64,000 nucleotides of DNA from Candidatus Sungiibacteriota bacterium (GTDB lineage Bacteria > Patescibacteriota > Minisyncoccia > Sungbacterales > JACQCQ01), in assembly GCA_016201505.1 (NCBI GenBank), contig JACQCQ010000002.1, positions 144,903 to 208,902 of the forward strand. Direction: 5' to 3'. Under the pieces are notes generated by a model that worked only from the letters and a program-made list of their open reading frames with translations, had not been told where the DNA came from and made no database searches. The translations under genes and the position numbers were made by a program. Shown here piece after piece: positions 1 to 64,000 of this stretch. Position 1 is the stretch's first letter; every line of letters begins with the position of its first letter.

Positions 1-251
1 CGCAGCAATTTGAAAAGCAGATAGAGGCCCTTTTGAAAATACTTGCGCTGACGTGTCCCTCGGAAAAATCAACCATAACCGCTCTCGAGCAGCAGATTAC
101 TCAATTTAACACTGATATAGCCGCGCTCGATACCGCGATCAAAACAAAAAATTACTCGGCCATGAAGCAGGACACAAAAGACCTGCAGGTGCTCATGGCC
201 AGTATGCTGAAAAACGCAAAGGAAATTCAGGCGGTTTGCCTTTCCTCATAG
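1..251 (+). CDS. hypothetical protein, C-terminal part (reading frame open to window start)
   Basis: The 33..251 ORF is in a frame that stays open back to base 3, so the gene probably begins upstream of the window. No recognisable motif. Confidence 0.3.
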   Translation, partial: QQFEKQIEALLKILALTCPSEKSTITALEQQITQFNTDIAALDTAIKTKNYSAMKQDTKDLQVLMASMLKNAKEIQAVCLSS

Positions 252-331
252 GGATGGCTTTTTGGTAAAACGTATGCTGTGAACAATGCGCCTCTCTTCA
301 AGAGGCGCATTGCGTTACAATACCTAGAGCT

Positions 332-1321
332 ATGGAAAACTTTGATTTTATGGCGATCGGCGATACGGTGACGGATGCCTTTATCCGGTTAAAGGACGCC
401 TCGGTCAACTGCGACATCAATCGTGAAAACTGCATGATCTGTATGCGCTTTGCCGATAAGATTCCCTACGAGGCAGTCTACATCGTGCCCGCGGTGGGGA
501 ACTCGGCCAATGCCGCGGCCTCGGCCGCGCGGCTTGGTTTAAAAACTGCTTTTGTCTCAAACATCGGCGACGATTATTTTGGTACCGAGTGCCTCAAGGC
601 TTTAAAAGCCGAACAGGTTGATACGCGTTTTGTCGCCGTCCATAAAGGCCAGAAAACAAATTATCACTACGTGCTTTGGTATGAAGATGACCGGACGATT
701 TTAATTAAACATGAAGGCTACGACTATCAATTGCCGGATATTAATTCCCCCAAGTGGATTTATCTTTCGTCACTCGGTGAAAACTCAAGAGACTTTCATG
801 CAGACTTTAGCAGTTATTTAGCGGCGCACCCGGATATTAAATTGGCTTTCCAGCCGGGCACGTATCAAATTAAACTTGGCAAAGAATCGATCGTGAAAAT
901 CTACCAGCGAACGGAAGTATTTTTCTGCAATAAAGAAGAGTATCAGCGCATTTTAGAAACCAGGGAGGAAGATGTGAAAAAGTTAATGGCCATGATGCGC
1001 GAGTTGGGACCAAAGGTTGCCGTCTTAACGGACGGGCCGCGAGGGTCGTATGCTTTTGACGGGGTTAATGGCTGGTATATGCCGGTCTATCCCGATCCTA
1101 AGCCGCCCTATGAGCGGACAGGCGCCGGGGACGCTTTTTCTTCAACATTTACGGCGGCGCTTGTCCTTGGGTTTGATATTCCAACGGCGCTTCGCTGGGG
1201 GCCGATTAACTCCATGTCGGTTGTGCAATATGTCGGAGCGCGGGAAGGTCTCTTAACACGTGAAAAATTGGAAGAGTATCTTAAAAAAGCTCCAGCTGAT
1301 TACCAGCCAAAGAAGATATAA
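332..1321 (+). CDS. pfkB-family carbohydrate kinase (ribokinase/fructokinase-like)
   Basis: 329 aa. C-terminal GAGDAFSSTF motif and N-terminal di-Gly region typical of the pfkB sugar kinase fold. Confidence 0.7.
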   Translation: MENFDFMAIGDTVTDAFIRLKDASVNCDINRENCMICMRFADKIPYEAVYIVPAVGNSANAAASAARLGLKTAFVSNIGDDYFGTECLKALKAEQVDTRFVAVHKGQKTNYHYVLWYEDDRTILIKHEGYDYQLPDINSPKWIYLSSLGENSRDFHADFSSYLAAHPDIKLAFQPGTYQIKLGKESIVKIYQRTEVFFCNKEEYQRILETREEDVKKLMAMMRELGPKVAVLTDGPRGSYAFDGVNGWYMPVYPDPKPPYERTGAGDAFSSTFTAALVLGFDIPTALRWGPINSMSVVQYVGAREGLLTREKLEEYLKKAPADYQPKKI

Positions 1322-1323
1322 TT

Positions 1324-1734
1324 ATGCAAAGCACGAAATCCGAAGCTCGAAATACGAAACAAAGCGAAAAGAATAATATTAGAAATCCCAAACAATACGA
1401 CTTAGAAGAAAGAACTTTAAATTTTGCCAAAAGAGTCCGAAATTTTGTAAAAAAGTTACCACGTAATATCTCGAATATTGAGGATTCAAAACAGATTATT
1501 CGATCATCGGGCTCTATTGGCGCAAACTATATCGAAGCAAACGAGGCCCTAAGCAAAAAAGACTTTGTCATACGAATTAAAATCTCAGGCAAAGAGTCGA
1601 AGGAAACTAGATACTGGCTACGACTTCTTGACAACGGAAATAATTTAGATTTAGAAAATGAATCTGATCAATTAATTCAAGAAGCTACTGAATTAATGAT
1701 GATTTTAAGCTCGATAATGAGAAATTCTTTATAA
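1324..1734 (+). CDS. four-helix-bundle protein (23S rRNA intervening-sequence protein family)
   Basis: 136 aa. RSSGSIGANYIEA...KKDF...SKETRYWL pattern characteristic of the four-helix-bundle protein usually encoded inside rRNA IVSs. The gene is bracketed by perfect inverted repeats (see the cassette feature at 1329..1783). Confidence 0.65.
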   Translation: MQSTKSEARNTKQSEKNNIRNPKQYDLEERTLNFAKRVRNFVKKLPRNISNIEDSKQIIRSSGSIGANYIEANEALSKKDFVIRIKISGKESKETRYWLRLLDNGNNLDLENESDQLIQEATELMMILSSIMRNSL

Positions 1735-1783
1735 TTTATAAATTTTAATTTTGATATTGCTTCGGATTTCGGATTTCGTGCTT
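1329..1783 (+). mobile_element. IVS-like cassette: four-helix-bundle gene bracketed by 16-bp perfect inverted repeats (AAGCACGAAATCCGAA at 1329-1344, reverse complement at 1768-1783)
   Basis: Inverted repeats read directly from the sequence. The right end also carries a tandem CGGATTT duplication. Confidence 0.4.
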
Positions 1784-1790
1784 CGAATTT

Positions 1791-2657
1791 ATGGATAATC
1801 TTAAAACTATATTAGGCAGGGCAAGAGCAGAAGGTTGGTCGATGGGCCATTTTAACGCCTCCGAGTCCGATCAGTTTCGCGCTATTGTGGAGGCGGCAAA
1901 AGAAGTTGGCTCGCCAGCAATTATCGGGACATCCGAAGGCGAGGCGAAGCACGTAGGCAGACTTGAGGCGGTAGCGCTACGCGAGGCCTTTCGCCGCGAA
2001 TTTAATATTCCGGTCTTTTTAAATTGCGATCATCATAAAAGCGTTGCGGCGGCAAAAGAAGCCATTGATGCCGGATATGATTCAATCCATATTGATTTAT
2101 CGGCCGAGCCGTATGAAGCGAATGTTATGGGAACAATGGAGGTTGTGGCCTATGCCAGAGCCAAAGACACGCTGATTAACGTTGAAGGTGAACTCGGCTA
2201 TTTGCGGGGCGAGTCAAAAATTCAAAATGAGAAAATAAAAGTCTCAAAAAAAGACTACACGGATCCGGAGCAAGCCAAAGATTTCGCAGCGCATACCGGC
2301 ATTGACCGGCTGGCCATTGCCGCGGGGAATATTCATGGCATCTCACTGGACGAACCGGATTTGGATATTGACCGAATCAAGGCGATTCGAGCGCTTGTCC
2401 CTCAAAATGTCGCGCTCGTCTTGCATGCCGCATCCGGTATTCACGATAATCAGATACGGGCGGCGATTGAAGCCGGGATTGCAAATATTCACATTAATAC
2501 GGATATCCGAGTTGCGTATACCGAGGCTTTGCGCAATGAGCTAAAAATTGATCCTGCTGAGACGACGCCCTATAAGTTTGATGCCAAAGCCCGTGAGGTT
2601 CTGAAAGATTTAATTAAGCAGAAATTACGATTATTCGGATCGGTAAATAGGATCTAA
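1791..2657 (+). CDS. fba: class II fructose/ketose-bisphosphate aldolase
   Basis: 288 aa. HFNASE, His-rich metal-ligand pattern (HxDH, IHG, HAASG) and overall class II aldolase architecture. Confidence 0.7.
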   Translation: MDNLKTILGRARAEGWSMGHFNASESDQFRAIVEAAKEVGSPAIIGTSEGEAKHVGRLEAVALREAFRREFNIPVFLNCDHHKSVAAAKEAIDAGYDSIHIDLSAEPYEANVMGTMEVVAYARAKDTLINVEGELGYLRGESKIQNEKIKVSKKDYTDPEQAKDFAAHTGIDRLAIAAGNIHGISLDEPDLDIDRIKAIRALVPQNVALVLHAASGIHDNQIRAAIEAGIANIHINTDIRVAYTEALRNELKIDPAETTPYKFDAKAREVLKDLIKQKLRLFGSVNRI

Positions 2658-2662
2658 AATAT

Positions 2663-3628
2663 ATGAGAGTAGTAATCACCAGAAAAATTCCGGACCGCGG
2701 AATCAAGATGTTAAAAGCCGCGGGATATGATGTTGTCATCAGTCCGCATGATCGGGTCTTAACGCCGGAAGAATTAACTGAAATGGGGAAGGGGGCCGAT
2801 GCGGTTCTCGCCCAGCTTACCGACAAAATAACGCAGGACGTTTTAGAATCTTGGCGAGGAACGGTAAAGATCGTGGCGAATTATGCCGTTGGTTACGACA
2901 ACATTGATATGGCTGCAGCGCGAGGGCTAGGGATCATAATCTCAAATACGCCCGACGTCTTGACCGAGACGGTAGCCGAACATGCTTTTGCCTTACTGCT
3001 TGGGATTGCGCACCGCGTCGTCGAGTCGGACGCTTTTATGCGCGCCGGCAAATATGTCGGCTGGGCGCCGGAACTGCTTTTGGGTACTGATGTCGCGCAC
3101 AAAGTCTTAGGCGTTGTCGGGCTTGGCCGAATCGGCTCTCGCGTTGTGCATCAGGGCGTAAAAGGTTTTGATATGCAAGCCGTCTATTATGATGTGCGTC
3201 GCAACGAGGAGTTTGAAAAAGATACGGGGGCAAAATTCTGTGAGACTCCGGAAGAAGTTTTTAAAACGGCTGATTTTATCTCGATTCACGTGCCGCTGCT
3301 TCCGACAACACGTCACTTGGTCAACGCCGAACGTCTTTCCTTGATGAAGCCAACGGCATATCTCATTAATACGTCGCGAGGTCCGATAGTTGATGAGCAT
3401 GCGCTCGCTGAAGCCCTGCGCGATAAGGTTATTGCCGGTGCGGCCCTTGATGTCTTTGAACATGAGCCGGATATGGATCCTTTGTTGAAAGACTTGCCGA
3501 ATGTCATCGTAACTCCGCATACCGCTTCCGCCACGTTGGAATCCCGCCAGAAAATGGGTGAAGTGGCAGCCAGCAATATCGTTGAAGTACTGGCTGGCCG
3601 TGAGGCGCCCAATGCAGTTAAAACATAG
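2663..3628 (+). CDS. D-isomer-specific 2-hydroxyacid dehydrogenase (glycerate/hydroxypyruvate reductase-like)
   Basis: 321 aa. GLGRIGSRV NAD-binding motif and catalytic R/E/H pattern near the C-terminus. Confidence 0.75.
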   Translation: MRVVITRKIPDRGIKMLKAAGYDVVISPHDRVLTPEELTEMGKGADAVLAQLTDKITQDVLESWRGTVKIVANYAVGYDNIDMAAARGLGIIISNTPDVLTETVAEHAFALLLGIAHRVVESDAFMRAGKYVGWAPELLLGTDVAHKVLGVVGLGRIGSRVVHQGVKGFDMQAVYYDVRRNEEFEKDTGAKFCETPEEVFKTADFISIHVPLLPTTRHLVNAERLSLMKPTAYLINTSRGPIVDEHALAEALRDKVIAGAALDVFEHEPDMDPLLKDLPNVIVTPHTASATLESRQKMGEVAASNIVEVLAGREAPNAVKT

Positions 3629-3647
3629 TGTACTCGCTGGCTCACTC

Positions 3648-3686
3648 GAGCCCCCGCCCGCGGGCGGGGGCTCTTTCATTTTTTTT
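3648..3686 (+). terminator. rho-independent terminator (GAGCCCCCGCCCGCGGGCGGGGGCTC followed by a T-run)
   Basis: GC-rich perfect hairpin followed by TTTCATTTTTTTT, directly after the dehydrogenase stop codon. Confidence 0.8.
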
Positions 3687-3714
3687 AAATTCCTGGTACT
3701 ATTTTTTCGTCATT

Positions 3715-4395
3715 ATGATCACTCTTGAAGCTGAACCACGCAGACTGACGGGGAAAGCCGTGAAGCAATTACGCAAGCAGGATCTCCTGCCGGCCGTTTT
3801 ATATGGCGCCAAAACGGCATCCGAACCCATCATGGTGCCGCTTAAGTCTTTTAAAAAGGTTCTTGCCGAAGCCGGTGAATCAACCCTGATTGCTCTTTTG
3901 ATGAAAGGTAAAGAGGTTAATGTCTTGATTCATGATGTCCTGCGTGATCCATTAACCGAGGCGCCGTTGCATGCTGATTTTTTGGCAGTCCAGATGGATA
4001 AAGAAGTTCGCACCAATGTTCCGCTTGAGTTTATGGGCGAGGCGCCCGCTATTCGGGTGGAGCAAGGAGTCTTGGTAAAAGTCATGCATGATATTGAAAT
4101 TTCCGCTCTGCCCGTGGATCTCCCTTCGCACATCAAAGTTAATTTGGCAGTCCTTCTGCATATTCATGATCGGCTGGTCGTAGAGAATTTAAATATTCCC
4201 CAAGGTGTAAAAGTTATTACGCCCGGTGACGAGGTGGTAGTTTTGATCGAGGCGCCGCGATCCGAGGAAGAACTAAAAGCGCTTGAGACCGCCGAGCCAG
4301 CCGCAACCGTTGAAGTTATGACGGAGGCTGAAATCAAAAAGAAGGTTGAAGATGAAGCAGCCGCGGCTACAGGAGAGATTAAGGAGGTTAAGTAA
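3715..4395 (+). CDS. rplY: 50S ribosomal protein L25 / general stress protein Ctc
   Basis: The start at MITLEAEPRRLTGKAVKQLRK... lies downstream of the terminator. L25 N-terminal beta-barrel signature and an acidic C-terminal extension. Confidence 0.75.
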   Translation: MITLEAEPRRLTGKAVKQLRKQDLLPAVLYGAKTASEPIMVPLKSFKKVLAEAGESTLIALLMKGKEVNVLIHDVLRDPLTEAPLHADFLAVQMDKEVRTNVPLEFMGEAPAIRVEQGVLVKVMHDIEISALPVDLPSHIKVNLAVLLHIHDRLVVENLNIPQGVKVITPGDEVVVLIEAPRSEEELKALETAEPAATVEVMTEAEIKKKVEDEAAAATGEIKEVK

Positions 4396-4399
4396 GCAA

Positions 4400-4436
4400 A
4401 AAACGCCCCGACATCATCACGTCGAGGGCGTTTTTG
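4400..4436 (+). terminator. rho-independent terminator after rplY
   Basis: AAAACGCCCCGAC...GTCGAGGGCGTTTTT hairpin followed by a T-run. Confidence 0.7.
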
Positions 4437-4480
4437 GGTGTGATATAATAACTTGGTAAGGACATCAGTCCGCTTTTTTC

Positions 4481-5878
4481 TTGTATATAAGTCTAAATCA
4501 TCTGGCTGTGTTTAGTAGAATACAAAAGGTAAGTCTATTATTGGTGCTGGTCATTGGGGCTTCGGTTTTTTCTGCGCCGCAGCTGATTTTCGGCGCAAGT
4601 GGGACCCTGACTCTCGCCGAGCGCGATCAGCTGACCCAGCAGTTAAATCAGCTTGAACAACAGTCTCAAGCCATCGGTCAGCAGATCCAGCAGGCCGCGC
4701 AGCAAGCCCGGTCCTTAAAAAACGAGCTTTCAATTTTAGATAACCAAATCAAGCAGGCGCAAATTGAGATTCGGAGGCTCGACTTGGTAATTCGCCAGGC
4801 TGACGCTGATATTTCCGCCAAGGTTGTATCGATTGAACGAACGAGTTTAAAAATCGGCGATGCCGAAAAACAATTAGCGGCTTCGCTCCGTGAGATTAGT
4901 CAGCTGGATAATGGGAATTTGCTTGAAATATTTTTGAAAAATAAAAATCTGTCCGACTTTTTTACCGCTTTGAATAGTCACGAAAAATTGCAGGCTGCGA
5001 TTAAGGGCAGTCTCGATAATTTAAAAGATTATCGGACTTCACTTGAAAATGAAAAAGCAGAACTCCAGGACTTTCGCGAGGGTCAGCAAGAAGCAAAATC
5101 TATTCAGGAAATCAACAAACGAAATCTTTCTGAAAAACGAAAGGAACGAGATGATTTATTAAAGCAAACGCAAGGTAAGGAGTCGCTCTATCAGCAGCTC
5201 CTAAGGAAAAATAATTCCGCTATCGCGGCTATCAAAAACAAATTGTATTACCTCGAGGAAATCGGCATCACGCCGGAAGAAGCCTTGGCTGCGGCAAAAC
5301 TGGCCTCACGGCGGACAAACATCCGCACGGCATTTCTCCTGGCTCTGCTTGAAGTTGAGACCGGCCGCCAGTTTGAAGACGGTCAATTGACCGTCGGTTC
5401 AAATCTTGGCCGAGGCAATTGGAAAACTGATATGTATGACTGTTATGTGAACTTAGGCAGAGTAAGCACCGCCGAGACGCAAAAGGCGGCCTTCTTTCAA
5501 ATTACGGGCGAGTTGGGTCTCGACCCTGATAAAATGCCTGTCTCACGAAAACCAAATTACGGCTGCGGCGGCGCGATGGGCCCCGCACAATTTATTCCAA
5601 CCACCTGGCTCAAATTTTCCGACCGGGTTGCCAGTCTAACGGGAAAAGGTGTGGCCAGCCCCTGGAATACGGAAGACGCATTCACGGCTGCTGCGCTCTT
5701 TTTGGGCGACGCGGGCGCGACTTCTCAAACGAAAGCCGGGGAGTTTGCTGCAGCGCACATCTATATTAGCGGCCGAGCCAATTGCCCTTCGACCGGCAGC
5801 GCCAGGGTCGCTTGTATTTCCTATGCCAACCGCATCTATTCGCTTTCGCAAGATATCGAACGCGCCTTAGAAACTTAA
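4481..5878 (+). CDS. secreted or membrane-anchored coiled-coil protein with a C-terminal lytic transglycosylase (MltB/SLT_2-like) domain
   Basis: N-terminal hydrophobic segment, a long Q/L-rich heptad region, and a C-terminal YGCGGAMGPAQFIPTTW plus DAFTAAALFL region resembling lytic murein transglycosylase B. Confidence 0.5.
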   Translation: MYISLNHLAVFSRIQKVSLLLVLVIGASVFSAPQLIFGASGTLTLAERDQLTQQLNQLEQQSQAIGQQIQQAAQQARSLKNELSILDNQIKQAQIEIRRLDLVIRQADADISAKVVSIERTSLKIGDAEKQLAASLREISQLDNGNLLEIFLKNKNLSDFFTALNSHEKLQAAIKGSLDNLKDYRTSLENEKAELQDFREGQQEAKSIQEINKRNLSEKRKERDDLLKQTQGKESLYQQLLRKNNSAIAAIKNKLYYLEEIGITPEEALAAAKLASRRTNIRTAFLLALLEVETGRQFEDGQLTVGSNLGRGNWKTDMYDCYVNLGRVSTAETQKAAFFQITGELGLDPDKMPVSRKPNYGCGGAMGPAQFIPTTWLKFSDRVASLTGKGVASPWNTEDAFTAAALFLGDAGATSQTKAGEFAAAHIYISGRANCPSTGSARVACISYANRIYSLSQDIERALET

Positions 5879-5951
5879 AATTTTTTCTCTAAAGCCTCAA
5901 CCATATCCTCGGGGTGCCCTGCCCTGATGGATTAAATCTTGTGCCCCGCCA

Positions 5952-7001
5952 TCAGGCGAGGCTCGCCGCGCCGGGCGGCATAGATTGGCAGGCTTCGATG
6001 ATGGGACCTAAATCACCTTCCATGATTTGCTCTATATTGTGAAAATTCTGATTGATACGGTGATCGGTGATGCGATCTTGGGAAAAATTGTAGGTCCGGA
6101 TTTTCTCTGAACGATCGGCGGTGCCGATTTGGGATCTCCGCTCGGCAGCCTGCTTTTTCTCTTCGGCCTCACGCTGGATGTCGTAAATTCGGGCACGCAG
6201 AATTGACATGGCCCGTTCCCGATTTTTTAACTGCGACCTGCCCTCTTGCGAAGTCACGACAAAGCCGGTCGGCAGATGCGTAATACGAACAGCCGTTTCT
6301 ACTTTGTTCACGTTTTGTCCACCGGGGCCAGACGAACGATAAAACTCAACCTTGATGTCTGGGGGCTTAATTTCCACATCAATATCTTTGACTTTGGGGA
6401 GAACTGCAACCGAAGCCGTAGAAGTGTGTATCCGTTCCTGTTTTTCAGTTGCCGGAATCCGCTGAATGCGATGGACCCCCGACTCATAGCGCAGCAACTT
6501 ATACGCATCTTCGCCGTCAACTTCAAAGACTACTTCTTTAAATCCGCCGAGCTCTGACTCTGAAGATGAAATTAATTCAACCTGCCATTTTTTTGATTCT
6601 GCAAATCTGGTGTACATGCTAAAAAGCTCTCTCGCAAAAAGTGAGGCTTCTGTCCCGCCGGCTCCGGCGCGAATTTCAATAATAACGTCAGTCGGCAGAA
6701 TCTCTACCACTTTTTCATTTTCTAGATTGTTGAGCTCCTTTTTTAATTTCTCTGCTTCTGCCGTAAGTCGCGCTATATCTTCTGTCGCCATGTCGGCGAA
6801 TATAGGGTCGGCAGCTAATTTTTTTGACTCGGCTAACTCATGGCTGACTTTTTCAAGTTTTTCGAGAACGGCCTGAATTTTTCGTAATTTTTGCAGCCTC
6901 GCGCCGGCTATTTTGGCATCCGTGCGACTTGAAAGAAACCCGGGATCACTAAGTTTATCAGTCAGCTCGTTTATTTCTTTTTCTATTTCTTGTGAGGTCA
7001 T
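5952..7001 (-). CDS. prfA: peptide chain release factor 1
   Basis: 349 aa. GGQ motif (SGPGGQNVNK) and PAT tripeptide (RIQRIPATE), i.e. RF1 not RF2. Single uninterrupted frame. Confidence 0.85.
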   Translation of the reverse strand: MTSQEIEKEINELTDKLSDPGFLSSRTDAKIAGARLQKLRKIQAVLEKLEKVSHELAESKKLAADPIFADMATEDIARLTAEAEKLKKELNNLENEKVVEILPTDVIIEIRAGAGGTEASLFARELFSMYTRFAESKKWQVELISSSESELGGFKEVVFEVDGEDAYKLLRYESGVHRIQRIPATEKQERIHTSTASVAVLPKVKDIDVEIKPPDIKVEFYRSSGPGGQNVNKVETAVRITHLPTGFVVTSQEGRSQLKNRERAMSILRARIYDIQREAEEKKQAAERRSQIGTADRSEKIRTYNFSQDRITDHRINQNFHNIEQIMEGDLGPIIEACQSMPPGAASLA

Positions 7002-7079
7002 TTGGTTGCTGAATACTAATAGCCTAAATTTTAACCAAACTTAAAAACAATCTTAAACTTAGAATTTAGGGTTTCGTAT

Positions 7080-7328
7080 TTAGGATTTTGTTTTCCGGGC
7101 CCGAGGAGCTTTTGTTTGGGTCGCTACGCGCTTTAAGAGCCGTGTCTTATACTTTTCGACGCGGCCGGCGGCGTCAATTAGTTTTGATTTACCAGTATAA
7201 AAAGGGTGACAATTTGAGCAAATTTCAATTTCCAGGTGCTCTTTGATTGACCCGGTCTTAATCGCGTTCCCGCAGGCGCATTTGATCGTCGCCTTATCAA
7301 AATATGTCGGATGAATGACTTCTTTCAT
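7080..7328 (-). CDS. rpmE: 50S ribosomal protein L31 (Zn-ribbon type)
   Basis: 82 aa. MKEVIHPTY..., CxC...CxxCH zinc ligands. Confidence 0.85.
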
Positions 7329-7464
7329 AGTTTGGTAACCCGGCTATTTTACTTAAAAGAAGTGCTAATGTAAAGGCTTGTTCCTAAGCCAATCGAGGCG
7401 CAAAGCTTGCCTAAACGGCTCTTTTTGGCTACCATATGCCAGTGCCTCAAAGAGGCAATTTTCT

Positions 7465-8259
7465 ATGACCTTAGCCGAAATGGATCTGAAAAGCGAATTG
7501 AGTCCGGACGAAGAAATCCAAACCCTTATGAAGGCCGGGGTGCATATTGGGCATGTAAAATCCAAAACTCATCCGGCTATGCGACCTTTTATCTTTACGA
7601 CCAGAAATAACGTCCAGATCATTGATGTTTTAAAAACGAAGGAGTTTTTGGTAAAAGCCGAGGCCTTTTTAGAGAGCGTCCGGGCTCGCGGGGGACTTAT
7701 CCTTTGGGTCGGCACTCGGCCATCGGCGCGGGTTGCGGTTGAACAAGCCGCCAAGAAAACCAGTATGCCCTACGTTACCACGCGCTGGACGGGAGGACTC
7801 TTAACAAATTTCCGCGTGATCTCGAAGCGAGTGCAAGACATGGAGGAGATTGAACGCCAGACGCGTGACGGCGAACTGGAGAAGTACACCAAACAAGAAC
7901 GCGCTCGCATCAATGATGAATATCAATCGCTCGTAAAAGTCCATGACGGTCTCCGCCTCTTAAAAAAGATGCCGGATGCGGTGATTATTATTGACACCCT
8001 GCAGGACAACCTGGCAGTCAATGAAGCGCGAAAAGTCAGAATTCCGATTGTCGCTCTTTCTGACACCAATACCGATCCGAATCTGGTTACCTATTCTATC
8101 CCATCCAATGATGATGCCAGACTCGCCGTCGGCTATATGACTGAACGCTTGGCCGAAGCAATTTTGGAAGGTGCTGAAGAGGCCAAGCGAGTCGAAGCGC
8201 TCGCAAAAGCCAAAGCGGAAGAAGCCAAAGCCAAAGTACAGGAGGAATTGAAAGCATGA
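7465..8259 (+). CDS. rpsB: 30S ribosomal protein S2
   Basis: GVHIGH motif. The start is chosen at MTLAEMD rather than the upstream in-frame ATG. Acidic/Lys-rich C-terminal tail. Confidence 0.85.
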   Translation: MTLAEMDLKSELSPDEEIQTLMKAGVHIGHVKSKTHPAMRPFIFTTRNNVQIIDVLKTKEFLVKAEAFLESVRARGGLILWVGTRPSARVAVEQAAKKTSMPYVTTRWTGGLLTNFRVISKRVQDMEEIERQTRDGELEKYTKQERARINDEYQSLVKVHDGLRLLKKMPDAVIIIDTLQDNLAVNEARKVRIPIVALSDTNTDPNLVTYSIPSNDDARLAVGYMTERLAEAILEGAEEAKRVEALAKAKAEEAKAKVQEELKA

Positions 8260-8372
8260 TCCCGTTAGAAACCGCGACGCGATCGTCAAACGATGAAGAA
8301 AATATGATGAAATGTAAAATCAATAGCCTAATGCAGACACCGCGTAGGGTCGCGATCTGCTTCTAACGGGAT
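8259..8372 (+). repeat. CCCGTTAGA-bracketed element (a): ATCCCGTTAGAAACCGCGACGCGATCG ... GGTCGCGATCTGCTTCTAACGGGAT, exactly filling the rpsB-tsf spacer
   Basis: Terminal inverted repeats read from the sequence. The ends are near-identical to element b1 at 45601-45694 but the interior differs. Confidence 0.6.
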
Positions 8373-8955
8373 GACACTAGGAGAGACAATTAAGGAGCTT
8401 CGGGTAAGAACCGGAGTTTCGGTTATGGAATGTAAAAAGGCGCTTGAGGAGGCGGGCGGCGATTTAGCGGCTGCCGAGAAGATTCTCGCGGGTAAGTTCG
8501 GCGGGATGGCGGCGCGTAAAGCCGCGCGAGAGGCGCGTGACGGCGTGATTGATGTCTATTTACATCCCAATGCAAAGATAGGGGTAATTCTTGAACTTAA
8601 TTCCGAGACTGACTTTGTGGCCCGAAACCCGGCGTTCAAGGACCTGGCGCATGACATCGCGCTTCACATCGCAGCCATGAATCCCAGGTATCGGGCGACA
8701 GAAGACATTACGGCTGATGTTAAGGCCAGAGAACGAAAAGACATCGAGGCCGAAGTGGCCAAAATGGGGGAATCGGGAGTTCTGGCAAAAAATAATGTAG
8801 CCGAGAAACTGTCTTTGCGGCTTCAAGAAATCTCGCTGATGTCACAGCCTTTCATCAAGGATCAAAATAAAAAAATTTCAGATCTGATTGAAGAGGCAAT
8901 CGGCAAGTTCGGGGAAAACATTAAAATCGGCCGGTTCACGCGCTACTCAATTTAA
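8371..8955 (+). CDS. tsf: translation elongation factor Ts (short form)
   Basis: 194 aa. N-terminal UBA-like ELRxxTGxxxMxCKKAL signature. Confidence 0.85.
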   Translation: MTLGETIKELRVRTGVSVMECKKALEEAGGDLAAAEKILAGKFGGMAARKAAREARDGVIDVYLHPNAKIGVILELNSETDFVARNPAFKDLAHDIALHIAAMNPRYRATEDITADVKARERKDIEAEVAKMGESGVLAKNNVAEKLSLRLQEISLMSQPFIKDQNKKISDLIEEAIGKFGENIKIGRFTRYSI

Positions 8956-8960
8956 TCTTC

Positions 8961-9377
8961 ATGCTGATAATCTTTACCATTCTCTTTTTTGTCGGAGTGA
9001 TTGGGGCCTCGGTTCTTATCGTCCGCAAAGTCCCGTTGGTTCTGGCCACACCGCGGCAGATCATCGATGATTATTTTCTGCAAAGTTCGCAGCGATTTCA
9101 CGTTCGCGCACTGCGCGCTAAGGGCTGGTTTCAAAAAGGGGAGTACCGGGATCCGCTGCTCGGTTTTTTACTGCGGGTTCTGCGTTGGACGCGAATTCTG
9201 CTTATGCGGCTTGAGAGAAAATCTTCAAACTTAATTGAGGCAGTCAACGGAAAATATGAAGCGAAACGAGCCAACGGAAACGTGTTTCAGCCGAAAGACA
9301 GACCCTCGATGCCAAGTCCTCAATACTGGAATGAGCTAAAAACTGGCAAGGAGAAAGCGGAAGACAAACCGAGTTAA
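8961..9377 (+). CDS. hypothetical membrane-anchored protein
   Basis: N-terminal TM helix, then a basic region. No family recognised. Confidence 0.3.
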   Translation: MLIIFTILFFVGVIGASVLIVRKVPLVLATPRQIIDDYFLQSSQRFHVRALRAKGWFQKGEYRDPLLGFLLRVLRWTRILLMRLERKSSNLIEAVNGKYEAKRANGNVFQPKDRPSMPSPQYWNELKTGKEKAEDKPS

Positions 9378-9480
9378 GTTTTAGAGTGTAGCCTCCCGCC
9401 GGGTAATCGGAGCTTTGCTCCTCATCTCCGGCGTCGAGCTTCGGAAATGAAAATCTAAATTTTCATTTCACGCATCTTTT

Positions 9481-9552
9481 GCCGGAGTAGCTCAATGGTA
9501 GAGCAGCACTTTTGTAAAGTGTTTGTTGGGGGTTCGATTCCTCTCTCCGGCT
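9481..9552 (+). tRNA. tRNA-Thr (anticodon TGT)
   Basis: Cloverleaf folded by eye: acceptor GCCGGAG/CTCCGGC, anticodon loop TTTGTAA, T-arm GGTTCGATTCC. No encoded CCA. Confidence 0.75.
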
Positions 9553-9653
9553 CTCACAAAGGAAGGTAAAAAAATGTATACAGAAAAAATTCTTCGGAGA
9601 AATAAGTCTTCTCTGGGCTCGTATTTTTTGTTATAGTTACTCGGGTTTAAAAA

Positions 9654-9740
9654 GGGCAGTTGGCAGAGTGGACAATTGCACCAGACTGTAAATCTGGCGG
9701 CCTTGCGCCTACGTAGGTTCGAATCCTACACTGCCCACCA
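9654..9740 (+). tRNA. tRNA-Tyr (anticodon GTA), long variable arm, encoded CCA
   Basis: Acceptor GGGCAGT/ACTGCCC, anticodon loop CTGTAAA, T-arm GGTTCGAATCC, 3' ACCA. Confidence 0.8.
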
Positions 9741-9847
9741 AAATCTGACTTTCAGAAAATTGACCGACTTTTTCATTGGCGGCGCAAAGCGCCGCCCAAG
9801 CGTTTTGCTGATTTTAGTATGTGAAATGTTTCGTTCGGTGCTTATAT

Positions 9848-10028
9848 CGTGGATAACCTGTGAATTAGTCAAGTGAATTTGATAAAAAATTGGCTCATAT
9901 GAGCCAATTTTTTATTTTATATGGAGTCGCGTGAAATATGTTTGACAATGGTACATTGTGGCTACTATGATTATTCCAGTGGTGATTTGTGGATAAAAGT
10001 GGGGATAAGTCAGCTCTTTTGTGGATAA
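9848..10028 (+). promoter_or_regulatory. cluster of DnaA-box-like sites (TGTGGATAA, the reverse complement of TTATCCACA) at 9848-9856 (one mismatch), 9988-9996 and 10020-10028, plus a degenerate copy near 9999-10010
   Basis: Same-orientation 9-mers matching the DnaA box consensus, flanking the tRNA terminator and an AT-rich tract, about 250 bp upstream of mraZ. Confidence 0.4.
9888..9920 (+). terminator. rho-independent terminator (AATTGGCTCATATGAGCCAATT followed by a T-run) after tRNA-Tyr
   Basis: Perfect 9-bp stem with a T-run. An A-run upstream makes it potentially bidirectional. Confidence 0.75.
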
Positions 10029-10276
10029 CTAAGGGCTTTGGCTGAACTTTTGATCCGCCGGCTGGCGGAGATAAAAGTTTAGTTGCCAGACCTTATCTCG
10101 CTCCAATCTAAACACCCGATTACCTTTTTCATCAGCCTGAGCCGATAGGCGGCTTCGCCTTCCATCCAGTTTTATTCGCAACTATCGCGATGAGATTGGG
10201 GCGGGATGCTCGGTGTGATAGCTAAATCTATTTCACTTAGGTCCCCTCCCTGCTCATAGATTTAGATAACAACGAC

Positions 10277-10705
10277 ATGTTCATAGGCGAATACCGACAT
10301 GCAATGGACGAAAAGGGGCGGGTGGCGATCCCGGCTAAATTTCGCAAACTCCTGCAACAGGGGGTCGTGGTAACAAGAGGCATTGAGCATCATCTGTATC
10401 TCTACCCGAGTGAGGTCTGGTCGCATTTAGCGGAAAAGCTCTCGAGGCTGCCTATCAATCAATCAAACTCGCGCGCTCTTTCGCGCCACATGTTGGGCGG
10501 AGCGATTGAAGCCGAGATCGATTCGCAAGGTAGGATTTTGATCCCCGAGTATTTACGCCAGCATGCCGGCATAGGGAATCAAGCCGTGATGGTCGGGCTC
10601 TACGATCGGGTTGAAATCTGGGCGTACGAGAGATGGCAGGAATATCGTTCCCGCACCGAGGCAAATACGGAAAGTATCGCCGAGGAGCTTAGCGGACTTG
10701 CTTAG
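10277..10705 (+). CDS. mraZ: transcriptional regulator MraZ
   Basis: 142 aa. MFIGEYRHAMDEKGRVAIPAKFR... duplicated MraZ fold. Confidence 0.85.
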   Translation: MFIGEYRHAMDEKGRVAIPAKFRKLLQQGVVVTRGIEHHLYLYPSEVWSHLAEKLSRLPINQSNSRALSRHMLGGAIEAEIDSQGRILIPEYLRQHAGIGNQAVMVGLYDRVEIWAYERWQEYRSRTEANTESIAEELSGLA

Positions 10706-10709
10706 CGCC

Positions 10710-11579
10710 ATGGAGCATAGTCCCGTTCTTTTACAAGCAGTGTTGGAATTTCTCGACCCTCAAAAAAATGATGAGGTGATTGACGCAACGGTCGACGGCG
10801 GCGGGCATGCTGAAGCGCTCATCCCTCGCATACTGCCAAATGGCAGACTCCTCGGCATTGATCGAGATCCAACCATACTCGTCAGCACCCGAGAACGTCT
10901 CGCGCGTTTTGGGGACCGGGTGATACTGGCTGAAGGCAATTTTGAGAATATTCGAAATCTCTCTTTGGGTGCAGGTGTGCTCCATCCACGTCGCATCCTT
11001 TTCGACCTCGGCTTCAGCTCGTATCACCTGGCTTCCAGCGGCCGCGGGTTTTCATTCCAAAAAAATGATCGGCTCGACATGCGCTACAATCCGCACGATA
11101 CGGATTTGACCGCGAAAGCCATCGTCAATCATTCGACTCGGGAAGCGCTTGAGAAAATTTTCACCGAGTACGGCCAAGAGCGCTATGCAAAAAAAATTGC
11201 CTCGGCGATCACGAGTGAACGAAAGCACAGACAATTTGAGACGACAAACGATCTTTCAAATTTAATCAAGGCGCTGGTGCCACGGTCATCGATTCATCCT
11301 GCAACTCGCGTATTCCAGGCTTTGCGTATCGCGGTCAATGACGAACTGGGCCACGCCGAGCGAGGCATCCGCGAAGCACTCGGCATTCTTGAATCTGGCG
11401 GTCGAGTAGCGGTTATCAGCTTTCACTCACTCGAAGATCGAATCGTTAAAAATATTTTTAAAGAATCTAAAACCGAGGGAACGATTATAACGCCAAAGCC
11501 CGTCAACGCCTCGCGCGAAGAAATAAAATTAAACCCTCGCGCCCGATCGGCAAAATTAAGAGTCTTCCAAAAAATATAA
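10710..11579 (+). CDS. rsmH: 16S rRNA (cytosine1402-N4)-methyltransferase RsmH
   Basis: The start at MEHSPVLLQAVLEFL sits immediately after the mraZ stop. SAM-binding DxTxGGGGH motif. Confidence 0.85.
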   Translation: MEHSPVLLQAVLEFLDPQKNDEVIDATVDGGGHAEALIPRILPNGRLLGIDRDPTILVSTRERLARFGDRVILAEGNFENIRNLSLGAGVLHPRRILFDLGFSSYHLASSGRGFSFQKNDRLDMRYNPHDTDLTAKAIVNHSTREALEKIFTEYGQERYAKKIASAITSERKHRQFETTNDLSNLIKALVPRSSIHPATRVFQALRIAVNDELGHAERGIREALGILESGGRVAVISFHSLEDRIVKNIFKESKTEGTIITPKPVNASREEIKLNPRARSAKLRVFQKI

Positions 11580-11583
11580 TTCT

Positions 11584-11907
11584 ATGCGGATCTTTTTACA
11601 ACATATTGAAGATATCGAAAAAAATCTTACGGTTCGAGTATTTTTGATGCTGGCGTTTGTTAGTTCGCTTATTCTCTACGGGGCTTTGATTAATTTGGTT
11701 GCCGCACGCCAGTTTACGCTCGATGCATTTAGTAAGGAGCTCGTAAAAGCCAAAGCCGATAACGCGAAAATGACGACACGTTTGCTGCAAGGCATGGCTA
11801 TTCTCGATGAAAACCCAAACCCAGATGCGCTTCAGATGCAAAGTGTCGGGTCCGATCTCACGTATATATATACCAACGCCGTGTTTGTAGACGCTCGGCT
11901 GAAATGA
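11584..11907 (+). CDS. ftsL: FtsL-like cell-division protein (single TM plus coiled coil)
   Basis: 107 aa. One TM helix followed by a short helical region. Position between rsmH and ftsI as in dcw clusters. Confidence 0.45.
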   Translation: MRIFLQHIEDIEKNLTVRVFLMLAFVSSLILYGALINLVAARQFTLDAFSKELVKAKADNAKMTTRLLQGMAILDENPNPDALQMQSVGSDLTYIYTNAVFVDARLK

Positions 11908-12158
11908 AGCCCCACAGCCGCGTCAGACGCGGCCGTGGCATCTCGCATTTCGCCCTCGGGCGAACTCTTGCGAGATCGGCAGAATCCCCCAGCGCATACG
12001 CATTGAAGCTCACATGGAAATACTTACTTATTTTTGCATTCAGCCATAGGCTGACGCCTGTGGTCTTCTGCGGCGGGGGATAAGGTAAAACGAGGAATCT
12101 GAATCCGCAGTGCCGAGGCTTTTTGAGTTATAATTCACTTAGGATTTAGATTTCTTTT

Positions 12159-13886
12159 GTGTCACGAGGTGTTTCAACAAAAACCATCCATTGGAGATTG
12201 TTTTTTATATTGATTTTTTTAGTCGCGGGCGGGGCGGCCATCCTGGCTCGCCTTTTTTTATTGCAGATTATTGAATACCGCACGTATGTTACGCTGGCCG
12301 CGCGCCAACACGGCGGGGGCGCAGTTTTACTGCCGCGCCGCGGCACCATCCTGGCGCAAGATAAAAACGGTAATCGCCAGGCTTTAGCGCTCGATAAGAG
12401 TTTATTCTTGGTTTCAGCCAATCCGAAGCAAGTTGCGGATCAAGTAAAAACAGCTTCGCTTCTTGCGCCTATTCTCGGTGTTTCTTACGACACGCTGTTT
12501 CTTCAGCTCTCACAAAAGGACACCTATGAAGTTTTAGCCAAAAAAATAGACGACGATGCTGCCGCAAAAATTCGAGCCCTCGACTTGCCTGGGATTTCAC
12601 TTGAAGATCAGTCACGCCGTATCTATCCCGGCGGTTCGATGGCTGCTGCGATCCTGGGGTTTGCGAAGTTCGACCAGAACCACGAAGTCGGTGAGTACGG
12701 CATCGAAAAACAATTTGATGCCGCGCTAACCGGTAACACAAGCCTCTTTGAAGGAGTTTCAAACAGCAGCCCAGAGTCTCTTCTCACCCTGGGACGTCGC
12801 ATCATCCACCCGCCCATCGACGGAAAAGATATTGTTTTAACTATTGACTACAACATCCAGCAGCAAGCTGAAGCCGCGGCGGATGAGTTAATGAAAAAAT
12901 GGACACCGGAAGCCGCCTACATTTTAGTGATTGATCCCTCCAGCGGCAAAATATTGGCGGCAGTGATCCGGCCGACTTTCGACCCGAACAATTACGGCTC
13001 GGTAAAAAGTTTGTCAGTCTTCAAGAACGCTTTATTTGATTCAATTTACGAACTCGGATCGGTCATGAAGCCAGTGACTATGGCGGCTGCGATCAATGAA
13101 GGGGTTATTACGCCCGACACCAGCTATACCGATCCCGGCATTATTCATTTCGGCCGGTATTATGTAGAGAACTATGACCAGCAGTCACACGGCGTTCTAA
13201 CTATGACACAGGTCTTGGAAAAATCATTGAATACGGGAGCCGTCTTTGTGGAAGAAAAGTTGGCTCACGCAAAGTTTCTTGAATATTTAAAAGCTTTCGG
13301 TTTTGGTGAAAAAACAGGTGTCGATATACCCGGCGAAGTGCGGGGGAACATTTCAAATCTCGTCAAAAACCGTGATATTGATTATGCCACCGCTTCATTT
13401 GGCCAAGGCATTGCTGTGACGCCGATCCAGATGGCTATAGCCATGTCAGCCATTGCCAACGGCGGAAACTTAGTGCGACCCTATATAGTTGATAGCATCA
13501 TTGATGACTCAGGTGCCGTCGTAAACACCAGCCAGGAATCGAAGCGTCGCGTCATCAGCCGAAAAACTTCAGAGACGGTTACTAAAATGCTGGTCTCGGT
13601 AACGGAGCATGGGTTTGATAATCACGCGGCGGTAAAAGGATTTTTTGTTGCCGGAAAGACCGGCACCGCGCAAGTCGCCAACGTCGGCACCCGCGGATAT
13701 TCAAGCGGTGACTTTATTCATTCGTTTGCGGGCTATGCTCCGGCGTTTACTCCCAAATTTTTGATCTATATGCAGATGGTAAAACCGAAAGGCGTGCATT
13801 ATGCCTCAACTAGTCTTACGCCGACATTTCATAATTTGGCCAGCTATATTTTAAACTACTATAATATTCCGCCGGATCATCAATGA
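12159..13886 (+). CDS. ftsI: penicillin-binding protein 2 / FtsI transpeptidase
   Basis: GTG start. N-terminal TM. SVMKP (SxxK), SxN-type and KTGTA motifs. Confidence 0.85.
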   Translation: MSRGVSTKTIHWRLFFILIFLVAGGAAILARLFLLQIIEYRTYVTLAARQHGGGAVLLPRRGTILAQDKNGNRQALALDKSLFLVSANPKQVADQVKTASLLAPILGVSYDTLFLQLSQKDTYEVLAKKIDDDAAAKIRALDLPGISLEDQSRRIYPGGSMAAAILGFAKFDQNHEVGEYGIEKQFDAALTGNTSLFEGVSNSSPESLLTLGRRIIHPPIDGKDIVLTIDYNIQQQAEAAADELMKKWTPEAAYILVIDPSSGKILAAVIRPTFDPNNYGSVKSLSVFKNALFDSIYELGSVMKPVTMAAAINEGVITPDTSYTDPGIIHFGRYYVENYDQQSHGVLTMTQVLEKSLNTGAVFVEEKLAHAKFLEYLKAFGFGEKTGVDIPGEVRGNISNLVKNRDIDYATASFGQGIAVTPIQMAIAMSAIANGGNLVRPYIVDSIIDDSGAVVNTSQESKRRVISRKTSETVTKMLVSVTEHGFDNHAAVKGFFVAGKTGTAQVANVGTRGYSSGDFIHSFAGYAPAFTPKFLIYMQMVKPKGVHYASTSLTPTFHNLASYILNYYNIPPDHQ

Positions 13887-15148
13887 ATCTATTGATAAAA
13901 ATTCTTGCGGTTCTGTCCCGGATATATTGTTGGCGCTATGACCCCAAAATTATTGCTATCACCGGAAACATAGGGAAGACTTCGACTAAAGACGCCATCG
14001 TTACGGTTTTATCTTCTCGATTTCGGGTGCGCGGACCGGAGAAAAATTATAATAATGAAATTGGGGTGCCGCTTACAATTCTCGGCTGGCATAATTCCGC
14101 TAAAAATATTTTCGGCTGGTTTATCCAGTTGCTTCGGCTCCCGCTTTCCTTAATGCTTGATTCCGGCGTCGATATTCTGGTTTTAGAAATGGGCGCCGAT
14201 CACCCCGGCGATATTGATTATTTAACTAAACTTGCCAGACCCGATATCGGGGTCTTAACTGCTATCGGAGATTTGCCCGTGCATGCGGAGTTTTTCGCGA
14301 GTACCGATGAACTGGTGCGTGAGAAGTCTCTGCTCGTTCAAAGAACAGACCCGCTGGGCCACGTTTTTTTAAATGCCGACGACCCGAAGGTCTGCTCTAT
14401 GTCGGCACTCGCGAAAGCCGCTGTTCACTTGGTTGGAGAAGCGGCTGGGGCCGAATTTAAAGTTGAAAATATCGAACTTCGCGCACACAATAATTTTCCC
14501 GAAGGTCTCTCATATAAAATAAGATACCGAGGTTTGCAGATCCCGATTCGTTTATATGGCTCGCTGTCGCGACCCCAAGTCTTGGCCTCGGCCTTCGCCT
14601 TCGCAATTGGCGTTATCTTTCGCCTGAACCCAATTGAAATTGTTGAGCGATTAAAAAAGTATCAACTCCCGCCGGGCAGGCTTAAAATTATTAAAGGTCA
14701 AAACGATTCAGTCATTCTGGATGATTCCTATAACGCGGCACCCCAAGCGGTTCTCTCGGCTCTTGAGACGCTGTTATCTCTTCCCGGACGGCATATCGCG
14801 GTGCTGGGAGACATGAAGGAGCTCGGTGCGATGAGTGATATGGCTCATCGAAGGGTGGGGGAGAAAGCCAAGGACTGCGACCTGCTTTTTTGTGTGGGGG
14901 CCAATGCCCGGATCATTGCCGCCGCGGCGGTCAAAAATGGCCTGGCCGAAGACAGAGTTTTTTACTTTAATGCATCATCTGAAGTCTCGCCTGCCCTGCT
15001 TTCTTTACTAGAGGCGCAGGATGTCGTTTTGGTAAAAGGCGCGCAATCCATGCGTATGGAGCGAGTGGTAAAAGCCATTATGGCCGAGCCTGAAAGAGCG
15101 AGTGAGCTTCTGCCGCGTCAAAATCCAGAGTGGCTTCGGATCCCTTAG
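13883..15148 (+). CDS. murF: UDP-N-acetylmuramoyl-tripeptide--D-alanyl-D-alanine ligase
   Basis: 421 aa. ITGNIGKTSTK P-loop and DDSYNAAP motif typical of MurF. dcw position. Confidence 0.7.
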   Translation: MNLLIKILAVLSRIYCWRYDPKIIAITGNIGKTSTKDAIVTVLSSRFRVRGPEKNYNNEIGVPLTILGWHNSAKNIFGWFIQLLRLPLSLMLDSGVDILVLEMGADHPGDIDYLTKLARPDIGVLTAIGDLPVHAEFFASTDELVREKSLLVQRTDPLGHVFLNADDPKVCSMSALAKAAVHLVGEAAGAEFKVENIELRAHNNFPEGLSYKIRYRGLQIPIRLYGSLSRPQVLASAFAFAIGVIFRLNPIEIVERLKKYQLPPGRLKIIKGQNDSVILDDSYNAAPQAVLSALETLLSLPGRHIAVLGDMKELGAMSDMAHRRVGEKAKDCDLLFCVGANARIIAAAAVKNGLAEDRVFYFNASSEVSPALLSLLEAQDVVLVKGAQSMRMERVVKAIMAEPERASELLPRQNPEWLRIP

Positions 15149-15443
15149 GTTTAACCCCAGCACCCGGGGCGCGACCGTACTCGACGCGCGTGCTACGCGG
15201 TGATGCACCATTTATCCATGGGCTCATGCCCATGGCTTGTTGGGTGTGTGGGTTTACGAATGACTATGAATGAGATATAGTTTTTCAGATAGGCAGGGCT
15301 CCCATCGTCCCTCATCCGCACAAAAGCTATTTGAGCTTCCCTCCTTCAGTAAACTTTCGGAGGGCAAAGCGGACAATATTCCGCCTGCCCGCTGGAGCTT
15401 TAGCGAAAGAGGAAAGCTCCGAAGTCATCCGGAGCGTAGGAGA

Positions 15444-15490
15444 GGCTCCCATCGTCTAGTGGCCTAGGATACTTGGTTCTTTCACCCGCC
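15444..15490 (+). pseudogene. 5'-half fragment of a tRNA-Glu(TTC)-like gene (acceptor, D-arm and CTTTCAC anticodon loop; no T-arm), abutting the intact tRNA-Glu
   Basis: GCTCCCATCGTCTAGTGGCCTAGGATA... closely matches the 5' half of the adjacent tRNA-Glu but cannot fold into a cloverleaf. A further 12-nt copy, GCTCCCATCGTC, lies at 15298-15309. Confidence 0.4.
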
Positions 15491-15509
15491 TAAATTTTGT
15501 CTGCAATCT

Positions 15510-15584
15510 GCTCCTATCGTCTAGCCTGGTCTAGGACGCCAGGTTCTCATCCTGGTAACCCGGGTTCGAATCCCGGTAGGAGCG
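15510..15584 (+). tRNA. tRNA-Glu (anticodon CTC)
   Basis: Acceptor GCTCCTA/TAGGAGC, anticodon loop TTCTCAT, T-arm GGTTCGAATCC. No encoded CCA. Confidence 0.8.
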
Positions 15585-15694
15585 CAGACAAAATTTGAGC
15601 GGGCAAGTCCAAGAAATTAAGGGTTCGCTTGTCCGTCCGTAGTTTTTATCGCAGGCGGGAATCCCACTTGGAGCGCAAGAGTTTTCGCGTGTCT

Positions 15695-15732
15695 CCTATA
15701 AATACGATAGACTAGTCTATCGTACTTATAGG
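15695..15732. repeat. 38-bp palindrome copy 1 (CCTATAAATACGATAGACTAGTCTATCGTACTTATAGG), 51 bp upstream of the peptidase gene
   Basis: Near-perfect dyad (one mismatch). The CGATAGACTAGTCTATCG core is identical to the copies at 24962 and 54090. Confidence 0.7.
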
Positions 15733-15782
15733 AATGACGCCTTTGTGCTGGGCGATTTTGCCTCGTTCGATATACTGAATCT

Positions 15783-16871
15783 ATGAAAACTTTTCTGGTT
15801 CTTTCTTTGGCGGTGTCTTTTCTGGTGGCTGCACCGGTAAAAGCGGCCTATCACTTTTCTGACTTTCGCGGCCGGCCGCCGATTCATGTAAACGGCAGCT
15901 CATCAAAAACACCAAAAGGCATAACGCCGGATCAAATAAAAAAGATTTATAGGTTACCTGCTGGCGGGGGGAGCGGAACGATTGCAATTATCGGCGCCTA
16001 TGATGACCCGTCAATCGAGGCGGACGTAAACGATTTCAGCCGCCAATTTAATCTGCCTGTCTGCACGACGGCCAACGACTGCTTTGAGAAACACAAAATG
16101 AGCCCGTCAATGAAATCGGATAGCGGCTGGGCAATGGAGATAACGCTTGACGCAGAATGGGCGCATGCCGTTGCCCCGCGAGCTAAAATTCTCTTAGTTG
16201 AGGCGACAACGCCGAGCGGCGCGAATTTATTAAAAGCCGTGGACTATGCGGCGAGCCGCAAAGATGCTGTGTCTATTTCCATGAGCTGGGGTGGCGCGGA
16301 ATTTCCGGAAGAGACAACACTTGATTCGCATTTTATCTCTAAATCGGGCGCGGTGTTTTTTGCTTCCTCGGGCGATAATGGCGCCGGTGCTTCATGGCCA
16401 GCCGCGTCCCCAAATGTCATCGGCGTTGGCGGAACATCGCTTCAATTAAAATCAGATGGGACTCTGTCAAAAGAAACCGCCTGGAGCGGGTCGGGCGGCG
16501 GGGTGAGCGCCTACGAGAAACAACCCGACTATCAAACGAACTACTCAATCCCGCGAGCCAAGGGCCTGCGCGCCATCCCCGACGTCGCCTATGACGCTGA
16601 TCCCATCTCGGGCTTTCCGATTATTCGGCTGGGCACTTGGCGAGAAGTCGGCGGGACGTCAGCCGGTGCGCCGCAATGGGCCGCCATCGCCGCACTCTCC
16701 AATGGATTTTCAATTCAAGATCTCTACAAAGATAAAGCCGCCTCGAACTCTGCAAAGTTTTTCCGCGACATCACCAGCGGCTCCAATGGTTCATGCGCGT
16801 ATTACTGCGACGCCCGGAGGCATTATGACTACGTTACAGGGCTCGGAACGCCGCTAACCACGAATTTTTGA
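15783..16871 (+). CDS. secreted serine peptidase, S53 (sedolisin/kumamolisin)-like within the S8/S53 clan
   Basis: Signal peptide MKTFLVLSLAVSFLVAAPVKA. GGTSAGAPQWAAIAAL catalytic-Ser motif of the S53 type, and a conserved Asp region (AIIGAYDD). Confidence 0.55.
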   Translation: MKTFLVLSLAVSFLVAAPVKAAYHFSDFRGRPPIHVNGSSSKTPKGITPDQIKKIYRLPAGGGSGTIAIIGAYDDPSIEADVNDFSRQFNLPVCTTANDCFEKHKMSPSMKSDSGWAMEITLDAEWAHAVAPRAKILLVEATTPSGANLLKAVDYAASRKDAVSISMSWGGAEFPEETTLDSHFISKSGAVFFASSGDNGAGASWPAASPNVIGVGGTSLQLKSDGTLSKETAWSGSGGGVSAYEKQPDYQTNYSIPRAKGLRAIPDVAYDADPISGFPIIRLGTWREVGGTSAGAPQWAAIAALSNGFSIQDLYKDKAASNSAKFFRDITSGSNGSCAYYCDARRHYDYVTGLGTPLTTNF

Positions 16872-16920
16872 ATGATCCAGTTAACGCCTAGGCACTCAAT
16901 CGTGCGGGTGATGATGAGAT

Positions 16921-16968
16921 GAACTAGTACATTTTATCCGATCGGATAAAATGTACTAGTTCTTTTTC
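16921..16968 (+). terminator. 42-bp perfect palindrome (GAACTAGTACATTTTATCCGATCGGATAAAATGTACTAGTTC) followed by a T-run. Likely an intrinsic terminator
   Basis: 21-bp perfect stem followed by TTTTTC, 50 bp after the peptidase stop. Confidence 0.6.
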
Positions 16969-17123
16969 ATATTCTCTTTCCCCCGTATTCTTTTCCATGC
17001 AGACAAATGCCGGAGCGAGCGTTGTCGAGCGTCCTGTAGTCCGCAAAGGGTAGGAAGGACGTCACTTTTAAAAGAAGGCATGGTGAAGCGAACATCGAGT
17101 GGTATAGTTATTCCGTAACCTTA

Positions 17124-17711
17124 ATGTTTGACCTACGGCACATCATAGAAATTTCCGGCTATCTCGGCATTTTTATCATTGTCTTTGCCGAGTCGGGCCT
17201 GCTCATCGGATTTTTCCTGCCGGGCGACAGTCTTCTCTTTACCGCGGGCTTACTCGCCTCACAAGGCTATTTAAGCTTCGGTCTCTTGGCGTTCGTTGCG
17301 GTCACTGGTGCAATTCTTGGCGACAGTACGGGATATTGGTTTGGCGAGAAAGTTGGGCCAAGAATATTTAAACGTGAGGATTCATTATTTTTTAAAAAGA
17401 AAAATCTGGCACGGGCGCACGCCTTCTATCAGCAACACGGCGGCAAGGCGCTCGTTTATGCCCGCTTCATGCCAGTGATTCGAACCTTAGCACCGATTGT
17501 CGCCGGGGTTGGCGATATGGAGTATCGCAAATTTATATTGTTTAACGCCATTGGTGGAATTCTTTGGGGGCTTGGTCTTTCGTTCCTCGGCTATTACGTT
17601 GGAGCAACGATCCCGAATGCGGATAATTATCTCTTGTTAATTATTGGCGCTATTGTCGTAATTTCTGTTGCGCCGCCGCTTGTTCAGTTCCTGCGATCGC
17701 AGAGAAACTAG
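17124..17711 (+). CDS. DedA/VTT-family membrane protein
   Basis: 195 aa. FLPGDSLLFTAG and YARFMPVIRTLAPIVAG motifs. Confidence 0.75.
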   Translation: MFDLRHIIEISGYLGIFIIVFAESGLLIGFFLPGDSLLFTAGLLASQGYLSFGLLAFVAVTGAILGDSTGYWFGEKVGPRIFKREDSLFFKKKNLARAHAFYQQHGGKALVYARFMPVIRTLAPIVAGVGDMEYRKFILFNAIGGILWGLGLSFLGYYVGATIPNADNYLLLIIGAIVVISVAPPLVQFLRSQRN

Positions 17712-17715
17712 TGCT

Positions 17716-18255
17716 ATGCCGCACAGGATTTTAACTGCAGACTTTTTTAATCGTGCCTCGCCAGTTGTAGCCCAAGACTTAATCGGGAAATTTTTAGTTG
17801 GCGGGGTGGGGGAACGTCAGATCGCGCACCTGATTACTGAAGTTGAAGCCTATGGCGGGGAGCACGATATGTCTTCGCATGCGCGCGTGGGCTTAACGAA
17901 GCGCAATCAAGTTATGTTCGGCCCGCCCGGCCACTGGTATGTCTATTTTATTTACGGCAGGCATCATTGCCTGAATATTGTTACTGAAAAAGAAGGGACT
18001 GCGTCCGCGGTTTTAATTCGCGCGGTAGATGGTATCTGTGGGCCAGGTAAAATCGGCCGAGCGTATACGATCAACATGAGTCTTTACGGGAAGAAGGCTG
18101 TCCCCAAAAATAAACTCTGGATTGAAGATCGCGGATTGAGACTACGGAATGGCCGACTAAGAATTAAAAAAACTCCGCGAGTTAATGTCGGCGGAGACGA
18201 AACAGCTAAGAAAAAAAGGTGGAGATTTGTGCTTACAAAATTGACCCCCCGCTAG
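17716..18255 (+). CDS. DNA-3-methyladenine glycosylase (MPG/AAG family)
   Basis: MPHRIL... EVEAYGGEHDMSSHA...GPPGHWYVYFIYGRHHCLN conserved core. Confidence 0.75.
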   Translation: MPHRILTADFFNRASPVVAQDLIGKFLVGGVGERQIAHLITEVEAYGGEHDMSSHARVGLTKRNQVMFGPPGHWYVYFIYGRHHCLNIVTEKEGTASAVLIRAVDGICGPGKIGRAYTINMSLYGKKAVPKNKLWIEDRGLRLRNGRLRIKKTPRVNVGGDETAKKKRWRFVLTKLTPR

Positions 18256-18557
18256 GTTAGCGAGGGGTGGAGGGCAGGATTGATCTCGCAGAATCTCACG
18301 TAGAGTTCCTGGTACTCACTAGGCGTGAGCTCGGCGGCATCATCGAGGTTAGAGCAGATTTCAGGGTCAGGCGAAAGACCTGCAGCTTCGAGCTTCGCGC
18401 ACGTGATCTGCTGCAACTCGCCGAGAAACTCGGCTATCTCGTCCGAGACCGCGTTACCATCTCCCCTTTCACGAAAGATGCGCCGCAGAAGATCTGCAAC
18501 AGTAGGCATAGGGCCTCCTTTATTTCCATGTGTATGGCGAAAAATGAATAAAGTCAA
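18252..18557 (-). CDS. hypothetical protein
   Basis: Co-oriented with trpS and rnj. An overlapping plus-strand ORF of similar size exists, so the strand assignment is uncertain. Confidence 0.25.
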   Translation of the reverse strand: MTLFIFRHTHGNKGGPMPTVADLLRRIFRERGDGNAVSDEIAEFLGELQQITCAKLEAAGLSPDPEICSNLDDAAELTPSEYQELYVRFCEINPALHPSLT

Positions 18558-18565
18558 GATTTAGC

Positions 18566-19540
18566 CTAGAGAACGAAGCCGATTTTTTTCTTTACGTCTT
18601 TAAGAGTGCTCGAGGCAAGCTCTGCAGCTTTTTGGGCTCCAGCCTGCAAAACGGAAAGCACGTCTTTTTCTTTCAAGTCATTGAATCGTTGCTGGAATGG
18701 AATAAGTTCTTGAACGACCGCATCGGCTAAATTATTTTTAAATTCAGAGTACGTCAGTTCCTTTGATTCTCTAGTAATCCATTCAACGGGCTTTCCCATT
18801 ACTCCTGCAAATATATTTATAAGGTTGGAAATCGCGGGTTTTGCAGTTGGGCCGTAAACGATCTCGTTACCTGAATCCGTCACGGCTGATTTGATTTTGG
18901 CTCGGATGACGTCTTCTGGATCGAGCAGGTTGATGCGCGTCTTGTCATTCGGATCGCTTTTTGACATTTTATCACCGGGATGAGCCAGCGACATTATTCG
19001 TGCCGTAGTTTTGTTCACCCGGGCCTGCGGAATTATGAATGTCTTTCCAAATCGATTGTTGAATCGCTCCGCGAGAGATCTAGTTAATTCAATGTGCTGG
19101 AGCTGGTCGTCTCCGACTGGCACAAGTTCGGTTTGGTAAAGGAGTATGTCGGCCGCCATCAGCGTGGGATAGTTTAAGAGTCCGGCGTAGACTGCGTCGC
19201 GTTTTGATCTTTTTTCTTTAAACTGTGTCATGCGTTCCAGCTCACCCAGCGGAGTCAATGTACTTAGAATCCAGCCAAGCTCTGCGTGTGCGGGGACATG
19301 CGATTGAATAAAGATGGTAGATTTTTGGGGATCTACTCCTGCGGCCAGATAGGTCTTGGCTGTTTCAAGTGTTGCGCGGCGCAGTTCTTTAGGGTCCTGG
19401 GGAATGGTAATGGCATGCACATCCACGATGCAATACAGGGCATCATTTCCACGCTGAAGCCCAACCCATTGCTTAATGGCACCGAGATAATTTCCAATAT
19501 GAACATTTCCCGATGGCTGAAGACCAGAAAAAACTCTCAT
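18566..19540 (-). CDS. trpS: tryptophanyl-tRNA synthetase
   Basis: 324 aa. HIGN (HIGH-class) motif and KMSKS. Confidence 0.9.
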   Translation of the reverse strand: MRVFSGLQPSGNVHIGNYLGAIKQWVGLQRGNDALYCIVDVHAITIPQDPKELRRATLETAKTYLAAGVDPQKSTIFIQSHVPAHAELGWILSTLTPLGELERMTQFKEKRSKRDAVYAGLLNYPTLMAADILLYQTELVPVGDDQLQHIELTRSLAERFNNRFGKTFIIPQARVNKTTARIMSLAHPGDKMSKSDPNDKTRINLLDPEDVIRAKIKSAVTDSGNEIVYGPTAKPAISNLINIFAGVMGKPVEWITRESKELTYSEFKNNLADAVVQELIPFQQRFNDLKEKDVLSVLQAGAQKAAELASSTLKDVKKKIGFVL

Positions 19541-19547
19541 AAATTAA

Positions 19548-21353
19548 TTATATCTCGGTAACGACTGGCAGCACCATCGGCCGGCGATGTGTCTTTTGAT
19601 AGAGAAATTGGCCGATGTCATCTCGGATTTGGTATCGAATATAGGACCAGTTAACCGGGTGCTGGCCGGCGGTTGTCGTATGCTCAACAATCTCTTTTAC
19701 TTTGTGCCGCACCATTTTTAAGAGTTCTTGGTTTTCACGAAGATAAATGAAGCCGCGAGAGATAATATCAGGCGAGGTATACACCTTGCCGGTTTTGGAG
19801 TCGACGATAGCGATGATGACAAAGATCCCGTCTTCGGCCAGCATCTGGCGGTCTCTTAACACGACCTCACCGACATCACCAACGCCCAGTCCGTCCACAA
19901 AGACGTAATTGGCTGAAACTTCTTCCTTGGCAATACGCGCCGAATCGGCCGTTAATTCCACAATCTTGCCGTTTCCGGCGATCATAATATTTTCTTTGGG
20001 AATGCCGACTGATTCAGCCAGATTCGCATGAAGTTTTAGCATAAAGTAATTGCCGTGGATCGGCATAAAAAACTTCGGTCGCATCAGATTGATCATCAAT
20101 TTCAGGTCTTCCTGCTGGGCGTGACCTCCGGCGTGAATATCCATCATGCCGTAGTGGAATACATTCGCTCCTTGGCGGTAGATGATGTCTTTTAACGATT
20201 GAATCGTGCGTTCGTTACCGACAATGACGGAAGAAGAGAATATCACTGTGTCGCCCTCCTCAAAGCGAATAAATTTATGCTCGCGTTGGGCAATGCGCAT
20301 TAACATCGCGCCCGATTCGCCCTGGGCGCCGGTGCCGATGACTAAAATGCGGTTTGGCGCAAAATTATCGGCGTCCCGCACATCAATAATCGTTCCCTTT
20401 TTGGCTTTAATGTAACCCAGCTCTTGGGCGAGAGCTACGTTTGATTTCATGGAGTAGCCTTCGACGATGACCTTGCGGTCATATTTTTCAGCCAGCGTAA
20501 TTAATTGCTGAATGCGCGAGATCAGCGAAGCAAACGTCGCCGTAATGATTCGGCCCTTGCAGGCGGCAAATATTTCGTCGAGGTTTTGGAAGATGGTGCT
20601 TTCTGAAATCGAGTGCCCGGGACGTTCAGCACCGGTTGAATCCGACATGAGCATGAGCACGCCTTCTTGCGAAAGACGGGCGATGCGCGCGTAATCGGCA
20701 GGCTTATCACCATGCGGATTATTGTCGAACTTAAAGTCGGCAGTATGGCAGATAATGCCGACTGGTGTGTGAATGGCCACACCAACCGTATCCGGGATAT
20801 TGTGATTTACATGGAAGAATTCAATCTTGAAAACTCCAAGCTCGAGTGTCGTATCCTCCTTTATCTCCTGGATATCGATCTCGCCCATGTGCTTAAAGTC
20901 TTCTTGTCGCTTTAAGATGATGGCGCGGGTTAGCGGCATCGCATAGACTGTCGGATTTCCAATTTGGGGAATGACATACGGAATGCCGCCGATGTGGTCA
21001 TAATGCGCGTGCGTGATAATCACACCGCGGATTTTGTCTTTGTTTTGTTTTAAGTAGGTTGCGTCGGGGATGATATAGTCAACGCCGGGCATATTTTCTT
21101 CGGGAAACTGAAGTCCTAAGTCGATGACGATGATGTCGCCGCCATATTCAAGCAGCATCGAATTTCGTCCAACCTCCTCGAGTCCCCCGAGCGGGATGAC
21201 GCGGAGCACTCCCAGTTTTATATTTACCGCAGATTTTTCGCGCGGCTCGGGACGCGCCCGGAAGGGCAGCGGGCCTCGGCCGCGTCCCCGCGAACTGTTG
21301 CGCCGGTCGCGAAAATCGCGCCTCGGTTTTTGTACTGATGGTCTCATTGGCAT
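19548..21353 (-). CDS. rnj: ribonuclease J (beta-CASP metallo-beta-lactamase) with an Arg-rich N-terminal extension
   Basis: HAHYDHIGG motif, beta-CASP and C-terminal domain. About 45 N-terminal residues are R/P-rich and low-complexity. Confidence 0.85.
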   Translation of the reverse strand: MPMRPSVQKPRRDFRDRRNSSRGRGRGPLPFRARPEPREKSAVNIKLGVLRVIPLGGLEEVGRNSMLLEYGGDIIVIDLGLQFPEENMPGVDYIIPDATYLKQNKDKIRGVIITHAHYDHIGGIPYVIPQIGNPTVYAMPLTRAIILKRQEDFKHMGEIDIQEIKEDTTLELGVFKIEFFHVNHNIPDTVGVAIHTPVGIICHTADFKFDNNPHGDKPADYARIARLSQEGVLMLMSDSTGAERPGHSISESTIFQNLDEIFAACKGRIITATFASLISRIQQLITLAEKYDRKVIVEGYSMKSNVALAQELGYIKAKKGTIIDVRDADNFAPNRILVIGTGAQGESGAMLMRIAQREHKFIRFEEGDTVIFSSSVIVGNERTIQSLKDIIYRQGANVFHYGMMDIHAGGHAQQEDLKLMINLMRPKFFMPIHGNYFMLKLHANLAESVGIPKENIMIAGNGKIVELTADSARIAKEEVSANYVFVDGLGVGDVGEVVLRDRQMLAEDGIFVIIAIVDSKTGKVYTSPDIISRGFIYLRENQELLKMVRHKVKEIVEHTTTAGQHPVNWSYIRYQIRDDIGQFLYQKTHRRPMVLPVVTEI

Positions 21354-21561
21354 GTCGCCTTCTTTTTAGGCATGGTACGAGACTCAAGAGATGCTTGAAT
21401 CTCGATCATGTAGATTAGGAATAATGAGTTGTATGAAGAATGACTCTCCCTACACGAATGCCTGGGTGAAAATAGTGGGCGAGAGATGAGTCGCCTAGCC
21501 CGCTGACTGCGTTAGCAGTCGGCCGGGGAACCTCCACGGGGTTACCCTCACTAGCTCCCTT

Positions 21562-21670
21562 ATCCCGTTAGAATGCCGCGGGTGGGAGTTGAACCCACAC
21601 ATCCTTTCAGATACACGGTCCTGAACCGTGCGCGTCTGCCAATTCCGCCACCGCGGCATTCTAACGGGAT
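21562..21670 (-). repeat. ATCCCGTTAGAATG ... CATTCTAACGGGAT inverted repeat that extends the tRNA-Leu acceptor stem by 14 bp on each side
   Basis: Read from the sequence. Same terminal words as the CCCGTTAGA elements at 8259 and 45601. Confidence 0.6.
21574..21657 (-). tRNA. tRNA-Leu (anticodon CAG), long variable arm
   Basis: Minus-strand read: GCCGCGGTGGCGGAATTGGCAGACGCGCACGGTTCAGGACCGTG...GGGTTCAACTCCCACCCGCGGCA. No encoded CCA. Confidence 0.8.
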
Positions 21671-21717
21671 AAACGAGCGTGGTCTCACGAGTCACCCGAG
21701 CATTCGTCTAAAGACAG

Positions 21718-22530
21718 TTATCTAATTTCTTTATATATATTTGAAATTGCAAAAAATTGAGGCCGGTATGTTTCAGGAGTGACCAAAAATTGTAAGTCGG
21801 TGGGATGCCCCACAAATACGTTCCATAACGGCTCAAAGTATCCGTGGAACCAGTCTTTGCGCGGGACAAGTTTTTTTAACTCGGGTATCGAGGAGTAGTT
21901 CGGATTTCGTTCAATTTCTATCATAGCCGGATTTTGACCCGCTAGGAAGCGATAACACCCGCCATGTAATTTCTTGTACTTTGAATAATCAGATTGAAAA
22001 AGATCAGCGACACAGTTGGCTTCGATTAAGGGCTCTGATTCGGTATTGATTGTAATGTGGCCGAACCCCGGGGGTACTAAAATCTTCTCACCTGGTCCCG
22101 CCTCCACCAAATACGCTTCTTCAATCTCGTCATGATTTCCCCCAGCCTTTTGAATCAGCCAATGGCCGCGGCCGGAAAGGACCTCGTATATTTCCGGATA
22201 CCCTATACCATTTTTATCAACTTGATGATAGTGCCCGGCGGTACGGAAGAATTCGCGCTCGTCATTTGGCAGACGATATGATCCCGACTCAATCAGCGTG
22301 ATGTCATACCGCATAGTCTGTGAAAACGATAATTCTTTATCCATCGGTTCGATGTCGCGCCAGACGCGATATACGGGATCTATATCCGAGCTGATCGCAT
22401 CGACAAAGAAGGGAGCCAGATCAACAACTTTTTTTTCAGTCATCTCGCCGACTCTTAATTCGTGGGGTATAACGAGCGTCCCAGCCTCAAAGCCAAGAGG
22501 CAGTCCGCTGATAGTTTTTAAGTCAGGCAT
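21718..22530 (-). CDS. cupin-type (archaeal-like) glucose-6-phosphate isomerase
   Basis: 270 aa. TAGHYH...PEIYEVLSGRGHWLIQ...VPPGFGH metal-ligand and cupin pattern as in the Pyrococcus-type PGI. Confidence 0.5.
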   Translation of the reverse strand: MPDLKTISGLPLGFEAGTLVIPHELRVGEMTEKKVVDLAPFFVDAISSDIDPVYRVWRDIEPMDKELSFSQTMRYDITLIESGSYRLPNDEREFFRTAGHYHQVDKNGIGYPEIYEVLSGRGHWLIQKAGGNHDEIEEAYLVEAGPGEKILVPPGFGHITINTESEPLIEANCVADLFQSDYSKYKKLHGGCYRFLAGQNPAMIEIERNPNYSSIPELKKLVPRKDWFHGYFEPLWNVFVGHPTDLQFLVTPETYRPQFFAISNIYKEIR

Positions 22531-24295
22531 GAAATACTCTTTTTGTTTTTATATACCAGGAGTTAAATGTATCAAAACGCTCCGCCGGAATAATAAAAGT
22601 TTGAATGTCGAGGCCCTTTACGTTTGATCGGTAGATATAGGTATAGGTTGGCGAATAGAGGAATATCGTAGGGAAGTCTCTATGAATGGCTTCTTGAAAT
22701 TTTTGATAATCAGCCTCAATTCTTGATTGATCGGTCGATCGGCGGGCGTCTTCAAGCAGATTGTCTACTAGGGCCGAATGATAAAGCGCAATGTTAAGTC
22801 CCGGATCTTTGATTTGAGAAGAATGCCAGAAGGCAAACGGATCAGGATCGTGCCCCAGGATCTCCCCGAAGAGGAGCGCATCGTAATGCCGAGGCCGGAT
22901 GACGTTTGACTCTAGGTCGTCAATGGGCATGGCATTAATTTCCGCGTCAACACCGATGGCTTTCCAGTATTCCTTGATGGCATTGGCCGAGTTTTTGAGG
23001 TCACTCCAATCCGATGTGGCGAGCGTAATTTTTAGCGGAATGGGTTTGTCCTTCTTTTTGGCAGCCTTCTTTTCTAAGAGACCGTCACCGTTTAGATCTT
23101 TCCAGCCGGCTTTAGCCAGGATGGCTCGCGCCGCATTCGGATCGTAGGCGGTCTTATTAATTTGACCATTGTATCCGAACGTTCCCGGCGGAATGGGAGA
23201 CTCGATCGGCAATGCCCCGCCGCCCAATACTTTTTTTATCAACTCATCCTTTGGAATGGCTAAGGCCAGCGCTTGGCGAATCAATTTATCTTTTAGGACG
23301 GGGTTTGAATCGTTTAAAAATATGGCAAATATGCGCGGCATTTTTACGGCTGGAGCGTTTCCTCCGAGCGACTTAAAGAAATCAACCTTCTTTTGCGAGA
23401 CGACGCTGACGCCGTCAATATTTTTTGCCTCAAAAGCCTGAACTAACTGATCAGGAGAATCGTAGAAAGTAAACTCAACAGTCTCGATGTAAGGGCCCGC
23501 GCGATAATAATCCCGATTGCGCTCGAGCACATACTTGGTGACAGCGCCCGCCGCATTTCGACTCATGCTTTTAAATGTATATGGTCCGCTGCCAGTCGGT
23601 TTTAAATTAGCTTCCGAGAGTGACGCCGCTTCTGCCGAGACATTGTCCCAAATATGCCGGGGAATAATGGCCAGCGCCAGGTTTTGTAAAAATGGCGAGT
23701 AGGGTTGTTTTAAAACAAATCTGACGGAATAATCTCCCAGTCTCTCGATCGTAACACCTTGCCAGTTCGGGCGCAGAGAACTTTTATAGCTTGGGTCTTG
23801 AATTGTTTTTACCGTAAACACGACATCATCGGCAGTCAGCGGAGTTCCGTCATGCCATTTAGCATTCTTTTTTAAAGCGATGGTATAGGATTTGCCATCA
23901 GCCGAAATTGAATAATTTTCCGCTAAATCGGGCGTTAAGTTTCCCTTGCCGTCATAGACAAAAAGTTTAGAAAATATCAGTTCAACTAAATCTCGGTCAG
24001 TATCATTTGAGGAAAGAAAGAGGGGGTTAACGCGTTCTGGCGGCCGAACTTCTCCTTCGCGAAATATGCCGCCGATGGCCGGAACAGGGTGCGTTAAATG
24101 CAAAAAGACGAGAGTCCCCGAAGTCACCCCGCTGATAACTGTTAAGGCAATACAGAAGAAAAATAAAGCGCGTTCGGTGCGGGAAAAAATATGCGGGACG
24201 TAGAGCCAGTCCCGAAACGATAAGGCTTTCCATGGATTTTGCGGGAACCCCGGCCTTGGACTCTGGTTTATTCCCGACGTACCTTTTTCTGTCAT
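22523..24295 (-). CDS. ABC-transporter family-5 (oligopeptide/nickel-type) substrate-binding protein, membrane-anchored, with no adjacent permease or ATPase
   Basis: Start chosen at MTEKG; the ORF track extends to 24346. N-terminal TM anchor, then a roughly 520-aa SBP_bac_5-like domain. Confidence 0.6.
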   Translation of the reverse strand: MTEKGTSGINQSPRPGFPQNPWKALSFRDWLYVPHIFSRTERALFFFCIALTVISGVTSGTLVFLHLTHPVPAIGGIFREGEVRPPERVNPLFLSSNDTDRDLVELIFSKLFVYDGKGNLTPDLAENYSISADGKSYTIALKKNAKWHDGTPLTADDVVFTVKTIQDPSYKSSLRPNWQGVTIERLGDYSVRFVLKQPYSPFLQNLALAIIPRHIWDNVSAEAASLSEANLKPTGSGPYTFKSMSRNAAGAVTKYVLERNRDYYRAGPYIETVEFTFYDSPDQLVQAFEAKNIDGVSVVSQKKVDFFKSLGGNAPAVKMPRIFAIFLNDSNPVLKDKLIRQALALAIPKDELIKKVLGGGALPIESPIPPGTFGYNGQINKTAYDPNAARAILAKAGWKDLNGDGLLEKKAAKKKDKPIPLKITLATSDWSDLKNSANAIKEYWKAIGVDAEINAMPIDDLESNVIRPRHYDALLFGEILGHDPDPFAFWHSSQIKDPGLNIALYHSALVDNLLEDARRSTDQSRIEADYQKFQEAIHRDFPTIFLYSPTYTYIYRSNVKGLDIQTFIIPAERFDTFNSWYIKTKRVFHA

Positions 24296-24302
24296 TCTAG
24301 AT

Positions 24303-24518
24303 CTAGAGAATGATTGAGGCGACCGCCGAGGCAAGCAGCAAGACAATCAAAACAATAGTCACGTAAAATATTACTTTTTCGACGCCGCGTTTCGTGCGGT
24401 AGACATTGCCTTCGCCGCCGAAGGTAGCGGATAATCCCGTTCCGCGCTGCTGCAGCAAAATAGAGGCGGCGAGGAGTACTGAAACAATGATCTGAAATAT
24501 AGAAATTATAGCCTTCAT
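24303..24518 (-). CDS. secG: preprotein translocase subunit SecG
   Basis: 71 aa, two TM helices, LLQQRGTGLSATFGG signature. Confidence 0.7.
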   Translation of the reverse strand: MKAIISIFQIIVSVLLAASILLQQRGTGLSATFGGEGNVYRTKRGVEKVIFYVTIVLIVLLLASAVASIIL

Positions 24519-24522
24519 GATT

Positions 24523-24936
24523 TTAGAGAACCGTATTAATTATGCCGACAATCAGTGTGCTTCCAACCCAGGCGGTAAGGCCATCGATTGAGATTTCCGG
24601 AATGAGCCAGGCGAGGACCCAAAGAATTATAGCGTTAATTATGATATTGAAAAGGCCGAAGCTGATGATAACGAGCGGGAAGCTGATGATTTTGAGAACC
24701 GGCCGCAGGATGGTGTTTAAGACGGCGAGCACGAAGCCGGCCACAACGAGCGTCTGGTAATAGAGGAGGATGTTAAGCCCGGCGCTAAAGGTATGGCTTA
24801 GGATATGAAATCCCGAGAGAAGATAGGCCGAAAACCAGAGGGCCCCGGCGTTTATGGCGACTTTTACGAGGAAGCGCAGGATAAACATGCAAAACAGATG
24901 ATACCGAAAAATAAGCCCTCCGTCAAAAGGTACCAC
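24523..24936 (-). CDS. small four-TM membrane protein (phage-holin-family-4/DUF360-like)
   Basis: Four predicted TM helices. Weak resemblance to the PF04020 family. Confidence 0.35.
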   Translation of the reverse strand: MVPFDGGLIFRYHLFCMFILRFLVKVAINAGALWFSAYLLSGFHILSHTFSAGLNILLYYQTLVVAGFVLAVLNTILRPVLKIISFPLVIISFGLFNIIINAIILWVLAWLIPEISIDGLTAWVGSTLIVGIINTVL

Positions 24937-24961
24937 TAGCCGGCGTTTTCCATGCGAGGTG

Positions 24962-24997
24962 CTATAAATCCGATAGACTAGTCTATCGGATTTATAG
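24962..24997. repeat. 36-bp palindrome copy 2 (CTATAAATCCGATAGACTAGTCTATCGGATTTATAG), perfect, 26 bp upstream of the minus-strand membrane-protein gene
   Basis: Perfect dyad, same core as copies 1 and 3. Confidence 0.7.
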
Positions 24998-25170
24998 AGA
25001 CTATGCCTAATAGTTACTTTTACCCCTTTCTTTAATAATTTTGGCTAGCAAGAAAACACCCCTGCCGCTTTGGCGGGTTACATGCTTTTTCTTTTTCTCT
25101 CTCCGCTCCGATTTAAATTTCCGTTTTTCCTTCACGTATTCAGTATATTCGAGACTGTCTGGACTTCATA

Positions 25171-25206
25171 CTTACCTATACCTCCCTATAGGTCGGTATA
25201 GGTAAG
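25171..25206 (-). terminator. hairpin CTTACCTATACC-N12-GGTATAGGTAAG immediately after the uvrC stop (no U-tract)
   Basis: 12-bp perfect stem abutting the stop codon. Confidence 0.4.
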
Positions 25207-26520
25207 TTAGTGCAAAGTCAGGAAAGACTTCCTGCGGAGTACCGAGTGATACGACTTGGCAAACCGGTGGGACTCATCGCGGATGCGCTGCAGGAGATGC
25301 ATGACGGACATAGGCAACGTTCGTAACGGAACCGATTCCCTGCGATTTGACAAGTACCAGAGGTCTTGATTCTGACCCGCGCCAGACGGGGCGCGTGAGA
25401 AAAATCGGCGCGGCGGTTTTGAGAGCGCGCTCACATGAATTTTTCTGAATTGCTTTTGGTTGAGCAGTGGGAGAATGGCATTTAATTGTCCCTTTCCGCC
25501 GTCAATGACGATTAAATCCGGCAACTCCCATTCATTATGATAGAGCCGACGTGAAATGACCTCGCGATGCGAGGCCACATCATTGGCCCCCGCAACTGTT
25601 TTGATCTTGAATTTACGGTATTGTGATTTGTCCGGCCGCCCGTCGTAGAAGACAACCATTGACCCTGCAGATGAAGCGCCCGAAATATTTGAAATGTCGT
25701 ATCCCTCGATGCGGCGTATGGGCTCCTTCGTATTTAAAAAAGTCTTCAAGACTCGCTCAATTTTAAAATATGGGGTTTCCGATCTCTTCTTTAAGGCAAT
25801 GCCGCGATGGCGATAAAATGATTCAAGCCCGAAAATTTGATTGCGCAGTTTAGCGGCCTTTTCGTACTCTTCATGTTTGGCTGCCGCCTTCATTTCTTTT
25901 TCAAGATCTCGCAATAAGTTATTTCGCTTGCCAGACAGAATGGAAAAAATGGAGTTAATATTTTTCTTGTATTCTTGTTTTTCCGTTTGAGTTGATTCCT
26001 GTTCTTTGATGCAACAGTATCCAGCGCATCGCCCAATCTGGGCGTTTACGCAAACTCCTCGATGCAGCTGTTTACAGGAACAGTAGGGGAAGGTGCCTCT
26101 AAGGAGACGCATGGCTTCGCGTAAGTAAGTTGCTTCAACAAATGGTCCAACCGCGGTTACGCCCGGCTCCGGCTGGTGCGTAAAGTAAAAGCGAGGGAAT
26201 TCGTCTTTCGTGACTGCTATGTATAAGTAGTTTTTATCATCCCGCATTAAGATGTTGAATTTAGGCAGATGCTTTTTAATGTTTTCAGATTCTAAAATCA
26301 ACGCCTCAATTTCAGATGCGGTTTTGATAAATTCAATCGAAGTTGCCTCCTGGATCAGTTGGCTAACTTTCCAGCCGCGTCCGCCGGCCGGTGGAATCTT
26401 AAAATAGGCAGAAACTCGCTTTTTTAAATTAGCGGCTTTCCCAACATACAGTGGCGTCTTCTTTCGCTTGAAAATATAGACGCCCGGATGAGTCGGTATC
26501 GTTTTCGGCTTTTTCAGCAT
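25207..26520 (-). CDS. uvrC: excinuclease ABC subunit C, short form lacking the C-terminal (HhH)2 domain
   Basis: 437 aa. N-terminal GIY-YIG (GVYIFKRKKTPLYVGKAANLKKR), a Cys cluster, and C-terminal IDGGKGQL. Confidence 0.7.
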   Translation of the reverse strand: MLKKPKTIPTHPGVYIFKRKKTPLYVGKAANLKKRVSAYFKIPPAGGRGWKVSQLIQEATSIEFIKTASEIEALILESENIKKHLPKFNILMRDDKNYLYIAVTKDEFPRFYFTHQPEPGVTAVGPFVEATYLREAMRLLRGTFPYCSCKQLHRGVCVNAQIGRCAGYCCIKEQESTQTEKQEYKKNINSIFSILSGKRNNLLRDLEKEMKAAAKHEEYEKAAKLRNQIFGLESFYRHRGIALKKRSETPYFKIERVLKTFLNTKEPIRRIEGYDISNISGASSAGSMVVFYDGRPDKSQYRKFKIKTVAGANDVASHREVISRRLYHNEWELPDLIVIDGGKGQLNAILPLLNQKQFRKIHVSALSKPPRRFFSRAPSGAGQNQDLWYLSNRRESVPLRTLPMSVMHLLQRIRDESHRFAKSYHSVLRRKSFLTLH

Positions 26521-26600
26521 CGTAGTCGTATCCTAGCGCCGATTAACAAAAAGATGTAATGGCGCAAGACGAGGGGTCAATCTCGTCCCCACTTATCTCT

Positions 26601-26625
26601 TGATCCCGTTAGAGAATTAATTATC
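26601..26625 (+). repeat. solo left arm of the CCCGTTAGAGAATTAA-type element (GATCCCGTTAGAGAATTAATTATCGG) in the uvrC/uvrA divergent spacer
   Basis: 17-nt identity to the left arm of element b2 at 45701. No right arm found nearby. Confidence 0.45.
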
Positions 26626-26744
26626 GGCTGTATTTTGGTTGCCAATAATTATTTTACCAAGGGCCGGTTCTGGCTTATAGATCGCGGTTAATTCCCCAAT
26701 GGGATTGAATTCTATTGACAAGGAGAGTAGAATGGAAACCTTTC

Positions 26745-29633
26745 ATGCCCGAATCTAGAATTAAGAATAAAGAATTAGGAATTAGGAATAGTGCGAGAGG
26801 TCAAGGCGATTTTATTCGCATCAGGGGGGCTCGCGTCCATAATTTAAAAAGTGTCGATGTCGACATCCCCAAAAACAAATTAGTGGTCATTACCGGCCTT
26901 TCGGGCTCCGGAAAATCGTCACTCGCCTTTGACACTATTTACGCCGAAGCTGAACGACGGTACGTAGAATCACTTTCAGCCTACGCGCGCCAATTTATCG
27001 GCATATCAGACAAGCCGGATGTTGATTCAATCGAAGGACTCTCGCCCGCCATCGCCATCGATCAAAAAAGTGTTCCGCGAAATCCGCGTTCTACCGTCGG
27101 GACTATTACCGAAATCTACGACTATCTCCGAATTATTTTTGCGCGGGTTGGAAAGGCACATTGCCCGTCATGCGCCAAACCGATTGGAAGACAGACGGTC
27201 GGCCAGATCGTGGATCATATATTAAAAGAGAAAAAGTGGTCGGAGGTCCAAGTCTTGGCTCCGCTGGTGCGCGGTAAAAAGGGCGAGCATCGCGGAATCC
27301 TAGAAGAAGTCAAGCGCGCCGGTTTTATTCGCGTCCGGATTGACGGCATTGTACATCGGCTGGAAGAGGCGATTGATTTGCCGATTGATAAACAAAAGAA
27401 GCATTCAATTGAGGTGGTGGTTGATCGGGTTGAAATTGGAAGAGGACTTGAGCGTTCGCGGCTCGCCGATTCTGTCGAGACGGCGTTAAAAATTGGCAAA
27501 GGCCTCGTTATCGTCGCCACGGTCAGCGACAAGCAATCAGTCACAAGCGACAAGGCAAAAGATGAGATTTTCTCCGAGCACTTTGCCTGCCCGGATTGCG
27601 GGATTAATTTATCTGAAATTGAGCCAAGAACGTTTTCATTTAACAGCCCCTATGGCGCCTGTTTCGCGTGCACCGGACTTGGCTCAACGCTTGAGGTTGA
27701 CACCAAATTAGTTTTCCCCAATCCGAAGTTAACGCTGGCGGAAGGTGCGATTGCGCCCTGGTCGCATGCTTCGCATCGCGTAGGCCGTCAATCCTGGTAC
27801 TGGTGGATGTTAGAAGACCTCGCCGATCGGCACAAATTTTCATTGAATAAATCCGTCCAGGATTTGCCGAAGGCCGTAGTGGATTTAGTTTTGCATGGCG
27901 AGAAAAAAAATGCGGCAGAGGGCGAGACAACATTTGAGGGCGTGGTGCCAAATTTAAAACGCAGATGGAAGGAAACGGATTCTGAATGGACACGGGCTGA
28001 GATTGAAAAATATATGCTGATTCAGACGTGTCCGTTATGCCAGGGGCGCCGGCTAAAACCAGAGACTCTAGCAATTACCGTGGCTTTCCGCAACATCGCC
28101 GACATTTCGGAAATGACTGTGCGCGAGTCGCTCGAGTTTTTTTTCGATCTGCCGAAAGAACTTTCAGCTAATGATGCCAAGATCGCCGGACCTTTGGCGA
28201 AAGAAATCCTGAAACGACTTCAGTTTTTGACGAATGTGGGACTGCATTATTTGACGCTCTCGCGTGAATCCACTACGCTCGCCGGCGGCGAGGCGCAGCG
28301 CATTCGACTTGCCACGCAAATCGGCTCGAGGCTCACCGGCGTCATTTATGTTTTAGATGAGCCTTCAATCGGACTTCACGCCGAAGATCATCATAGGCTG
28401 ATCGAGACCTTAAAAGAACTGCGCGATCTTGGGAATACCGTCATTGTGGTTGAACATGATGCCGAAACCATGAGACAGGCGGATTGGATTATTGATTTGG
28501 GTCCGGGTGCGGGCAAACACGGCGGCGAGGTAATTTTTACGGGAGATGCTAAGGCCTTGAGGAGAGCAAAAACTCTTACCGCGGACTATATTTCCGGCCG
28601 CAAAGAAGTTGAGATTAAACATGCGCATCGGAGTGGGAATGGATTGAAACTCGAAATTCTCGGCGCCAAAGAACACAACTTAAAAGATATTGATGTCAAA
28701 ATCCCGCTGGGCATGTTTGTCTCGGTTTCGGGTCCGTCCGGCTCGGGCAAATCAACGCTGATTAACGACATTTTGGCCAAGGCTTTGCTGAAGAGCCTGT
28801 ATCAGGCGCATACGATTCCCGGCCGGCATGATGCGATTGTCGGTCTTGAACATTTAGATAAAGTGGTCGTGGTGGATCAATCGCCGATTGGCAGAACGCC
28901 CAGATCCAATCCCGCGACCTATACCGGAGTTTTTGGTTTGATCCGCGATATTTTTTCCAAAACTGCCGAAGCACGCGCCCGAGGCTATGTTCCCGGCCGG
29001 TTTTCATTTAATGTCAAAGGCGGCCGGTGTGAAGTCTGCGAGGGGCAGGGTGTCAAAAAAATTGAGATGTATTTCTTGCCCGATGTTTATGTGGACTGCG
29101 AGGAGTGCCACGGGAAAAGATACAGCCGCGAGGCGCTTGAGATTTTATATAACGGTAAAAATATTGCTGATGTTTTAGATTTGACGGTTGAAGAGGCGCT
29201 TAGATTCTTTGAGGCTATTCCGGGGATTAAACAAAAGTTAAAGACGCTCTCCGATGTCGGCCTTTCGTATGTAAAGCTTGGCCAATCGGCCACGACGTTA
29301 TCCGGCGGGGAAGCCCAGCGCATTAAATTAGCCGCCGAACTTTCGCGTCGCGACACCGGTAAAACACTTTATATATTGGATGAGCCGACAACCGGACTTC
29401 ACTTTGAAGACATTCGAAAATTGCTCACCGTTTTGCACGCCCTCGCCGACAAAGGCAATACCGTGCTGGTGATTGAGCACAATTTAGACGTCATTCGTAA
29501 TTCAGACTATGTGATTGATTTGGGTCCGGAGGGCGGAGCGGCCGGAGGGGAAGTCGTGGCCGAAGGAACTCCGGCGGAAATTATGGAAATAAAAAACAGT
29601 TTAACCGGGAAGTGGCTGAAGAAAACAGGCTAA
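26745..29633 (+). CDS. uvrA: excinuclease ABC subunit A
   Basis: Two ABC ATPase modules (GLSGSGKSS and GPSGSGKST), zinc-finger Cys pairs, LSGGE signature twice. Start taken at MPESR; the track ORF starts at 26715. Confidence 0.9.
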
Positions 29634-29651
29634 ATCTGATATAGTAAAATT

Positions 29652-30065
29652 ATGAACTGTCCATTTTGTGATCTCGATAAAGAGAAAACTCGTATGCTGG
29701 AAGAAAAGAAACATGTGTTTACTGTTTTAAGCAATCCGCGGCTGATGCCGGGGCATACCCTAGTCATTCCCAAGCGGCATGTTGAAAGGCTATCCGACTT
29801 ATCAAAGGATGAACGCGGTGAGTTATTTGATACAGCTATTGAATATCAAAATAAAATATTAGAAAAAGTTGCTTCCGGCTGCGATATCAACCAGCACCAT
29901 CGACCCTTTCTTTCACAAAGCAAGTTAAAAGTGAACCACTTGCATATCCATCTGCGTCCGCGCGAGTTTAAGGATACGTTATATGAGACAAGCCAAAAGT
30001 TTGAGGTATTTGAGGATCTGACAAGAGAAGAGGGGGGTAAGTTTGTCGAAATACTAAGCCATTGA
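29652..30065 (+). CDS. HIT-family (histidine triad) protein
   Basis: HLHIHL histidine-triad motif. N-terminal CPFC. Confidence 0.7.
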   Translation: MNCPFCDLDKEKTRMLEEKKHVFTVLSNPRLMPGHTLVIPKRHVERLSDLSKDERGELFDTAIEYQNKILEKVASGCDINQHHRPFLSQSKLKVNHLHIHLRPREFKDTLYETSQKFEVFEDLTREEGGKFVEILSH

Positions 30066-30375
30066 TGCTCGTCCATTTACACCAACTCTCTATGTGTGCT
30101 TCTATACTCTAGGGAGGTAAGATAATGGCAATTGCAATGTGCCTGTTCTGCGAAAAACTGGTTACGACGGGCAGTGCACTAATCGTACTGAAAGGGAACT
30201 TGCTGAGTGACGGTAAGTTCGAGGCTCGCGATCAAGCCGGTTACCTTCATGAGAGATGTGCAGAGCGCGGGTCATCAGGCATCGATCTAGAATCATTTCC
30301 GATTACCTTTGCGCCCATTCGGTAGGGTCGGCAGTGGCTTTCAGCACTACGCTGGGGCCACTGCCATTTTGTATC

Positions 30376-30403
30376 TTGACGAATCAATTCGACTTGCGCT
30401 ATA
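30376..30403 (+). promoter_or_regulatory. sigma70-like promoter TTGACG-N18-TATATT for groES
   Basis: -35 at 30376-30381 and -10 at 30398-30403, immediately followed by CIRCE. Confidence 0.55.
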
Positions 30404-30430
30404 TTAGCAGTCGATAAAGTTGAGTGCTAA
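30404..30430 (+). promoter_or_regulatory. CIRCE operator (TTAGCAGTC-N9-GAGTGCTAA), the HrcA binding site
   Basis: One mismatch from the TTAGCACTC-N9-GAGTGCTAA consensus, in the classical position downstream of the groES promoter. Confidence 0.8.
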
Positions 30431-30443
30431 TCTTTTAATTAAA

Positions 30444-30521
30444 GCTGACAGTCTGCCGACTACCGTCTACAGCCCCGCCTGGTATGTGCTGTAGTCTATA
30501 GTCTGTCGTCTGTAGACAGAC
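30444..30521 (+). promoter_or_regulatory. GACTACAG/GTCTACAG-word structured leader element, groES copy
   Basis: GCTGACAGTCTGCCGACTACCGTCTACAGC...GCTGTAGTCTATAGTCTGTCGTCTGTAGACAGAC. Self-complementary words GTCTACAG/CTGTAGAC, ending 3 nt before the ATG. Confidence 0.5.
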
Positions 30522-30523
30522 AA

Positions 30524-30820
30524 ATGAACATCAAGCCGCTTGGCGACAGGGTGGTGATTCTGCCTTTGTCCGATACGAAAGAAGGAAAAACTAAGTCCGG
30601 CCTGTATCTGCCCGATACGGCCTCAAAAGAACGACCGGAAAAAGGCGAAATCATAGCGGTTGGCCCGGGCAAAATGGATGACGCGGGGAAACGGATGCCG
30701 ATTGGCTTGAAGCGGGGCGACGTCGTTTTGTTTACCAAATACGGACCGCAGGAAATAAAAATCGATGGAAAAGAGTACTTGATCGCGCGGGAAGACGATG
30801 TCATCGCGATTGTAGAGTAA
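30524..30820 (+). CDS. groES: co-chaperonin GroES
   Basis: 98 aa. MNIKPLGDRVV..., mobile-loop and beta-barrel pattern. Confidence 0.9.
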   Translation: MNIKPLGDRVVILPLSDTKEGKTKSGLYLPDTASKERPEKGEIIAVGPGKMDDAGKRMPIGLKRGDVVLFTKYGPQEIKIDGKEYLIAREDDVIAIVE

Positions 30821-30845
30821 TCGCTAATATACAAATTAAGACCGA

Positions 30846-32627
<1,782 letters not shown>

Positions 32628-32630
32628 ATC

Positions 32631-32656
32631 AAAAACGGCGCTTGGCGCCGTTTTTG
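32631..32656 (+). terminator. rho-independent terminator after groEL (AAAACGGCGCTTGGCGCCGTTTTT)
   Basis: Perfect 8-bp GC-rich stem followed by a T-run. Confidence 0.8.
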
Positions 32657-32696
32657 TTATTGCCGGGCTTGACGTAAGGTTTATACTTAAAGAGTT

Positions 32697-33245
32697 ATGT
32701 TGATGTATATTCTTTTAGCTATTATCGCAATCGTCGTTATCTGGCTTGTCGCGGCCTTTAACGGGCTCGTACGGACACGCAATCAATCGGATGAAGCCTG
32801 GTCGGACATTGAGGTGCAGTTAAAACGCCGGCATGATTTGATCCCGAATGTAGTCAATGCGGTGAAAGGCTATGCGGCGCATGAGAGCGGGGTCTTCCAA
32901 AAAGTAACGGAGGCCAGGACGAGAGCCATGGGTGCGCAAAATCCGGCAGAAAAAGAAGCGGCGGAAAATATGCTTTCTGGAACTTTGAAATCATTGTTTG
33001 CGGTTGCCGAAAACTACCCGGATTTAAAAGCCAATGCAAACTTTCTGGAACTGCAGCGCGAGTTGTCGGATACGGAAAATAAAATTCAGGCAGCGCGAAG
33101 ATTTTATAATACTAACGTGCTGGCGTTAAACACCAAGATTGACACCTTCCCGACTAACCTGATTGCGAGTGGATTCGGATTTTTGAAAAAGAACTTTTTC
33201 CAATCAGACGAGGGAGAAACGGCTCTGCCGGAGGTTAGGTTTTAG
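32697..33245 (+). CDS. LemA-family membrane protein
   Basis: N-terminal TM. LVRTRNQSDEAWSDIEVQLKRRHDLIPN core of the LemA family. Confidence 0.75.
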   Translation: MLMYILLAIIAIVVIWLVAAFNGLVRTRNQSDEAWSDIEVQLKRRHDLIPNVVNAVKGYAAHESGVFQKVTEARTRAMGAQNPAEKEAAENMLSGTLKSLFAVAENYPDLKANANFLELQRELSDTENKIQAARRFYNTNVLALNTKIDTFPTNLIASGFGFLKKNFFQSDEGETALPEVRF

Positions 33246-33280
33246 AAACTTTGATGTCGCCCAATACCATGTGCTGACGC

Positions 33281-33308
33281 TTGACAACACATCTGGCGGG
33301 ACTATAAT
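33281..33308 (+). promoter_or_regulatory. consensus sigma70 promoter TTGACA-N16-TATAAT, about 350 nt upstream of rpoB
   Basis: Perfect -35 and -10 hexamers read from the sequence. Confidence 0.55.
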
Positions 33309-33665
33309 TAGTCCAATATCAATTTTTGCCCAATGCGGGCCGAAAATGGTAGGAATAACTTTTAAGACGTACTTATTTTGCGAAGCCGGTAACTAATCGC
33401 AAAAAAATTGCAAAAACCCTAAAGACGGAGGGCGTTTTGTTTGGTGTTTTATTTTTGTGCCCCCGCACCAACTTGTTGAGGTTAAATACGACTGCAACGG
33501 TTAAAAATATATTTGGTGTGAAGGGACGTGCGTAGTCCGAATTCCTACGCTCATACTTTTCGAAGTCCATTCGTATTTTGGGTTACTAATCTAATCGTGT
33601 ATGCGTTGTGAGTGCCGTCCGGCGGAAATCGCAGGATGGCGGGATCGGGGCGCATGCAGACTCAT

Positions 33666-36600
33666 ATGGAAAAAATGACGAAAAAGTATTTCTCTCGTTT
33701 TCGTAAACCGATTCATGAACTCCCGCTACTTTCTGAAGTACAGCTCAACTCATACAACTGGTTTTTTAAAAAAGGCTTAAAAGAACTTTTCGATGAAATC
33801 TCGCCCATTCAGGACTACACCAATAAAGAGCTCTCGCTCGAGTTTCTGGACTACTATCTAGACGAACCAAAGTATAGCGAGGCCGAAGCTAAATCACGCA
33901 ACCTTTCATTTGAAGCGGCTCTTCGTGTGCGCGCGAAACTAACCAATAAAAGAACGGGCGAGGTGAAAGAGCAGGAAATTTATTTGGGGGACTTTCCCAT
34001 CATGACGCCCCGAGGCACGTTTGTGGTAAACGGCGTTGAGCGCGTGGTTGTTTCGCAACTCATCCGTTCTTCGGGGGTCTACTTCACCCTAAATCAGACA
34101 CGGGGCCGGAAATTTTATGGCGCCAAAATCATCCCGAACCGAGGCGCCTGGCTGGAGTTTGAGACCGAAAGCGACGGCACGATTGTGGCCAAAATCGACC
34201 GGCGCCGAAAGATTTCGGTCTCGGCCCTGCTGCGAGTATTCGGTATGGCCGAAAATGATAAAATCCTCGAGACATTCAAAAACTCGGAAAAAGGCGAAAT
34301 TAATTTCATTAAAAAGACGCTTGAGAAAGATTCAACCAAAAATCGCGACGAAGCCTATATCGAAGTCTACAAGCGTATTCGCCCCGGTGATTTGGCTACG
34401 GTTGATAACGCCAGGACTCTAATTGACTCGATGTTTTCATTCGAGCGCTATGACTTGGCTGAAGTCGGACGATATAAATTTAATCAGCGACTTAATCTTT
34501 CCGCCAAAGATTATAAGAATGAAGAGGCGCGGATTTTAACCTTAGAGGATTTAATTGCGGTCGTTTCCGAAATTGTCGACATGAATAATTCGCAGGAGGC
34601 GCCGGCCGATGATATTGATGCCCTGGGGAATCGGCGTGTTCGCGGTGTCGGTGAATTGATGCAGCAAAAACTGCGCATTGGCATGGCGCGCATGGCACGC
34701 ATTGTGCGAGACCGCATGTCGACTTTGGATATTTACACGCTGACTCCGGCGCAATTAATCAACGCTCGTCCGTTTATTGCATCTCTCAAAGAATTCTTCA
34801 CTTCGTCTCAACTCTCCCAATTCATGGATCAGATTAATCCATTGTCCGAATTGGAACATGAGCGCAGGCTTTCAGCTTTAGGTCCCGGAGGACTGGCCCG
34901 CGAGCGCGCCGGTTTTGAGGTGCGAGACGTGCACACCACTCACTACGGCCGCATCTGCCCGATCCAAACACCCGAAGGTCCAAACATTGGTCTGGTGGGC
35001 CATTTAGCCAGCTATGCTCGGATTAATGACCTGGGCTTAATTGAGACGCCGTATGTCAAAGTAGAGAAAGGAAAAATTGGGACAGAAGTTATTTATATGA
35101 ATGCTTCAGCCGAGGCCCAGCATGTTATTGCGCACGCCTCGACCCTGGTCGAGAACGGAGAGATTATTGAAGACAAGGTTGAAGCGCGTATGGCTGGGCA
35201 GCCCTCGCTGGTTGAAAAAGCCAGAGTTGACTTCATGGACGTCTCACATCAACAGGCAATCAGCATCGCCACAAGTTTGATTCCATTTGTTGAGCACGAT
35301 GACGCCAACCGCGCCATGATGGGATCGAATATGCAGCGACAAGCCGTTCCTTTAATTACACCCGAGCTTCCGCTGGTCTCAACAGGCATTGAAGCCCGTG
35401 CGGCGCGAGATTCGGGCCGCGTTTTGATGGCCGAGGAAGACGGAGAAATTACGGAAGTTGATGCACGGCACATTGTTTTAAAATCCGATAAAACCAGAAA
35501 ATCAAAAGAATATTTACTGAACACTTTTCTTCGCACCAATCAGTCAACGGCGGTTCGCCAGAAAGTTCGCGTGACACGAGGGTTAAAAGTGAAAAAGGGA
35601 GAGGTCTTGGCCGATAGCTCGTCCACTGACCACGGCGAATTGGCTCTGGGGAAAAATTTAGTTGTCGCCTTTCTTTCGTGGGAAGGAAATAATTATGAAG
35701 ACGCTATTATCATCAATGAAAAGTTGGTTCGCGAAGATTCATTTACCTCAATCCATATCGAAGACTATTCAATCGCCGTGCGCGACACAAAGCTTGGGGC
35801 GGAAGTCACTTCCGCCGACATTCCAAACGTCGGTGAAGCCGCGCTCCGTAACCTCGACGAGTCAGGTGTTGTTCGCATCGGCGCTGAAGTCAGATCGGGC
35901 GATATCCTGGTTGGAAAAATTACACCGAAAGGAGAAGCTGACCTAACTCCCGAAGAGAGATTGCTGCGCGCCATTTTTGGTGAGAAGGCCAAAGATGTCA
36001 AAGATACCTCACTCCGCCTGCCGCATGGTAAACGCGGCCGTGTGGTCGGTATTCGCGAGTTTTCTCGCGAGCTTGGCGACAAGCTAGAGTCTGGCGTTAT
36101 TAAGCAGGTTCAGGTTGAAGTGGCCCAACTGCGCAAAATTTCGGTTGGGGATAAATTAGCCGGGCGACATGGAAACAAAGGCGTGATCGCACGGATCCTG
36201 GCCGAAGAAGATATGCCGTATCTGGCCGACGGTACGCCGGTGGATATTATTTTAAATCCCTTAGGCGTCGTTTCGCGCATGAATATTGGGCAAATCCTTG
36301 AGACGCATTTAGGTTGGGCGGGGAAGGTTCTCGGGTATCAAGCCATTACGCCGGCTTTGGCGGGTGCCGAGGAGGGCGAGATTAAGGCGGAATTAAAGAA
36401 GGCGAATTTACCGGAAGACGGCAAAGTAATTTTGTATGACGGAAAAACCGGTGAGACTTTTAGCCAGAAAGTGACGGTCGGCTGCATCTACATGCTGAAG
36501 TTAAATCACTTAGTTGAGGATAAAATCCATATGCGTTCGATTGGCCCCTATTCGTTAATTACGCAGCAGCCATTGGGGGGCAAGGCCCAATTTGGTGGTC

Positions 36601-36905
36601 AGCGATTCGGCGAAATGGAAGTCTGGGCGTTGGAAGGTTATGGCGCCGCATATACCCTGCAGGAAATGCTGACGATTAAATCTGATGACGTACAGGGAAG
36701 ATCAGCTACCTACGAAGCCATTATTAATGGCGAGAAAATTCAGAGTCCCAATTTGCCGGCGTCATTTAATGTCTTAGTCAATGAATTAAAAGGGCTTTGT
36801 CTTGATGTTCACTTAATTGAAAAGAAAGAAGAGGTTGTTCCTGATGCTGAATTCATACGGTCGAAGGGTGAGATTCAAGCCAAAGAAAGGGTGTCAGCCA
36901 AATAA
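33666..36905 (+). CDS. rpoB: DNA-directed RNA polymerase beta subunit
   Basis: Start chosen at [12 protein letters not shown]; earlier in-frame ATGs exist from 33612. Full-length beta-subunit conserved regions. Confidence 0.9.
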
Positions 36906-36983
36906 TTATTTGCTAATTATACACGCTCGCTAAAGCTCGTGATGGCTTGCCATCCGAAGCTTGAAGCGAAGCGAAAGCGAAGG

Positions 36984-39900
36984 ATGGAAGCAAAAATTAA
37001 AGATTTTGAAGGCATCAGTCTGCGGCTGGCTTCACCCGATGTTATTCTCTCCTGGTCGCATGGAGAAGTGACAAAGCCCGAGACCGTAAACTATCGCACC
37101 AACCGTGCCGAACGCGACGGTTTGTTTGATGAGCGCATTTTCGGCCCGGCCAAAGACTGGGAATGCTATTGCGGAAAATACCGCCGTATTCGGTATAAGG
37201 GCATTGTTTGCGAAAAATGCGGTGTCGAAGTGACTCGCTCGATCGTGCGGCGTGAACGCATGGGGCATATTAAACTCGCTGCTCCCGTTTCGCATATTTG
37301 GTTCCTGCGCGGTGTGCCCTCAAAAATCGGATTGATCCTTGATATGTCGGTATCGGACTTGGAGAAAGTGATTTATTTTGCGGGCTATATTATTACCTTC
37401 GTTGATACGAGATCCCAAGCTGAAGCGCTCGAGAATATCGAGCGCGAATATAAGCTGAAGATCAAAAAAGCCGATAAGGCGGAACTTACAAGATTGAAAG
37501 AGGCCAAAGACCGGGCACGGGATGAATTACGGTCGCTTGACGTGCACCGCGTCATTTCCGAAGTTGAGTATCACCGCCTGTCTCTGAAATACGGTAACGT
37601 CTTTTCGGCTGAAATCGGCTCCGAGGCTCTGCGGAAAATTATGAACGGCGTGGATCTGGCAAAATTGGAGCGCGAATTAAATATAGAACTTGATACCGCC
37701 ACCCCGCTCGCGAAAAAGAAGATTTTGAAGCGGCTCAAAGTCATCCGCGGCATGATCCAGGCCGGTATTCGGCCGGAGTGGATGTTTTTGTCGGTCATTC
37801 CCGTGATTCCACCTGACCTTCGCCCTATGGTCCAACTCGATGGCGGTCGATTTGCGACCTCCGATCTCAATGATTTATACCGGCGCGTCATCAATCGCAA
37901 TAACCGCTTAAAGCGGCTGTTTGAATTAAAAGCGCCTGAAGTCATTACGCGAAATGAAAAACGTATGCTGCAGGAGGCGGTTGATGCCTTAATCGATAAC
38001 TCAATTCGGCGCGGCAATCAGCCCGTCGCTTCTCAAGTCCAGCGTCGTCCGCTGCGCTCACTGGCCGACATGCTAAAAGGCAAGCAGGGACGCTTCCGCC
38101 AGAATTTACTCGGCAAGCGTGTTGACTATTCGGGCCGCTCGGTGATTGTGGTTGGGCCGGATCTCAAATTGCATGAGTGCGGCCTGCCAAAAAAGATGGC
38201 GCTTGAGCTCTTTAAGCCATTTGTCATTCGCCGGCTACTTGAACTTGAAATCGCACACAATATTCGTGGTGCGGGGAAGCTGATTGAAGAGCGGCCGCCG
38301 GAGGTCTGGGCAATTTTGGAAGAAGTTATCCAGGGGAAGTATGTCTTATTAAACCGCGCGCCGACATTGCACCGCTTGGGCATTCAGGCCTTCCAGCCGG
38401 TTTTGATCGAAGGCGACGCCATTCAGATCCACCCGCTTGTCTGCCGGGCATTCAACGCGGACTTTGACGGCGATCAAATGGCAGTCCATGTGCCATTGAC
38501 CGAAGAGGCTCAAGCGGAGGCTCAGAGCATCATGCTTTCTTCGCACAACTTACTAAAACCCGCCACCGGTACACCGATCGTCCACCATGATAAAGACATG
38601 GTGCTGGGTTGCTACTGGGCAACACTGATTGTCCCAGGGGCGAAGGGCGAGGGAAAAATTTTCAGCTCCGAACCGGAAGCGGCCCTGGCCTATGATTTTG
38701 GCCATATTGAACTTGGTTCAAAAATTAAGGTTCGCCTGCCAAAAGAAAAAATCTATAGTGAGGCCATAAAAAAGGAGGACCAGGCTAAGGAGGAAATCAT
38801 CGAGACGTCAGTCGGCCGGCTGTTGTTTAATCGCACGCTTCCACCGGAACACGAGTTTGTAAATACAGAAATGACCTCGAAAAATTTGGAGAACGTTGTG
38901 TCCACGCTTATCAAGCAAAACGGGGCAGAAGAAGCTCCCGAAATTCTTGACCGAATTAAAAATTTTGGCTTTGCCTATGCCACGAAATCAGGCATCTCCT
39001 GGGGCATGGATGATTTGCAGGTTCCCAAAGAAAAACCCGCTTTAATTGAAAATGCGAAACATGAAGTTGAGGCCATTGATATCGAGTATCAAACCGGGTT
39101 ACTGACCGAGCGCGAACGCTATGAGCGCGTGGTTGGAGTCTGGAGAGACGCCATGGACAAAATTAAAGCTGCGACTCCCTTAAGCCTCGACCCTCGATCG
39201 GGCCCGGCCATGATGATGACTTCGAAAGCCCGCGGCACGATTGAAAACTTAACCCAGATTTCGGGTATGAAGGGCCTCGTCCGGAACCCATCCGGCCGCA
39301 TTATCGAGCTGCCCGTCATCTCTTCCTACAAAGAGGGACTGAACGTACTTGAATATTTCATCTCCACGCACGGTGCGCGAAAAGGAACGGCCGACACCGC
39401 CCTGCGAACCGCCAAAGCCGGCTATCTGACACGGCGGCTGGTTGACGTCTCACAGGATCTCGTGATTACCGAAGAAGACTGCAAAACAGAAAAAGGTCTG
39501 ATGATTCTGGCCAAAGACTCGGAAGATATTGGCCGGGCCTTATCGCTTAGAATCTTTTCTCGAGTCTTGGCCGCTGATGCCAAAGACGCAAAAAATAAAG
39601 TTATTGCCAAAGCCGGCAGCTATATCAGCGAGGAGCTCGCCAAAACGATTGAAGTCTCGGGGGCAGAGCGTGTCCACGTGAGATCCCCCATCACCTGCCG
39701 CAGTCTGCGTGGAATTTGTCAAAAGTGCTATGGCTATGATTTAGGTAAAAACGTCTCCATCGGTATTGGCGAGGCCATTGGCATCGTTGCCGCTCAAGCC
39801 ATCGGCGAGCCGGGAACGCAACTTACGATGCGCACCTTCCATGTTGGCGGCGTTGCGGGGGCATCTGACATAACTTTGGGCTTGCCCCGGGTTGATGAAG

Positions 39901-40676
39901 TCTTTGAGGTGCGCCCGCCGCGAGGCAAGGCTATCGTATCTGACGTTTCAGGTATCGTTGAAGACATTACTGAAATCAGCCGCGAACGGGTCATTCGGAT
40001 TGGCATCCTGCCCGACGCCCAAGTAACGATAAAAAAACGCGGCCAGAAAAAGGCGGCGGTCTTAGAGGACATAAAAGAATTCCGCGTCCCGTCTCACGTT
40101 ACGCTCTATGCCAAAAAGGGGGACGCAATTACCAAGGGGGATATTCTGACGGAAGGACATGCTGACCTGAAGGAATTGATGAAATATGCCGGGATCAGCC
40201 GCGTGCAGGACTATATCATTAAAGAAATTCAGAAAATTTATTCTCTCCAGGGGGCGCCCATTCACGATAAGCACATCGAGGTCATTGTCAGACAAATGTT
40301 TTCGCGCGTGCGCATCAAAGACGCGGGTGATACGGCATTCACGACAGGCGAGATCGTTGAAAAGATTCGCTTCCGCGAGGAAAAGCGCCGCATGGAACGT
40401 GCAAAAAAGAATCCTCCCGCCGCCGCGCAGCTTCTGCTTGGCATTACAAAAGTGGCTCTTACCACCGACAGTTTCTTGTCTGCCGCATCCTTTCAGGAAA
40501 CCGCGCGAGTATTGATCAATGCGGCCATTGAGGGGAAAAAAGATTCGCTCCGCGGGCTTAAAGAAAACGTCATTATCGGACGTTTGATTCCAGCCGGAAC
40601 TGGCTATAAAGTAAAACGCAAAGAGCATATGACGCCAATCCGCTCCCACGAAGAAAAAGAGGCGCTGAAAAAATAA
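36984..40676 (+). CDS. rpoC: DNA-directed RNA polymerase beta' subunit
   Basis: Start at [20 protein letters not shown]. Zn-binding CxxC...CxxC and NADFDGD catalytic motif. Confidence 0.9.
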
Positions 40677-40681
40677 ATAAA

Positions 40682-40714
40682 AAGAAGTCCCGACGTTGGC
40701 GGGACTTCTTTTTA
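40682..40714 (+). terminator. rho-independent terminator after rpoC (AGAAGTCCCG-ACGTTGG-CGGGACTTCT followed by a T-run)
   Basis: 10-bp stem followed by a T-run. Confidence 0.8.
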
Positions 40715-40799
40715 TGGACCGCTGCTGATTGACCGCGGAGGCTATTTTTGAGTCCTTTAAAAGATGATAGACTGGTAATTATCACGACCTGGCTGATCT

Positions 40800-42974
40800 A
40801 TGGCTAAAAAGAAAAAACGGACGAACGGAAGAGATGAAAAAGCTTCCCGCGCATACGCGACCAGCAGAAAATGGCACGACGACTTATCGTCTGAAACCAA
40901 AAAAAGTATCCTGGCAATTTTGTTTTTTGCAGCTGCCGCGGTAACACTTTTTGCTTATTTTGGGCGGGCCGGAGTTTTCGGAGAATATCTTTATGGTGCG
41001 CTTGATTTCCTCCTCGGTAAGGGTTATGTGCTTTCGACCGCAGCACTTATTTTGGGCGGGCTTTCTTTTTTGCTGTCACTACGTGAGCGGGTTTATATCT
41101 CAACACTGGTGGGCCTCGTACTCTTTCTTTTTGTATCGCTGGCCGTTATCGAGCTCATATTTACGGGGAGGACCGGCGGATATATCGGCTACATGATCAG
41201 TTACCCATTGGTTAAAATTCTTGATTTTTGGGCCAGTCTCGTCATCCTGGCTGCGCTTGATGTTGTAGCCCTGCTGATCGTATTCAATATTCCTTTGTTT
41301 GGCCGAGAAACCGATGAAGATTCAAGTGACGTTGATTTGCTGGATGTTGAAGAAGCGGGCGAGATGCGAGTCGGTGTTGCCGACGGAATTCGGGATAAAG
41401 CCCTCCAGTTAAAAGAGGCATTCAAAATGAAAGAGCCGATTATGCCGCAGGCCATGAGCCAAGAAACAAGCGGGGAGGCTGATTTTATCATTTCAAAACG
41501 CTCACAAAAATTTCCCTATAAGCGCCCGCCGCTTGATTTATTAAATGACGACAAGGGGACGCCTTCATCCGGCGATATTAAGGCCAATGCCAATATTATT
41601 CAGCGGACACTTCAAAATTTTGGCATTGACGTGGAGATGTCTACCGTTTCAGTCGGACCAACCATTACGCAATATAGCTTAAAACCAGCCGAGGGTGTTA
41701 AAATTTCAAGAATTCTCGGTTTACAGAATGATCTAGCCCTGGCTCTGGCAGCGCATCCCATACGGGTCGAAGCGCCGATACCCGGCAAGTCTCTGGTTGG
41801 TATTGAAGTGCCGAATAAGTCGATTGCTCTCGTTGGCCTGCGCAGTCTTCTCTCCGAGGCGCAATACAATGACTCACCGGCGCCTCTTCTATTTGCCCTG
41901 GGCCGAGACGTAACCGGGTCGGCGGTTTACGCTGATCTGGCTCGCATGCCGCACCTCTTAATTGCCGGAGCCACGGGTACCGGAAAATCGGTCAGCATGC
42001 ACTCCATCATCACCTCATATCTCTACCGCAATCCGCCGGAGGTGCTCCGATTTATCATGGTTGACCCAAAACGCGTTGAGCTTTCAAATTACAACGGCAT
42101 TCCGCATCTTTTAACCCCAGTTATTACCGACCCAAAGAAGACGATCCATGCGCTACGCTGGGCAGTTCGCGAAATGGAGCGGAGATATGAACTGCTGGCT
42201 GATAAGAGTGCGCGCGATCTTGCGAGCTATAACCTTAAAATTTCGGCCAGTAAAGATTCTGAAGATGAGCCCCTGCCCTATATCGTCATCGTCATTGATG
42301 AATTAGCGGATCTGATGATGGCTTTTCCGCGCGAAGTCGAAGGATCAGTGGTGCGACTTGCGCAGATGGCGCGTGCGGTAGGCCTGCATTTGATTTTAAC
42401 GACCCAAAGACCATCGGTTGAAATTATCACCGGATTGATTAAGGCCAACATCACCTCGCGCGTTGCTTTCCAGACCGGATCGCAGATTGATTCGCGCACA
42501 ATTCTCGATATGGCGGGAGCGGAAAAACTCTTAGGCAATGGCGATATGCTGTTTCTTGCCGGGGACACGGCCAAGCCACGGCGCATTCAGGGAGCTTTTG
42601 TTTCAGATGCTGAGGTGCGCCGCGTGGTGGATTTTCTAAGACGCGAGGAAGAAGCGCCAATTTATGAAACGGGCATTACCGAGCCAAGAAAAGATGCCGG
42701 AACCGGTGGATTATTCATGGGCGCCGATGATGAGACCGAAGATGAATTATATGAAGACGCAAAGCGCGTCGTTATTGAGTCCGGCAAAGCCTCGGCTTCG
42801 CTCCTGCAGCGGCGTCTCCGGGTGGGGTATGCCAGAGCCGCACGGCTGCTTGATATTCTGGAAGAAAATGGAATCATCGGGCCAGGGTCAGGAGCAAAAC
42901 CGCGCGATATTTTAGTTCCGCATCAGGGATCTGATCCCGAAGCCATGGATGAAATGGATGAAGTAGCTTTATGA
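40800..42974 (+). CDS. ftsK: DNA translocase FtsK/SpoIIIE
   Basis: N-terminal TM helices, a linker, Walker A GATGTGKS, and a C-terminal gamma (wHTH) domain. Confidence 0.85.
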   Translation: MAKKKKRTNGRDEKASRAYATSRKWHDDLSSETKKSILAILFFAAAAVTLFAYFGRAGVFGEYLYGALDFLLGKGYVLSTAALILGGLSFLLSLRERVYISTLVGLVLFLFVSLAVIELIFTGRTGGYIGYMISYPLVKILDFWASLVILAALDVVALLIVFNIPLFGRETDEDSSDVDLLDVEEAGEMRVGVADGIRDKALQLKEAFKMKEPIMPQAMSQETSGEADFIISKRSQKFPYKRPPLDLLNDDKGTPSSGDIKANANIIQRTLQNFGIDVEMSTVSVGPTITQYSLKPAEGVKISRILGLQNDLALALAAHPIRVEAPIPGKSLVGIEVPNKSIALVGLRSLLSEAQYNDSPAPLLFALGRDVTGSAVYADLARMPHLLIAGATGTGKSVSMHSIITSYLYRNPPEVLRFIMVDPKRVELSNYNGIPHLLTPVITDPKKTIHALRWAVREMERRYELLADKSARDLASYNLKISASKDSEDEPLPYIVIVIDELADLMMAFPREVEGSVVRLAQMARAVGLHLILTTQRPSVEIITGLIKANITSRVAFQTGSQIDSRTILDMAGAEKLLGNGDMLFLAGDTAKPRRIQGAFVSDAEVRRVVDFLRREEEAPIYETGITEPRKDAGTGGLFMGADDETEDELYEDAKRVVIESGKASASLLQRRLRVGYARAARLLDILEENGIIGPGSGAKPRDILVPHQGSDPEAMDEMDEVAL

Positions 42975-43109
42975 CCCAGTCGAGAACTTCAAACACTTTC
43001 GCAGCGGCGGAAGCCAAACACCGAGAACATTAAAGCTTGAGGCGAAGCCAACAGAACGAACATGAAAAACTATGCGTTATTATTAAATTTGGAGTTCTTC
43101 TAACCGGGT

Positions 43110-43748
43110 ATGATCGGCGAAGCTTTAAAAAATGCCAGGAGACAGAGGGGACTTTCGCTTGCTGAATCAGCGCGGCTTTCAAATCTACCATCACGTTTTC
43201 TTTTAGCGCTTGAGGCTGAAGATCTTTCGATTTTAGGCGGTTGGATCTACGCTGAACGCTACGGCAGAACCTATGCTGATTTTTTGGGCATCTGGTCACA
43301 AGAATTCCAGCACGAGTTGCTCTCGCTCTGGGAAACGGATCTTTTTAAAAAGGAGAAGAGACTAAAGAAACCATCTCTGTGGCGCCGCCTGCCAGTGCTT
43401 CTCACGCGCCAGCGTTTTTTAAAGATTTCCGGTGCCGCTCTCATAATCTTAATAGGATTTTATTTCTCATATCAGCTGTCGAATTTGTTGTTGGCTCCGC
43501 GGATCAGCCTTGTATCGCCCCAAGCCGAGTTCACTGCGGTACGCGATCAGAAATTCACCATACAGGGAAAATTAAAAGAAGCGGCAAGGCTCGCCATTAA
43601 CCGACGCCCCATCAATACGGCTAAAAACGGAGAATTTAAGGTAGACTTGTACCTCTCTCCCGGACTCAATAGAATAAATCTGGATGCGACTAATGTCAGC
43701 GGCAAAGAATTTCGGGAAATTCGATATATCGTCTACAGTCCCAAATAG
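43110..43748 (+). CDS. RodZ-like protein (XRE-type HTH, single TM, extracytoplasmic domain)
   Basis: MIGEALKNARRQRGLSLAESARLSNLPSRFLLALEAEDL HTH and one TM helix (ISGAALIILIGFYFSYQL). Confidence 0.5.
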   Translation: MIGEALKNARRQRGLSLAESARLSNLPSRFLLALEAEDLSILGGWIYAERYGRTYADFLGIWSQEFQHELLSLWETDLFKKEKRLKKPSLWRRLPVLLTRQRFLKISGAALIILIGFYFSYQLSNLLLAPRISLVSPQAEFTAVRDQKFTIQGKLKEAARLAINRRPINTAKNGEFKVDLYLSPGLNRINLDATNVSGKEFREIRYIVYSPK

Positions 43749-43752
43749 CAAA

Positions 43753-43844
43753 TAATATAAATCAAATCGTCTACCGACTACAGACTACTGCACCGAAATC
43801 CAAAGCGCAGTAGTCAGTGGACGGTAGACTGTAGTCCAATAAAA
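43753..43844 (+). promoter_or_regulatory. structured leader element, recA copy
   Basis: AATAATATAAATCAAATCGTCTACCGACTACAGACTACTGCACCGAAATCCAAAGCGCAGTAGTCAGTGGACGGTAGACTGTAGTCCAATAAAA immediately 5' of the ATG. Perfect 9-bp central hairpin GACTACTGC/GCAGTAGTC. Confidence 0.55.
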
Positions 43845-44882
43845 ATGGCTAAACAATCTGTTGATCTCAAAACTCAAAAAGCTAAAGCGCTTGAATACAC
43901 CGTAAAAGAAATCCAAGGAAAATATGGCGAAGGCTCGATAATGAAATTGGGTGAAGCCAGAAAAGTTGACGTGGATGTTATTCCGACGGGGTCGCTCGCG
44001 CTTGATTGGGCACTCGGCGTCGGCGGAATACCGCGAGGCAGAATCATCGAAGTCTACGGACCCGAGTCATCGGGTAAAACGACACTGGCGCTCCACATAG
44101 TTGCCGAGGTTCAGAAGAAGGGCGGGATAGCGGCATTTGTGGACGCGGAGCATGCGCTCGATCCTGAATATGCCAAGCGTATAGGGGTTAAAATTAATGA
44201 TCTTTTTATTTCACAGCCTGATACCGGCGAGCAAGCGCTTGAGATCGTGGAATCCCTCGTAAAGTCGGGTGCGGTTGATTTGATTGTGATTGATTCGGTT
44301 GCAGCCCTAACCCCCAGGGCCGAAATCGAAGGTGAAATGGGCCAGCAGCACATGGGGCTGCAAGCACGCTTGATGTCGCATGCCTTGCGAAAGCTGACGG
44401 GCATTGTATCAAAAGGCAATACCACGATTGTTTTCATTAATCAGATTCGCATGCAGATCGGCATTATGTTTGGCAATCCCGAGACAACGCCCGGCGGCAA
44501 AGCGCTTAAATTTTACTCATCAGTTCGTATCGAGGTGCGGCGGGCGGCGCAAATTAAAAAAGGCGACGAGGTCATTGGGAATCGCGTAAAGGCAAAAATT
44601 GTAAAAAATAAAGTTGCGCCACCCTTCAGAACGGCGGAATTCGATATCTTCTATAATCAGGGCATCGCGGCCGAAAGTGAGATTATTTCTTTGGGTATTA
44701 AATACGGGCTGGTCAAAAAATCCGGTGCTGCGCTTTCCTACGGGGCAATAAAGCTCGGCCAGGGGTTTGATGCTGGCCGGACATTTCTGAAGGAAAACCC
44801 TAAAATCAAAAATGAAATTGCGGATTTAGTGCGCCAAAAACTAAACTCGGGTGCTGCGGCCGAAGTAGAAAGCCAGGGATAA
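43845..44882 (+). CDS. recA: recombinase RecA
   Basis: 345 aa. GPESSGKTT Walker A and the L1/L2 loops. Confidence 0.95.
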
Positions 44883-44889
44883 TAAAACT

Positions 44890-45129
44890 TTAGCGAATGG
44901 TATAGGCGAGGAGTCCGAGAAATCGGGCTCTTTTGATGGCTTGAGAAAGAAGGCGCTGGTGCGTGGCACAAACACCCGTTCTCGTACGCTTGGCGATTTT
45001 ACCCTGCGGATTTACAAACTTGCGGAGAAACTCAGCCTCTTTATAGTCGATCACACTTGCGTTTGCCGTACAAAAAGAGCATTGAGTAGGTCGCTCTCGC
45101 TTCATAAATGGTTTTGTTTCAATCGGCAT
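44890..45129 (-). CDS. rpsR: 30S ribosomal protein S18
   Basis: GKIAKRTRTGVCATHQRLLSQAIKRARFLGLL signature. Confidence 0.8.
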   Translation of the reverse strand: MPIETKPFMKRERPTQCSFCTANASVIDYKEAEFLRKFVNPQGKIAKRTRTGVCATHQRLLSQAIKRARFLGLLAYTIR

Positions 45130-45136
45130 GGTTAAA

Positions 45137-45601
45137 TCAAAATGGTATATCTTTCACATCAATCTCATCCTCCGGGTACTGGACCGTGGGCGGCTCTTCG
45201 GCTGGAGCGCCTTGACCTTGACGCGAATCCGTTTCAGCCATCGTTGCCGCGCCCGTATTTTCTCTCTCCAAAGGCCGCGGGCCCATTTGCATTGACTCAG
45301 CGACGATCTCGGTGCGGTAACGCTTCGCGCCACTTTCTTTATCTTGCCAAGAACGGGTCTCAATTCTGCCTTCGACAAATACCAGCCTGCCGCGATTTAA
45401 ATACTGTCCGCAAATCTCCGCCAGCTTTCCCCAGGCTACAATGCGATGGAACTCGGCTTTCTGATTTTTTTCACCCGCTGGCGACATCCAGACTCGATTG
45501 GTGGCCACATCGAATGTACAAACCGATTGGCCAGTTGGGGTTTGTCTCAATTCCGGATCCCGGGTCAAGTTGCCGAGGATCATCGCTTTATTTACATTCA
45601 T
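45137..45601 (-). CDS. ssb: single-stranded DNA-binding protein
   Basis: GTG start. OB-fold (ILGNLTRDPELR), acidic DIPF C-terminal tail. Confidence 0.85.
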   Translation of the reverse strand: MNVNKAMILGNLTRDPELRQTPTGQSVCTFDVATNRVWMSPAGEKNQKAEFHRIVAWGKLAEICGQYLNRGRLVFVEGRIETRSWQDKESGAKRYRTEIVAESMQMGPRPLERENTGAATMAETDSRQGQGAPAEEPPTVQYPEDEIDVKDIPF

Positions 45602-45694
45602 CCCGTTAGAAGCAGATCGCGATCATCCGCGCTATCGCTCGAGTTAAGCTATTAATGTTGAGGAGCTTCATACCATTGTACCCCGTGTATGCGA
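45601..45694 (-). repeat. CCCGTTAGA-bracketed element b1 (CCCGTTAGAAGCAGATCGCGATC ... GCGATCGCGGCTTCTAACGGG) in the rpsF-ssb spacer
   Basis: The ends match element (a) at 8259-8372 in the same orientation relative to transcription. The interior is unrelated. Confidence 0.6.
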
Positions 45695-45700
45695 TCGCGG

Positions 45701-45799
45701 CTTCTAACGGGATTCATCCCGTTAGAGAATTAACTACTAACTCTGTTGCTGGTCTCATGTCTTTATGTGTCGTGAGTTTCATGTTCGAAATGTAGTCTC
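45701..45799 (-). repeat. CCCGTTAGA-bracketed element b2 (CCCGTTAGAGAATTAACT ... ATTCTCTAACGGG), tandem to b1 and separated from it by ATTCAT
   Basis: Terminal inverted repeats read from the sequence. Left arm shared with the solo copy at 26601. Confidence 0.6.
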
Positions 45800-45895
45800 T
45801 GATTCATTCTCTAACGGGATTCATGGTATTAACCGCAAACTTTTACAAACTTTCCCGCTAAGGTATACAAAATTTTTCATATTCCTTTTGTGGTC

Positions 45896-46348
45896 TTAAC
45901 TCCCTAGGATTTCATCCAGCCGCTTATCAATATTTTCGATATTGGTATCCGACTTCGCAAAAACCTCCGCCTCGCGCTTTGGAGCTTCAACCCTTGCCAT
46001 GCCTTCCGTCGATCGCCAATTGGGGCGGAAAGGGTGGGCTTTCTTTTCTTCGATCACTTCTTCGACGATCAAAGAACGCATAATCTCTTTTTCAAATTTC
46101 AGCTTCTTTTCAATCTCGTGAAGCGCCGCCGGATCAGCCGAGAATGTCGTGTAGCCAAAATAAGCCAGGCGGTCGTTTTCGATGTAGTAGGCGAGGCGCC
46201 GTTTCTCGGGTTCTTTGATATGCCGAATAGTACCTTCGAGTTCGCCGATGATTCGGGTAATAATGCCGGTCACGCGGGCAACATCATCTTCCGCCACCGC
46301 GGGAGAAACCAGATAGCCAATTTCGTATTTTTTAGGCTGATAGTCCAT
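45896..46348 (-). CDS. rpsF: 30S ribosomal protein S6 with a C-terminal extension
   Basis: MDYQPKKYEIGYLVSP... S6 fold. rpsF-ssb-rpsR synteny. Confidence 0.85.
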   Translation of the reverse strand: MDYQPKKYEIGYLVSPAVAEDDVARVTGIITRIIGELEGTIRHIKEPEKRRLAYYIENDRLAYFGYTTFSADPAALHEIEKKLKFEKEIMRSLIVEEVIEEKKAHPFRPNWRSTEGMARVEAPKREAEVFAKSDTNIENIDKRLDEILGS

Positions 46349-46434
46349 GAATTAGGCGACTTTGCTCCCAAAAGTCTATCAAAATCGGCCGGTTTCTGCA
46401 ACCCGGTGCGGGCTCAAACCGGGTGCAAGCGTCG

Positions 46435-47517
46435 CTAGATACGAAACTCAATGACGTCGCCATCTTTTACCGTATACTCCTTCCCTTCAATGCGAATTCG
46501 GCCATGCTCTTTCGCCCCTGCCCAGGAGCCTGAGCGGAGGAGTGCGTCCCATGGTATGACTTCGGCTCGGATAAATTTATCCTCGAAATCAGAATGAATG
46601 GCGCGTCCGGCTCGAGGGGCTTTGGCGTCTTTCTCAATTGTCCAGGCCCTGGTCTCATCCTCACCGGTCGTAAAAAAAGTTATAAGTCCGAGTCGACCAT
46701 ACGCCGCTCGGGTAACGAGATCGAGCGACGAAGAAGAGATTCCTACGAGGGAACGGAATTCATTGGCCTGGACCTCTTCCATCGTGGCCGCCTCGCTTTC
46801 GATACCGATGGGAATAGAGAGATAGGGAATGTCCCCAAGCCTTTTCATCAAATCTTCTCCCGGCTGCCATATTTCCGAAACCTCCTTATCAGAAATATTA
46901 AATATGACCAGCATTGGCTTTATCGTAAGCAAATTATAGGTTCCGGCTATTTTACCCTCGGCGTCTGAAAGGTTTGCTTGCGACAGCAGTCTGCCTGCTT
47001 CAAGTATGTGTTTAATCCGTTTAAGGTCCTCACTTTCCTCTATTTTCTTTTTATCGCCGGACCTGGCTTCAGATCCAATTTTCTCCTGCAGCTTCATGGT
47101 TGTCTCAAGATCCTTCAAAACAAGCTCCAGATTGATGATCTCAAAATCGCGCAAGGCGTCGGGCGTCTCGGCCACATGAATGATGTCTGAATTTTGGAAA
47201 ACGCGCACCACCTGGCACAAAGCGTCAACCTCGCGAATATGCGAAAGAAAAGCATTGCCGAGTCCCGCGCCCTCCGAGGCCCCACCCACCAGTCCTGCGA
47301 TATCCACAAATTCAATGGCAGCCGGAATGACTTTTTTTGAATGCGAGAAGCGAGCGAGCTTTAACAGCCGTTCATCTCGAACCGTCACCACGCCGACATT
47401 CGGATCAATCGTGGCAAAAGGGTAGTTGGCGATGAGAACCTCTTGCTTGGTGAGAGCGTGAAAAAGCGTCGATTTCCCGACGTTTGGCAGCCCGATGATA
47501 CCGATTTTAAGTCCCAT
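46435..47517 (-). CDS. ychF: ribosome-binding ATPase YchF (Obg-family GTPase)
   Basis: GIIGLPNVGKSTLF G1 motif and C-terminal TGS domain. Confidence 0.85.
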   Translation of the reverse strand: MGLKIGIIGLPNVGKSTLFHALTKQEVLIANYPFATIDPNVGVVTVRDERLLKLARFSHSKKVIPAAIEFVDIAGLVGGASEGAGLGNAFLSHIREVDALCQVVRVFQNSDIIHVAETPDALRDFEIINLELVLKDLETTMKLQEKIGSEARSGDKKKIEESEDLKRIKHILEAGRLLSQANLSDAEGKIAGTYNLLTIKPMLVIFNISDKEVSEIWQPGEDLMKRLGDIPYLSIPIGIESEAATMEEVQANEFRSLVGISSSSLDLVTRAAYGRLGLITFFTTGEDETRAWTIEKDAKAPRAGRAIHSDFEDKFIRAEVIPWDALLRSGSWAGAKEHGRIRIEGKEYTVKDGDVIEFRI

Positions 47518-47605
47518 ACTGATGAAGGATAACGTATCAAGGCCCGGGTATAAATGTCAAAACATCAAGGTTAAAACTTTAGCCTTCAGCCTTTATACTG
47601 AATGT

Positions 47606-48961
47606 ATGCAGGTAAATCCCGCCATATTCAGAAGTTACGACATTCGCGGCATATACCCCGATGAGCTTTCACCAGAAGCTGCAAAAATGATCGGAATAGG
47701 CTATGCGGAATTTTTACGGCGGGTGACTAAACATTCTCACCCGACAGTTCTCGTTGGACGAGATACGCGCTTTTCATCGGATACGCTCCATCAAAAATTA
47801 GTCGAAGGCCTGATTCGAAATGGCGCCGCAGTGGTTGATATCGGCATTGGCACAACTCCGGAGTTATATTTTTTAACTCTTACGAGACACGGTATTGAGG
47901 GCGGCATCATGATCACCGCTTCGCATAATCAGCCCGAGTATAATGGTTTTAAATTTCTACTTTCTCGCCTCGGCGATATTGGGCTTAAAAATGGTCTTCA
48001 GCGTATCCGAAAGTTCGGCGAGAAAAAATTGCGAGTTGGTATTCGAATCGGGAAAGTAAAGAGCATCGCCGAACAGGACAGATACTTAAGTAAGCTGCGT
48101 TCATTCGTACCTAAAATCCCGCAAATCCGGGTTTTAGTGAACGCCGCTGGAGGCGCAACTTCTTTTTTACTGCCATCGCTACTAGGGTCGTACCCGGTGG
48201 TTTATAAACCGATTTTTTTTGATCCTGATCCAACCTTCGAACATCATCCGCCCAACCCCTTACTCGAGGGAGTCGAAACGAACATGAAGCTTGAAATGAA
48301 ATCAACCAAGTTCCACTTAGGGGTTTGCTTTGACGGGGATGGCGATCGAGTTTCTTTTTTTGACGAAAAGGGAAATCGAATTCGGGCGGATATTGTGTTT
48401 GCCTTGCTCGCGCGAGAAAGCCTAGAGAAACATCGCGGCCGCCGATTTGCTTTTGAGCTGACGCATGCTAAATTTCTGCGCCCCTTTATTGAAACCTATG
48501 GCGGGGAGTTGATTGATACCAAAGTTGGCAGAATAGACATCCGGAGAGTCATGACGGAATCCCAGGCTGTGCTTGGGGGAGAAACTTCTGCCCACGTCTA
48601 TCACCAAGAACTGCAGAACATCGACTCGGCTCTGCTCACTATGCTTAAAATGTTCCGCGTGGTAGGCAAGCTTTCGCGGCCAATTTCAGAAGTGGTGAGC
48701 GGCATCTCGTCGAGTTCCTTCCTGCAAAAGGCGATTTTAGTGAATCACCAAAAGTCAGTAATTCAAAAATTCGCGAACACGTATAAAAATTCAACCCGCT
48801 CAATGCTTGATGGAGTAACGGTGCAATATCCTACCTGGTGGTTTAATATAAGAGCATCGAACACCGAGTCTCTCGTACGTCTTACGCTTGAGACTGGTTC
48901 AGGGGCTGAATCTGCCAGCCGCTTAAAAAGCCTTACCGCCGAGGTTATGTCATATGATTGA
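47606..48961 (+). CDS. phosphomannomutase/phosphoglucomutase (alpha-D-phosphohexomutase)
   Basis: Start at MQVNPAIF. TASHNQPEYNGFK phosphoserine loop and GDGDR metal-binding loop. Confidence 0.75.
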   Translation: MQVNPAIFRSYDIRGIYPDELSPEAAKMIGIGYAEFLRRVTKHSHPTVLVGRDTRFSSDTLHQKLVEGLIRNGAAVVDIGIGTTPELYFLTLTRHGIEGGIMITASHNQPEYNGFKFLLSRLGDIGLKNGLQRIRKFGEKKLRVGIRIGKVKSIAEQDRYLSKLRSFVPKIPQIRVLVNAAGGATSFLLPSLLGSYPVVYKPIFFDPDPTFEHHPPNPLLEGVETNMKLEMKSTKFHLGVCFDGDGDRVSFFDEKGNRIRADIVFALLARESLEKHRGRRFAFELTHAKFLRPFIETYGGELIDTKVGRIDIRRVMTESQAVLGGETSAHVYHQELQNIDSALLTMLKMFRVVGKLSRPISEVVSGISSSSFLQKAILVNHQKSVIQKFANTYKNSTRSMLDGVTVQYPTWWFNIRASNTESLVRLTLETGSGAESASRLKSLTAEVMSYD

Positions 48962-50009
48962 GGGAATTATTTTAGCCCTGATTATTGCGGGGTTTGGCAT
49001 CACGGCCTTCCTGCTTTGGCGTGCGCGCCGGGCGCCGGAAAGCCAGTCTTTGCTTCTCTTGCAAAATCAAATCGCCGAGATTACCCGTACGCTCGACTCT
49101 CGGCTCGGGGAATCATCGCGGGCCATGCAGTCTCAATTCGGCGAGTCGGCGAAAATTATCCGCGATGTGACCGAAAGACTGACCAAGCTCGACGAGACGA
49201 ACCGTCAGGTTGTCGGGTTTGCCGATCAATTGCAAAAATTGCAGGATATCTTGAAGAATCCGAAGCAGAGGGGCGTATTTGGGGAATATTATTTGGAGGC
49301 CTTACTCAAAAATGCTTTTCAGCCCCATCAATATCAGATGCAGTATCAGCTTGGACGAGACGATAAAACTGGGAAGGAATTGATCGCCGACGCCATCCTT
49401 CGTTTTGGTGATAAGCTGATCCCGATTGATTCGAAGTTTTCGCTTGAAAACTACAATCGCATTCTGGAAGAACACGACTCGAACATGCGCGAACAGCTTG
49501 AGAAAGCCTTTAAGCAAGATTTGCGAAATCGAATCGACGAGACTTCCAAGTATATACATCCCGAACTCGGCACGACGGAATTCGCTTTTATGTTCATCCC
49601 GGCTGAAGGAATTTACTACGACCTTCTGATAAACACTGTCGGAGCGATAAAGGTAAATACGCGAGATCTCATTGACTACGCGATTAACGAGAAACGGGTC
49701 CATATTGTTTCGCCGACGACATTCTATGTAACGCTTCAATCCATGTCTGTTGGCATGCGCGCTTTCCAGATTCAGGAATCAACTAAGGAAATCCTTAAAA
49801 ATATCGGACAACTGAGCAAGCATCTAAAATCGTATTCAGACTACCACCTGAAATTAGGTGCTCATCTAGGCACCGTGGTAAACACGTACAATAACTCGTC
49901 ACGCGAGTTTAAAAAGATCGATAAGGATGTTTTGCGGATAAGCGGGAAGTCAGCCGGGTTTGAAGCTGAGCTCATCGAGGCGCCACGGGCCCTAGAAGAA
50001 GTTGAATAA
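48954..50009 (+). CDS. rmuC: DNA recombination protein RmuC
   Basis: N-terminal TM, a coiled coil, and the conserved RmuC C-terminal region (FAFMFIPAEGIYY). Confidence 0.75.
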   Translation: MIEGIILALIIAGFGITAFLLWRARRAPESQSLLLLQNQIAEITRTLDSRLGESSRAMQSQFGESAKIIRDVTERLTKLDETNRQVVGFADQLQKLQDILKNPKQRGVFGEYYLEALLKNAFQPHQYQMQYQLGRDDKTGKELIADAILRFGDKLIPIDSKFSLENYNRILEEHDSNMREQLEKAFKQDLRNRIDETSKYIHPELGTTEFAFMFIPAEGIYYDLLINTVGAIKVNTRDLIDYAINEKRVHIVSPTTFYVTLQSMSVGMRAFQIQESTKEILKNIGQLSKHLKSYSDYHLKLGAHLGTVVNTYNNSSREFKKIDKDVLRISGKSAGFEAELIEAPRALEEVE

Positions 50010-50070
50010 ACTACCCACTCCTTGCAAGTTAAAACCACTTCTGCTAGATTCGTTGGGTAATTAAACATCT

Positions 50071-50385
50071 ATGTACGCAGTCATCGAAACTGGCGGGAAG
50101 CAGTATCTCGTCAAAGAAAACCAGAAAATTCGCGTAGAAAAACTAGCCAGTGACGCGGGCATGATTCGCTTTCCGAAAGTACTGCTGGTGTTCGACGACA
50201 AAAAAATGGACCTCGGCGCGCCGATTATTTCAGAAGCCGCAGTTGAGGCTGAGGTCCTCCGGCAGGGCAGAAATAAAAAAATAATTGTTTTTAAATATCA
50301 TGCCAAAACTCGCTACCGCAAAAAGAAGGGGCATCGCCAGCCATTCACCGAGGTTCTGATTAGAAAAATACTCCGAAAAAACTAA
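50071..50385 (+). CDS. rplU: 50S ribosomal protein L21
   Basis: MYAVIETGGKQY... signature. Confidence 0.85.
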   Translation: MYAVIETGGKQYLVKENQKIRVEKLASDAGMIRFPKVLLVFDDKKMDLGAPIISEAAVEAEVLRQGRNKKIIVFKYHAKTRYRKKKGHRQPFTEVLIRKILRKN

Positions 50386-50421
50386 AGACGAGGCTGTTCG
50401 AGCCTCGTCTTTAGTTTTTTA
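50384..50421. terminator. bidirectional terminator between the convergent rplU and recR genes (AAAGACGAGGC-TGTTCGA-GCCTCGTCTTT followed by a T-run)
   Basis: 11-bp perfect stem followed by a T-run. Confidence 0.8.
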
Positions 50422-51048
50422 GCTGTGTGTCCTGTGCTGAAGCGCGTTTTGCAGAGTAACCTCATCGGCATATTCGAGCTCCGTTCCCAGTGACAGGCCG
50501 CGACCCAGTCTCGAGACAGTCAGATTCTTATATTTTGCCTTTAGCGGATCAAGCATACGTTCAATGTAAAGCGAGGTGGAGACGCCTTCTGTCGTCTCGC
50601 TGGTGGCGATTATTATCTCGACCGGCTTTTTCGTTTTTAGTTTCTTTTCGATCCGGCTGTATAAATCGGCCAGATGCAGCTTCGTCGGCGAATCAGGATC
50701 AAGCGCGCGGAAGACACCGCCTAAAATATGATAGACGCCAGCATAAAGGCGGGTCTTTTCCAAATTGGCGAGGTCCACTTCTTTTTCGACAATCGCCAGT
50801 GTCTCTTGATTTCGTTTTTCACTTGAACAAAATTCGCAAATTGACGATACTGTTCTGTCAATTGACCGATAGCACTCGCCGCAAAATGAAGTATCTTCTT
50901 TCGCCTTTATGATGGCCTCTCCCAAAATTTTCGAATATCCCTTTGACTCGCGCAGGATAAAAAAGGTAATGCGGGCCGCTTGCCGCGGCCCAAGGCCGGG
51001 CAATTCAGACAATAATTCAATTAACCGTTTGATAGGCTGGGGGTACAT
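50419..51048 (-). CDS. recR: recombination protein RecR
   Basis: HhH (LPGLGPRQAARI), C4 zinc finger and Toprim domain. Confidence 0.85.
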   Translation of the reverse strand: MYPQPIKRLIELLSELPGLGPRQAARITFFILRESKGYSKILGEAIIKAKEDTSFCGECYRSIDRTVSSICEFCSSEKRNQETLAIVEKEVDLANLEKTRLYAGVYHILGGVFRALDPDSPTKLHLADLYSRIEKKLKTKKPVEIIIATSETTEGVSTSLYIERMLDPLKAKYKNLTVSRLGRGLSLGTELEYADEVTLQNALQHRTHS

Positions 51049-51060
51049 CGAGACGAGAAC

Positions 51061-52455
51061 TTAGTATTCGTAATGCTTGGTTACTGACCGAAATGAAGTT
51101 TGCTCGGCGTTAAAGTAGAGCTCAATTTTTCCCGTCGGGCCGTTCCTATGTTTTTCTACCATGATTTCGGCGATGTTTTTTCGTTCGGAGTTGACCTTAC
51201 TTTTATCTTCGCGATAAATAAACATCACCAGATCCGCGTCTTGCTCGAGCGATCCCGACTCCCGCAAATCAGACAACTTAGGTATGGCTGAAGTCCGCAT
51301 CTCGACAGCCCGGGAAAGCTGGGAGAGGGCGAGAACGGGAAGACTAAGCTCTTTTGCTAGAGCCTTCAGCGAACGGGAAATCTCGCTGACTTCCTGGACG
51401 CGATTATCAGTTTTTGACTCGCCTTTAATGAGCTGAAGATAATCAATAATGACGAGATCGAGGCCATGTTCGGCCTGCAAGCGCCGGGCCATAGCGCGAA
51501 TCTGCATGACTGACGGCATGGCAGCATCATCAATAAAAATCGGAGTTTGCGACAATTCTTCCATGGCATCTCGTATTTTTACAAAATCATTGTCCTCGCC
51601 TTCAGACGAAAGTCGGCCGGTGCGGAGCCGCCAGATGTCGATGTGCGCTTGTGCGGCGATAAAACGGTCAATTAACTGATCGCGTGACATTTCAAGCGAG
51701 AAGATACCGACCGTGGCTTTGGCTTTGAGCGCCGCATTTCTGGCAATATCGAGCGCCAGCGAGGTTTTACCGAGTGAGGGGCGAGAGGCAAGAATAATGA
51801 GATCAGATTTTTGCAGTCCGCCGATCAATTCATCCAGATCTTTAAATCCAGTCGGCACACCGCGTATAACGCTGCCGTCCTTGTGAATACGATCGAGTCG
51901 ATCCCAGGCTTCGTCGAGGTCGTCTTTGACGGCGTGAAATTCCTGCTGCAGCGAAGATTGTGAGATAGAAAAAATTCTCTGCTCCGCTTCGTCAAGCAGT
52001 TCTTCTACGCTGTCCTCCTCGCGGTAGCCAAGTTCTGAAATATGATACGAAGCGTCAATTAAGTCGCGCAGAACTCTTTTTTTATGCACAATCTTGGCGT
52101 AATGCTGAACATGTCCGGCGGTCGGTACCAGATTTACCAAATTGGCAAGATAGGCTGACCCGCCGATATCTTCCAGCGTGCCTTTCTCACGCAGCCGAGT
52201 TGAAACAGATACCACATCAATCGGCTCACGTGATTTGAAAAGATCAACCATCGCTTCATAAATCACCTGATGCGCCGGTTTATAAAAATCCCGCACCGAC
52301 AAAATATCCGAGACACGATAAATCGCTTCTTGATCTAACATTAAAGAACCGAGAACAGACATCTCGGCATCAATCGATTGCGGCGGCATGCGCCCCGCTT
52401 CTATATTTGAAGTGATGGGAGAGGGAACTGATGACCTTCGACTTTCGGTTGGCAT
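51061..52455 (-). CDS. dnaB: replicative DNA helicase DnaB
   Basis: Walker A (ASRPSLGKTS), RecA-like C-terminal domain and N-terminal DnaB domain. Confidence 0.85.
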   Translation of the reverse strand: MPTESRRSSVPSPITSNIEAGRMPPQSIDAEMSVLGSLMLDQEAIYRVSDILSVRDFYKPAHQVIYEAMVDLFKSREPIDVVSVSTRLREKGTLEDIGGSAYLANLVNLVPTAGHVQHYAKIVHKKRVLRDLIDASYHISELGYREEDSVEELLDEAEQRIFSISQSSLQQEFHAVKDDLDEAWDRLDRIHKDGSVIRGVPTGFKDLDELIGGLQKSDLIILASRPSLGKTSLALDIARNAALKAKATVGIFSLEMSRDQLIDRFIAAQAHIDIWRLRTGRLSSEGEDNDFVKIRDAMEELSQTPIFIDDAAMPSVMQIRAMARRLQAEHGLDLVIIDYLQLIKGESKTDNRVQEVSEISRSLKALAKELSLPVLALSQLSRAVEMRTSAIPKLSDLRESGSLEQDADLVMFIYREDKSKVNSERKNIAEIMVEKHRNGPTGKIELYFNAEQTSFRSVTKHYEY

Positions 52456-52538
52456 GCTGGCTCAATACTACCAGAGCGCGTTTCAAGACTGAAAGTGGAC
52501 AGGTACGCCTATAAGGTGTGAACAGTCGAGGTCGGCAG

Positions 52539-53975
52539 TCACTGGCTCATTTCCTGTCGTTTGGGAATAAGCACCGGCCCGTCTGGGGTGTCATCTACTT
52601 CCCAATTAAGACCTGACATCTGCCGGCGCAGAGCATCAGCCTGTTTCCAATTCTTAATCTGTCGCGCCTTTTCCCGTTTATTGGAAAGCAGCCTAACCAT
52701 ATGCGGGGGATTGGGTATTTTTGCGCTTTTTAGTTGCAGACCAAGCACTCGATCAAAGTCGATCAATAGTCGATATTTAGATTTTGGGTTAAGACGCTGG
52801 CTGGAGATGACAAACCATATGATTGAAATTGCAATTGGAGTATTTAAATCATTTTCAAGAGCCGCGATAAATTTATTTTTTAACTCTCGCGCTATAGATG
52901 CATCCCGCAACGTATTCAGTTTTTTATTTTTTGATTGGGCTTTCAAGCGAGCCGTGTGGCTTAATAACTTCCGATAGGCATTTTGAGCGGATTTGAGCCC
53001 TTCCCAACTAAAATCAAGGATTGAGCGATAATGCGCGAGCGATACAAAATAGCGATAGGCTAACGGATCGAACCCGCGATTTCGCAACGTCTCGATCGTT
53101 ACCATATCTCCGGCGGATTTTGCCATCTTTTGATTTGAAAGATTCAAAAACTCGCCATGCAGCCAGTAGCGCGCCAGAGGCCTGTCAAAGGCGGCTTCGG
53201 ATTGGGCGATTTCATTCGTGTGATGCGTGCCGATATGATCAACGCCCCCCGTATGAATATCGAAGGGCTGTCCCAGGTAGTGGGTCGAGATAGCCGAGCA
53301 CTCGATATGCCAGCCGGGAAATCCATCACCCCAGGGAGACGGCCAATGCAAGATATGATTTTTAAATCTGCCGACAATTTTAAACCACAGCGCAAAATCT
53401 TCCGGGTTTCGCTTACTTGAATCAACCGCAACTCCTTCTCGGGCGCCTGTTTGCTGGTCTTCCAGTTTTTTGCCGGAAAGCTTGGTATAATCTTTAAATT
53501 TCAAAACAGCGAAATAGACCGCCCCGGCGGTATCATAGGCATAGCCCTTTTTAACCAGCCGCTCGATCATCTTGATTTGGCCTTTAATATGCTTTGTCGC
53601 CGGCGAGAGAACGGATGGTTTTTTGATATTGAGTGCCTCAAGATCTCGAACAAAGGCTTTGGTATAAAACTTGGCTACGGAAAAGACGGATTTTGCCTCG
53701 CGTCGTGCGCCCCTCTCCAGCTTATCTTCGCCCGAGTCGTTATCATCCGTCAGGTGTCCGACATCCGTAATATTCATCACCTGCTTCACCCGGTAACCTA
53801 AATACTCGAGCGTCCGGCGCAGAATATCTTCAAATATATACGTGCGCATGTTGCCGATATGCGCGTAGTGGTAGACTGTCGGCCCGCAGGTGTATAAGCC
53901 CACGCGCCTTGGCTTGATGGACCGAAAAATCTCTTTTTTCTTCGTCAGCGTGTTATAGAGTTGCAGTGGCATCAA
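52539..53975 (-). CDS. cysS: cysteinyl-tRNA synthetase
   Basis: HIGN, KMAKS and zinc-ligand Cys motifs. Confidence 0.9.
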   Translation of the reverse strand: MMPLQLYNTLTKKKEIFRSIKPRRVGLYTCGPTVYHYAHIGNMRTYIFEDILRRTLEYLGYRVKQVMNITDVGHLTDDNDSGEDKLERGARREAKSVFSVAKFYTKAFVRDLEALNIKKPSVLSPATKHIKGQIKMIERLVKKGYAYDTAGAVYFAVLKFKDYTKLSGKKLEDQQTGAREGVAVDSSKRNPEDFALWFKIVGRFKNHILHWPSPWGDGFPGWHIECSAISTHYLGQPFDIHTGGVDHIGTHHTNEIAQSEAAFDRPLARYWLHGEFLNLSNQKMAKSAGDMVTIETLRNRGFDPLAYRYFVSLAHYRSILDFSWEGLKSAQNAYRKLLSHTARLKAQSKNKKLNTLRDASIARELKNKFIAALENDLNTPIAISIIWFVISSQRLNPKSKYRLLIDFDRVLGLQLKSAKIPNPPHMVRLLSNKREKARQIKNWKQADALRRQMSGLNWEVDDTPDGPVLIPKRQEMSQ

Positions 53976-54089
53976 AAATCAGACCGGGAATATTGGGAAG
54001 CACTTTATATTTCAATACTAGCACAAGCTGTTTATACCGTTAGATGCCCCATCTTGCTTTCCCCGCACCTCCTCAAATGTCGCTCTTTT

Positions 54090-54127
54090 CCTATAAGTTC
54101 GATAGACTAGTCTATCGGACTTATAGG
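54090..54127. repeat. 38-bp palindrome copy 3 (CCTATAAGTTCGATAGACTAGTCTATCGGACTTATAGG), 18 bp upstream of the hrcA CIRCE
   Basis: Dyad with one mismatch, same core as copies 1 and 2. Confidence 0.7.
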
Positions 54128-54144
54128 TTTTTCGGGCTCCACTC

Positions 54145-54171
54145 TTAGCGCTCTTGACGTGAGACTGCTAA
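54145..54171 (+). promoter_or_regulatory. CIRCE-like operator (TTAGCGCTC-N9-GACTGCTAA) with an embedded TTGACG -35 for hrcA
   Basis: One mismatch per arm versus the consensus. Positioned at the hrcA-grpE-dnaK operon promoter. Confidence 0.65.
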
Positions 54172-54193
54172 CAGTGATAATCTATTTCCTGTA

Positions 54194-54913
54194 ATGAATC
54201 CTGTCACAAAGCGCCAAGAAGATTTGCTGTTTGCCGCAGTTAGCGAGCACATCCGCACCGGTGAGGCCGTCTCTTCAGATGACCTGCGCACTCGGTATCG
54301 CCTGTCATACAGTCCAGCGACCATCAGAAATGAGCTTTTAGCCCTTTCCGAACTCGGCTTCTTAGATCAGCCGCATACTTCGGCTGGTCGTATTCCGACT
54401 GACAGAGGCTATCGCTGGTACGCAGACAAGATTTCAGCCGCGTCGCCTCTTAAAAAAGACGAGGTCACAGCCATCAGACAGATTTCCGAAGAATACACGG
54501 ATTTAAACGAGTTCTTCCGCCTTTCAACTGAAATGCTGGCTCGCATGGTGCAAGCCCTGGTTGTCGGCGGCGTGTCCGAAAATTCAATGGAACCTTTCTA
54601 TAAAAGCGGATTCGGCCAAATCCTTTCCGAGCCCGAGTTTACGGAATCAATATCGCGCAACAGCTTCGGCGAGCTGGTTGACTCAATTGATGCCGATGTT
54701 AGGTCGCTGATCGAAGCTCGTGATTTTAAAATTCCGCACATATTTATTGGCGGAGAAAATCCGATCGAAGAAGCCCGCCCCTACAGCATGATTATAAAAA
54801 CCATCGAGCATGGAGATGATCGGGGAGTCCTGGCTATCATTGGCGCTAAGCGGATGCGATATGATAAAGGTCTATCGTTACTTTCAGCGCTTGACTCAAT
54901 TTTTGATGAGTAA
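54194..54913 (+). CDS. hrcA: heat-inducible transcription repressor HrcA (short form)
   Basis: 239 aa. N-terminal wHTH (TIRNELLALSELGFLDQPHTSAGRIPT). Shorter than the canonical roughly 340-aa HrcA. Confidence 0.75.
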   Translation: MNPVTKRQEDLLFAAVSEHIRTGEAVSSDDLRTRYRLSYSPATIRNELLALSELGFLDQPHTSAGRIPTDRGYRWYADKISAASPLKKDEVTAIRQISEEYTDLNEFFRLSTEMLARMVQALVVGGVSENSMEPFYKSGFGQILSEPEFTESISRNSFGELVDSIDADVRSLIEARDFKIPHIFIGGENPIEEARPYSMIIKTIEHGDDRGVLAIIGAKRMRYDKGLSLLSALDSIFDE

Positions 54914-55036
54914 CATGCCCGCCTAAGTTTTTGTTATTCAAATTTTTAAATTATGAAAAGAATGTCTCACAAAAAAATAAAGAATGATATAAGCATCGAG
55001 TCGTTTAGGCATTACCTAACTAAAATTTAGGCGGGT

Positions 55037-55561
55037 ATGGACGAACCTGAAATAATTGAAGCGGAGTTGGAAAACGGCTCCCCGCCCGATCCAATTGAAA
55101 AGCTGAATACGCTAAAAGAAAAATTGAAAGCCATCGAAGAAGAAAAGAAACAGTACCTCGAGGGCTGGCAGAGGGCAAAGGCAGATCTCATAAACTCACG
55201 ACGCGACGAGGAACGGAAGATGTCGGATTGGCGGGGAATGATTGAAAACCAGGTGATCCTCGAATTCATGCCGGTACTTGATAGTTTTGAAATCGCGTTG
55301 AAACACCGGCACGAGCCGCCTATGCCGGAAGATTCAATGAGGGGCTTTCAACTCATATACGCGCAATTACTTGATACCTTACGCCGATTGGGCGTTCAGC
55401 CGATCAAAACTAAAAATGAAATGTTTGATCCAGCCTTCCATGAAGCCATCGAAGAAATAGAAACAGACGCCCCATCGGGCAGAATCATTGAGGAAATTCA
55501 GAAAGGATACAGGCGGGGAGAAGTACTGTTACGGCCGGCACGAGTTAAAGTTGCTAAATAA
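55037..55561 (+). CDS. grpE: nucleotide exchange factor GrpE
   Basis: 174 aa. Coiled-coil N-terminus and the conserved GrpE C-terminal beta domain. Confidence 0.85.
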   Translation: MDEPEIIEAELENGSPPDPIEKLNTLKEKLKAIEEEKKQYLEGWQRAKADLINSRRDEERKMSDWRGMIENQVILEFMPVLDSFEIALKHRHEPPMPEDSMRGFQLIYAQLLDTLRRLGVQPIKTKNEMFDPAFHEAIEEIETDAPSGRIIEEIQKGYRRGEVLLRPARVKVAK

Positions 55562-55570
55562 TTAAAACAG

Positions 55571-55637
55571 GCTACAGCTGACGGACTACAGACCACAGGA
55601 CGGTAGTCAGTAGACGGTAGACTGTAGTTGCAAAAAA
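55571..55637 (+). promoter_or_regulatory. structured leader element, dnaK copy
   Basis: GCTACAGCTGACGGACTACAGACCACAGGACGGTAGTCAGTAGACGGTAGACTGTAGTTGCAAAAAA immediately 5' of the ATG. Same word set as the groEL and recA copies. Confidence 0.5.
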
Positions 55638-57533
55638 ATGGCTAAAATAATCGGAATTGATTTAGGCACAACGAATTCAGCGGTCGCCTATGTTGAAGGA
55701 GGCGAACCAAAAATTATCGAAAACAAAGAAGGCAATCGGACCACGCCCTCGGTTGTCGCCTTGTCCAAGACCGGCGACCGCCTAGTTGGCCTCTTGGCAA
55801 AACGCCAGGCCGTGACCAATCCAAGAAACACTTTTTACTCGATTAAGCGTCTGATCGGGCGCAAATTTACGGATGCCGAAGTACAAAAAGATTTAAAACT
55901 CCTACCCTATGAGTTACGCGCATCCTCAAATGGCGGCGTTGAAGTGAAAATGGGAGAAAAGTGGGTCCGGCCGGAAGAAATCTCGGCCATGATTTTACAG
56001 AAATTAAAGCAGGACGCCGAAGAAAAGCTTGGAACGAGCATTACGGAGGCGGTCATTACGGTGCCGGCCTACTTTGATGACTCACAGCGAAAAGCGACAC
56101 AAGCCGCCGGCGAAATCGCGGGATTTACGGTGCGCCGCATCTTAAATGAACCGACAGCTGCCGCCCTCGCCTACGGACTCAATAAAAAGAAAGATGAGAA
56201 AATTGTGGTCTACGATTTTGGCGGAGGAACGTTTGACATATCGGTGCTCGAAATCGGAGACGACACGATTGAGGTAAAATCAACCGACGGGGATACGCAC
56301 TTGGGTGGTGACGACTTCGACCAGAAGATTATCAACTGGATCATTCACGAGTTTAAAAAAGATCAAGCCATTGATATCTCGAAAGACACCCTGGCCCTGC
56401 AGCGTTTGAAAGAGGCGGCGGAAAAAACGAAACACGAGCTCTCCTCAACCATCGAAACGGAAATTAATATCCCGTTCATTACGTCGGATGCGTCTGGACC
56501 AAAACATTTAGTTATGAAACTCTCGCGGGCTACGCTTGAGTCTCTAGTAAAAGATGACATCGATCGCTCGATCGAAATTACGAAACGCGCAGTTGAGGCC
56601 GCCGGATTTAAGCTCTCGGATGTTCATGAAATTATCCTGGTGGGCGGGCAAACCAGGATGCCTCTTATCCAGCAAGCAGTAAAAAATTTATTCGGCAAAG
56701 AACCGAATAAATCGATTAACCCGGACGAGGTGGTGGCGCTGGGGGCTGCCATCCAAGCCGGCATTATGCAGGGTGACGTAAAGGATATTTTGCTGCTCGA
56801 CGTCACTCCGCTCTCACTCGGCATCGAGACGCTCGGCGGCGTATTCACGAAGATCATCGAAAAAAATACGACGGTCCCAACCGCCAAGTCGCAAGTCTTT
56901 TCAACTGCGGCGGACAATCAGACGCAGGTTGAAATTCACGTGCTTCAAGGCGAACGCGAAATAGCCCACGATAATAAAACGCTGGCTCAATTTGTCCTTG
57001 ACGGCATCCCGCCCGCGCCTCGAGGCTTGCCGCAAGTTGAAGTTTCATTCGATATTGACGCCAACGGTATCCTGTCAGTAAAAGCCCGCGACAAATCAAG
57101 CGGCAAGGAGCAATCGGTCCGGGTTGAGGCCTCTTCTTCGCTTTCAAAAGACGAGATCGAACGCATGAAGAAGGATGCTGAAATACACGCCTCCGAAGAT
57201 AAGAAAAAGAAAGCGGAAATTGAGGCCAGAAACGCCGCTGATAGTCTTATTTATACGAGCGAGAAGTCCCTGCGTGATGCCGCGGATAAAGTCCCGCAAG
57301 ATCTAAAGACCGAGATCGAATCAAAGATTGCCGAATTAAAACGCGCGAAGGATACTGGAGGTACGTCCCAAATTGAAAAAGCCTCGCAAGACCTTTCGCA
57401 GTCGCTATCCAAGATCGGCGAAATTCTCCACCAGGCGAGCCAGTCTCAAGAGACCGGCAGTGCCGATAAAAAAGATGAGAATGTGCAAGATGCGGAGTAT
57501 AGCGAAAAACCAAGTGACGAACCGACGACGTAA
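55638..57533 (+). CDS. dnaK: molecular chaperone DnaK
   Basis: 631 aa, full Hsp70 architecture ([16 protein letters not shown]). Confidence 0.95.
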
Positions 57534-58459
57534 TGCAAATGAGTTCTAAAATTAAAGAGGGCGTTTTGGCCGGACTCACCATCGTAGCTAGTGTCGGCGC
57601 TCTTTTTTTCGGTGCCTCCCACGGGCTTATCTACGAAACCGGCGTATTGATCCTTATTTCTGTTCTTCTCTATAGTTGTTCTACGGTTTTAATTCCTTGG
57701 AGCGCCTTAGGATACGCTATCCCCGTTATTCCGGTTCTCGTAAGTTTAATCTGGCTACCCTCGCAGGTTGGCATTGCAGTCGCAATTTTGGCGGCATCAG
57801 TTTTCGCGGCTTTTTCCTGGCATTTTGCCAAACAAGAAATTTCGATTATGCTCGGCACCCATAGCGCACGCATTTTGCGGGCTGCCATCCCCAGCTTTCT
57901 TACTGCGGTCTCGTTGCTCGCGACAGTTTTCTATTATGTTGATCACGCCTCACCCGAACGCGTCACATTAATTCCCCGAACGGTATTCAACCTAATATTT
58001 CCTTACACCCAGAGCCTGATCCAAGGGGCTCTCGGCGTTCATTTTGAAGTAAAAGCCAATGAACGAGTCGACGACCTTCTGCGCCAGGTTATTGAAAATG
58101 AATCTGGTCGGGCGCTGGTACGCGCTCCCAGAATAAAAGAGCAGCTGATTGAACTGGGGGTAATAAAAGCGCGGGAGGATCTGTCTCGCCAATTTGGCAT
58201 AGCCATCGCCCCAAATGACAGTGTGGGAAGCCTCTTCTATACTATAGCCAATAAAAAGGCGGATGATTTGGTGAGGCCCTACTCTCGATACCTGCCGATC
58301 GCCCTATCACTCGGCGTGTTCTTGACCCTTAAAACGGCTTCACTCCTTATATACTGGTTCATGATTATTACGGTGCCCGGCATCCTGTGGCTTGCGAGAA
58401 AAGCGGGGGTCATTCGGGATATATCAACCACGGTCACGGTAACTCACTATTCACTCTAA
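57533..58459 (+). CDS. polytopic membrane protein of unknown function, inserted between dnaK and dnaJ
   Basis: 308 aa, about six predicted TM helices and a 100-aa soluble loop. Start overlaps the dnaK stop, and the 3' end overlaps the upstream in-frame ATG of dnaJ. Confidence 0.5.
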
Positions 58460-58464
58460 CTTTT

Positions 58465-59565
58465 ATGGCCGAGAAAGATTTCTATACCACCTTGGGCATT
58501 CCGAAAAATGCCACCCAAGATGAAATAAAAAAAGCCTATCGCAAGCTGGCGCATCAGTACCATCCGGACAAAGGCAATGGCAACGATGAGAAATTCAAGC
58601 AAATAAACGAGGCCTACCAGGTGCTCGGCGATGAAGCGAAGCGAAAACAATATGACCAATTCGGCCAAACATTCAATGCGGCCAGCGGGTTTAACCCGGG
58701 CGGATTTCAATGGTCTGATGTTTTTAGAAATCAGGGGAACAGCGCCGGGTTTAATTTCAGCGCTAACTTTGATTTTGGCGACATTCTGGAAAATGTATTC
58801 GGCTTTAATGCCGATTCCCGCCAGGGGAAGGGTGGGTCTCGAGGCAAGGACCTGGTACTGGAACTTGCGATTCCGTTTGAAGAAAGCATTTTAGGCGGCA
58901 AAGAGACAATCGAAATTAAACGTACGGCACTATGCCGAAAATGTAACGGGACTGGAGGCGAACCCGGCATAAAAATGAAAACCTGCACAACCTGTCAGGG
59001 GAAGGGGAATGTGCAAAAAACTGAAAGAACTATCCTCGGCACTGTTACTCGAGTTGAAACATGTCCGATATGTCGAGGGCGCGGAGAAATCCCGACGAAG
59101 CCCTGCGATGTGTGCGACGGGAAAGGCACCGAGAGGATATCTGAAACAATCGAACTAGTAATTCCAAGGGGGATCACCGCTGACGATACGATGAAGCTAT
59201 CCGGCAAGGGAGAAATCAGCGATCCCATGTCTCCGCCGGGGGATCTTTACGTGCGCATTAAAATCCTGCCGCATAAGACGTTTCGACGCCAAGCCGATAA
59301 CCTGATCATGCAGCTCCCAATCAAAGTTTCTCAAGCAATCTTAGGCGACAGCGTAACCGTCGAGACCCTTGAGGGAAAAATTAGTCTTAAGATCCCGGGG
59401 GGCACCCAGTCGGGAGATATTCTGCGGGTTCGCGGAAAAGGCGTGCCAGAGGCGAGGGCCTATGGGCATGGTGACCTTCTGATTGAGATAAGAGTTGAAA
59501 TCCCGCGCAAGGTTAGTAAAAGGGGGAAAGAAGCCATCGAGAGTCTAAAAGAAGAAGGCTTCTAG
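58465..59565 (+). CDS. dnaJ: molecular chaperone DnaJ
   Basis: Start at [13 protein letters not shown]-domain HPD, G/F region, four CxxCxGxG zinc-finger repeats. Confidence 0.9.
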
Positions 59566-59655
59566 ATAAATAAATCGAAATAATAGAGTATTTCGTTTTA
59601 TCGCGTTAGCGTCCTATTGTGTAAAACTTCATACGAAGTATAATCCACTCTAGAT

Positions 59656-60240
59656 ATGGCGCGAGTCATTGTGGAGAGAGAGGATCGAATGCGAAAGGGC
59701 CAGATTGCGGAGGAGATCCTGCGGGTTTTAAGCCATCGGCCTATTTTTTTGTCTTCACCAAAGGCGAGCGCCGCCAGCCAGATACTTCTATCTAAACTTG
59801 AAGCCAAGGGGATTGGCAGACGACGCAGAAATAACGTAAAAATTGCCATTGATAGGCTAAGGCGACAGCGCTGCATCGAGTATAGCCATGAAAGCGATAA
59901 GCACCTATTACGTTTAACAGATTCCGGTGAACGTCGACTCTTACGCTATCAGATCTTTCATTTGAAGCTGGCAGTTTCGCGCTGGGATAAAATCTGGAGA
60001 ATTATCCTGTTTGATATCCCGGAAGAAAAGAAAATGGCTCGAGATTCCATAACCAGGAAGTTAAAAAATATGGGATTTTATCAGTTTCAACGGAGCGTCT
60101 TCGTACACTACCTTGATTGCCAGCAGGAGGTTAATCTCATTACCGATTACTTTAACGTACGAGAATACTTCACACTCATAGAAGCTTTTGAGCTCGGAAA
60201 TCAAGAATATAAGGCCAAAAGCTTCTTCGAGTTAAGCTAA
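59656..60240 (+). CDS. PaaX-like putative transcriptional regulator (N-terminal wHTH-like region plus a Cas2-like fold domain)
   Basis: WDKIWRIILFDIPEEKKMARDSITRKLKNMGFYQFQRSVF matches the W-D-x-x-W-LLL...G(F/Y)...QxSVF pattern shared by PaaX-family regulators and Cas2. No CRISPR array nearby. Confidence 0.4.
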   Translation: MARVIVEREDRMRKGQIAEEILRVLSHRPIFLSSPKASAASQILLSKLEAKGIGRRRRNNVKIAIDRLRRQRCIEYSHESDKHLLRLTDSGERRLLRYQIFHLKLAVSRWDKIWRIILFDIPEEKKMARDSITRKLKNMGFYQFQRSVFVHYLDCQQEVNLITDYFNVREYFTLIEAFELGNQEYKAKSFFELS

Positions 60241-60641
60241 GATACGTATCAATTTAATCTAACAAGATTTAAAGCGTATCAATCTAGTAATACTAAAAAT
60301 TTATGTTAAACAGCAATTTCGTTATTCTGTTATAACGATAGAACGTATTACTTAATTAACCATAAGGAATTTTTAGTATAGTTATGAAAAATCTAATCAA
60401 TAATTTATAAAACAATATAAAATCCTGATTTTTGTCTGAACAAAGCCTGCCGAACTATCAGGGGTCAACTAAATGGGCAAAGCAGAGTTACCGGACCAGC
60501 CAGAGCCGGCATTTTTTTAAAATGGGGGATCGAAAAATTTGAAAAATTAAAATTTTTACTATTCTTTCGTAACTTATCCACATAAAAGAATTGACGCAGA
60601 AGCAGTATCATAAAGATACGCTGACGTATCAAGATGGAGCT
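60241..60641. repeat. AT-rich (about 30% GC) spacer carrying repeated palindromic GATACGTATC(AA) / CGTATCAA motifs at 60241, 60277 and 60617-60638; further copies lie inside the downstream gene at 61023 and 60985
   Basis: Four occurrences of the 8-mer CGTATCAA within about 800 bp. A GATACG-CTG-ACGTATC dyad overlaps the start codon of the giant gene. Confidence 0.5.
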
Positions 60642-63600
60642 TAAATTAATTCGACTTCGAGAAGCCGCAAAAATTTCTGGAATTCACCAGGACTATTTAC
60701 GAGTTCTCATTAATCGAAAAAACTTAAGAGCAAAAAAAATCGGCCGAGATTGGTTTATTACGGCCCAAGATTTAACCGATTACCTCAAACAATCAAAAAA
60801 ACGATCAAATGGTATTCAGCTGCAAAAGGCTGAAAAAGTTAGCGTCACCCTTAAGCCAAGCCATAACCTAAAAATAAGGCGAAAATTATACCAGCCAGAG
60901 GCTACGCTTGTTCGCACGATACACGAGAACATTTTTTCAAACTTCAATCAGGCAAGGAATTATGAAAAAATAACTTCAGCAGAAAAAAGATACGATCTTT
61001 ACTTAAATCAGCCTAAATCTCGATACGTATCAAACTACAAGCCAATTTTTATATCAATTTCCGCGATTGTATTGGCTTTGGGGGGCTATTTTGCGGCATT
61101 GAATTTTGGCAGTGAGCTGATGCGGGCGGCTAATGAGTCAGGTATCAGGATCCGCAATTTAGCGAACTACCTAACACCGGAGATTACGCCGGCTCCAATT
61201 GGCCAAACGCGCTCACATGCCTATACCTCAATTCAGGAAGGTTCAAATGCGGACCTCGGCCGCGTGTTGCGTGGATTTAGTGAGCTTGGTGCGGGACAGG
61301 CAACTTCCGGATTCTCTAATTTAATTCAAATCGCAAGCCGCACGCCGTATGAGATATACCGGGGTATTCAAAACGGGATTTCCGGCGTGTCGGTAAGCCC
61401 GCAAGCATCCAACCAGCTCTCCGGGATTTTTAAAAGCATCCAGCCCTTCTTCTCCAATCTGCTGATTGGCTCAAATCTCCGCGAGACGGTAACAATTCCG
61501 TCTGATCTCGGCCTGATTCTTCCGCCCCAAGTCGCTTCAACGCCGACAACAACAAAAGTGTCAGTTCCTACCGGCGCATCTTCCGGCACCCAGATTGTCG
61601 CAAAACAAACAATCATCCAAAAGATCGTACCGGCCGACACCGCAAAAATTAAAGCGGAACTTTTAGCCTATATCAGCTCGCAAACGGCTGACTTTAAGAA
61701 CCAGCTTTTTAATCTCTCAAATAAAATCATCAGCCTCCAGGGAAATCTTGACAATACCACTCACGTCGCCGGGTCAACCTATCAAATGGTGAACTTAACG
61801 CAGCGAATAAATCAGCTCGACAGTTTGACAGTTACTGGCGGACTTTCGGTAACTTCCGGAAACCTTTCTGTCGCGGGAGGAATTTCTGCAGCAACCGCAT
61901 CATTTTCAAATTTGAGCGTTTCAAATTTAACCGTAACAAACTGCACCGGCTGCGGCGGCGGTTCCGGATCGCAAACTCCCTGGATTTCCAGCATCGAGGG
62001 CGCGGGATTTAATTTGGCCGACGTTGGCACGTTAACTGTTACGGTAATTAACGCGACCTCAACCTCCGCAACTTCAACATTTTCTACCGGCGGACTTGCC
62101 ATTGGCACCAGTCAATTTGTCATTCAGCAAACTTCAGGCCGCGTGGGCATCGGCACAACCTCGCCAGTTCAATTATTTTCTGTTGTCGGATCAGGATACT
62201 TGACCGGCGGACTCGGGGTTGGTGTCGCTACATCATCAGCCGGCGTCATCGAAACGACCGGTCAAATTCTGGTTGGCGGCCAATTAATTGTGCAAGGTGC
62301 CGCGACGTCAACCTTCACCGGCAACGGCATTAACGTGACGACAGGATGCGTCGCCATAAGCGGGACCTGTCTCGGATCAGGATCTGGCACCATTAATGCG
62401 GGAACAACAAATCGACTGGCGTACTATTCGGGCGCCTCCACCATCAGCTCGGCTAATTTTTTGGCTGTCGACGCGACAAATAATCTCTTCGGCATCGGTA
62501 CCTCTTCTCCCGCATCAGTTTTTTCACTGGCGTCAAACGGCCGCGTGGCTTCATCCACCCTGCCCAATGCTTCTTCAACCTCAATTTTTCTTTCTGGCGT
62601 AAACCTCCAATACGGCTCCTCATCCACCACCACCATTCCGAATTCATTGGTCAATGGCTGGAGTATTGCAACGTCATCCGATGTGGGGAGTTCACCCTTC
62701 CTCTCAATTGACACTTCGAACAATAGGATTGGTGCTTTCACCGTGGCACCGCAGACAGCTCTCGATATCAACGGGGGACTGCAAGCTCGGGGAGCATCAT
62801 CTACGATAGTCAACCTCTCAATCTGGAACGCCACGACGACCCTCTTGCTGGGGACTGGGGCAACGTCTACAATCTCGAACCTCTCCATCTGGAATGCCAC
62901 GACGACCCAACTGATTATTCCCGCATACTATGCCAGTGGCGCGGGGGGGACATTCGGCCACGGCACCTCGACTCCCGGATTCTTTGAGTCTTTTGCCTTA
63001 AATGGCGCCGCATCCTCAACACTGCCGAACGCCTCGTCAAGCTCGTTTTTCTTTTCGGGAATTAATCTGACCTATGGCTCCTCGTCAACCACGACGATTC
63101 CGGCGAACGTAAACGGCTTCTCGATCGCGACATCCTCTCAACTCGGCAGTTCGCCCCTTCTTTCGCTTAATGGATCAAGCGGAAATATCGGTGTCGGCTC
63201 AAGCTCGCCGGCGCAAACTTTCTCGGTCGCCGGCAACGCTTATGTCACCGGCGGATTCGGTATCGGCGCGACCAGAACTTCAAACGGACTTACGATTTCA
63301 TCCATCGCGAGCTGTACCGGCGGTCAAGCCCTGCAAACCGACAGTTTAGGATCAGTTTCCTGCGGAGCAGTTTCAAGCGGAGGCGCCTCGACAGGCGGCG
63401 GTTGGAGTTCAAGTGTTCCCAACCAAGCCGTAACGCTTGCTACCACAACTTTCTCGGTCGGTATTGGCGCAACTACGACGCCGTACGGAAAACTGACTGT
63501 GCTTTCGGGTGATGCCGCAACGACGACCTTGGTGCTTTATCCGGCCGCGTCTCAAACCGCCAATATCATTGATATCTACGACACTTCCGGCGCTCTATCC

Positions 63601-64000
63601 TCGGTATTAAATTCAAGCGGCAATCTGGGCCTTGCGAGCACAAGTCCCGCAACTAAACTTTCCGTCAACGGCTCGGGTTATTTTACCGGCGGCCTGGGAG
63701 TCGGAACACTGAATACTACCGCGGGCACAATTTCAGTGACTGGTCTGGCTACACTTTCGGGCGGAGTTCTCTCCAATGCGGCGTCCTCTACTATTTCCAA
63801 TCTCTCGATCTGGAACGCCACGACCACAAACCTCTTCATCCCCGCATTTAAGAATGGGCTGTCGTATCTGGCACTCGGCACCTCGACCCCAGCGGCCTAT
63901 GTTGCCTTTGCCTTAAATGGCGCGGTCGCCTCAAGCACCTTCCCGCAAGCCTCATCCACATCCATTTATCTTTCCGGCATCAATCTGACCTATGGCTCGT
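60634..64000 (+). CDS. giant repetitive Ser/Thr/Gly-rich putative cell-surface protein with N-terminal excisionase-type HTH and a single TM (partial; runs off the window end; absent from the supplied ORF track)
   Basis: Frame verified codon by codon from ATG 60634 to 63999 with no stop. N-terminus IRLREAAKISGIHQDYLRVLINRKNLRAKKIGRDWFITAQDLTDYL (HTH_17-like). TM YKPIFISISAIVLALGGYFAALNF. Then long degenerate repeats with recurring blocks (GIGTTSP..LxV.G.GY.TGGLGVG; NLSIWNATTT; LPNASSTSIFLSGVNLxYGSSSTTTIP). Confidence 0.6.
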   Translation, partial: MELKLIRLREAAKISGIHQDYLRVLINRKNLRAKKIGRDWFITAQDLTDYLKQSKKRSNGIQLQKAEKVSVTLKPSHNLKIRRKLYQPEATLVRTIHENIFSNFNQARNYEKITSAEKRYDLYLNQPKSRYVSNYKPIFISISAIVLALGGYFAALNFGSELMRAANESGIRIRNLANYLTPEITPAPIGQTRSHAYTSIQEGSNADLGRVLRGFSELGAGQATSGFSNLIQIASRTPYEIYRGIQNGISGVSVSPQASNQLSGIFKSIQPFFSNLLIGSNLRETVTIPSDLGLILPPQVASTPTTTKVSVPTGASSGTQIVAKQTIIQKIVPADTAKIKAELLAYISSQTADFKNQLFNLSNKIISLQGNLDNTTHVAGSTYQMVNLTQRINQLDSLTVTGGLSVTSGNLSVAGGISAATASFSNLSVSNLTVTNCTGCGGGSGSQTPWISSIEGAGFNLADVGTLTVTVINATSTSATSTFSTGGLAIGTSQFVIQQTSGRVGIGTTSPVQLFSVVGSGYLTGGLGVGVATSSAGVIETTGQILVGGQLIVQGAATSTFTGNGINVTTGCVAISGTCLGSGSGTINAGTTNRLAYYSGASTISSANFLAVDATNNLFGIGTSSPASVFSLASNGRVASSTLPNASSTSIFLSGVNLQYGSSSTTTIPNSLVNGWSIATSSDVGSSPFLSIDTSNNRIGAFTVAPQTALDINGGLQARGASSTIVNLSIWNATTTLLLGTGATSTISNLSIWNATTTQLIIPAYYASGAGGTFGHGTSTPGFFESFALNGAASSTLPNASSSSFFFSGINLTYGSSSTTTIPANVNGFSIATSSQLGSSPLLSLNGSSGNIGVGSSSPAQTFSVAGNAYVTGGFGIGATRTSNGLTISSIASCTGGQALQTDSLGSVSCGAVSSGGASTGGGWSSSVPNQAVTLATTTFSVGIGATTTPYGKLTVLSGDAATTTLVLYPAASQTANIIDIYDTSGALSSVLNSSGNLGLASTSPATKLSVNGSGYFTGGLGVGTLNTTAGTISVTGLATLSGGVLSNAASSTISNLSIWNATTTNLFIPAFKNGLSYLALGTSTPAAYVAFALNGAVASSTFPQASSTSIYLSGINLTYGS

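Follow-up and report, generated by a model that had tools for sequence, protein, structure and literature searches.

Tandem cassettes at the ssb start codon of a Sungiibacteriota genome are a local trace of a widespread cassette family

Two cassettes between rpsF and ssb

The 64-kb stretch of Candidatus Sungiibacteriota DNA analyzed here (64,000 nt; the window) carries on its minus strand the open reading frames of rpsF (45896–46348), ssb (45137–45601), and rpsR (44890–45129). The probable identity of ssb rests on homologs that bear the PF00436 SSB domain; in relatives, Ribosomal_S6, at the position syntenic with rpsF, and S18 flank the ssb position. Between rpsF and ssb lie two elements arranged head to tail, as the first-pass annotation had proposed and as the coordinates of both confirm. 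The gene-proximal element, b1, spans 45600–45713 on the minus strand (114 bp including the terminal A-T pairs) and has 14-nt arms (45600–45613 and 45700–45713) that are 100% complementary. The gene-distal element, b2, spans 45716–45820 on the same strand (105 bp) and has 18-nt arms (45716–45733 and 45803–45820) that are 94% complementary; the end previously given for it, 45799, fell 21 nt short and dropped the right arm. The inverted-repeat bracket noted at first reading is genuine in both elements, each of which is bounded by the perfect inverted repeat ATCCCGTTAGA/TCTAACGGGAT, and the interior of b2 differs from that of b1.

On the minus strand, the 3′ arm of b1 leads directly into the ATG of ssb, the gene whose start codon was hit. 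The overlap of arm and start codon that had been reported holds: the AT of the ATG doubles as the repeat's terminal A-T pair. The codon itself had been misread as GTG, and is ATG (CAT at 45599–45601 on the plus strand). The hexamer ATTCAT, correctly seen to follow each element, is the reverse complement of ATGAAT, the start and second codons of ssb, and a third ATTCAT precedes b1, making three copies at the locus (direct-repeat families D2 and D3). The copy at 45596–45601 (minus strand, family D2) provides the working start and second codons at the head of the ssb ORF, and orthologs begin ATGAATCTC. The copy at 45712–45717 (minus strand) is a direct repeat, a duplicated target between b2 and b1, and that at 45819–45824 (minus strand), also a direct repeat, sits upstream of b2 at the start codon's original place relative to the upstream sequence. 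On the minus strand the spacer reads ...ATACC ATGAAT [b2] ATGAAT [b1] ATGAAT GTA AAT AAA.... That the flank is a duplicated start codon was not part of the first-pass annotation, nor was the recurrence of the bracket across phyla or its enclosure of tRNA genes.

Compared with shuffled sequences, the elements in the window fold with z = −4.4 to −7.9; b1 reaches −46 kcal/mol (z = −4.4), and its basal stem pairs include the AU of the ssb AUG; b2 reaches −28.7 kcal/mol (z = −4.7). A scan of the rpsF–ssb spacer found no promoter-like or terminator-like signals, and the interval 45500–45950 has no Rfam match even at E ≤ 10. Rfam 15, run on the whole window at the gathering score, returned ordinary tRNAs only (five are present, four of them by Rfam), and a known structured RNA family was rejected on this basis. 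Gene callers picked internal methionine codons for both ssb and tsf in the window.

The bracket is not confined to ssb. The window has four complete pairs of ATCCCGTTAGA and its complement (8259–8372, 21562–21670, 45600–45713, and 45716–45820), and a fifth, degenerate pair (26603–26705) brings the number to five copies in 64 kb; as chance would supply about 0.03 occurrences of an 11-mer in this length, the recurrence is far from chance. The cassette at 8259–8372 (plus strand), homologous to b1, precisely separates the rpsB stop (TGA) from the tsf start (ATG), with Pfam Ribosomal_S2 and EF_TS on either side, and its junctions read GC ATGA T[CCCG...CGGG]A TGA CAC. Together with b1 and copies from Levyibacteria and others (L025, L093, L105, and L023), it makes up a sub-family in which about 30 nt aligns at each end and the interiors are not conserved between copies. 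The degenerate copy (26603–26705, plus strand) is upstream of uvrA, has a right arm mutated to CCCAATGGGAT, and is flanked by TTGAA, not ATGAA. GC skew is positive throughout the window, and the 8259 copy and b1/b2 are oppositely oriented, each matching its own gene, a weak indication from two loci that orientation tracks the gene and not the replication strand.

The remaining bracket (21562–21670, minus strand) surrounds a complete tRNA-Leu(CAG) (21574–21657), whose acceptor stem is lengthened by the arms into a helix of about 20 bp (−65 kcal/mol, z = −7.9). It splits a second, decayed tRNA-Leu(CAG) (21476–21697, minus strand). This resident gene is broken in the anticodon loop, with its halves flanking the bracket: the 5′ remnant occupies 21671–21697 and the 3′ remnant 21476–21561, the latter with an additional 41-nt insert in the T loop. 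Homologs of the tRNA-Leu cassette occur in L136, L188, L191, and L222, and three other loci (L128, L129, and L130) have an intact, unbracketed tRNA-Leu(CAG) at the matching GPI/RNase J position.

Relatives retain these sites in an empty state. In L121 and L123, whose SSB is 74–75% identical, the rpsF–ssb spacers are 76 nt and 21 nt long, free of brackets, and contain a single ATGAAT; ssb there starts ...ATGAATCTCAA.... At the tsf site, L252 has the rpsB/tsf overlap as plain GCATGATCTCA (ATGA) with no element, and the element is also absent from L251, where the tsf ATG lies ~98 nt past the rpsB stop with no overlap. Both the ssb and tsf sites are polymorphic for presence and absence, and since orthologous ssb spacers have one ATGAAT each and lack the bracket, b1 and b2 are insertions. 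A contig of the same strain (L120) ends within b1, as assemblies that break at a repeat usually do. The first-pass annotation had treated the brackets as something that orthologous spacers should share; the bracket-free spacers dispose of a conserved, locus-specific role, and they are exactly what mobile insertion predicts. Its suggestion that such elements insert next to an existing copy is upheld by the empty single-ATGAAT sites, by the ATGAAT[b2]ATGAAT[b1]ATGAAT layout of the window, and by other tandem pairs (L051 and L010). Its alternative of processed polycistronic small RNAs is not, given interiors that are unconserved and lack Rfam matches at E ≤ 10 and elements that are absent from orthologous loci.

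The cassette family at start codons

One genome per species was scanned for ATCCCGTTAGA-N70-100-TCTAACGGGAT, and identical, exact 11-nt arms were found at at least 119 genome loci. The hosts among the matches listed are Paceibacteria, Saccharibacteria, Kaiser-, Nomura-, Kerfeld-, Levy-, and Moranbacteria and other CPR lineages, together with the non-CPR Omnitrophota, Sedimentisphaerales/Planctomycetes, and WOR-3. We extracted 141 elements of 82–123 nt from the matches listed; the family ends are (T/C)CCCGTTAGA...TCTAACGGG(A/G), and the lengths show no 3-nt periodicity. Among these listed matches, an ATG stands directly after ...TCTAACGGG on one side in 134 of the 141 elements, and in 114 of 128 cases the ORF that starts at this downstream ATG is at least 60 aa long (median 227 aa). 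With the element written T-CCCG...CGGG-A, an exact 4-nt direct repeat flanks 99 of the 141 listed elements (TGAA in 74 and TGGA in 18), a 3-nt repeat flanks 9, and a 5-nt repeat flanks 5. Copies away from start codons are flanked by the repeats TTTA, TCAA, TAAA, and CTAA.

Informative junctions reveal the origin of the gene-proximal start codon. L018, L040, and L027 pair a left GTGRAT with a right ATGRA, and L225, which has a C-G terminal pair, reads ATGAA-C on the left and G-TGAAC on the right (a right-hand GTGAA); because of these junctions, we assign the first base (A or G) to the element and the TG to the duplicated target. As the start codon is rebuilt and the target re-created, tandem arrays follow (b2–b1, L051, and L010), and nested arrays also exist. 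About six copies have the canonical ATGAAT as left flank beside a gene that reads ATGAGA or ATGGA, a combination that fits better with a flank carried by the element than with true duplication.

Most copies have, next to the gene-proximal arm, a GC-rich helix or hairpin and then ...CCT-R-Y; the interiors are AT-rich and variable. This GC-rich marker is gene-adjacent in 62 copies and inverted in 3. Beyond the invariant 9–11 nt of the stem, positions 10–12 co-vary (A-T, G-C, C-G) and are 94% Watson-Crick. The start codons hit fall into three contexts, namely ATGA stop/start overlaps in operons (17 of 49 operon-internal cases among the matches listed), leaderless genes, and ordinary genes with a leader. 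A −10-like hexamer ends 6–7 nt before the upstream ATG in 21 of 96 copies, where most other spacings have 0–2 and a 9-nt gap has 5, and a hexamer at this distance probably marks a leaderless gene.

Several other origins were considered and rejected. A phage-borne element was set aside because viral contigs yielded one match among 2.9 million. Across 1.63 Mb of loci, no arm pair 0.3–4 kb apart with the matching extensions of a long (autonomous) element was found except nested tRNA cassettes, and no transposase or recombinase partner was found; we know of no autonomous partner for the family. Interiors derived from tRNA were rejected as well, since local alignment of tRNA-Leu to 125 interiors was no better than to shuffled sequence. 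The interior of L016 has one 13-nt match to tRNA-Leu, probably by chance. An in-frame coding insert was rejected from the lack of 3-nt length periodicity, with two copies reading through in frame.

In the transcript the arms pair, and the predicted fold places the AU of the true AUG as the last pair of a stem structure of −29 to −46 kcal/mol. A Shine-Dalgarno-like sequence is absent between stem and AUG, and the native upstream signals stay with the upstream copy of the start codon. One frame of the 3′ arm reads TTC TAA CGG G ATG, a second reads GGA TGA, and the third runs into the gene. The frame of the upstream ATG is open through the interior in 37 of 105 de-duplicated elements, against 16 of 210 for the other two frames (Fisher p = 4e-9). 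Among 112 ORFs that begin at the upstream ATG, 25 end at the TAA of the arm and 11 at the ATG-overlapping TGA; of the 27 in-frame ORFs, just 2 read through. In 65% of copies this frame stops early, b1 (after 21 codons) and b2 (after 6) among them. The excess of open frames is consistent with a good many copies having been selected for a short ORF that would unwind the stem and hand the ribosome on. Judged by its reading frames, the tsf copy would be a clean example of this pattern, with a short ORF from the upstream ATG that stays open for 36 codons and ends at the 3′-arm TAA, 4 nt from stop to tsf ATG. As b1 and b2 stop early, the model for ssb needs re-initiation over a distance or cleavage of the RNA.

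Selection on the stem as RNA rather than DNA is at best weakly indicated, and a strand-specific RNA structure was set aside, as the advantage of the sense strand over the antisense is marginal (−36.2 versus −35.2 kcal/mol, p = 0.03) and the G-T and A-C mismatches of the outer stem are balanced, occurring equally often. An open upstream-ATG frame is not significantly more common at leaderless-type genes (10 of 21 versus 24 of 75). A conserved leader peptide was rejected, since the frame relative to the arms shifts with duplication length and none can be conserved. Translational bypass with take-off and landing codons, a candidate prompted by the duplicated ATGAA, was also rejected, since the duplication is at the ORF start and ordinary initiation at the second copy is simpler.

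The tRNA-carrying form

A metagenome scan for the arms around a T-loop motif gave at least 120 loci, and a bona fide tRNA lies inside 115 of 128 bracketed sequences among the matches listed. The inner tRNAs of these listed matches include Ala-CGC (25), Val-CAC (21), Val-TAC (16), Pro-CGG (12), and Pro-TGG (9), and also Thr, Gly, Leu, and Arg. When the bracket is deleted in silico, the flanks join into a host tRNA in 70 of 132 listed matches. In the examples inspected, the junction is 36–41 nt from the host 5′ end, which corresponds to the anticodon loop, and it lies in the D loop in some copies. For the 70 restored hosts among the matches listed, the inner tRNA is always on the host strand (70 of 70) and belongs to the host's amino-acid family in 59, with a mean host–inner identity of 76%.

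The host cloverleaf is lost to varying degrees in 53 of the 122 listed matches that have enough flank, and all stages of decay are seen. Nesting can be deep: L142 contains five successive tRNA-Ala 5′ halves, each ending ...TT(C/T)CA(C/T) where it abuts CCCGTT(T)AGA, which precede one complete tRNA-Ala(CGC) and then arms and two host 3′ halves, in the manner of a Russian doll. Other nested brackets measure 217–272 nt. Most copies of the tRNA form have a C-G terminal pair, and they have constant flanks, TTCAC...GCAAG, in either orientation to the host and with no duplication. Exact excision does not restore a consistent 7-nt anticodon loop in the host tRNAs, failing in Val, Ala, and Pro. On our reading, a cassette of the tRNA form disrupts a tRNA gene and brings along the replacement. 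As this form lacks target duplication, a single simple mechanism may not cover both forms. TTCAN matches positions 32–36 in the anticodon loops of several tRNAs, and the start-codon target, NTGAA, is its complement; we conjecture that TTCAN/NTGAA may be a recognition element common to both.

Mechanism, alternative readings, and known systems

We consider it highly probable that b1 and b2 are separate insertions of a mobile, non-coding cassette of ~105–115 bp that is mobilized in trans as DNA and rebuilds the start codon, and we propose that expression is maintained by re-initiation. The insertions with their empty sites, the association with start codons, the target duplication, the orientation, and the tRNA cargo with its nesting are observations; from them we infer that the cassettes move as DNA and that re-initiation after a short ORF rescues expression. 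Each insertion duplicated the 4-nt TGAA within the ssb start ATGAA. At the gene-proximal end, the cassette's terminal base (A or G) and the duplicated TG together make a new ATG (or GTG), so the gene keeps its start codon and the target is regenerated for further insertion. Movement would take place at the DNA level, catalyzed in trans by a candidate protein that reads the 9–11-bp arms. Once transcribed, the 14–18-bp arm stem would bury the true AUG, and ribosomes starting at the upstream copy of the start codon would translate into the 5′ arm and open the stem. There they would meet the stops of the 3′ arm (TAA in one frame, the ATG-overlapping TGA in a second) and re-initiate at the gene's start codon, and expression would survive the insertion. 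A symmetric-end transposase alone leaves the 62:3 bias and the >90% restriction to start codons unexplained, which counts against it. It is possible, and we put this forward tentatively, that the bracket represents an unrecognized class of selfish cassettes in CPR and neighboring phyla, homing to the anticodon-loop-like motifs TTCAN/NTGAA, replacing tRNAs, rebuilding start codons with re-initiation or stem cleavage, and moved by a new enzyme or through an RNA intermediate. If so, the carried replacement tRNA would make insertion survivable and let cassettes stack.

The cassette could instead work at the RNA level, as an intron-like or processing module whose stem is an endonuclease signal (for an RNase III-like or splicing enzyme); it would be excised from mRNAs and pre-tRNAs, whether or not the flanks are then ligated, by cleavage at equivalent points marked by the duplicated ATGAA. 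RNase III requires a duplex of ~20–22 bp, and the outer stem and inner helix together provide one of that size. The shared orientation of cassette and gene (62:3), its tracking of the gene and not of replication direction in the window, the location of the inner tRNA on the host strand (70 of 70), and the co-varying, 94% Watson-Crick stem positions 10–12 all suit such a module, as does insertion into tRNAs near positions 35/36, the site of self-splicing group I introns whose interrupted tRNA genes in Patescibacteria escape standard annotation (Nakagawa et al. 2026, PMC13011429). The cassettes share with those introns the bacterial group and the anticodon-loop region that is interrupted; unlike them, they are ~100–120 nt long with no group I core or Rfam match, they hold a second complete tRNA, and their host halves decay instead of being kept. 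A group I intron was rejected, as no covariance model matched and the elements, at 82–123 nt, fall below the needed length of at least about 200 nt; Rfam intron and ribozyme matches in general are absent. An archaeal-type intron is marked by a bulge-helix-bulge, two 3-nt bulges with a 4-bp helix between them at the exon–intron junctions. It was rejected as well, since none could be drawn at the tRNA junctions on inspection and, in 70 host tRNAs, the junctions lie in or next to a continuous helix where no register fits. Removing the bracket gives no 7-nt anticodon loop in Val, Ala, and Pro hosts, and the hosts are decaying (53 of 122 without a cloverleaf, with that of the window wrecked) rather than being rescued by splicing. 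With empty sites and 4-nt duplications as DNA-level signatures in addition, we regard an RNA-level module as unlikely. Cleavage without ligation is compatible with the insertion of a DNA cassette as well.

Site-specific recombination is a further alternative, and one that we doubt. Here, much as for integron cassettes or elements that exploit Xer, a tyrosine-recombinase-type enzyme would act on symmetric 9-bp arms and an asymmetric 6-bp overlap, ATGAAT; the cassette, either a small circle or a folded single strand, would enter at matching ATGAAN sites. Where the tandem copies meet, TCTAACGGG-ATGAAT-CCCGTTAGA is laid out like a recombinase core site, and an asymmetric overlap would account for both the fixed orientation and the ATGAAT left flanks beside genes that read ATGAGA or ATGGA. 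However, the duplicated stretch is 3–5 nt and derived from the target, with TGGA, TGCAA, TGTA, and TTTA each found on both sides, and conservative recombination at one overlap would not yield the dissimilar flanks of the tRNA form (TTCAC versus GCAAG). A double-stranded circle of ~110 bp is also physically unfavorable. The arms hold the integron-like core motifs GTTAGAR and YTCTAAC, and integron cassettes are likewise small, promoterless, and tandemly arrayed, with a hairpin recombination site whose cores are GTTRRRY and RYYYAAC. In attC, however, RYYYAAC is at the 5′ end and GTTRRRY at the 3′ end, with integrase and attI nearby, whereas here the core order is reversed, with GTTAGA at the 5′ end of the unit and half-sites at both ends of single copies; an attC cassette was rejected for this reversed order. 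An unsystematic look found no integrase gene beside any copy and no attI/integrase context around the cassettes. As for a conserved cis-regulatory RNA or pair of small-RNA genes specific to the rpsF–ssb–rpsR operon, the position in an operon spacer, the stable fold, and the partly paired start codon would all be expected of one, but it is hardly credible: the orthologous spacers are empty, the identical bracket precedes unrelated genes in more than 100 genomes, the interiors are unconserved, and the spacer is without promoter-like or terminator-like signals or an Rfam match.

As a mobile DNA cassette, the element comes closest to the bacterial MITEs, which it fits in its ends, duplication, size, copy number, and empty sites. 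Correia elements of Neisseria, RUP, ERIC, and Rickettsia palindromic elements are ~100–150 bp long and ORF-less, with terminal inverted repeats and short target duplications, and they reach many copies per genome, are polymorphic for presence and absence, and are transcribed as long hairpins in operons. The cassettes have terminal inverted repeats (perfect 11–18-nt arms in b1, b2, and the 8259 and 21562 copies), are small, non-coding, and multi-copy (82–123 bp with no consistent frame), and are present or absent at the ssb and tsf sites; they have target duplications at start codons but not in the tRNA-carrying form. They depart from MITEs in that the 9–11-bp ends are identical across several phyla, more than 90% of T-A-closed cassettes sit exactly on a start codon that they rebuild, orientation to the gene is about 95% fixed, and a sister form bears a complete tRNA and invades tRNA genes of the same amino-acid family (59 of 70). 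A MITE would also have a related autonomous element that shares its ends and encodes the transposase, and for the cassettes none is known.

IS200/IS605-type elements, which transpose as single strands, and their miniature derivatives (PATEs and REP/RAYT) rely on hairpins and insert in a fixed orientation by a tetra- or pentanucleotide, and their right end can repeat the target motif. The cassette ends pair with each other, whereas IS200/IS605 elements have separate subterminal hairpins and no target-derived duplication such as the cassette shows; the cassette's orientation also appears, weakly and from two loci in the window, to track the gene instead of the replication strand. Integrative elements aimed at tRNA genes bring a tRNA segment as replacement, and fragments of the displaced tRNAs build up. 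Like these elements, the cassette uses a tRNA gene loop as target and supplies a functional replacement, but it is only ~105 bp (arms plus a whole tRNA), is nested in the host gene with no end displaced, and encodes no integrase. Start-codon precision with rebuilding, orientation bias, identical ends across phyla, and a nested tRNA form set the cassettes apart from the known kinds. We found no published description of them in the searchable full-text literature, and the papers examined on CPR introns and insertions make no mention of them; the nearest report, on the group I introns at position 35/36 of Patescibacteria tRNAs (PMC13011429), deals with a different insert. The family, widespread in the ultra-small (CPR) bacteria, is apparently undescribed.

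The tandem pair at ssb is the local trace of this widespread family. Its cassettes explain assembly breaks and mis-annotated start codons and tRNA genes in CPR genomes, and they offer a natural test bed for re-initiation and for the translation of leaderless genes in uncultured bacteria. They also point to a DNA- or RNA-handling enzyme whose 11-bp recognition site is conserved across phyla. We found no description of a mode of tRNA gene turnover in which incoming copies replace the resident genes one after another. The family would be a mobile element that, in some of the smallest and most streamlined bacterial genomes, strikes at start codons and tRNA loops, the few nucleotides at which a gene is most sensitive, and yet leaves its host alive.

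tRNA genes interrupted by tRNA-carrying cassettes

Comparison with relatives shows a plain tRNA-Leu at the position where the window carries a split tRNA-Leu(CAG) (21476-21697, minus strand). The anticodon loop of this resident gene holds a bracket cassette with a functional tRNA-Leu(CAG) of its own, while the resident gene itself is now a pseudogene with a shortened D arm and an additional 41-nt hairpin-forming insert in its T loop (about 21487-21527). Upstream of the intact tRNA-Leu of one relative (locus L130, 2030-2145) lies a tandem duplication containing a partial tRNA 5' half. This tRNA-Leu is free of any cassette, so the spacer between GPI and RNase J is a hot spot of rearrangement in the absence of a cassette as well.

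Some tRNA-carrying cassettes interrupt their host tRNA at the D loop rather than the anticodon loop (loci L140, L177, L181, L223, L139, L217 and L218). The junctions, marked here by slashes, read ..TAGCTCAG/CTTGC[...]GTGAA/GTAGAGCA.., and the identical D-loop host context encloses either tRNA-Thr or tRNA-Val, depending on the contig.

Insertions can also be nested. At locus L142 (3540-3990, minus strand), one intact tRNA-Ala(CGC) is enclosed, in the manner of a Russian doll, by a stack of as many as five tRNA-Ala 5' halves, with a bracket arm after each one. Further tRNA genes of this kind are found at L154, L164, L178, L207 and L215, and these stacks imply that the currently working copy is invaded again and again, whichever one that is.

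Internal pairing and short variants of the bracket

In b1, the cassette next to ssb, in the copy at 8259 between rpsB and tsf, and in many other members of the b1 sub-family, the inner helix is made up of GCGATCGC-type palindromes (GCCGCGATCGC ... GATCGCGATCTGC; in b1 at 45615-45625 and 45687-45699). These can pair from one side of the element to the other or, alternatively, form a local 3' hairpin, giving the sub-family two alternative folds.

On a Planctomycetaceae contig (L066, 7070-7350), the bracket occurs in short versions of 50-64 nt that do not sit at start codons; one comes after the end of a gene, and another is flanked by a CTAA duplication. The Planctomycetes members may be closer in behaviour to ordinary hairpin repeats of intergenic DNA.

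Cassettes and the starts of adjacent genes

Between rpsF and b2, the gene-distal cassette of the tandem, lies a 19-codon ORF (MKNFVYLSGKVCKSLRLIP; 45821-45880, minus strand), accompanied by an AAGGA Shine-Dalgarno-like sequence, whose TGA overlaps the ATGAAT copy furthest upstream. It could serve as a ribosome relay towards the cassettes, or it could be a chance ORF.

In public gene calls, the identical proteins SSB (148 aa; region 45583-45601) and EF-Ts (176 aa; region 8371-8424) begin at internal Met codons and not at the cassette-abutting ATG; the cassettes therefore cause N-terminal mis-annotation. Upstream of uvrA, a decayed copy (26603-26732) has lost its ATG, the flank reading ATTGAA, and uvrA appears to start at a new ATG at 26733 with an AAGGAG of its own. 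This case points to a way round old insertions, namely the evolution of a new start codon.

Follow-up and report, generated by a model that had tools for sequence, protein, structure and literature searches.

PaaX consists of a winged helix-turn-helix (wHTH) domain, a dimerisation motif and a C-terminal domain, with the binding of phenylacetyl-CoA attributed to the C-terminus; it represses its own promoter, and its operator, TGATTC-N27-GAATCA, is a palindrome of approximately 39 bp with 6-bp distal half-sites (PMC9493321). In Pfam terms, the E. coli protein (316 residues) carries three domains, namely PaaX-N (PF07848), PaaX_M (PF20803, 'PaaX protein central Cas2-like domain') and PaaX_C (PF08223). 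Cas2 (PF09827, TIGR01573) is a stand-alone protein of approximately 90 residues with a ferredoxin fold and a conserved Asp at the end of its first beta-strand. Dimerisation of PadR proteins takes place through a C-terminal helical extension and not through a Cas2-fold domain. As for palindromes that bracket a gene, RAYTs are flanked by their cognate REP palindromes and lambda CI is flanked by OL and OR. In the literature searched, nothing was found that links PaaX or Cas2-like wHTH proteins to the Patescibacteria, which have tiny genomes and few recognisable transcription factors, and in which giant surface proteins are presumed to mediate host attachment.

A wHTH and Cas2-fold protein in a housekeeping context

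The gene considered here occupies positions 59656..60240 of the forward strand of the window, i.e. the whole 64-kb stretch of DNA that was analysed. It is an ORF with an ATG start encoding a short PaaX-like protein of 194 residues with a wHTH and a Cas2-like domain, as assigned from the ORF itself, a PaaX_M match, an AlphaFold2 model and a Foldseek comparison. Within it lies the segment in which an earlier note had recognised the spacing of Cas2 and of the PaaX core, and, as judged by sequence models, the resemblance to both is real homology rather than chance spacing, because models of Pfam, NCBIfam and PADLOC match the protein. PaaX_M is matched by residues 109-184 with E=6.8e-18 and 65 bits, as compared with the weaker 33.5 bits that E. 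coli PaaX obtains with PF20803 (with PF08223, it scores E=4.9e-29). The similarity to Cas2 is just above the cutoffs of Pfam (CRISPR_Cas2, residues 114-157, 23.9 bits versus 23.8) and of NCBIfam (cas2, 25.4 versus 24.5), and ten PADLOC Cas2 models match with E values from 5e-7 to 4.5e-4. The PaaX equivalog model TIGR02277, instead, yields 37.1 bits, far under its cutoff of 264.55, in a partial alignment of residues 59-186 with model positions 35-160 of 279.

The start codon at 59656 is backed by the orthologs, in which the N-terminal peptide is conserved. An alternative ATG at 59689, behind a Shine-Dalgarno-like GAGAGGA, was rejected, the orthologs having CTA, CTG or CTC at that position and a conserved peptide upstream of it.

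The AlphaFold2 model, built on a 118-sequence alignment (mean pLDDT, 88.5), predicts a PadR-like winged HTH (helices 16-27, 37-50 and 58-70, strand 30-32 and a wing of beta-structure at 74-87), a linker helix (89-101) and a beta-alpha-beta-beta-alpha-beta domain (114-177) followed by a C-terminal helix, i.e. a Cas2-type ferredoxin fold, in line with the N-terminal wHTH that the earlier note had placed before the Cas2-like and PaaX-like segment. The Cas2-like domain, taken as residues 109-190 (59980..60225, +), is presumed to be the dimerisation module and includes the codon of an invariant Asp120 (60013-60015, +). The best whole-chain Foldseek match is E. coli PaaX (8a39; E=9e-6 over 181 columns), which was recovered by fold comparison only, a search of solved structures with the sequence of the 194-residue protein having returned nothing significant. 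PF07848, the Pfam model of the PaaX N-terminal wHTH, does not recognise the N-terminal domain, yet the fold of the latter is that of a wHTH and aligns with the recognition helix and the wing of PaaX. The Pfam PadR model does not match the protein either (in sequence comparison the best E value, 0.12, is not significant), and PadR regulators are similar only in the fold of the wHTH, the C-terminal part being here a Cas2 fold. A hydropathy scan also flagged an N-terminal transmembrane helix in members of the family to which the protein belongs; it was judged to be a false positive, in that the segment would be the buried stretch from helix 1 through strand 1 to helix 2 in the wHTH modelled with high confidence and resembles the N-terminal pattern of PaaX.

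The order of N-terminal wHTH, linker and central Cas2-like domain is shared with PaaX, to whose N-terminal two thirds the 194-residue protein corresponds: it stops where PaaX_C would start, and Pfam finds no such effector domain in it. Conversely, the signature FDIP...QxSVF is kept in the 194-residue protein and lost in E. coli PaaX, which in a profile alignment reads WLLLLS---EG and APSLM where the family reads WRIVLFDIPE and QKSVF; because of these differences, the signature positions of the family are, in this alignment, more like those of Cas2 than the PaaX ones are. Cas2 and the protein have in common the ferredoxin fold with the conserved Asp at the end of the first beta-strand, but the domain is here fused to a wHTH. 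Made of a wHTH and a Cas2 fold, the 194-residue protein is a short PaaX-like protein; it is not an ortholog of PaaX, nor is it the Cas2 of a CRISPR system.

Of the 41 window ORFs to which Pfam was applied, all except the PaaX-like gene either are housekeeping genes or lack a family match. The former encode glycolytic enzymes, ribosomal proteins, RF, EF-Ts, MraW, PBP, a Mur ligase, a TrpRS/TyrRS-type synthetase, RNase J, UvrA/C, GroEL, RpoB/C, FtsK, RecA, SSB, YchF, RmuC, RecR, DnaB, CysRS, HrcA, GrpE, DnaK and DnaJ. Neither cas nor paa genes were found among the 41 ORFs, no CRISPR-like array or tandem repeats are present in the 64 kb, no cas1, transposase or integrase gene lies beside the PaaX-like gene, and Rfam gave nothing significant for positions 59500-60700. 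The absence of a CRISPR context, as stated in the earlier note, is confirmed for the window. An origin as a stray or degenerate Cas2 left behind by a CRISPR-Cas system, or alternatively a function as a genuine PaaX repressing the phenylacetate catabolon, would agree with Cas2 scores just over the cutoffs and with public labels of homologs that often read 'CRISPR-associated endonuclease Cas2' or 'PaaX family'; both versions are nevertheless refuted for this window and retain a practically negligible probability. The former is contradicted by the wHTH fusion, by the lack of an array and of cas genes in the 64 kb, and by hundreds of homologs of the same architecture, in several copies per genome and in housekeeping contexts throughout the family, and the latter by the equivalog score (37 versus 264.55 bits), the absence of PaaX_C and that of paa genes from the window. 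The suggestion of the same note that the locus may be the remnant of a laterally acquired module is not supported: the gene belongs to a conserved synteny with a hrcA-grpE-dnaK-dnaJ block (identity across orthologous loci, approximately 81% for DnaK, 52-62% for DnaJ and 34-39% for the N-terminus of the giant protein encoded downstream), its GC content is 44.3%, as compared with 48.4% for the window, and its family resides mostly in Patescibacteria.

The family and its bracketing palindromes

A profile search of 1.84 billion representative proteins returned 5322 relatives when the threshold was E<=1e-3 and 567 when it was E<=1e-30, nearly all of them 180-230 residues long, and GTDB species genomes contain at least 559 loci of this short wHTH and PaaX_M family. 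The best 80 of these at least 559 loci come from nearly exclusively Patescibacteria/CPR MAGs with several loci per genome, one Giovannonibacteria MAG having four. The family is large and mostly patescibacterial, and the public names of its members are mixed ('CRISPR-associated endonuclease Cas2', 'PaaX family regulator', 'hypothetical'). With Pfam, PaaX_M matches 118/118 aligned members and the Cas2 model 91/118, whereas the PaaX N-terminal model and PF08223 match none of the 118. Residues G91, W114, F119, D120, P122, R129 and S147 are invariant in the alignment and all present in the 194-residue protein, D120 being aligned to the Asp of the Cas2 'YDV' motif. Paralogs show approximately 30-45% identity, and the neighbours of family genes are varied housekeeping genes, with no linkage to chaperone genes outside the window's clade.

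The new observation of this analysis is that the genes of the family are typically bracketed by paralog-specific palindromes of approximately 40 bp, for which no description was found in the literature searched. By a motif-independent comparison, in which a bracketing repeat was called at an ungapped score >=12, the upstream and downstream flanks of the gene share such a repeat in 60/81 family loci, as opposed to 0/81 of the cross-locus flank pairings that served as the control; for three loci (L035, L083 and L021) a repeat-finding tool reported repeats of 39-54 nt approximately 640 nt apart. The repeated element is a palindrome with a median length of 40 bp, a central consensus R-C-K-A-T-M-G-Y and arms that are specific to each paralog; its two copies are centred approximately 49 nt ahead of the start codon and approximately 44 nt behind the stop codon. 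The 8-mer GC[GT]AT[AC]GC occurs 2.56 times per kb within 200 nt of family genes versus 0.052 times per kb elsewhere in the same loci. In orthologous loci, for instance the ychF-adjacent group, the arms vary among genomes, while the two copies within one genome match. A third copy is found in some loci where a neighbouring transcription unit begins or ends; in one of them (L038) both the PaaX_M gene and a subsequent two-gene unit, which encodes a 1394-residue protein, are enclosed by the sites.

The upstream copy must overlap the promoter or the leader of the family gene, because too little room is left for a promoter between the palindrome and the start codon. The bracketing palindromes point to sequence-specific DNA binding and autoregulation, and the simplest reading, based on their position, on the wHTH and on the precedent of PaaX, is that family proteins would bind their own flanking palindromes and control their own synthesis. 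Placed between two copies of its own palindrome of approximately 40 bp, with the upstream copy over the expected promoter, a family member would most likely be an autoregulatory local repressor. The downstream copy, on the other hand, would not simply be a promoter operator, since it is found ahead of convergent genes (14/18 cases) as well as of co-directional ones (27/37). A gene bracketed by palindromic copies that its own product would recognise, as proposed here, is reminiscent of RAYT/REP and of lambda CI, but neither the fold nor the chemistry is related (HUH/Tyr and lambda-repressor HTH, respectively), and REPs are dispersed in many copies whereas the palindromes of this family are essentially restricted to the gene flanks and to the boundaries of neighbouring units.

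At the window locus the bracketing-repeat score is 8, with no repeat detected, and neither of the two flanking elements is a copy of the other; the orthologs of the window's clade have canonical cores on both sides of the gene, with dissimilar arms.

Sites around the PaaX-like gene and the giant gene

Orthologs of the 194-residue protein (47-52% identical) were found in groundwater metagenomes and in MAGs, including a Sungbacteria MAG. In the window, dnaJ ends at 59565 and is separated by 90 nt from the PaaX-like gene, which is followed, after a 393-bp spacer of 30% GC, by the 5' part of a giant gene (60634..64000, +), identified by translation and open to the window end over 1122 codons. The giant protein has an HTH_17 domain at residues 8-53 (60655-60792, +; Pfam E=1.3e-6) with residues that are invariant across orthologs, a single transmembrane segment at about residues 137-159, as judged by hydropathy, and then a long repetitive region rich in S, T and G. 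The order dnaJ, PaaX-like gene, giant-gene homolog is uniform and collinear in all the orthologous loci that were recovered with enough upstream sequence. The pairing of the last two genes is stable, yet it cannot be told apart from general synteny, dnaJ having an equally constant place on the upstream side, and their adjacency is found in one clade only. The family of the giant N-terminus is narrow (four fragmentary matches and 11 metagenomic loci, all of the same clade save one distant HTH-only match), and a search for more distant homologs, by which the link might have been extended beyond the clade, found none. Co-transcription with the giant gene, for which the earlier note had proposed a test, appears unlikely because a strong hairpin with a T-run follows the stop codon of the PaaX-like gene by 50-125 nt in 5/6 orthologous loci examined; in the window, no obvious terminator was found after this gene.

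Behind dnaJ there is an imperfect 32-bp palindrome or hairpin (59570..59601, +; core CGAAATA..TATTTCG at 59576-59595, followed by TTTTA; -6.0 kcal/mol, z -2.6; 13/16 in the palindrome scan), which is probably a weak dnaJ terminator and sits where the upstream palindrome of the family would be. Next to it are GCGTTAGC (59603..59610, +), one mismatch away from the family core GCGATAGC, and a candidate promoter of the PaaX-like gene (59617..59644, +), which by direct reading would be TTGTGT-N16-TATAAT with a perfect -10 box 11 nt before the ATG; a consensus promoter scan did not report it, the -35 box matching at 3/6 positions only. The canonical core in the orthologs, GCGATAGC or ACTATAGC, is found at -70 to -77 from the start of the PaaX-like gene.

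Starting one base after the stop codon, the 40-bp element GATACG-N28-CGTATC (60241..60280, +) is the candidate cognate operator. It opens with the 10-bp palindrome GATACGTATC, was matched once versus 0.01 matches expected, and, as RNA, would be able to form a hairpin (-9.3 kcal/mol, z -3.2). An element of this type follows the stop codon in L103 and lies on both sides of the ortholog in L101 and L102, an arrangement that is the bracketing pattern of the family built from the clade's own half-site, and in L101 and L002 copies with N27 or N28 precede the giant ATG by approximately 1.5 kb. The 6-bp ends of the element are conserved and its interior is not, which matches the layout reported for the PaaX operator, with an overall size like the median of the family palindromes. 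Further into the spacer, a block at 60315..60351 (+) is homologous to the ortholog palindrome AATTTCAATATAAT-GCTATAGC-...TGAAATATT, with the symmetric centre variant GTTATAAC at 60329-60336. Five orthologous loci (L002, L006, L012, L092 and L101) share a palindrome whose centre is GCTATAGC or GCTATCGC and whose left arm includes a TATAAT-like box. It is located at -282 to -325 relative to the giant ATG, and it is from this codon, not from the stop codon of the PaaX-like gene, that its distance is constant. The family-type core is degenerate in the window, as seen with GCGTTAGC at 59603 and GTTATAAC at 60329, and two different candidate motif classes exist for the window's clade, i.e. the GATACG pairs and the GCTATAGC/GCGATAGC-type cores.

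Upstream of the giant gene, a block conserved in 8/8 cases is formed by TTATCCACA, a TAnnAT box, 3 nt and GATACG-N4-C(G/A)TATC ending 3-9 nt before the giant ATG. In the window it corresponds to the DnaA-box-like 9-mer TTATCCACA (60574..60582, +), which is conserved in all orthologous loci, and to the region 60605..60630 (+) with a -10-like TATCAT (60606-60611), 3 nt and the palindrome GATACG-CTGA-CGTATC (60615-60630). The latter is unique in the window in its exact form and ends 3 nt before the giant ATG; its position is -19 in the window and -25 in other orthologous lineages, the TAnnAT box pattern being shared. A reading of this palindrome as an RNA hairpin is disfavoured, and a DNA site would be the better description, because the right arm shows a G-to-A change in four lineages without a compensating change; the Rfam scan mentioned above is in agreement. 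A further GATACG pair (N37) is found at -142 from the giant ATG in three lineages, and an intragenic pair, GATACG-N31-CGTATC (60989..61031, +), which has GATACGTATC as its second site and encodes R-Y-D ... R-Y-V-S, recurs at +355 to +403 of the giant gene in five lineages. At the intragenic sites Tyr is encoded by TAC in 10/10 cases, and Val by GTA and Ser by TCA in 5/5, despite TAT being twice as common as TAC in window genes (133:68), a codon choice that indicates constraint at the nucleotide level. Around the orthologs, the density of GATACG/CGTATC half-sites is 5-10 times that found elsewhere, and no enrichment is seen around paralogs.

The window also contains three 36-bp palindromes (at 15696, 24962 and 54091), which were considered as candidate operators of the PaaX-like protein; their centre, GACTAGTC, does not fit the family consensus. 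A related copy in L002 is located upstream of dnaB, and hrcA has a separate CIRCE-like site.

Proposed function and its alternatives

The 194-residue protein would be a two-domain, sequence-specific DNA binder, in which a PadR-like winged HTH is connected by the linker helix to a Cas2-fold domain that most likely dimerises it, by analogy with the central domain of PaaX. The likely cognate element of the clade is a long palindrome with distal GATACG/CGTATC half-sites. Because such elements appear to flank the regulator gene, to overlap the -10/+1 region of the giant gene and to recur in its 5' end, the PaaX-like protein probably represses the gene of the giant membrane-anchored protein as well as its own. 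Dimerisation, the pairing of protein and site, repression and a signal relieving it are what we infer from this pattern, and we give about an even chance to the proposal that the protein binds GATACG-type long palindromes and thereby represses itself and the giant gene. Regulation of the giant gene, as put forward in the earlier note, is plausible to this extent: adjacency in the orthologs and GATACG palindromes at both genes speak for it, although the former cannot be distinguished from general synteny, dnaJ being an equally constant neighbour. Against the repressor model, the polar invariants, including the Cas2-type Asp, would be unneeded for purely structural dimerisation and hint at an extra activity, and the GATACG sites could just as well be bound by the HTH_17 of the giant protein itself. 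Also to be weighed against the model are the lack of a bracketing repeat and the degenerate family-type cores at the window locus, the two candidate motif classes of the clade, an adjacency to the giant gene seen in one clade only while neighbours elsewhere in the family vary, and the downstream palindromes that face convergent genes. It may be added that the PaaX-like protein is without an effector domain for the relief of repression.

Binding of the GATACG sites by HTH_17 is the main rival to the repressor model. The giant protein, tethered to the membrane, would occupy the sites of its own gene with its cytoplasmic HTH_17 and regulate itself, the PaaX-like protein would be left with the control of its own gene, via the GC(G/T)AT(A/C)GC-centred elements, or of other targets, and the adjacency of the two genes would be due to synteny only. 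The presence of this domain at residues 8-53 with invariant residues across orthologs is in its favour, as are the family-type core that the orthologs carry ahead of the PaaX-like gene (at -70 to -77) and a second time in the spacer behind it, and the uniform collinearity of dnaJ, PaaX-like gene and giant gene in a family with otherwise unrelated neighbours. However, the GATACG-N27/28-CGTATC elements that in L101/L102 flank the PaaX-like gene on either side, and those approximately 1.5 kb before the giant ATG in L101 and L002, are hard to fit to autoregulation of the giant gene, 6-bp distal half-sites around approximately 28 non-conserved interior bp are the layout reported for PaaX operators, and the GCTATAGC palindrome is spaced constantly from the giant ATG instead of the stop codon of the PaaX-like gene. 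This explanation is considered unlikely. A different activity would be expected if the protein were a wHTH-targeted Cas2/VapD-like nuclease whose conserved Asp cleaves the flanking palindromes or their RNA hairpins, with gene and repeats together forming a cassette, either selfish or mobile in the past, or a unit for RNA processing. The invariance in 118 sequences of P122, R129, S147 and Asp120, the last at the end of the first beta-strand and aligned to the Cas2 YD motif, speaks for such an enzyme, and 91/118 members match the Cas2 Pfam model whereas E. coli PaaX lost the signature residues; in addition, the gene lies between two direct copies of its palindrome of approximately 40 bp whatever the orientation of the neighbours, and several copies per genome are found between housekeeping genes. 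Nevertheless, the paralogs are old (approximately 30-45% identity), with private palindromes and stable orthologous positions, and thus give no indication of recent mobility, dispersal of the palindromes is not seen (background density, 0.05/kb), no cas1, transposase or integrase was found beside the gene in the window, and the Cas2 signature could be kept for the fold or the dimer interface, making a nuclease very unlikely. Highly improbable, finally, is an accessory regulator of the heat-shock cluster hrcA-grpE-dnaK-dnaJ: the PaaX-like gene directly follows dnaJ in every orthologous locus with sequence available, and in the window only 90 nt and a weak hairpin separate the two genes, but hrcA has its own CIRCE-like operator, GATACG pairs were not found upstream of hrcA, grpE and dnaK in the window, the orthologs have strong hairpins and then T-rich sequence after dnaJ, and family members elsewhere are not linked to chaperone genes.

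The broader significance concerns a family of hundreds to thousands of members so far labelled 'Cas2', 'PaaX' or 'hypothetical'. In its most far-reaching form, which we regard as quite unlikely to hold in full, the proposal is that the wHTH-Cas2-fold proteins are a major undescribed class of local DNA-binding regulators of Patescibacteria, each paralog co-evolving with a private palindrome of approximately 40 bp on either side of its own gene, that the Cas2-like domain, to judge from the Cas2 catalytic signature it has kept, is more than a scaffold for dimerisation and contacts or cleaves nucleic acid at the conserved palindrome centre, that these proteins are a living intermediate between Cas2/VapD-type nucleases and PaaX-type repressors, and that the window copy gates a giant membrane-anchored surface protein. 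If the family members are indeed palindrome-specific local regulators, the misannotated 'Cas2' genes should not be counted as CRISPR components, every paralog would have a predicted binding site beside its own gene, which would make the regulatory wiring directly testable, and the family would document an evolutionary bridge from the Cas2 fold to the architecture of the PaaX repressor.

Long intergenic palindromes

A 36-bp palindrome, CTATAAnTnCGATAGAC/TAGTCTATCGnAnTTATAG, occurs in the window in three near-identical intergenic copies, found upstream of a 362-aa ORF without a Pfam match (15696-15731), upstream of a 137-aa ORF adjoining uvrC (24962-24997) and in the spacer from which cysS and hrcA diverge (54091-54126). 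The centre of these palindromes does not match the PaaX_M family consensus, namely the RCKATMGY core of the palindromes that bracket genes of this family. A related copy, a CAATAG variant, is present upstream of dnaB in the orthologous locus L002. Two other long palindromes were detected, CTAGTACATTTTATCCGATCGGATAAAATGTACTAG (16924-16959), the centre of which, CCGATCGG, is near the family-type one, and CTTACCTATACCTCCCTATAGGTCGGTATAGGTAAG (25171-25206); no PaaX_M gene adjoins either of them within the window.

The 362-aa ORF (15783-16871, + strand) contains a 94-nt tRNA-Lys(CTT) predicted by ARAGORN on the opposite strand (16505-16598, - strand). Either the ORF or the tRNA may be a false prediction; alternatively, the tRNA may contain an insertion.

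DnaA-box-like sites and the heat-shock cluster

Four DnaA-box-like 9-mers, TTATCCACA, are clustered on the - strand at 9848-10028, each with at most one mismatch and with perfect matches at 9988 and 10020, in a region flanked by tRNA-Tyr and by an ORF at 10277. Beside the cluster lies a near-perfect 36-bp palindrome, GATAAAAAATTGGCTCATATGAGCCAATTTTTTATT (9881-9916). The region is a candidate for an origin of replication or for a regulatory region of the dnaA-box type.

Just upstream of hrcA, a CIRCE-like inverted repeat, TTAGCGCTC-N9-GACTGCTAA (54145-54171), overlaps with the promoter-like pair TTGACG/TGATAAT and is the presumed HrcA operator of the hrcA-grpE-dnaK-dnaJ cluster. Within this cluster, dnaK is separated from dnaJ by the inserted gene of a 308-aa multi-pass membrane protein without a Pfam match (57533-58459), counterparts of which (27-32% identity) were found in several orthologous loci and which is absent from the Sungbacteria MAG locus L092.

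The giant protein and other very large proteins beside PaaX_M genes

From the N-terminus, the giant protein (60634-64000) comprises a cytoplasmic HTH_17 domain of the excisionase/MerR type, a single transmembrane helix and a very long extracellular repeat region rich in Ser, Thr and Gly. This unusual layout suggests a membrane-tethered DNA-binding surface protein, the N-terminal family of which is very narrow in public data. The giant gene is preceded by a perfect DnaA-box-like TTATCCACA (60574-60582), which is kept in all orthologous lineages, where it precedes the -10-like box by 23-32 nt, and which might be either a DnaA-dependent site or the site of another factor.

Another paralog lineage is represented by the loci L038 (2180-7986) and L043 (5813-8867). 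Here, the palindrome copies bracket the PaaX_M gene first and then a unit which encodes a small membrane-anchored protein and a protein of 1394-1491 aa. This lineage is a second, independent instance of a PaaX_M family gene adjoining the gene of a very large protein.

Follow-up and report, generated by a model that had tools for sequence, protein, structure and literature searches.

In the lac system, the operator O1 lies at the promoter, O3 upstream and O2 at +401 inside lacZ. Regulators of the ToxR/CadC/BcrR type join a cytoplasmic DNA-binding domain (OmpR-like or XRE) through a transmembrane segment to an extracytoplasmic part. The PaaX repressor of the phenylacetate catabolon (E. coli W/K-12, Pseudomonas), a protein of 316 aa with a winged helix-turn-helix (HTH) at its N-terminus, a middle Cas2-like domain and a PaaX_C effector domain that binds phenylacetyl-CoA, represses via steric hindrance at promoters and autoregulates. 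Its operator in E. coli consists of two inverted hexamers, TGATTC(N27)GAATCA (PMC9493321).

The DNA analysed here was a stretch of 64,000 nucleotides from Candidatus Sungiibacteriota bacterium (the window), in which a short palindromic word, GATACG/CGTATCA, recurs around the place where a giant gene for a surface protein begins; this gene follows a small PaaX-like regulator gene. As in the PaaX system, the regulator carries an N-terminal winged HTH and a middle Cas2-like domain. The half-site (TGATAC/GTATCA) is identical to the PaaX hexamer at 5/6 positions, and some half-site pairs are 30-39 bp apart (N27 in the PaaX operator). Unlike PaaX, the regulator is 183-194 aa long and is without the PaaX_C effector domain, half-sites are also found within coding DNA and with spacings of 0 and 4-6 bp, and what is putatively controlled is a Patescibacterial gene for a giant surface protein, with no paa genes nearby; carrying the E. 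coli operator logic over to a truncated PaaX relative is an analogy only. The arrangement resembles lac in that a promoter-proximal dyad is accompanied by auxiliary copies, some of them a few hundred bp upstream and others ~355-400 (or ~650) bp inside the gene, with the regulator gene immediately upstream of its presumed target, but the analogy is one of layout only: the PaaX-like regulator belongs to a different family and is not known to tetramerise.

Copies of the word and their enrichment in the window

Features of the locus are listed by position in the window, with the strand where one applies.

59656-60240, plus strand: small PaaX-like regulator gene (winged HTH and Cas2-like PaaX_M domain)
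60239-60252: upstream site A, AAGATACGTATCAA, which holds the perfect 10-bp palindrome GATACGTATC and adjoins the regulator stop codon
60241-60252: first copy of GATACGTATCAA, 1 nt past the PaaX-like stop TAA (60238-60240)
60275-60282, plus strand: extra half-site CGTATCAA, 22 nt past site A
60313-60345, plus strand: conserved spacer block ATTTC..TA..T..TATA.C, from ortholog alignments
60574-60582, plus strand: TTATCCACA, the same 9-mer as the consensus DnaA box, with the ATG 51 nt further downstream
60605-60611, plus strand: GTATCAT, candidate -10 box of the giant gene promoter, doubling as a GTATCA half-site
60613-60632: promoter-proximal candidate operator AAGATACG-ctga-CGTATCAA, last base 1 nt before the ATG
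60615-60630: dyad GATACG-CTGA-CGTATC, its last base 4 nt ahead of the ATG (60634)
60625-60632: CGTATCAA, part of the promoter-proximal element
60634-64000, plus strand: giant surface-protein gene (from its translation), running off the window
60987-60994, plus strand: intragenic half-site AAGATACG, on codons K118-R119-Y120-D121, with GATACG at 60989
61022-61033: intragenic palindrome, second copy of GATACGTATCAA, on codons R130-Y131-V132-S133(-N134)

A preliminary description of this DNA had placed the first GATACGTATCAA right after the PaaX-like stop, and it was confirmed at exactly those positions. The other copies that it named were all present, 1-2 nt away from where it had put them: the second GATACGTATCAA lies at 61022-61033 (given as 61023-61034), the CGTATCAA copies at 60275-60282 and 60625-60632 (given as 60277-60284 and 60627-60634) and the dyad at 60615-60630 (given as 60617-60632). 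Its list was incomplete, leaving out AAGATACG, which is seen three times (60239, 60613 and 60987), the GATACG at 60989 and the GTATCAT at 60605, and its figure of 30% GC for the spacer agreed with the 30.3% calculated for 60241-60633.

Half-sites are also paired over longer distances. The half-site at 60275 forms AGATAC-N30-GTATCA (60240-60281) with the GATAC at 60241, an N33 pair lies at 60988-61032, and orthologues carry TGATAC-N39-GTATCA (equivalent to TGATACG-N37-CGTATCA), although such long-spaced GATAC...GTATC pairs are individually within chance, with ~0.8 expected per window (an estimate). The spacings between pentamers are heterogeneous (0, 4-6 and 30-39 bp), so that one rigid dimer could not use all of them alike.

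Within the 64-kb window, CGTATCAA had 9 matches against 1.8 expected, and the remaining five copies were dispersed in coding DNA. GATACG/CGTATC hexamers numbered 8 in 60241-61036 against 0.21 expected from local shuffles (maximum 3 in 5000), a cluster for which p~0.04 was obtained once all hexamers and all positions had been corrected for (look-elsewhere), and four copies of some 8-mer within 800 bp were reached by 16% of local-composition shuffles. The earlier wording, "far above chance", was on these two figures an overstatement for the window alone, where enrichment is only moderate. The modest corrected significance of the window taken alone (p ~0.04 to 0.16) would fit chance clustering of an AT-rich word combined with coincidental codon usage, as would the estimate that 64 kb should hold ~3 cases of a 12-mer recurring within 800 bp. 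No further full palindrome or dyad was found elsewhere in the 64 kb, so a positional bias is present.

The word was also compared with other known elements. A replication origin was rejected for the spacer, which holds only one DnaA box and at which cumulative GC skew has a local maximum, not a minimum. The 9-mer at 60574-60582 is an exact DnaA box, and its variant in one orthologue (lineage L111, TTTTCCACA) is still within the degenerate TTWTNCACA, but the box is single, with neither a cluster nor a demonstrated unwinding element; any role of this DnaA-like box upstream of the candidate promoter would be that of a transcription-factor site. The other exact DnaA-type boxes of the window are found upstream of mraZ, and MraZ repeats are the likelier identity for them. 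The parS consensus is a 16-bp palindrome, TGTTNCACGTGAAACA, and the motif, which is TGATACGTATCA-like, did not match it, so a parS/ParB site was rejected. The CIRCE/HrcA operator, TTAGCACTC-N9-GAGTGCTAA, is likewise different from the motif; a true CIRCE-like element is present at 30404-30430, before groES.

Conservation of the sites at orthologous loci

It is conservation at orthologous loci, a matter of sequence comparison, that proves the motif to be real. The order DnaJ, PaaX_M regulator, AT-rich spacer and HTH_17-anchored giant gene is common to eight lineages of Patescibacteria, and these eight known lineages, several of them closely related, formed the comparison set. A metagenome scan with the giant N-terminal alignment yielded no further lineages and, besides, only unrelated small HTH proteins, and a word-indexed protein search with the giant N-terminus gave no match. 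Among lineages, identity is 48-89% for the PaaX-like proteins and only 27-39% for the giant N-termini, and the spacers are otherwise diverged. The dyad GATACG-N4-C(G/A)TATC stands beside the start codon in 8/8 lineages with invariant spacing and a variable 4-nt centre. The -10-like TGnTATCAT is kept across the eight with variants (five lineages have TGgTATCAT, an extended -10, whereas L110 has TGaTATTAT and L111 ttgTATCAT), and TTATCCACA is exact in seven of the eight, the exception being L111, and sits 66-68 nt before the ATG in six. The spacer block at 60313-60345 reads AATTTCAATATAATGCTATAGC in orthologues and may, on that reading, be a second promoter. The two arms of a perfect inverted repeat of 12 nt (60290-60301 / 60368-60379) enclose it in the window.

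Sites away from the promoter are less fixed in place. The palindrome of site A lies 23 nt past the PaaX-like stop in L006/L099, and other upstream palindromes lie past the dnaJ stop (L002), at -208 of the giant ATG (L109) and at -114 of the PaaX ATG (L111). A palindrome with a downstream half-site was also found in L002 (spacer 14), in L111 (spacer 26) and in a sister clade at +654 (spacer 6). Across lineages the positions of the sites thus turn over and their sequence does not, as is typical of auxiliary operators.

For specificity, the PaaX-like alignment was used in a genome scan that returned 80 loci, of which only one was orthologous and the rest, with different neighbours, served as negative controls. 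Across these ~80 unrelated Patescibacterial PaaX_M loci (~800 kb), GATACGTATC occurred once and the N4 dyad never, and by this comparison the motif is specific to this type of locus.

The intragenic words were examined at the level of codons. GATACG falls on the same codons, always 33 nt ahead of the next site, in the window and in L108, L109, L110 and L111, and in the resulting pair, xGA-TAC-G ... xGA-TAC-GTA-TCA, every synonymous site is fixed in five lineages. Among other columns with a conserved residue, only 9/31 keep one codon, and Tyr is elsewhere encoded by TAT. In L111, Arg is replaced by Gly (GGA) at the intragenic palindrome with the DNA word retained, and the sister clade palindrome at +654, on DTYHFxRI, has 7/7 codons identical against a background of 45%. 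These alignments demonstrate, by codon comparison, DNA-level selection on the intragenic words within the coding region. Chance clustering is refuted by the eight-lineage conservation, synonymous sites included, together with the near absence of the motif from ~800 kb of control loci, and is in our judgement practically untenable.

On a rival reading the words would act in RNA, as hairpins or protein-recognition sites in the 5' leader of the giant mRNA, near the start of its coding part and in upstream 3' UTRs, controlling translation or stability. Every copy could be transcribed, and binding of a protein to the words as RNA is therefore possible; in the window the proximal dyad forms a hairpin of 6 bp beside the start codon and the GAUACG at 60989 can pair with the CGUAUC at 61026, fold z-scores are -1.4 to -2.6, and the genome is mostly without Shine-Dalgarno sequences, so that leader structure could matter. 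The proximal dyad, however, shows 0 compensatory changes, its sole variable pair being broken (C.A) in 3/8 lineages, and the minimum-free-energy fold of the L002 leader leaves the hairpin unused. A zero-spacer palindrome of 10-12 nt would form a weak hairpin at best (~5 AU-rich base pairs), alifold energy was weak with a covariation term of only -1.3 kcal/mol across the whole spacer, and Rfam gave no match at gathering and only sub-threshold noise at E<=1. Action in RNA is accordingly rated as decidedly unlikely.

A further reading takes the palindromes for crossover sites of a site-specific recombinase, by which promoter and 5' end would be inverted or excised to give phase variation of the surface protein. 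In the window, L006 and L002, the spacer together with the gene's 5' end does lie between identical palindromes (at 60241 and 61022 in the window, a distance of 781 bp); the product is a surface protein, and its N-terminal domain belongs to the excisionase family. Yet L012/L016 and L108 have one perfect palindrome only in the sequence available, ~30 independently assembled contigs are all in one orientation, no recombinase gene is adjacent at the window locus, and what stays invariant is the N4 dyad close to the promoter rather than the flanking pair; we give this explanation very little credence.

Candidate binding proteins and a proposed operator model

We hold with moderate confidence that the GATACG/CGTATCA words are operators for the giant gene, and probably for the regulator gene, bound by a dimer that is most likely the upstream PaaX-like protein. 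That part of the preliminary description which took the words for protein-binding operators is supported by sequence conservation, fixed synonymous codons and locus specificity, and both of the binders between which it left the choice stay under consideration. In every lineage the motif is accompanied by both genes, the PaaX-like one and the HTH_17 giant one, and both recognition helices are conserved, so that comparison between lineages does not tell the two candidates apart.

The PaaX-like protein would be favoured by the palindromic symmetry of the sites, by its Cas2-like domain, which is of a dimer-forming type, and by the resemblance, itself an analogy, to the E. coli PaaX half-site. Its true start is probably the ATG at 59689, after GGAGAGAGAGG, since the 183-aa homologue P0001 starts at M12. 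The protein matched Pfam PF20803 PaaX_M (E=6.8e-18), its AF2 model (pLDDT 87.5) has a winged HTH and a ferredoxin-like domain, and the best fold match in the PDB found by Foldseek was 8A39, the PaaX of E. coli, aligned over 181 columns at E=1e-5. The Pfam search gave no PaaX_C match, the protein (183-194 aa) stopping after the Cas2-like domain, and the NCBIfam PaaX equivalog TIGR02277 scored 37.3 bits against a cut-off of 264.55. Neighbours at the locus are hrcA-grpE-dnaK-hyp-dnaJ and the giant gene, with no paa catabolic genes among them. The PaaX_M-type family is very widespread in Patescibacteria (>550 matches among representative genomes), and no paper linking PaaX with Patescibacteria or with Cas2 was found in the literature searched.

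The other candidate is the giant protein. An HTH_17/excisionase-type domain occupies codons 8-53 (60655-60792; Pfam HTH_17, 29 bits; NCBIfam TIGR01764), followed by a hydrophobic segment at ~codons 136-158 (~61039-61107) and then by Ser/Thr/Gly-rich repeats; the L111 orthologue is complete at 4341 aa, and a PDB sequence search with the HTH_17 domain gave no informative match. Binding of the sites by this cytoplasmic HTH_17 domain, for autoregulation or membrane tethering, with the PaaX-like protein binding elsewhere (e.g. TTATCCACA or 60313-60345), is a doubtful but serious proposal. The domain is real by both Pfam and NCBIfam, its helix SGI(H/D)Q(D/N)YLRVLINR hardly varies among the lineages that have the motif, it should face the cytoplasm since it lies ahead of a single hydrophobic segment, and the motif brackets and enters the giant gene itself. 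Against this, perfect palindromes suit a soluble dimer better, excisionase/HTH_17 domains being small and usually monomers on direct or phased sites; a 4000-residue membrane protein in few copies would be an awkward repressor; and L112, a more distant HTH_17 long protein, is without a motif cluster.

That the giant protein is itself a membrane-anchored transcription factor, acting through HTH_17 on palindromes in and around its own gene with the PaaX-like protein using a different site, is a claim we consider unlikely. It would share with the ToxR/CadC/BcrR type a cytoplasmic predicted DNA-binding domain, a transmembrane segment and an extracytoplasmic part, but its HTH is of the excisionase/HTH_17 kind, not OmpR-like or XRE, and its extracellular part is thousands of residues long. 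If it were true, extracellular events (e.g. host contact) or insertion status would feed back on the protein's own synthesis, or the locus would be tethered to the membrane, and, as many other very long proteins of Patescibacteria begin with the same domain, membrane-anchored self-regulators could be a scheme of general use.

With the PaaX-like protein as the probable binder, we infer from the sequences a sequence-specific, dimeric local repressor that would act on a multi-site operator set with upstream, promoter-proximal and intragenic members. The putative primary operator (60613-60632) lies directly downstream of the -10-like TATCAT and abuts the start codon, and a protein occupying it would keep RNA polymerase from binding or from escaping the promoter. 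The candidate auxiliary sites, upstream at 60239-60282 and ~355-400 bp inside the gene at 60987-61033, may raise local occupancy by cooperative binding or DNA looping, as lac O3/O1/O2 do, or may act as roadblocks. A simple sigma-70 scan found no plus-strand promoter; a minus-strand "terminator-like" hairpin that it called on the dyad was not meaningful at that place.

Meaning for Patescibacteria

Patescibacteria (CPR) are mostly uncultivated and, to our knowledge, almost nothing is known of their gene regulation; for attachment to hosts, the giant proteins on their surface are prime candidates. The locus offers a compact regulatory module, with a defined word of 10-12 bp, a candidate regulator of 183 aa and a target gene that is clear. 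It also illustrates cleanly how the sequence of an operator can constrain the choice of codons, and the conservation of the KRYD...RYVS peptide in a fast-evolving linker is apparently also due to the operator sequence. We know of no function assigned to the PaaX_M-type family in Patescibacteria, and if the assignment to the PaaX-like protein is true, it would provide the first function for the truncated winged HTH and Cas2-like PaaX relatives of the CPR.

Motif copies around the giant-gene start

Reading of positions 59400-61400 together with pattern searches recovered every motif copy named in the preliminary description, 1-2 nt from the coordinates first assigned, and the spacer, described there as 30% GC, has 30.3% GC over 60241-60633. 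The last three lines below list copies absent from that description.

Motif copies in the window
60241-60252: GATACGTATCAA, starting one base past the TAA of the PaaX-like gene
61022-61033: GATACGTATCAA, second copy, within the giant gene
60275-60282 and 60625-60632: further copies, CGTATCAA
60615-60630: dyad GATACG-ctga-CGTATC, 5' of 60634, where the long ORF has its first ATG
60239, 60613 and 60987: AAGATACG, three copies
60989: GATACG
60605: GTATCAT

Eight GATACG/CGTATC hexamers lie within 60241-61031, whereas 5000 shuffles of 60241-61036 averaged 0.21 and never exceeded 3. In a look-elsewhere correction covering every hexamer and position, based on 400-bp block shuffles of preserved local composition, the observed cluster score was reached in 4% of shuffles, and four copies of an 8-mer within 800 bp were attained by 16%; the window by itself is thus suggestive, not overwhelming, and falls short of the "far above chance" first claimed. 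CGTATCAA occurs nine times in the window (1.8 expected), and its five copies beyond the region are dispersed over coding DNA, with a palindromic extension at 0/5. The sole other window 8-mer with four copies per 800 bp is GAGGCGCC (four in 650 bp of coding DNA, 3602-4249). An exact 11-mer, ACCAGCCAGAG, at 60495-60505 in the spacer and 60890-60900 in the giant gene, 395 bp apart, is probably a chance repeat.

A separate, unrelated word, GTAGACTGTAGT, is also enriched (11 matches with up to two mismatches; 0.94 expected), clustering in the 5' regions of groES, groEL, recA and dnaK (30459-30935, 43777-43835, 55585-55628). In groEL, recA and dnaK, 9-10 nt separate the end of an exact copy from the ATG, frequently with an inverted partner 30-45 nt further 5', and the word may be a stress-regulon operator or leader element. 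A CIRCE-like element, TTAGCAGTC-N9-GAGTGCTAA, lies at 30404-30430, 5' of groES (30524-30820), and hrcA at 54194-54913.

Conservation at orthologous loci

Eight lineages found by exact and homologue look-ups share one gene order, (dnaK-hyp-)dnaJ, PaaX_M gene, AT-rich spacer (380-740 bp) and HTH_17 giant gene. They are the window (identical to retrieved locus L001), loci L002-5/L100, L006-11/L099, L012-16/L096-98, L108 (Candidatus Sungiibacteriota MAG GCA_016181565.1), L109, L110 and L111 (GCA_016203635.1). The PaaX-like protein is 48-89% identical across lineages, and the giant N-terminus only 27-39% among the window, L108, L109 and L110. The PaaX_M family abounds in Patescibacteria, with 559 stretches confirmed among representative genomes and frequently several in a single one; at 79 non-orthologous PaaX_M loci (~800 kb), where the neighbours differ, the N4 dyad was found at none, and GATACGTATC occurs once, as chance would give.

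One promoter-proximal layout is common to all eight lineages. It begins with TTATCCACA (TTTTCCACA in L111), which is the DnaA-box consensus; its distance from the ATG is 51 nt in the window and 66-68 nt in six of the others. The second element is TGgTATCAT (TGaTATTAT in L110, cagTATCAT in the window, ttgTATCAT in L111); GATACG-N4-C(G/A)TATCA starts 3 nt past it (15 nt in L111) and is separated from ATGGAG by 1-25 nt, its arms and spacing constant and its centre variable (ctga, ttag, gaaa, ttat, ctat, ttaa). Because TGnTATCAT makes a good extended -10, and the L110 element remains -10-like though the GTATC word is lost, we infer that it is the -10 of the giant-gene promoter; the dyad would then cover transcript positions of about +1 to +16.

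Upstream, a block at 60313-60345 is conserved in every orthologous spacer, where it takes the form AATTTCAATATAATGCTATAGC with ATTTCA-N22-TGAAAT; in the window a 12-nt perfect inverted repeat, ATACTAAAAATT / AATTTTTAGTAT (60290-60379), surrounds it. A second promoter or operator is a possible role for the block, and the block and TTATCCACA are putative additional parts of the control region. Elsewhere in the window, a TTATCCACA-type cluster (two exact, two one-mismatch copies) occupies the minus strand at 9848-10028, between tRNA-Tyr and mraZ (10277). Since the plus strand reads as GTGGATAA/GTGGGGATAA direct repeats, MraZ operator repeats are a likelier identity for this cluster than an origin.

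Perfect palindromes (A/T)TGATACGTATCA(A/T) also occur at lineage-specific places: 1 nt past the PaaX-like stop in the window and 23 nt past it in L006, 9 nt past the dnaJ stop in L002, at -208 of the giant ATG in L109, and at -114 of the PaaX-like ATG in L111, often with an extra CGTATCA 6-26 nt 3'. The L002/L006/L016 clade also carries TGATACG-N37-CGTATCA at -142/-99.

Within the giant gene, the window, L108, L109, L110 and L111 code the linker KRY(D/E/A)-x7-(R/G)YVS as xGA-TAC-G ... xGA-TAC-GTA-TCA, giving the word GATACG-N27-GATACGTATCA at +355 to +445. At 31 other columns the four closer lineages have a degenerate residue in common but use the same codon in only 9; Tyr is elsewhere TAT, Val GTT or GTG and Ser TCT, whereas at the motif all these lineages use TAC, GTA and TCA. 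In L111 Gly (GGA) replaces Arg, preserving the GA of the DNA word. The sister clade (L002/L006/L016) has GATACG(T/C)C or AATACG at this position and no palindrome; its palindrome, ATGATACGTATCATTTTnnnCGTATC, lies at +654 on DTYHFxRI, where 7/7 codons are identical (45% in the background) and L108 has a degenerate GATATCTATCAT. One perfect palindrome per clade is thus retained inside the gene, its location differing between clades, and these are the sole well-conserved peptide islands of a fast-evolving linker. Judged by these codon comparisons, the intragenic motif is under selection at the DNA level.

Candidate binders of the motif

A sequence-specific RNA role has some probability, as every copy could be transcribed. 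In the eight-lineage alignment, however, five of the six proximal hairpin pairs are invariant and the sixth, broken (C.A) in three lineages, shows no compensatory change; the minimum-free-energy fold of the L002 leader lacks the hairpin, z-scores are modest, alifold support across the spacer is weak, and an Rfam search gave no match. With a zero spacer, a palindrome makes a poor hairpin but an ideal dimer site. For these reasons a DNA-binding protein is the favoured binder.

The sites were first read as operators for the giant-protein HTH or the PaaX-like regulator. Their reading as operators is supported, and neither protein is singled out: both accompany the motif in all lineages with conserved putative recognition helices, so the comparative data do not separate them.

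Pfam finds PaaX_M, the central Cas2-like domain of PaaX, in the ORF at 59656-60240. In the AlphaFold model of its product (pLDDT 87.5) a ferredoxin-like domain follows a winged helix-turn-helix, and 8A39, E. coli PaaX, ranks first among PDB folds (E=1e-5), ahead of PadR-type wHTH proteins and Cas2; the PaaX C-terminal domain is absent. We favour this protein as the binder. The sites are symmetric, and PMC9493321 presents the central domain of PaaX as a dimerisation motif; the half-site TGATAC/GTATCA, with long-spaced pairs at N30, N33 and N39, is one base off that of E. coli PaaX, TGATTC(N27)GAATCA (PMC9493321); and the gene lies directly upstream with sites in its own flanks, as fits a local autoregulated repressor. 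Against this, half-site spacings are heterogeneous, the long-spaced pairs are one by one within chance by our estimate, and the protein scores 37 bits, below the 265-bit cut-off for a PaaX equivalog. No paper in the literature library searched connects PaaX-like proteins with Patescibacteria.

The likely start of this gene is 59689, with GGAGAGAGAGG just 5'; its GGAG-rich leader is among few in the window, where most genes (e.g. 55638, 30945, 43845, 60634) have no Shine-Dalgarno and many have an A-rich run 5' of the ATG. In a candidate promoter of the gene, TTGTGT-N16-TATAAT (59617-59644), an imperfect dyad, cATACGaaGTATa (59631-59642), lies between the boxes and extends over them, and may represent a degenerate site of autoregulation; in orthologues, GATAGCGCATCAT lies ~80 nt 5' of their PaaX-like start. 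The final codons, before the stop and the adjoining palindrome, hold an inverted repeat of 17 nt with 88% complementarity and a loop of 25 nt (60174-60232). Orthologues instead have a clear GC hairpin and T-run terminator 3' of the stop, whose only window counterpart is a weak CCGG...CCGG-T7 (60481-60508).

Giant gene and proposed control

Residues 8-53 of the giant protein form an HTH_17/excisionase-type domain, followed by a basic, poorly conserved linker, one hydrophobic segment (~136-158) and Ser/Thr/Gly-rich repeats extending past the window end; the L111 orthologue has 4341 aa. A library-wide HMMER search with the N-terminal domain gave 522 matches, on proteins of 66 to 4341 aa. As HTH_17 heads many very long proteins in public data (L111 3501-16526; representative proteins P0013, P0027, P0050, P0087), the combination of DNA-binding domain, membrane anchor and giant exterior is one that recurs.

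In the proposed mechanism, one primary operator would cover the -10 and start region of the giant gene, with auxiliary operators upstream and 355-650 bp inside it, a candidate set that shares the O3/O1/O2 layout of lac. Expression of the giant gene would be controlled by steric hindrance, aided by cooperative binding, looping or roadblock.
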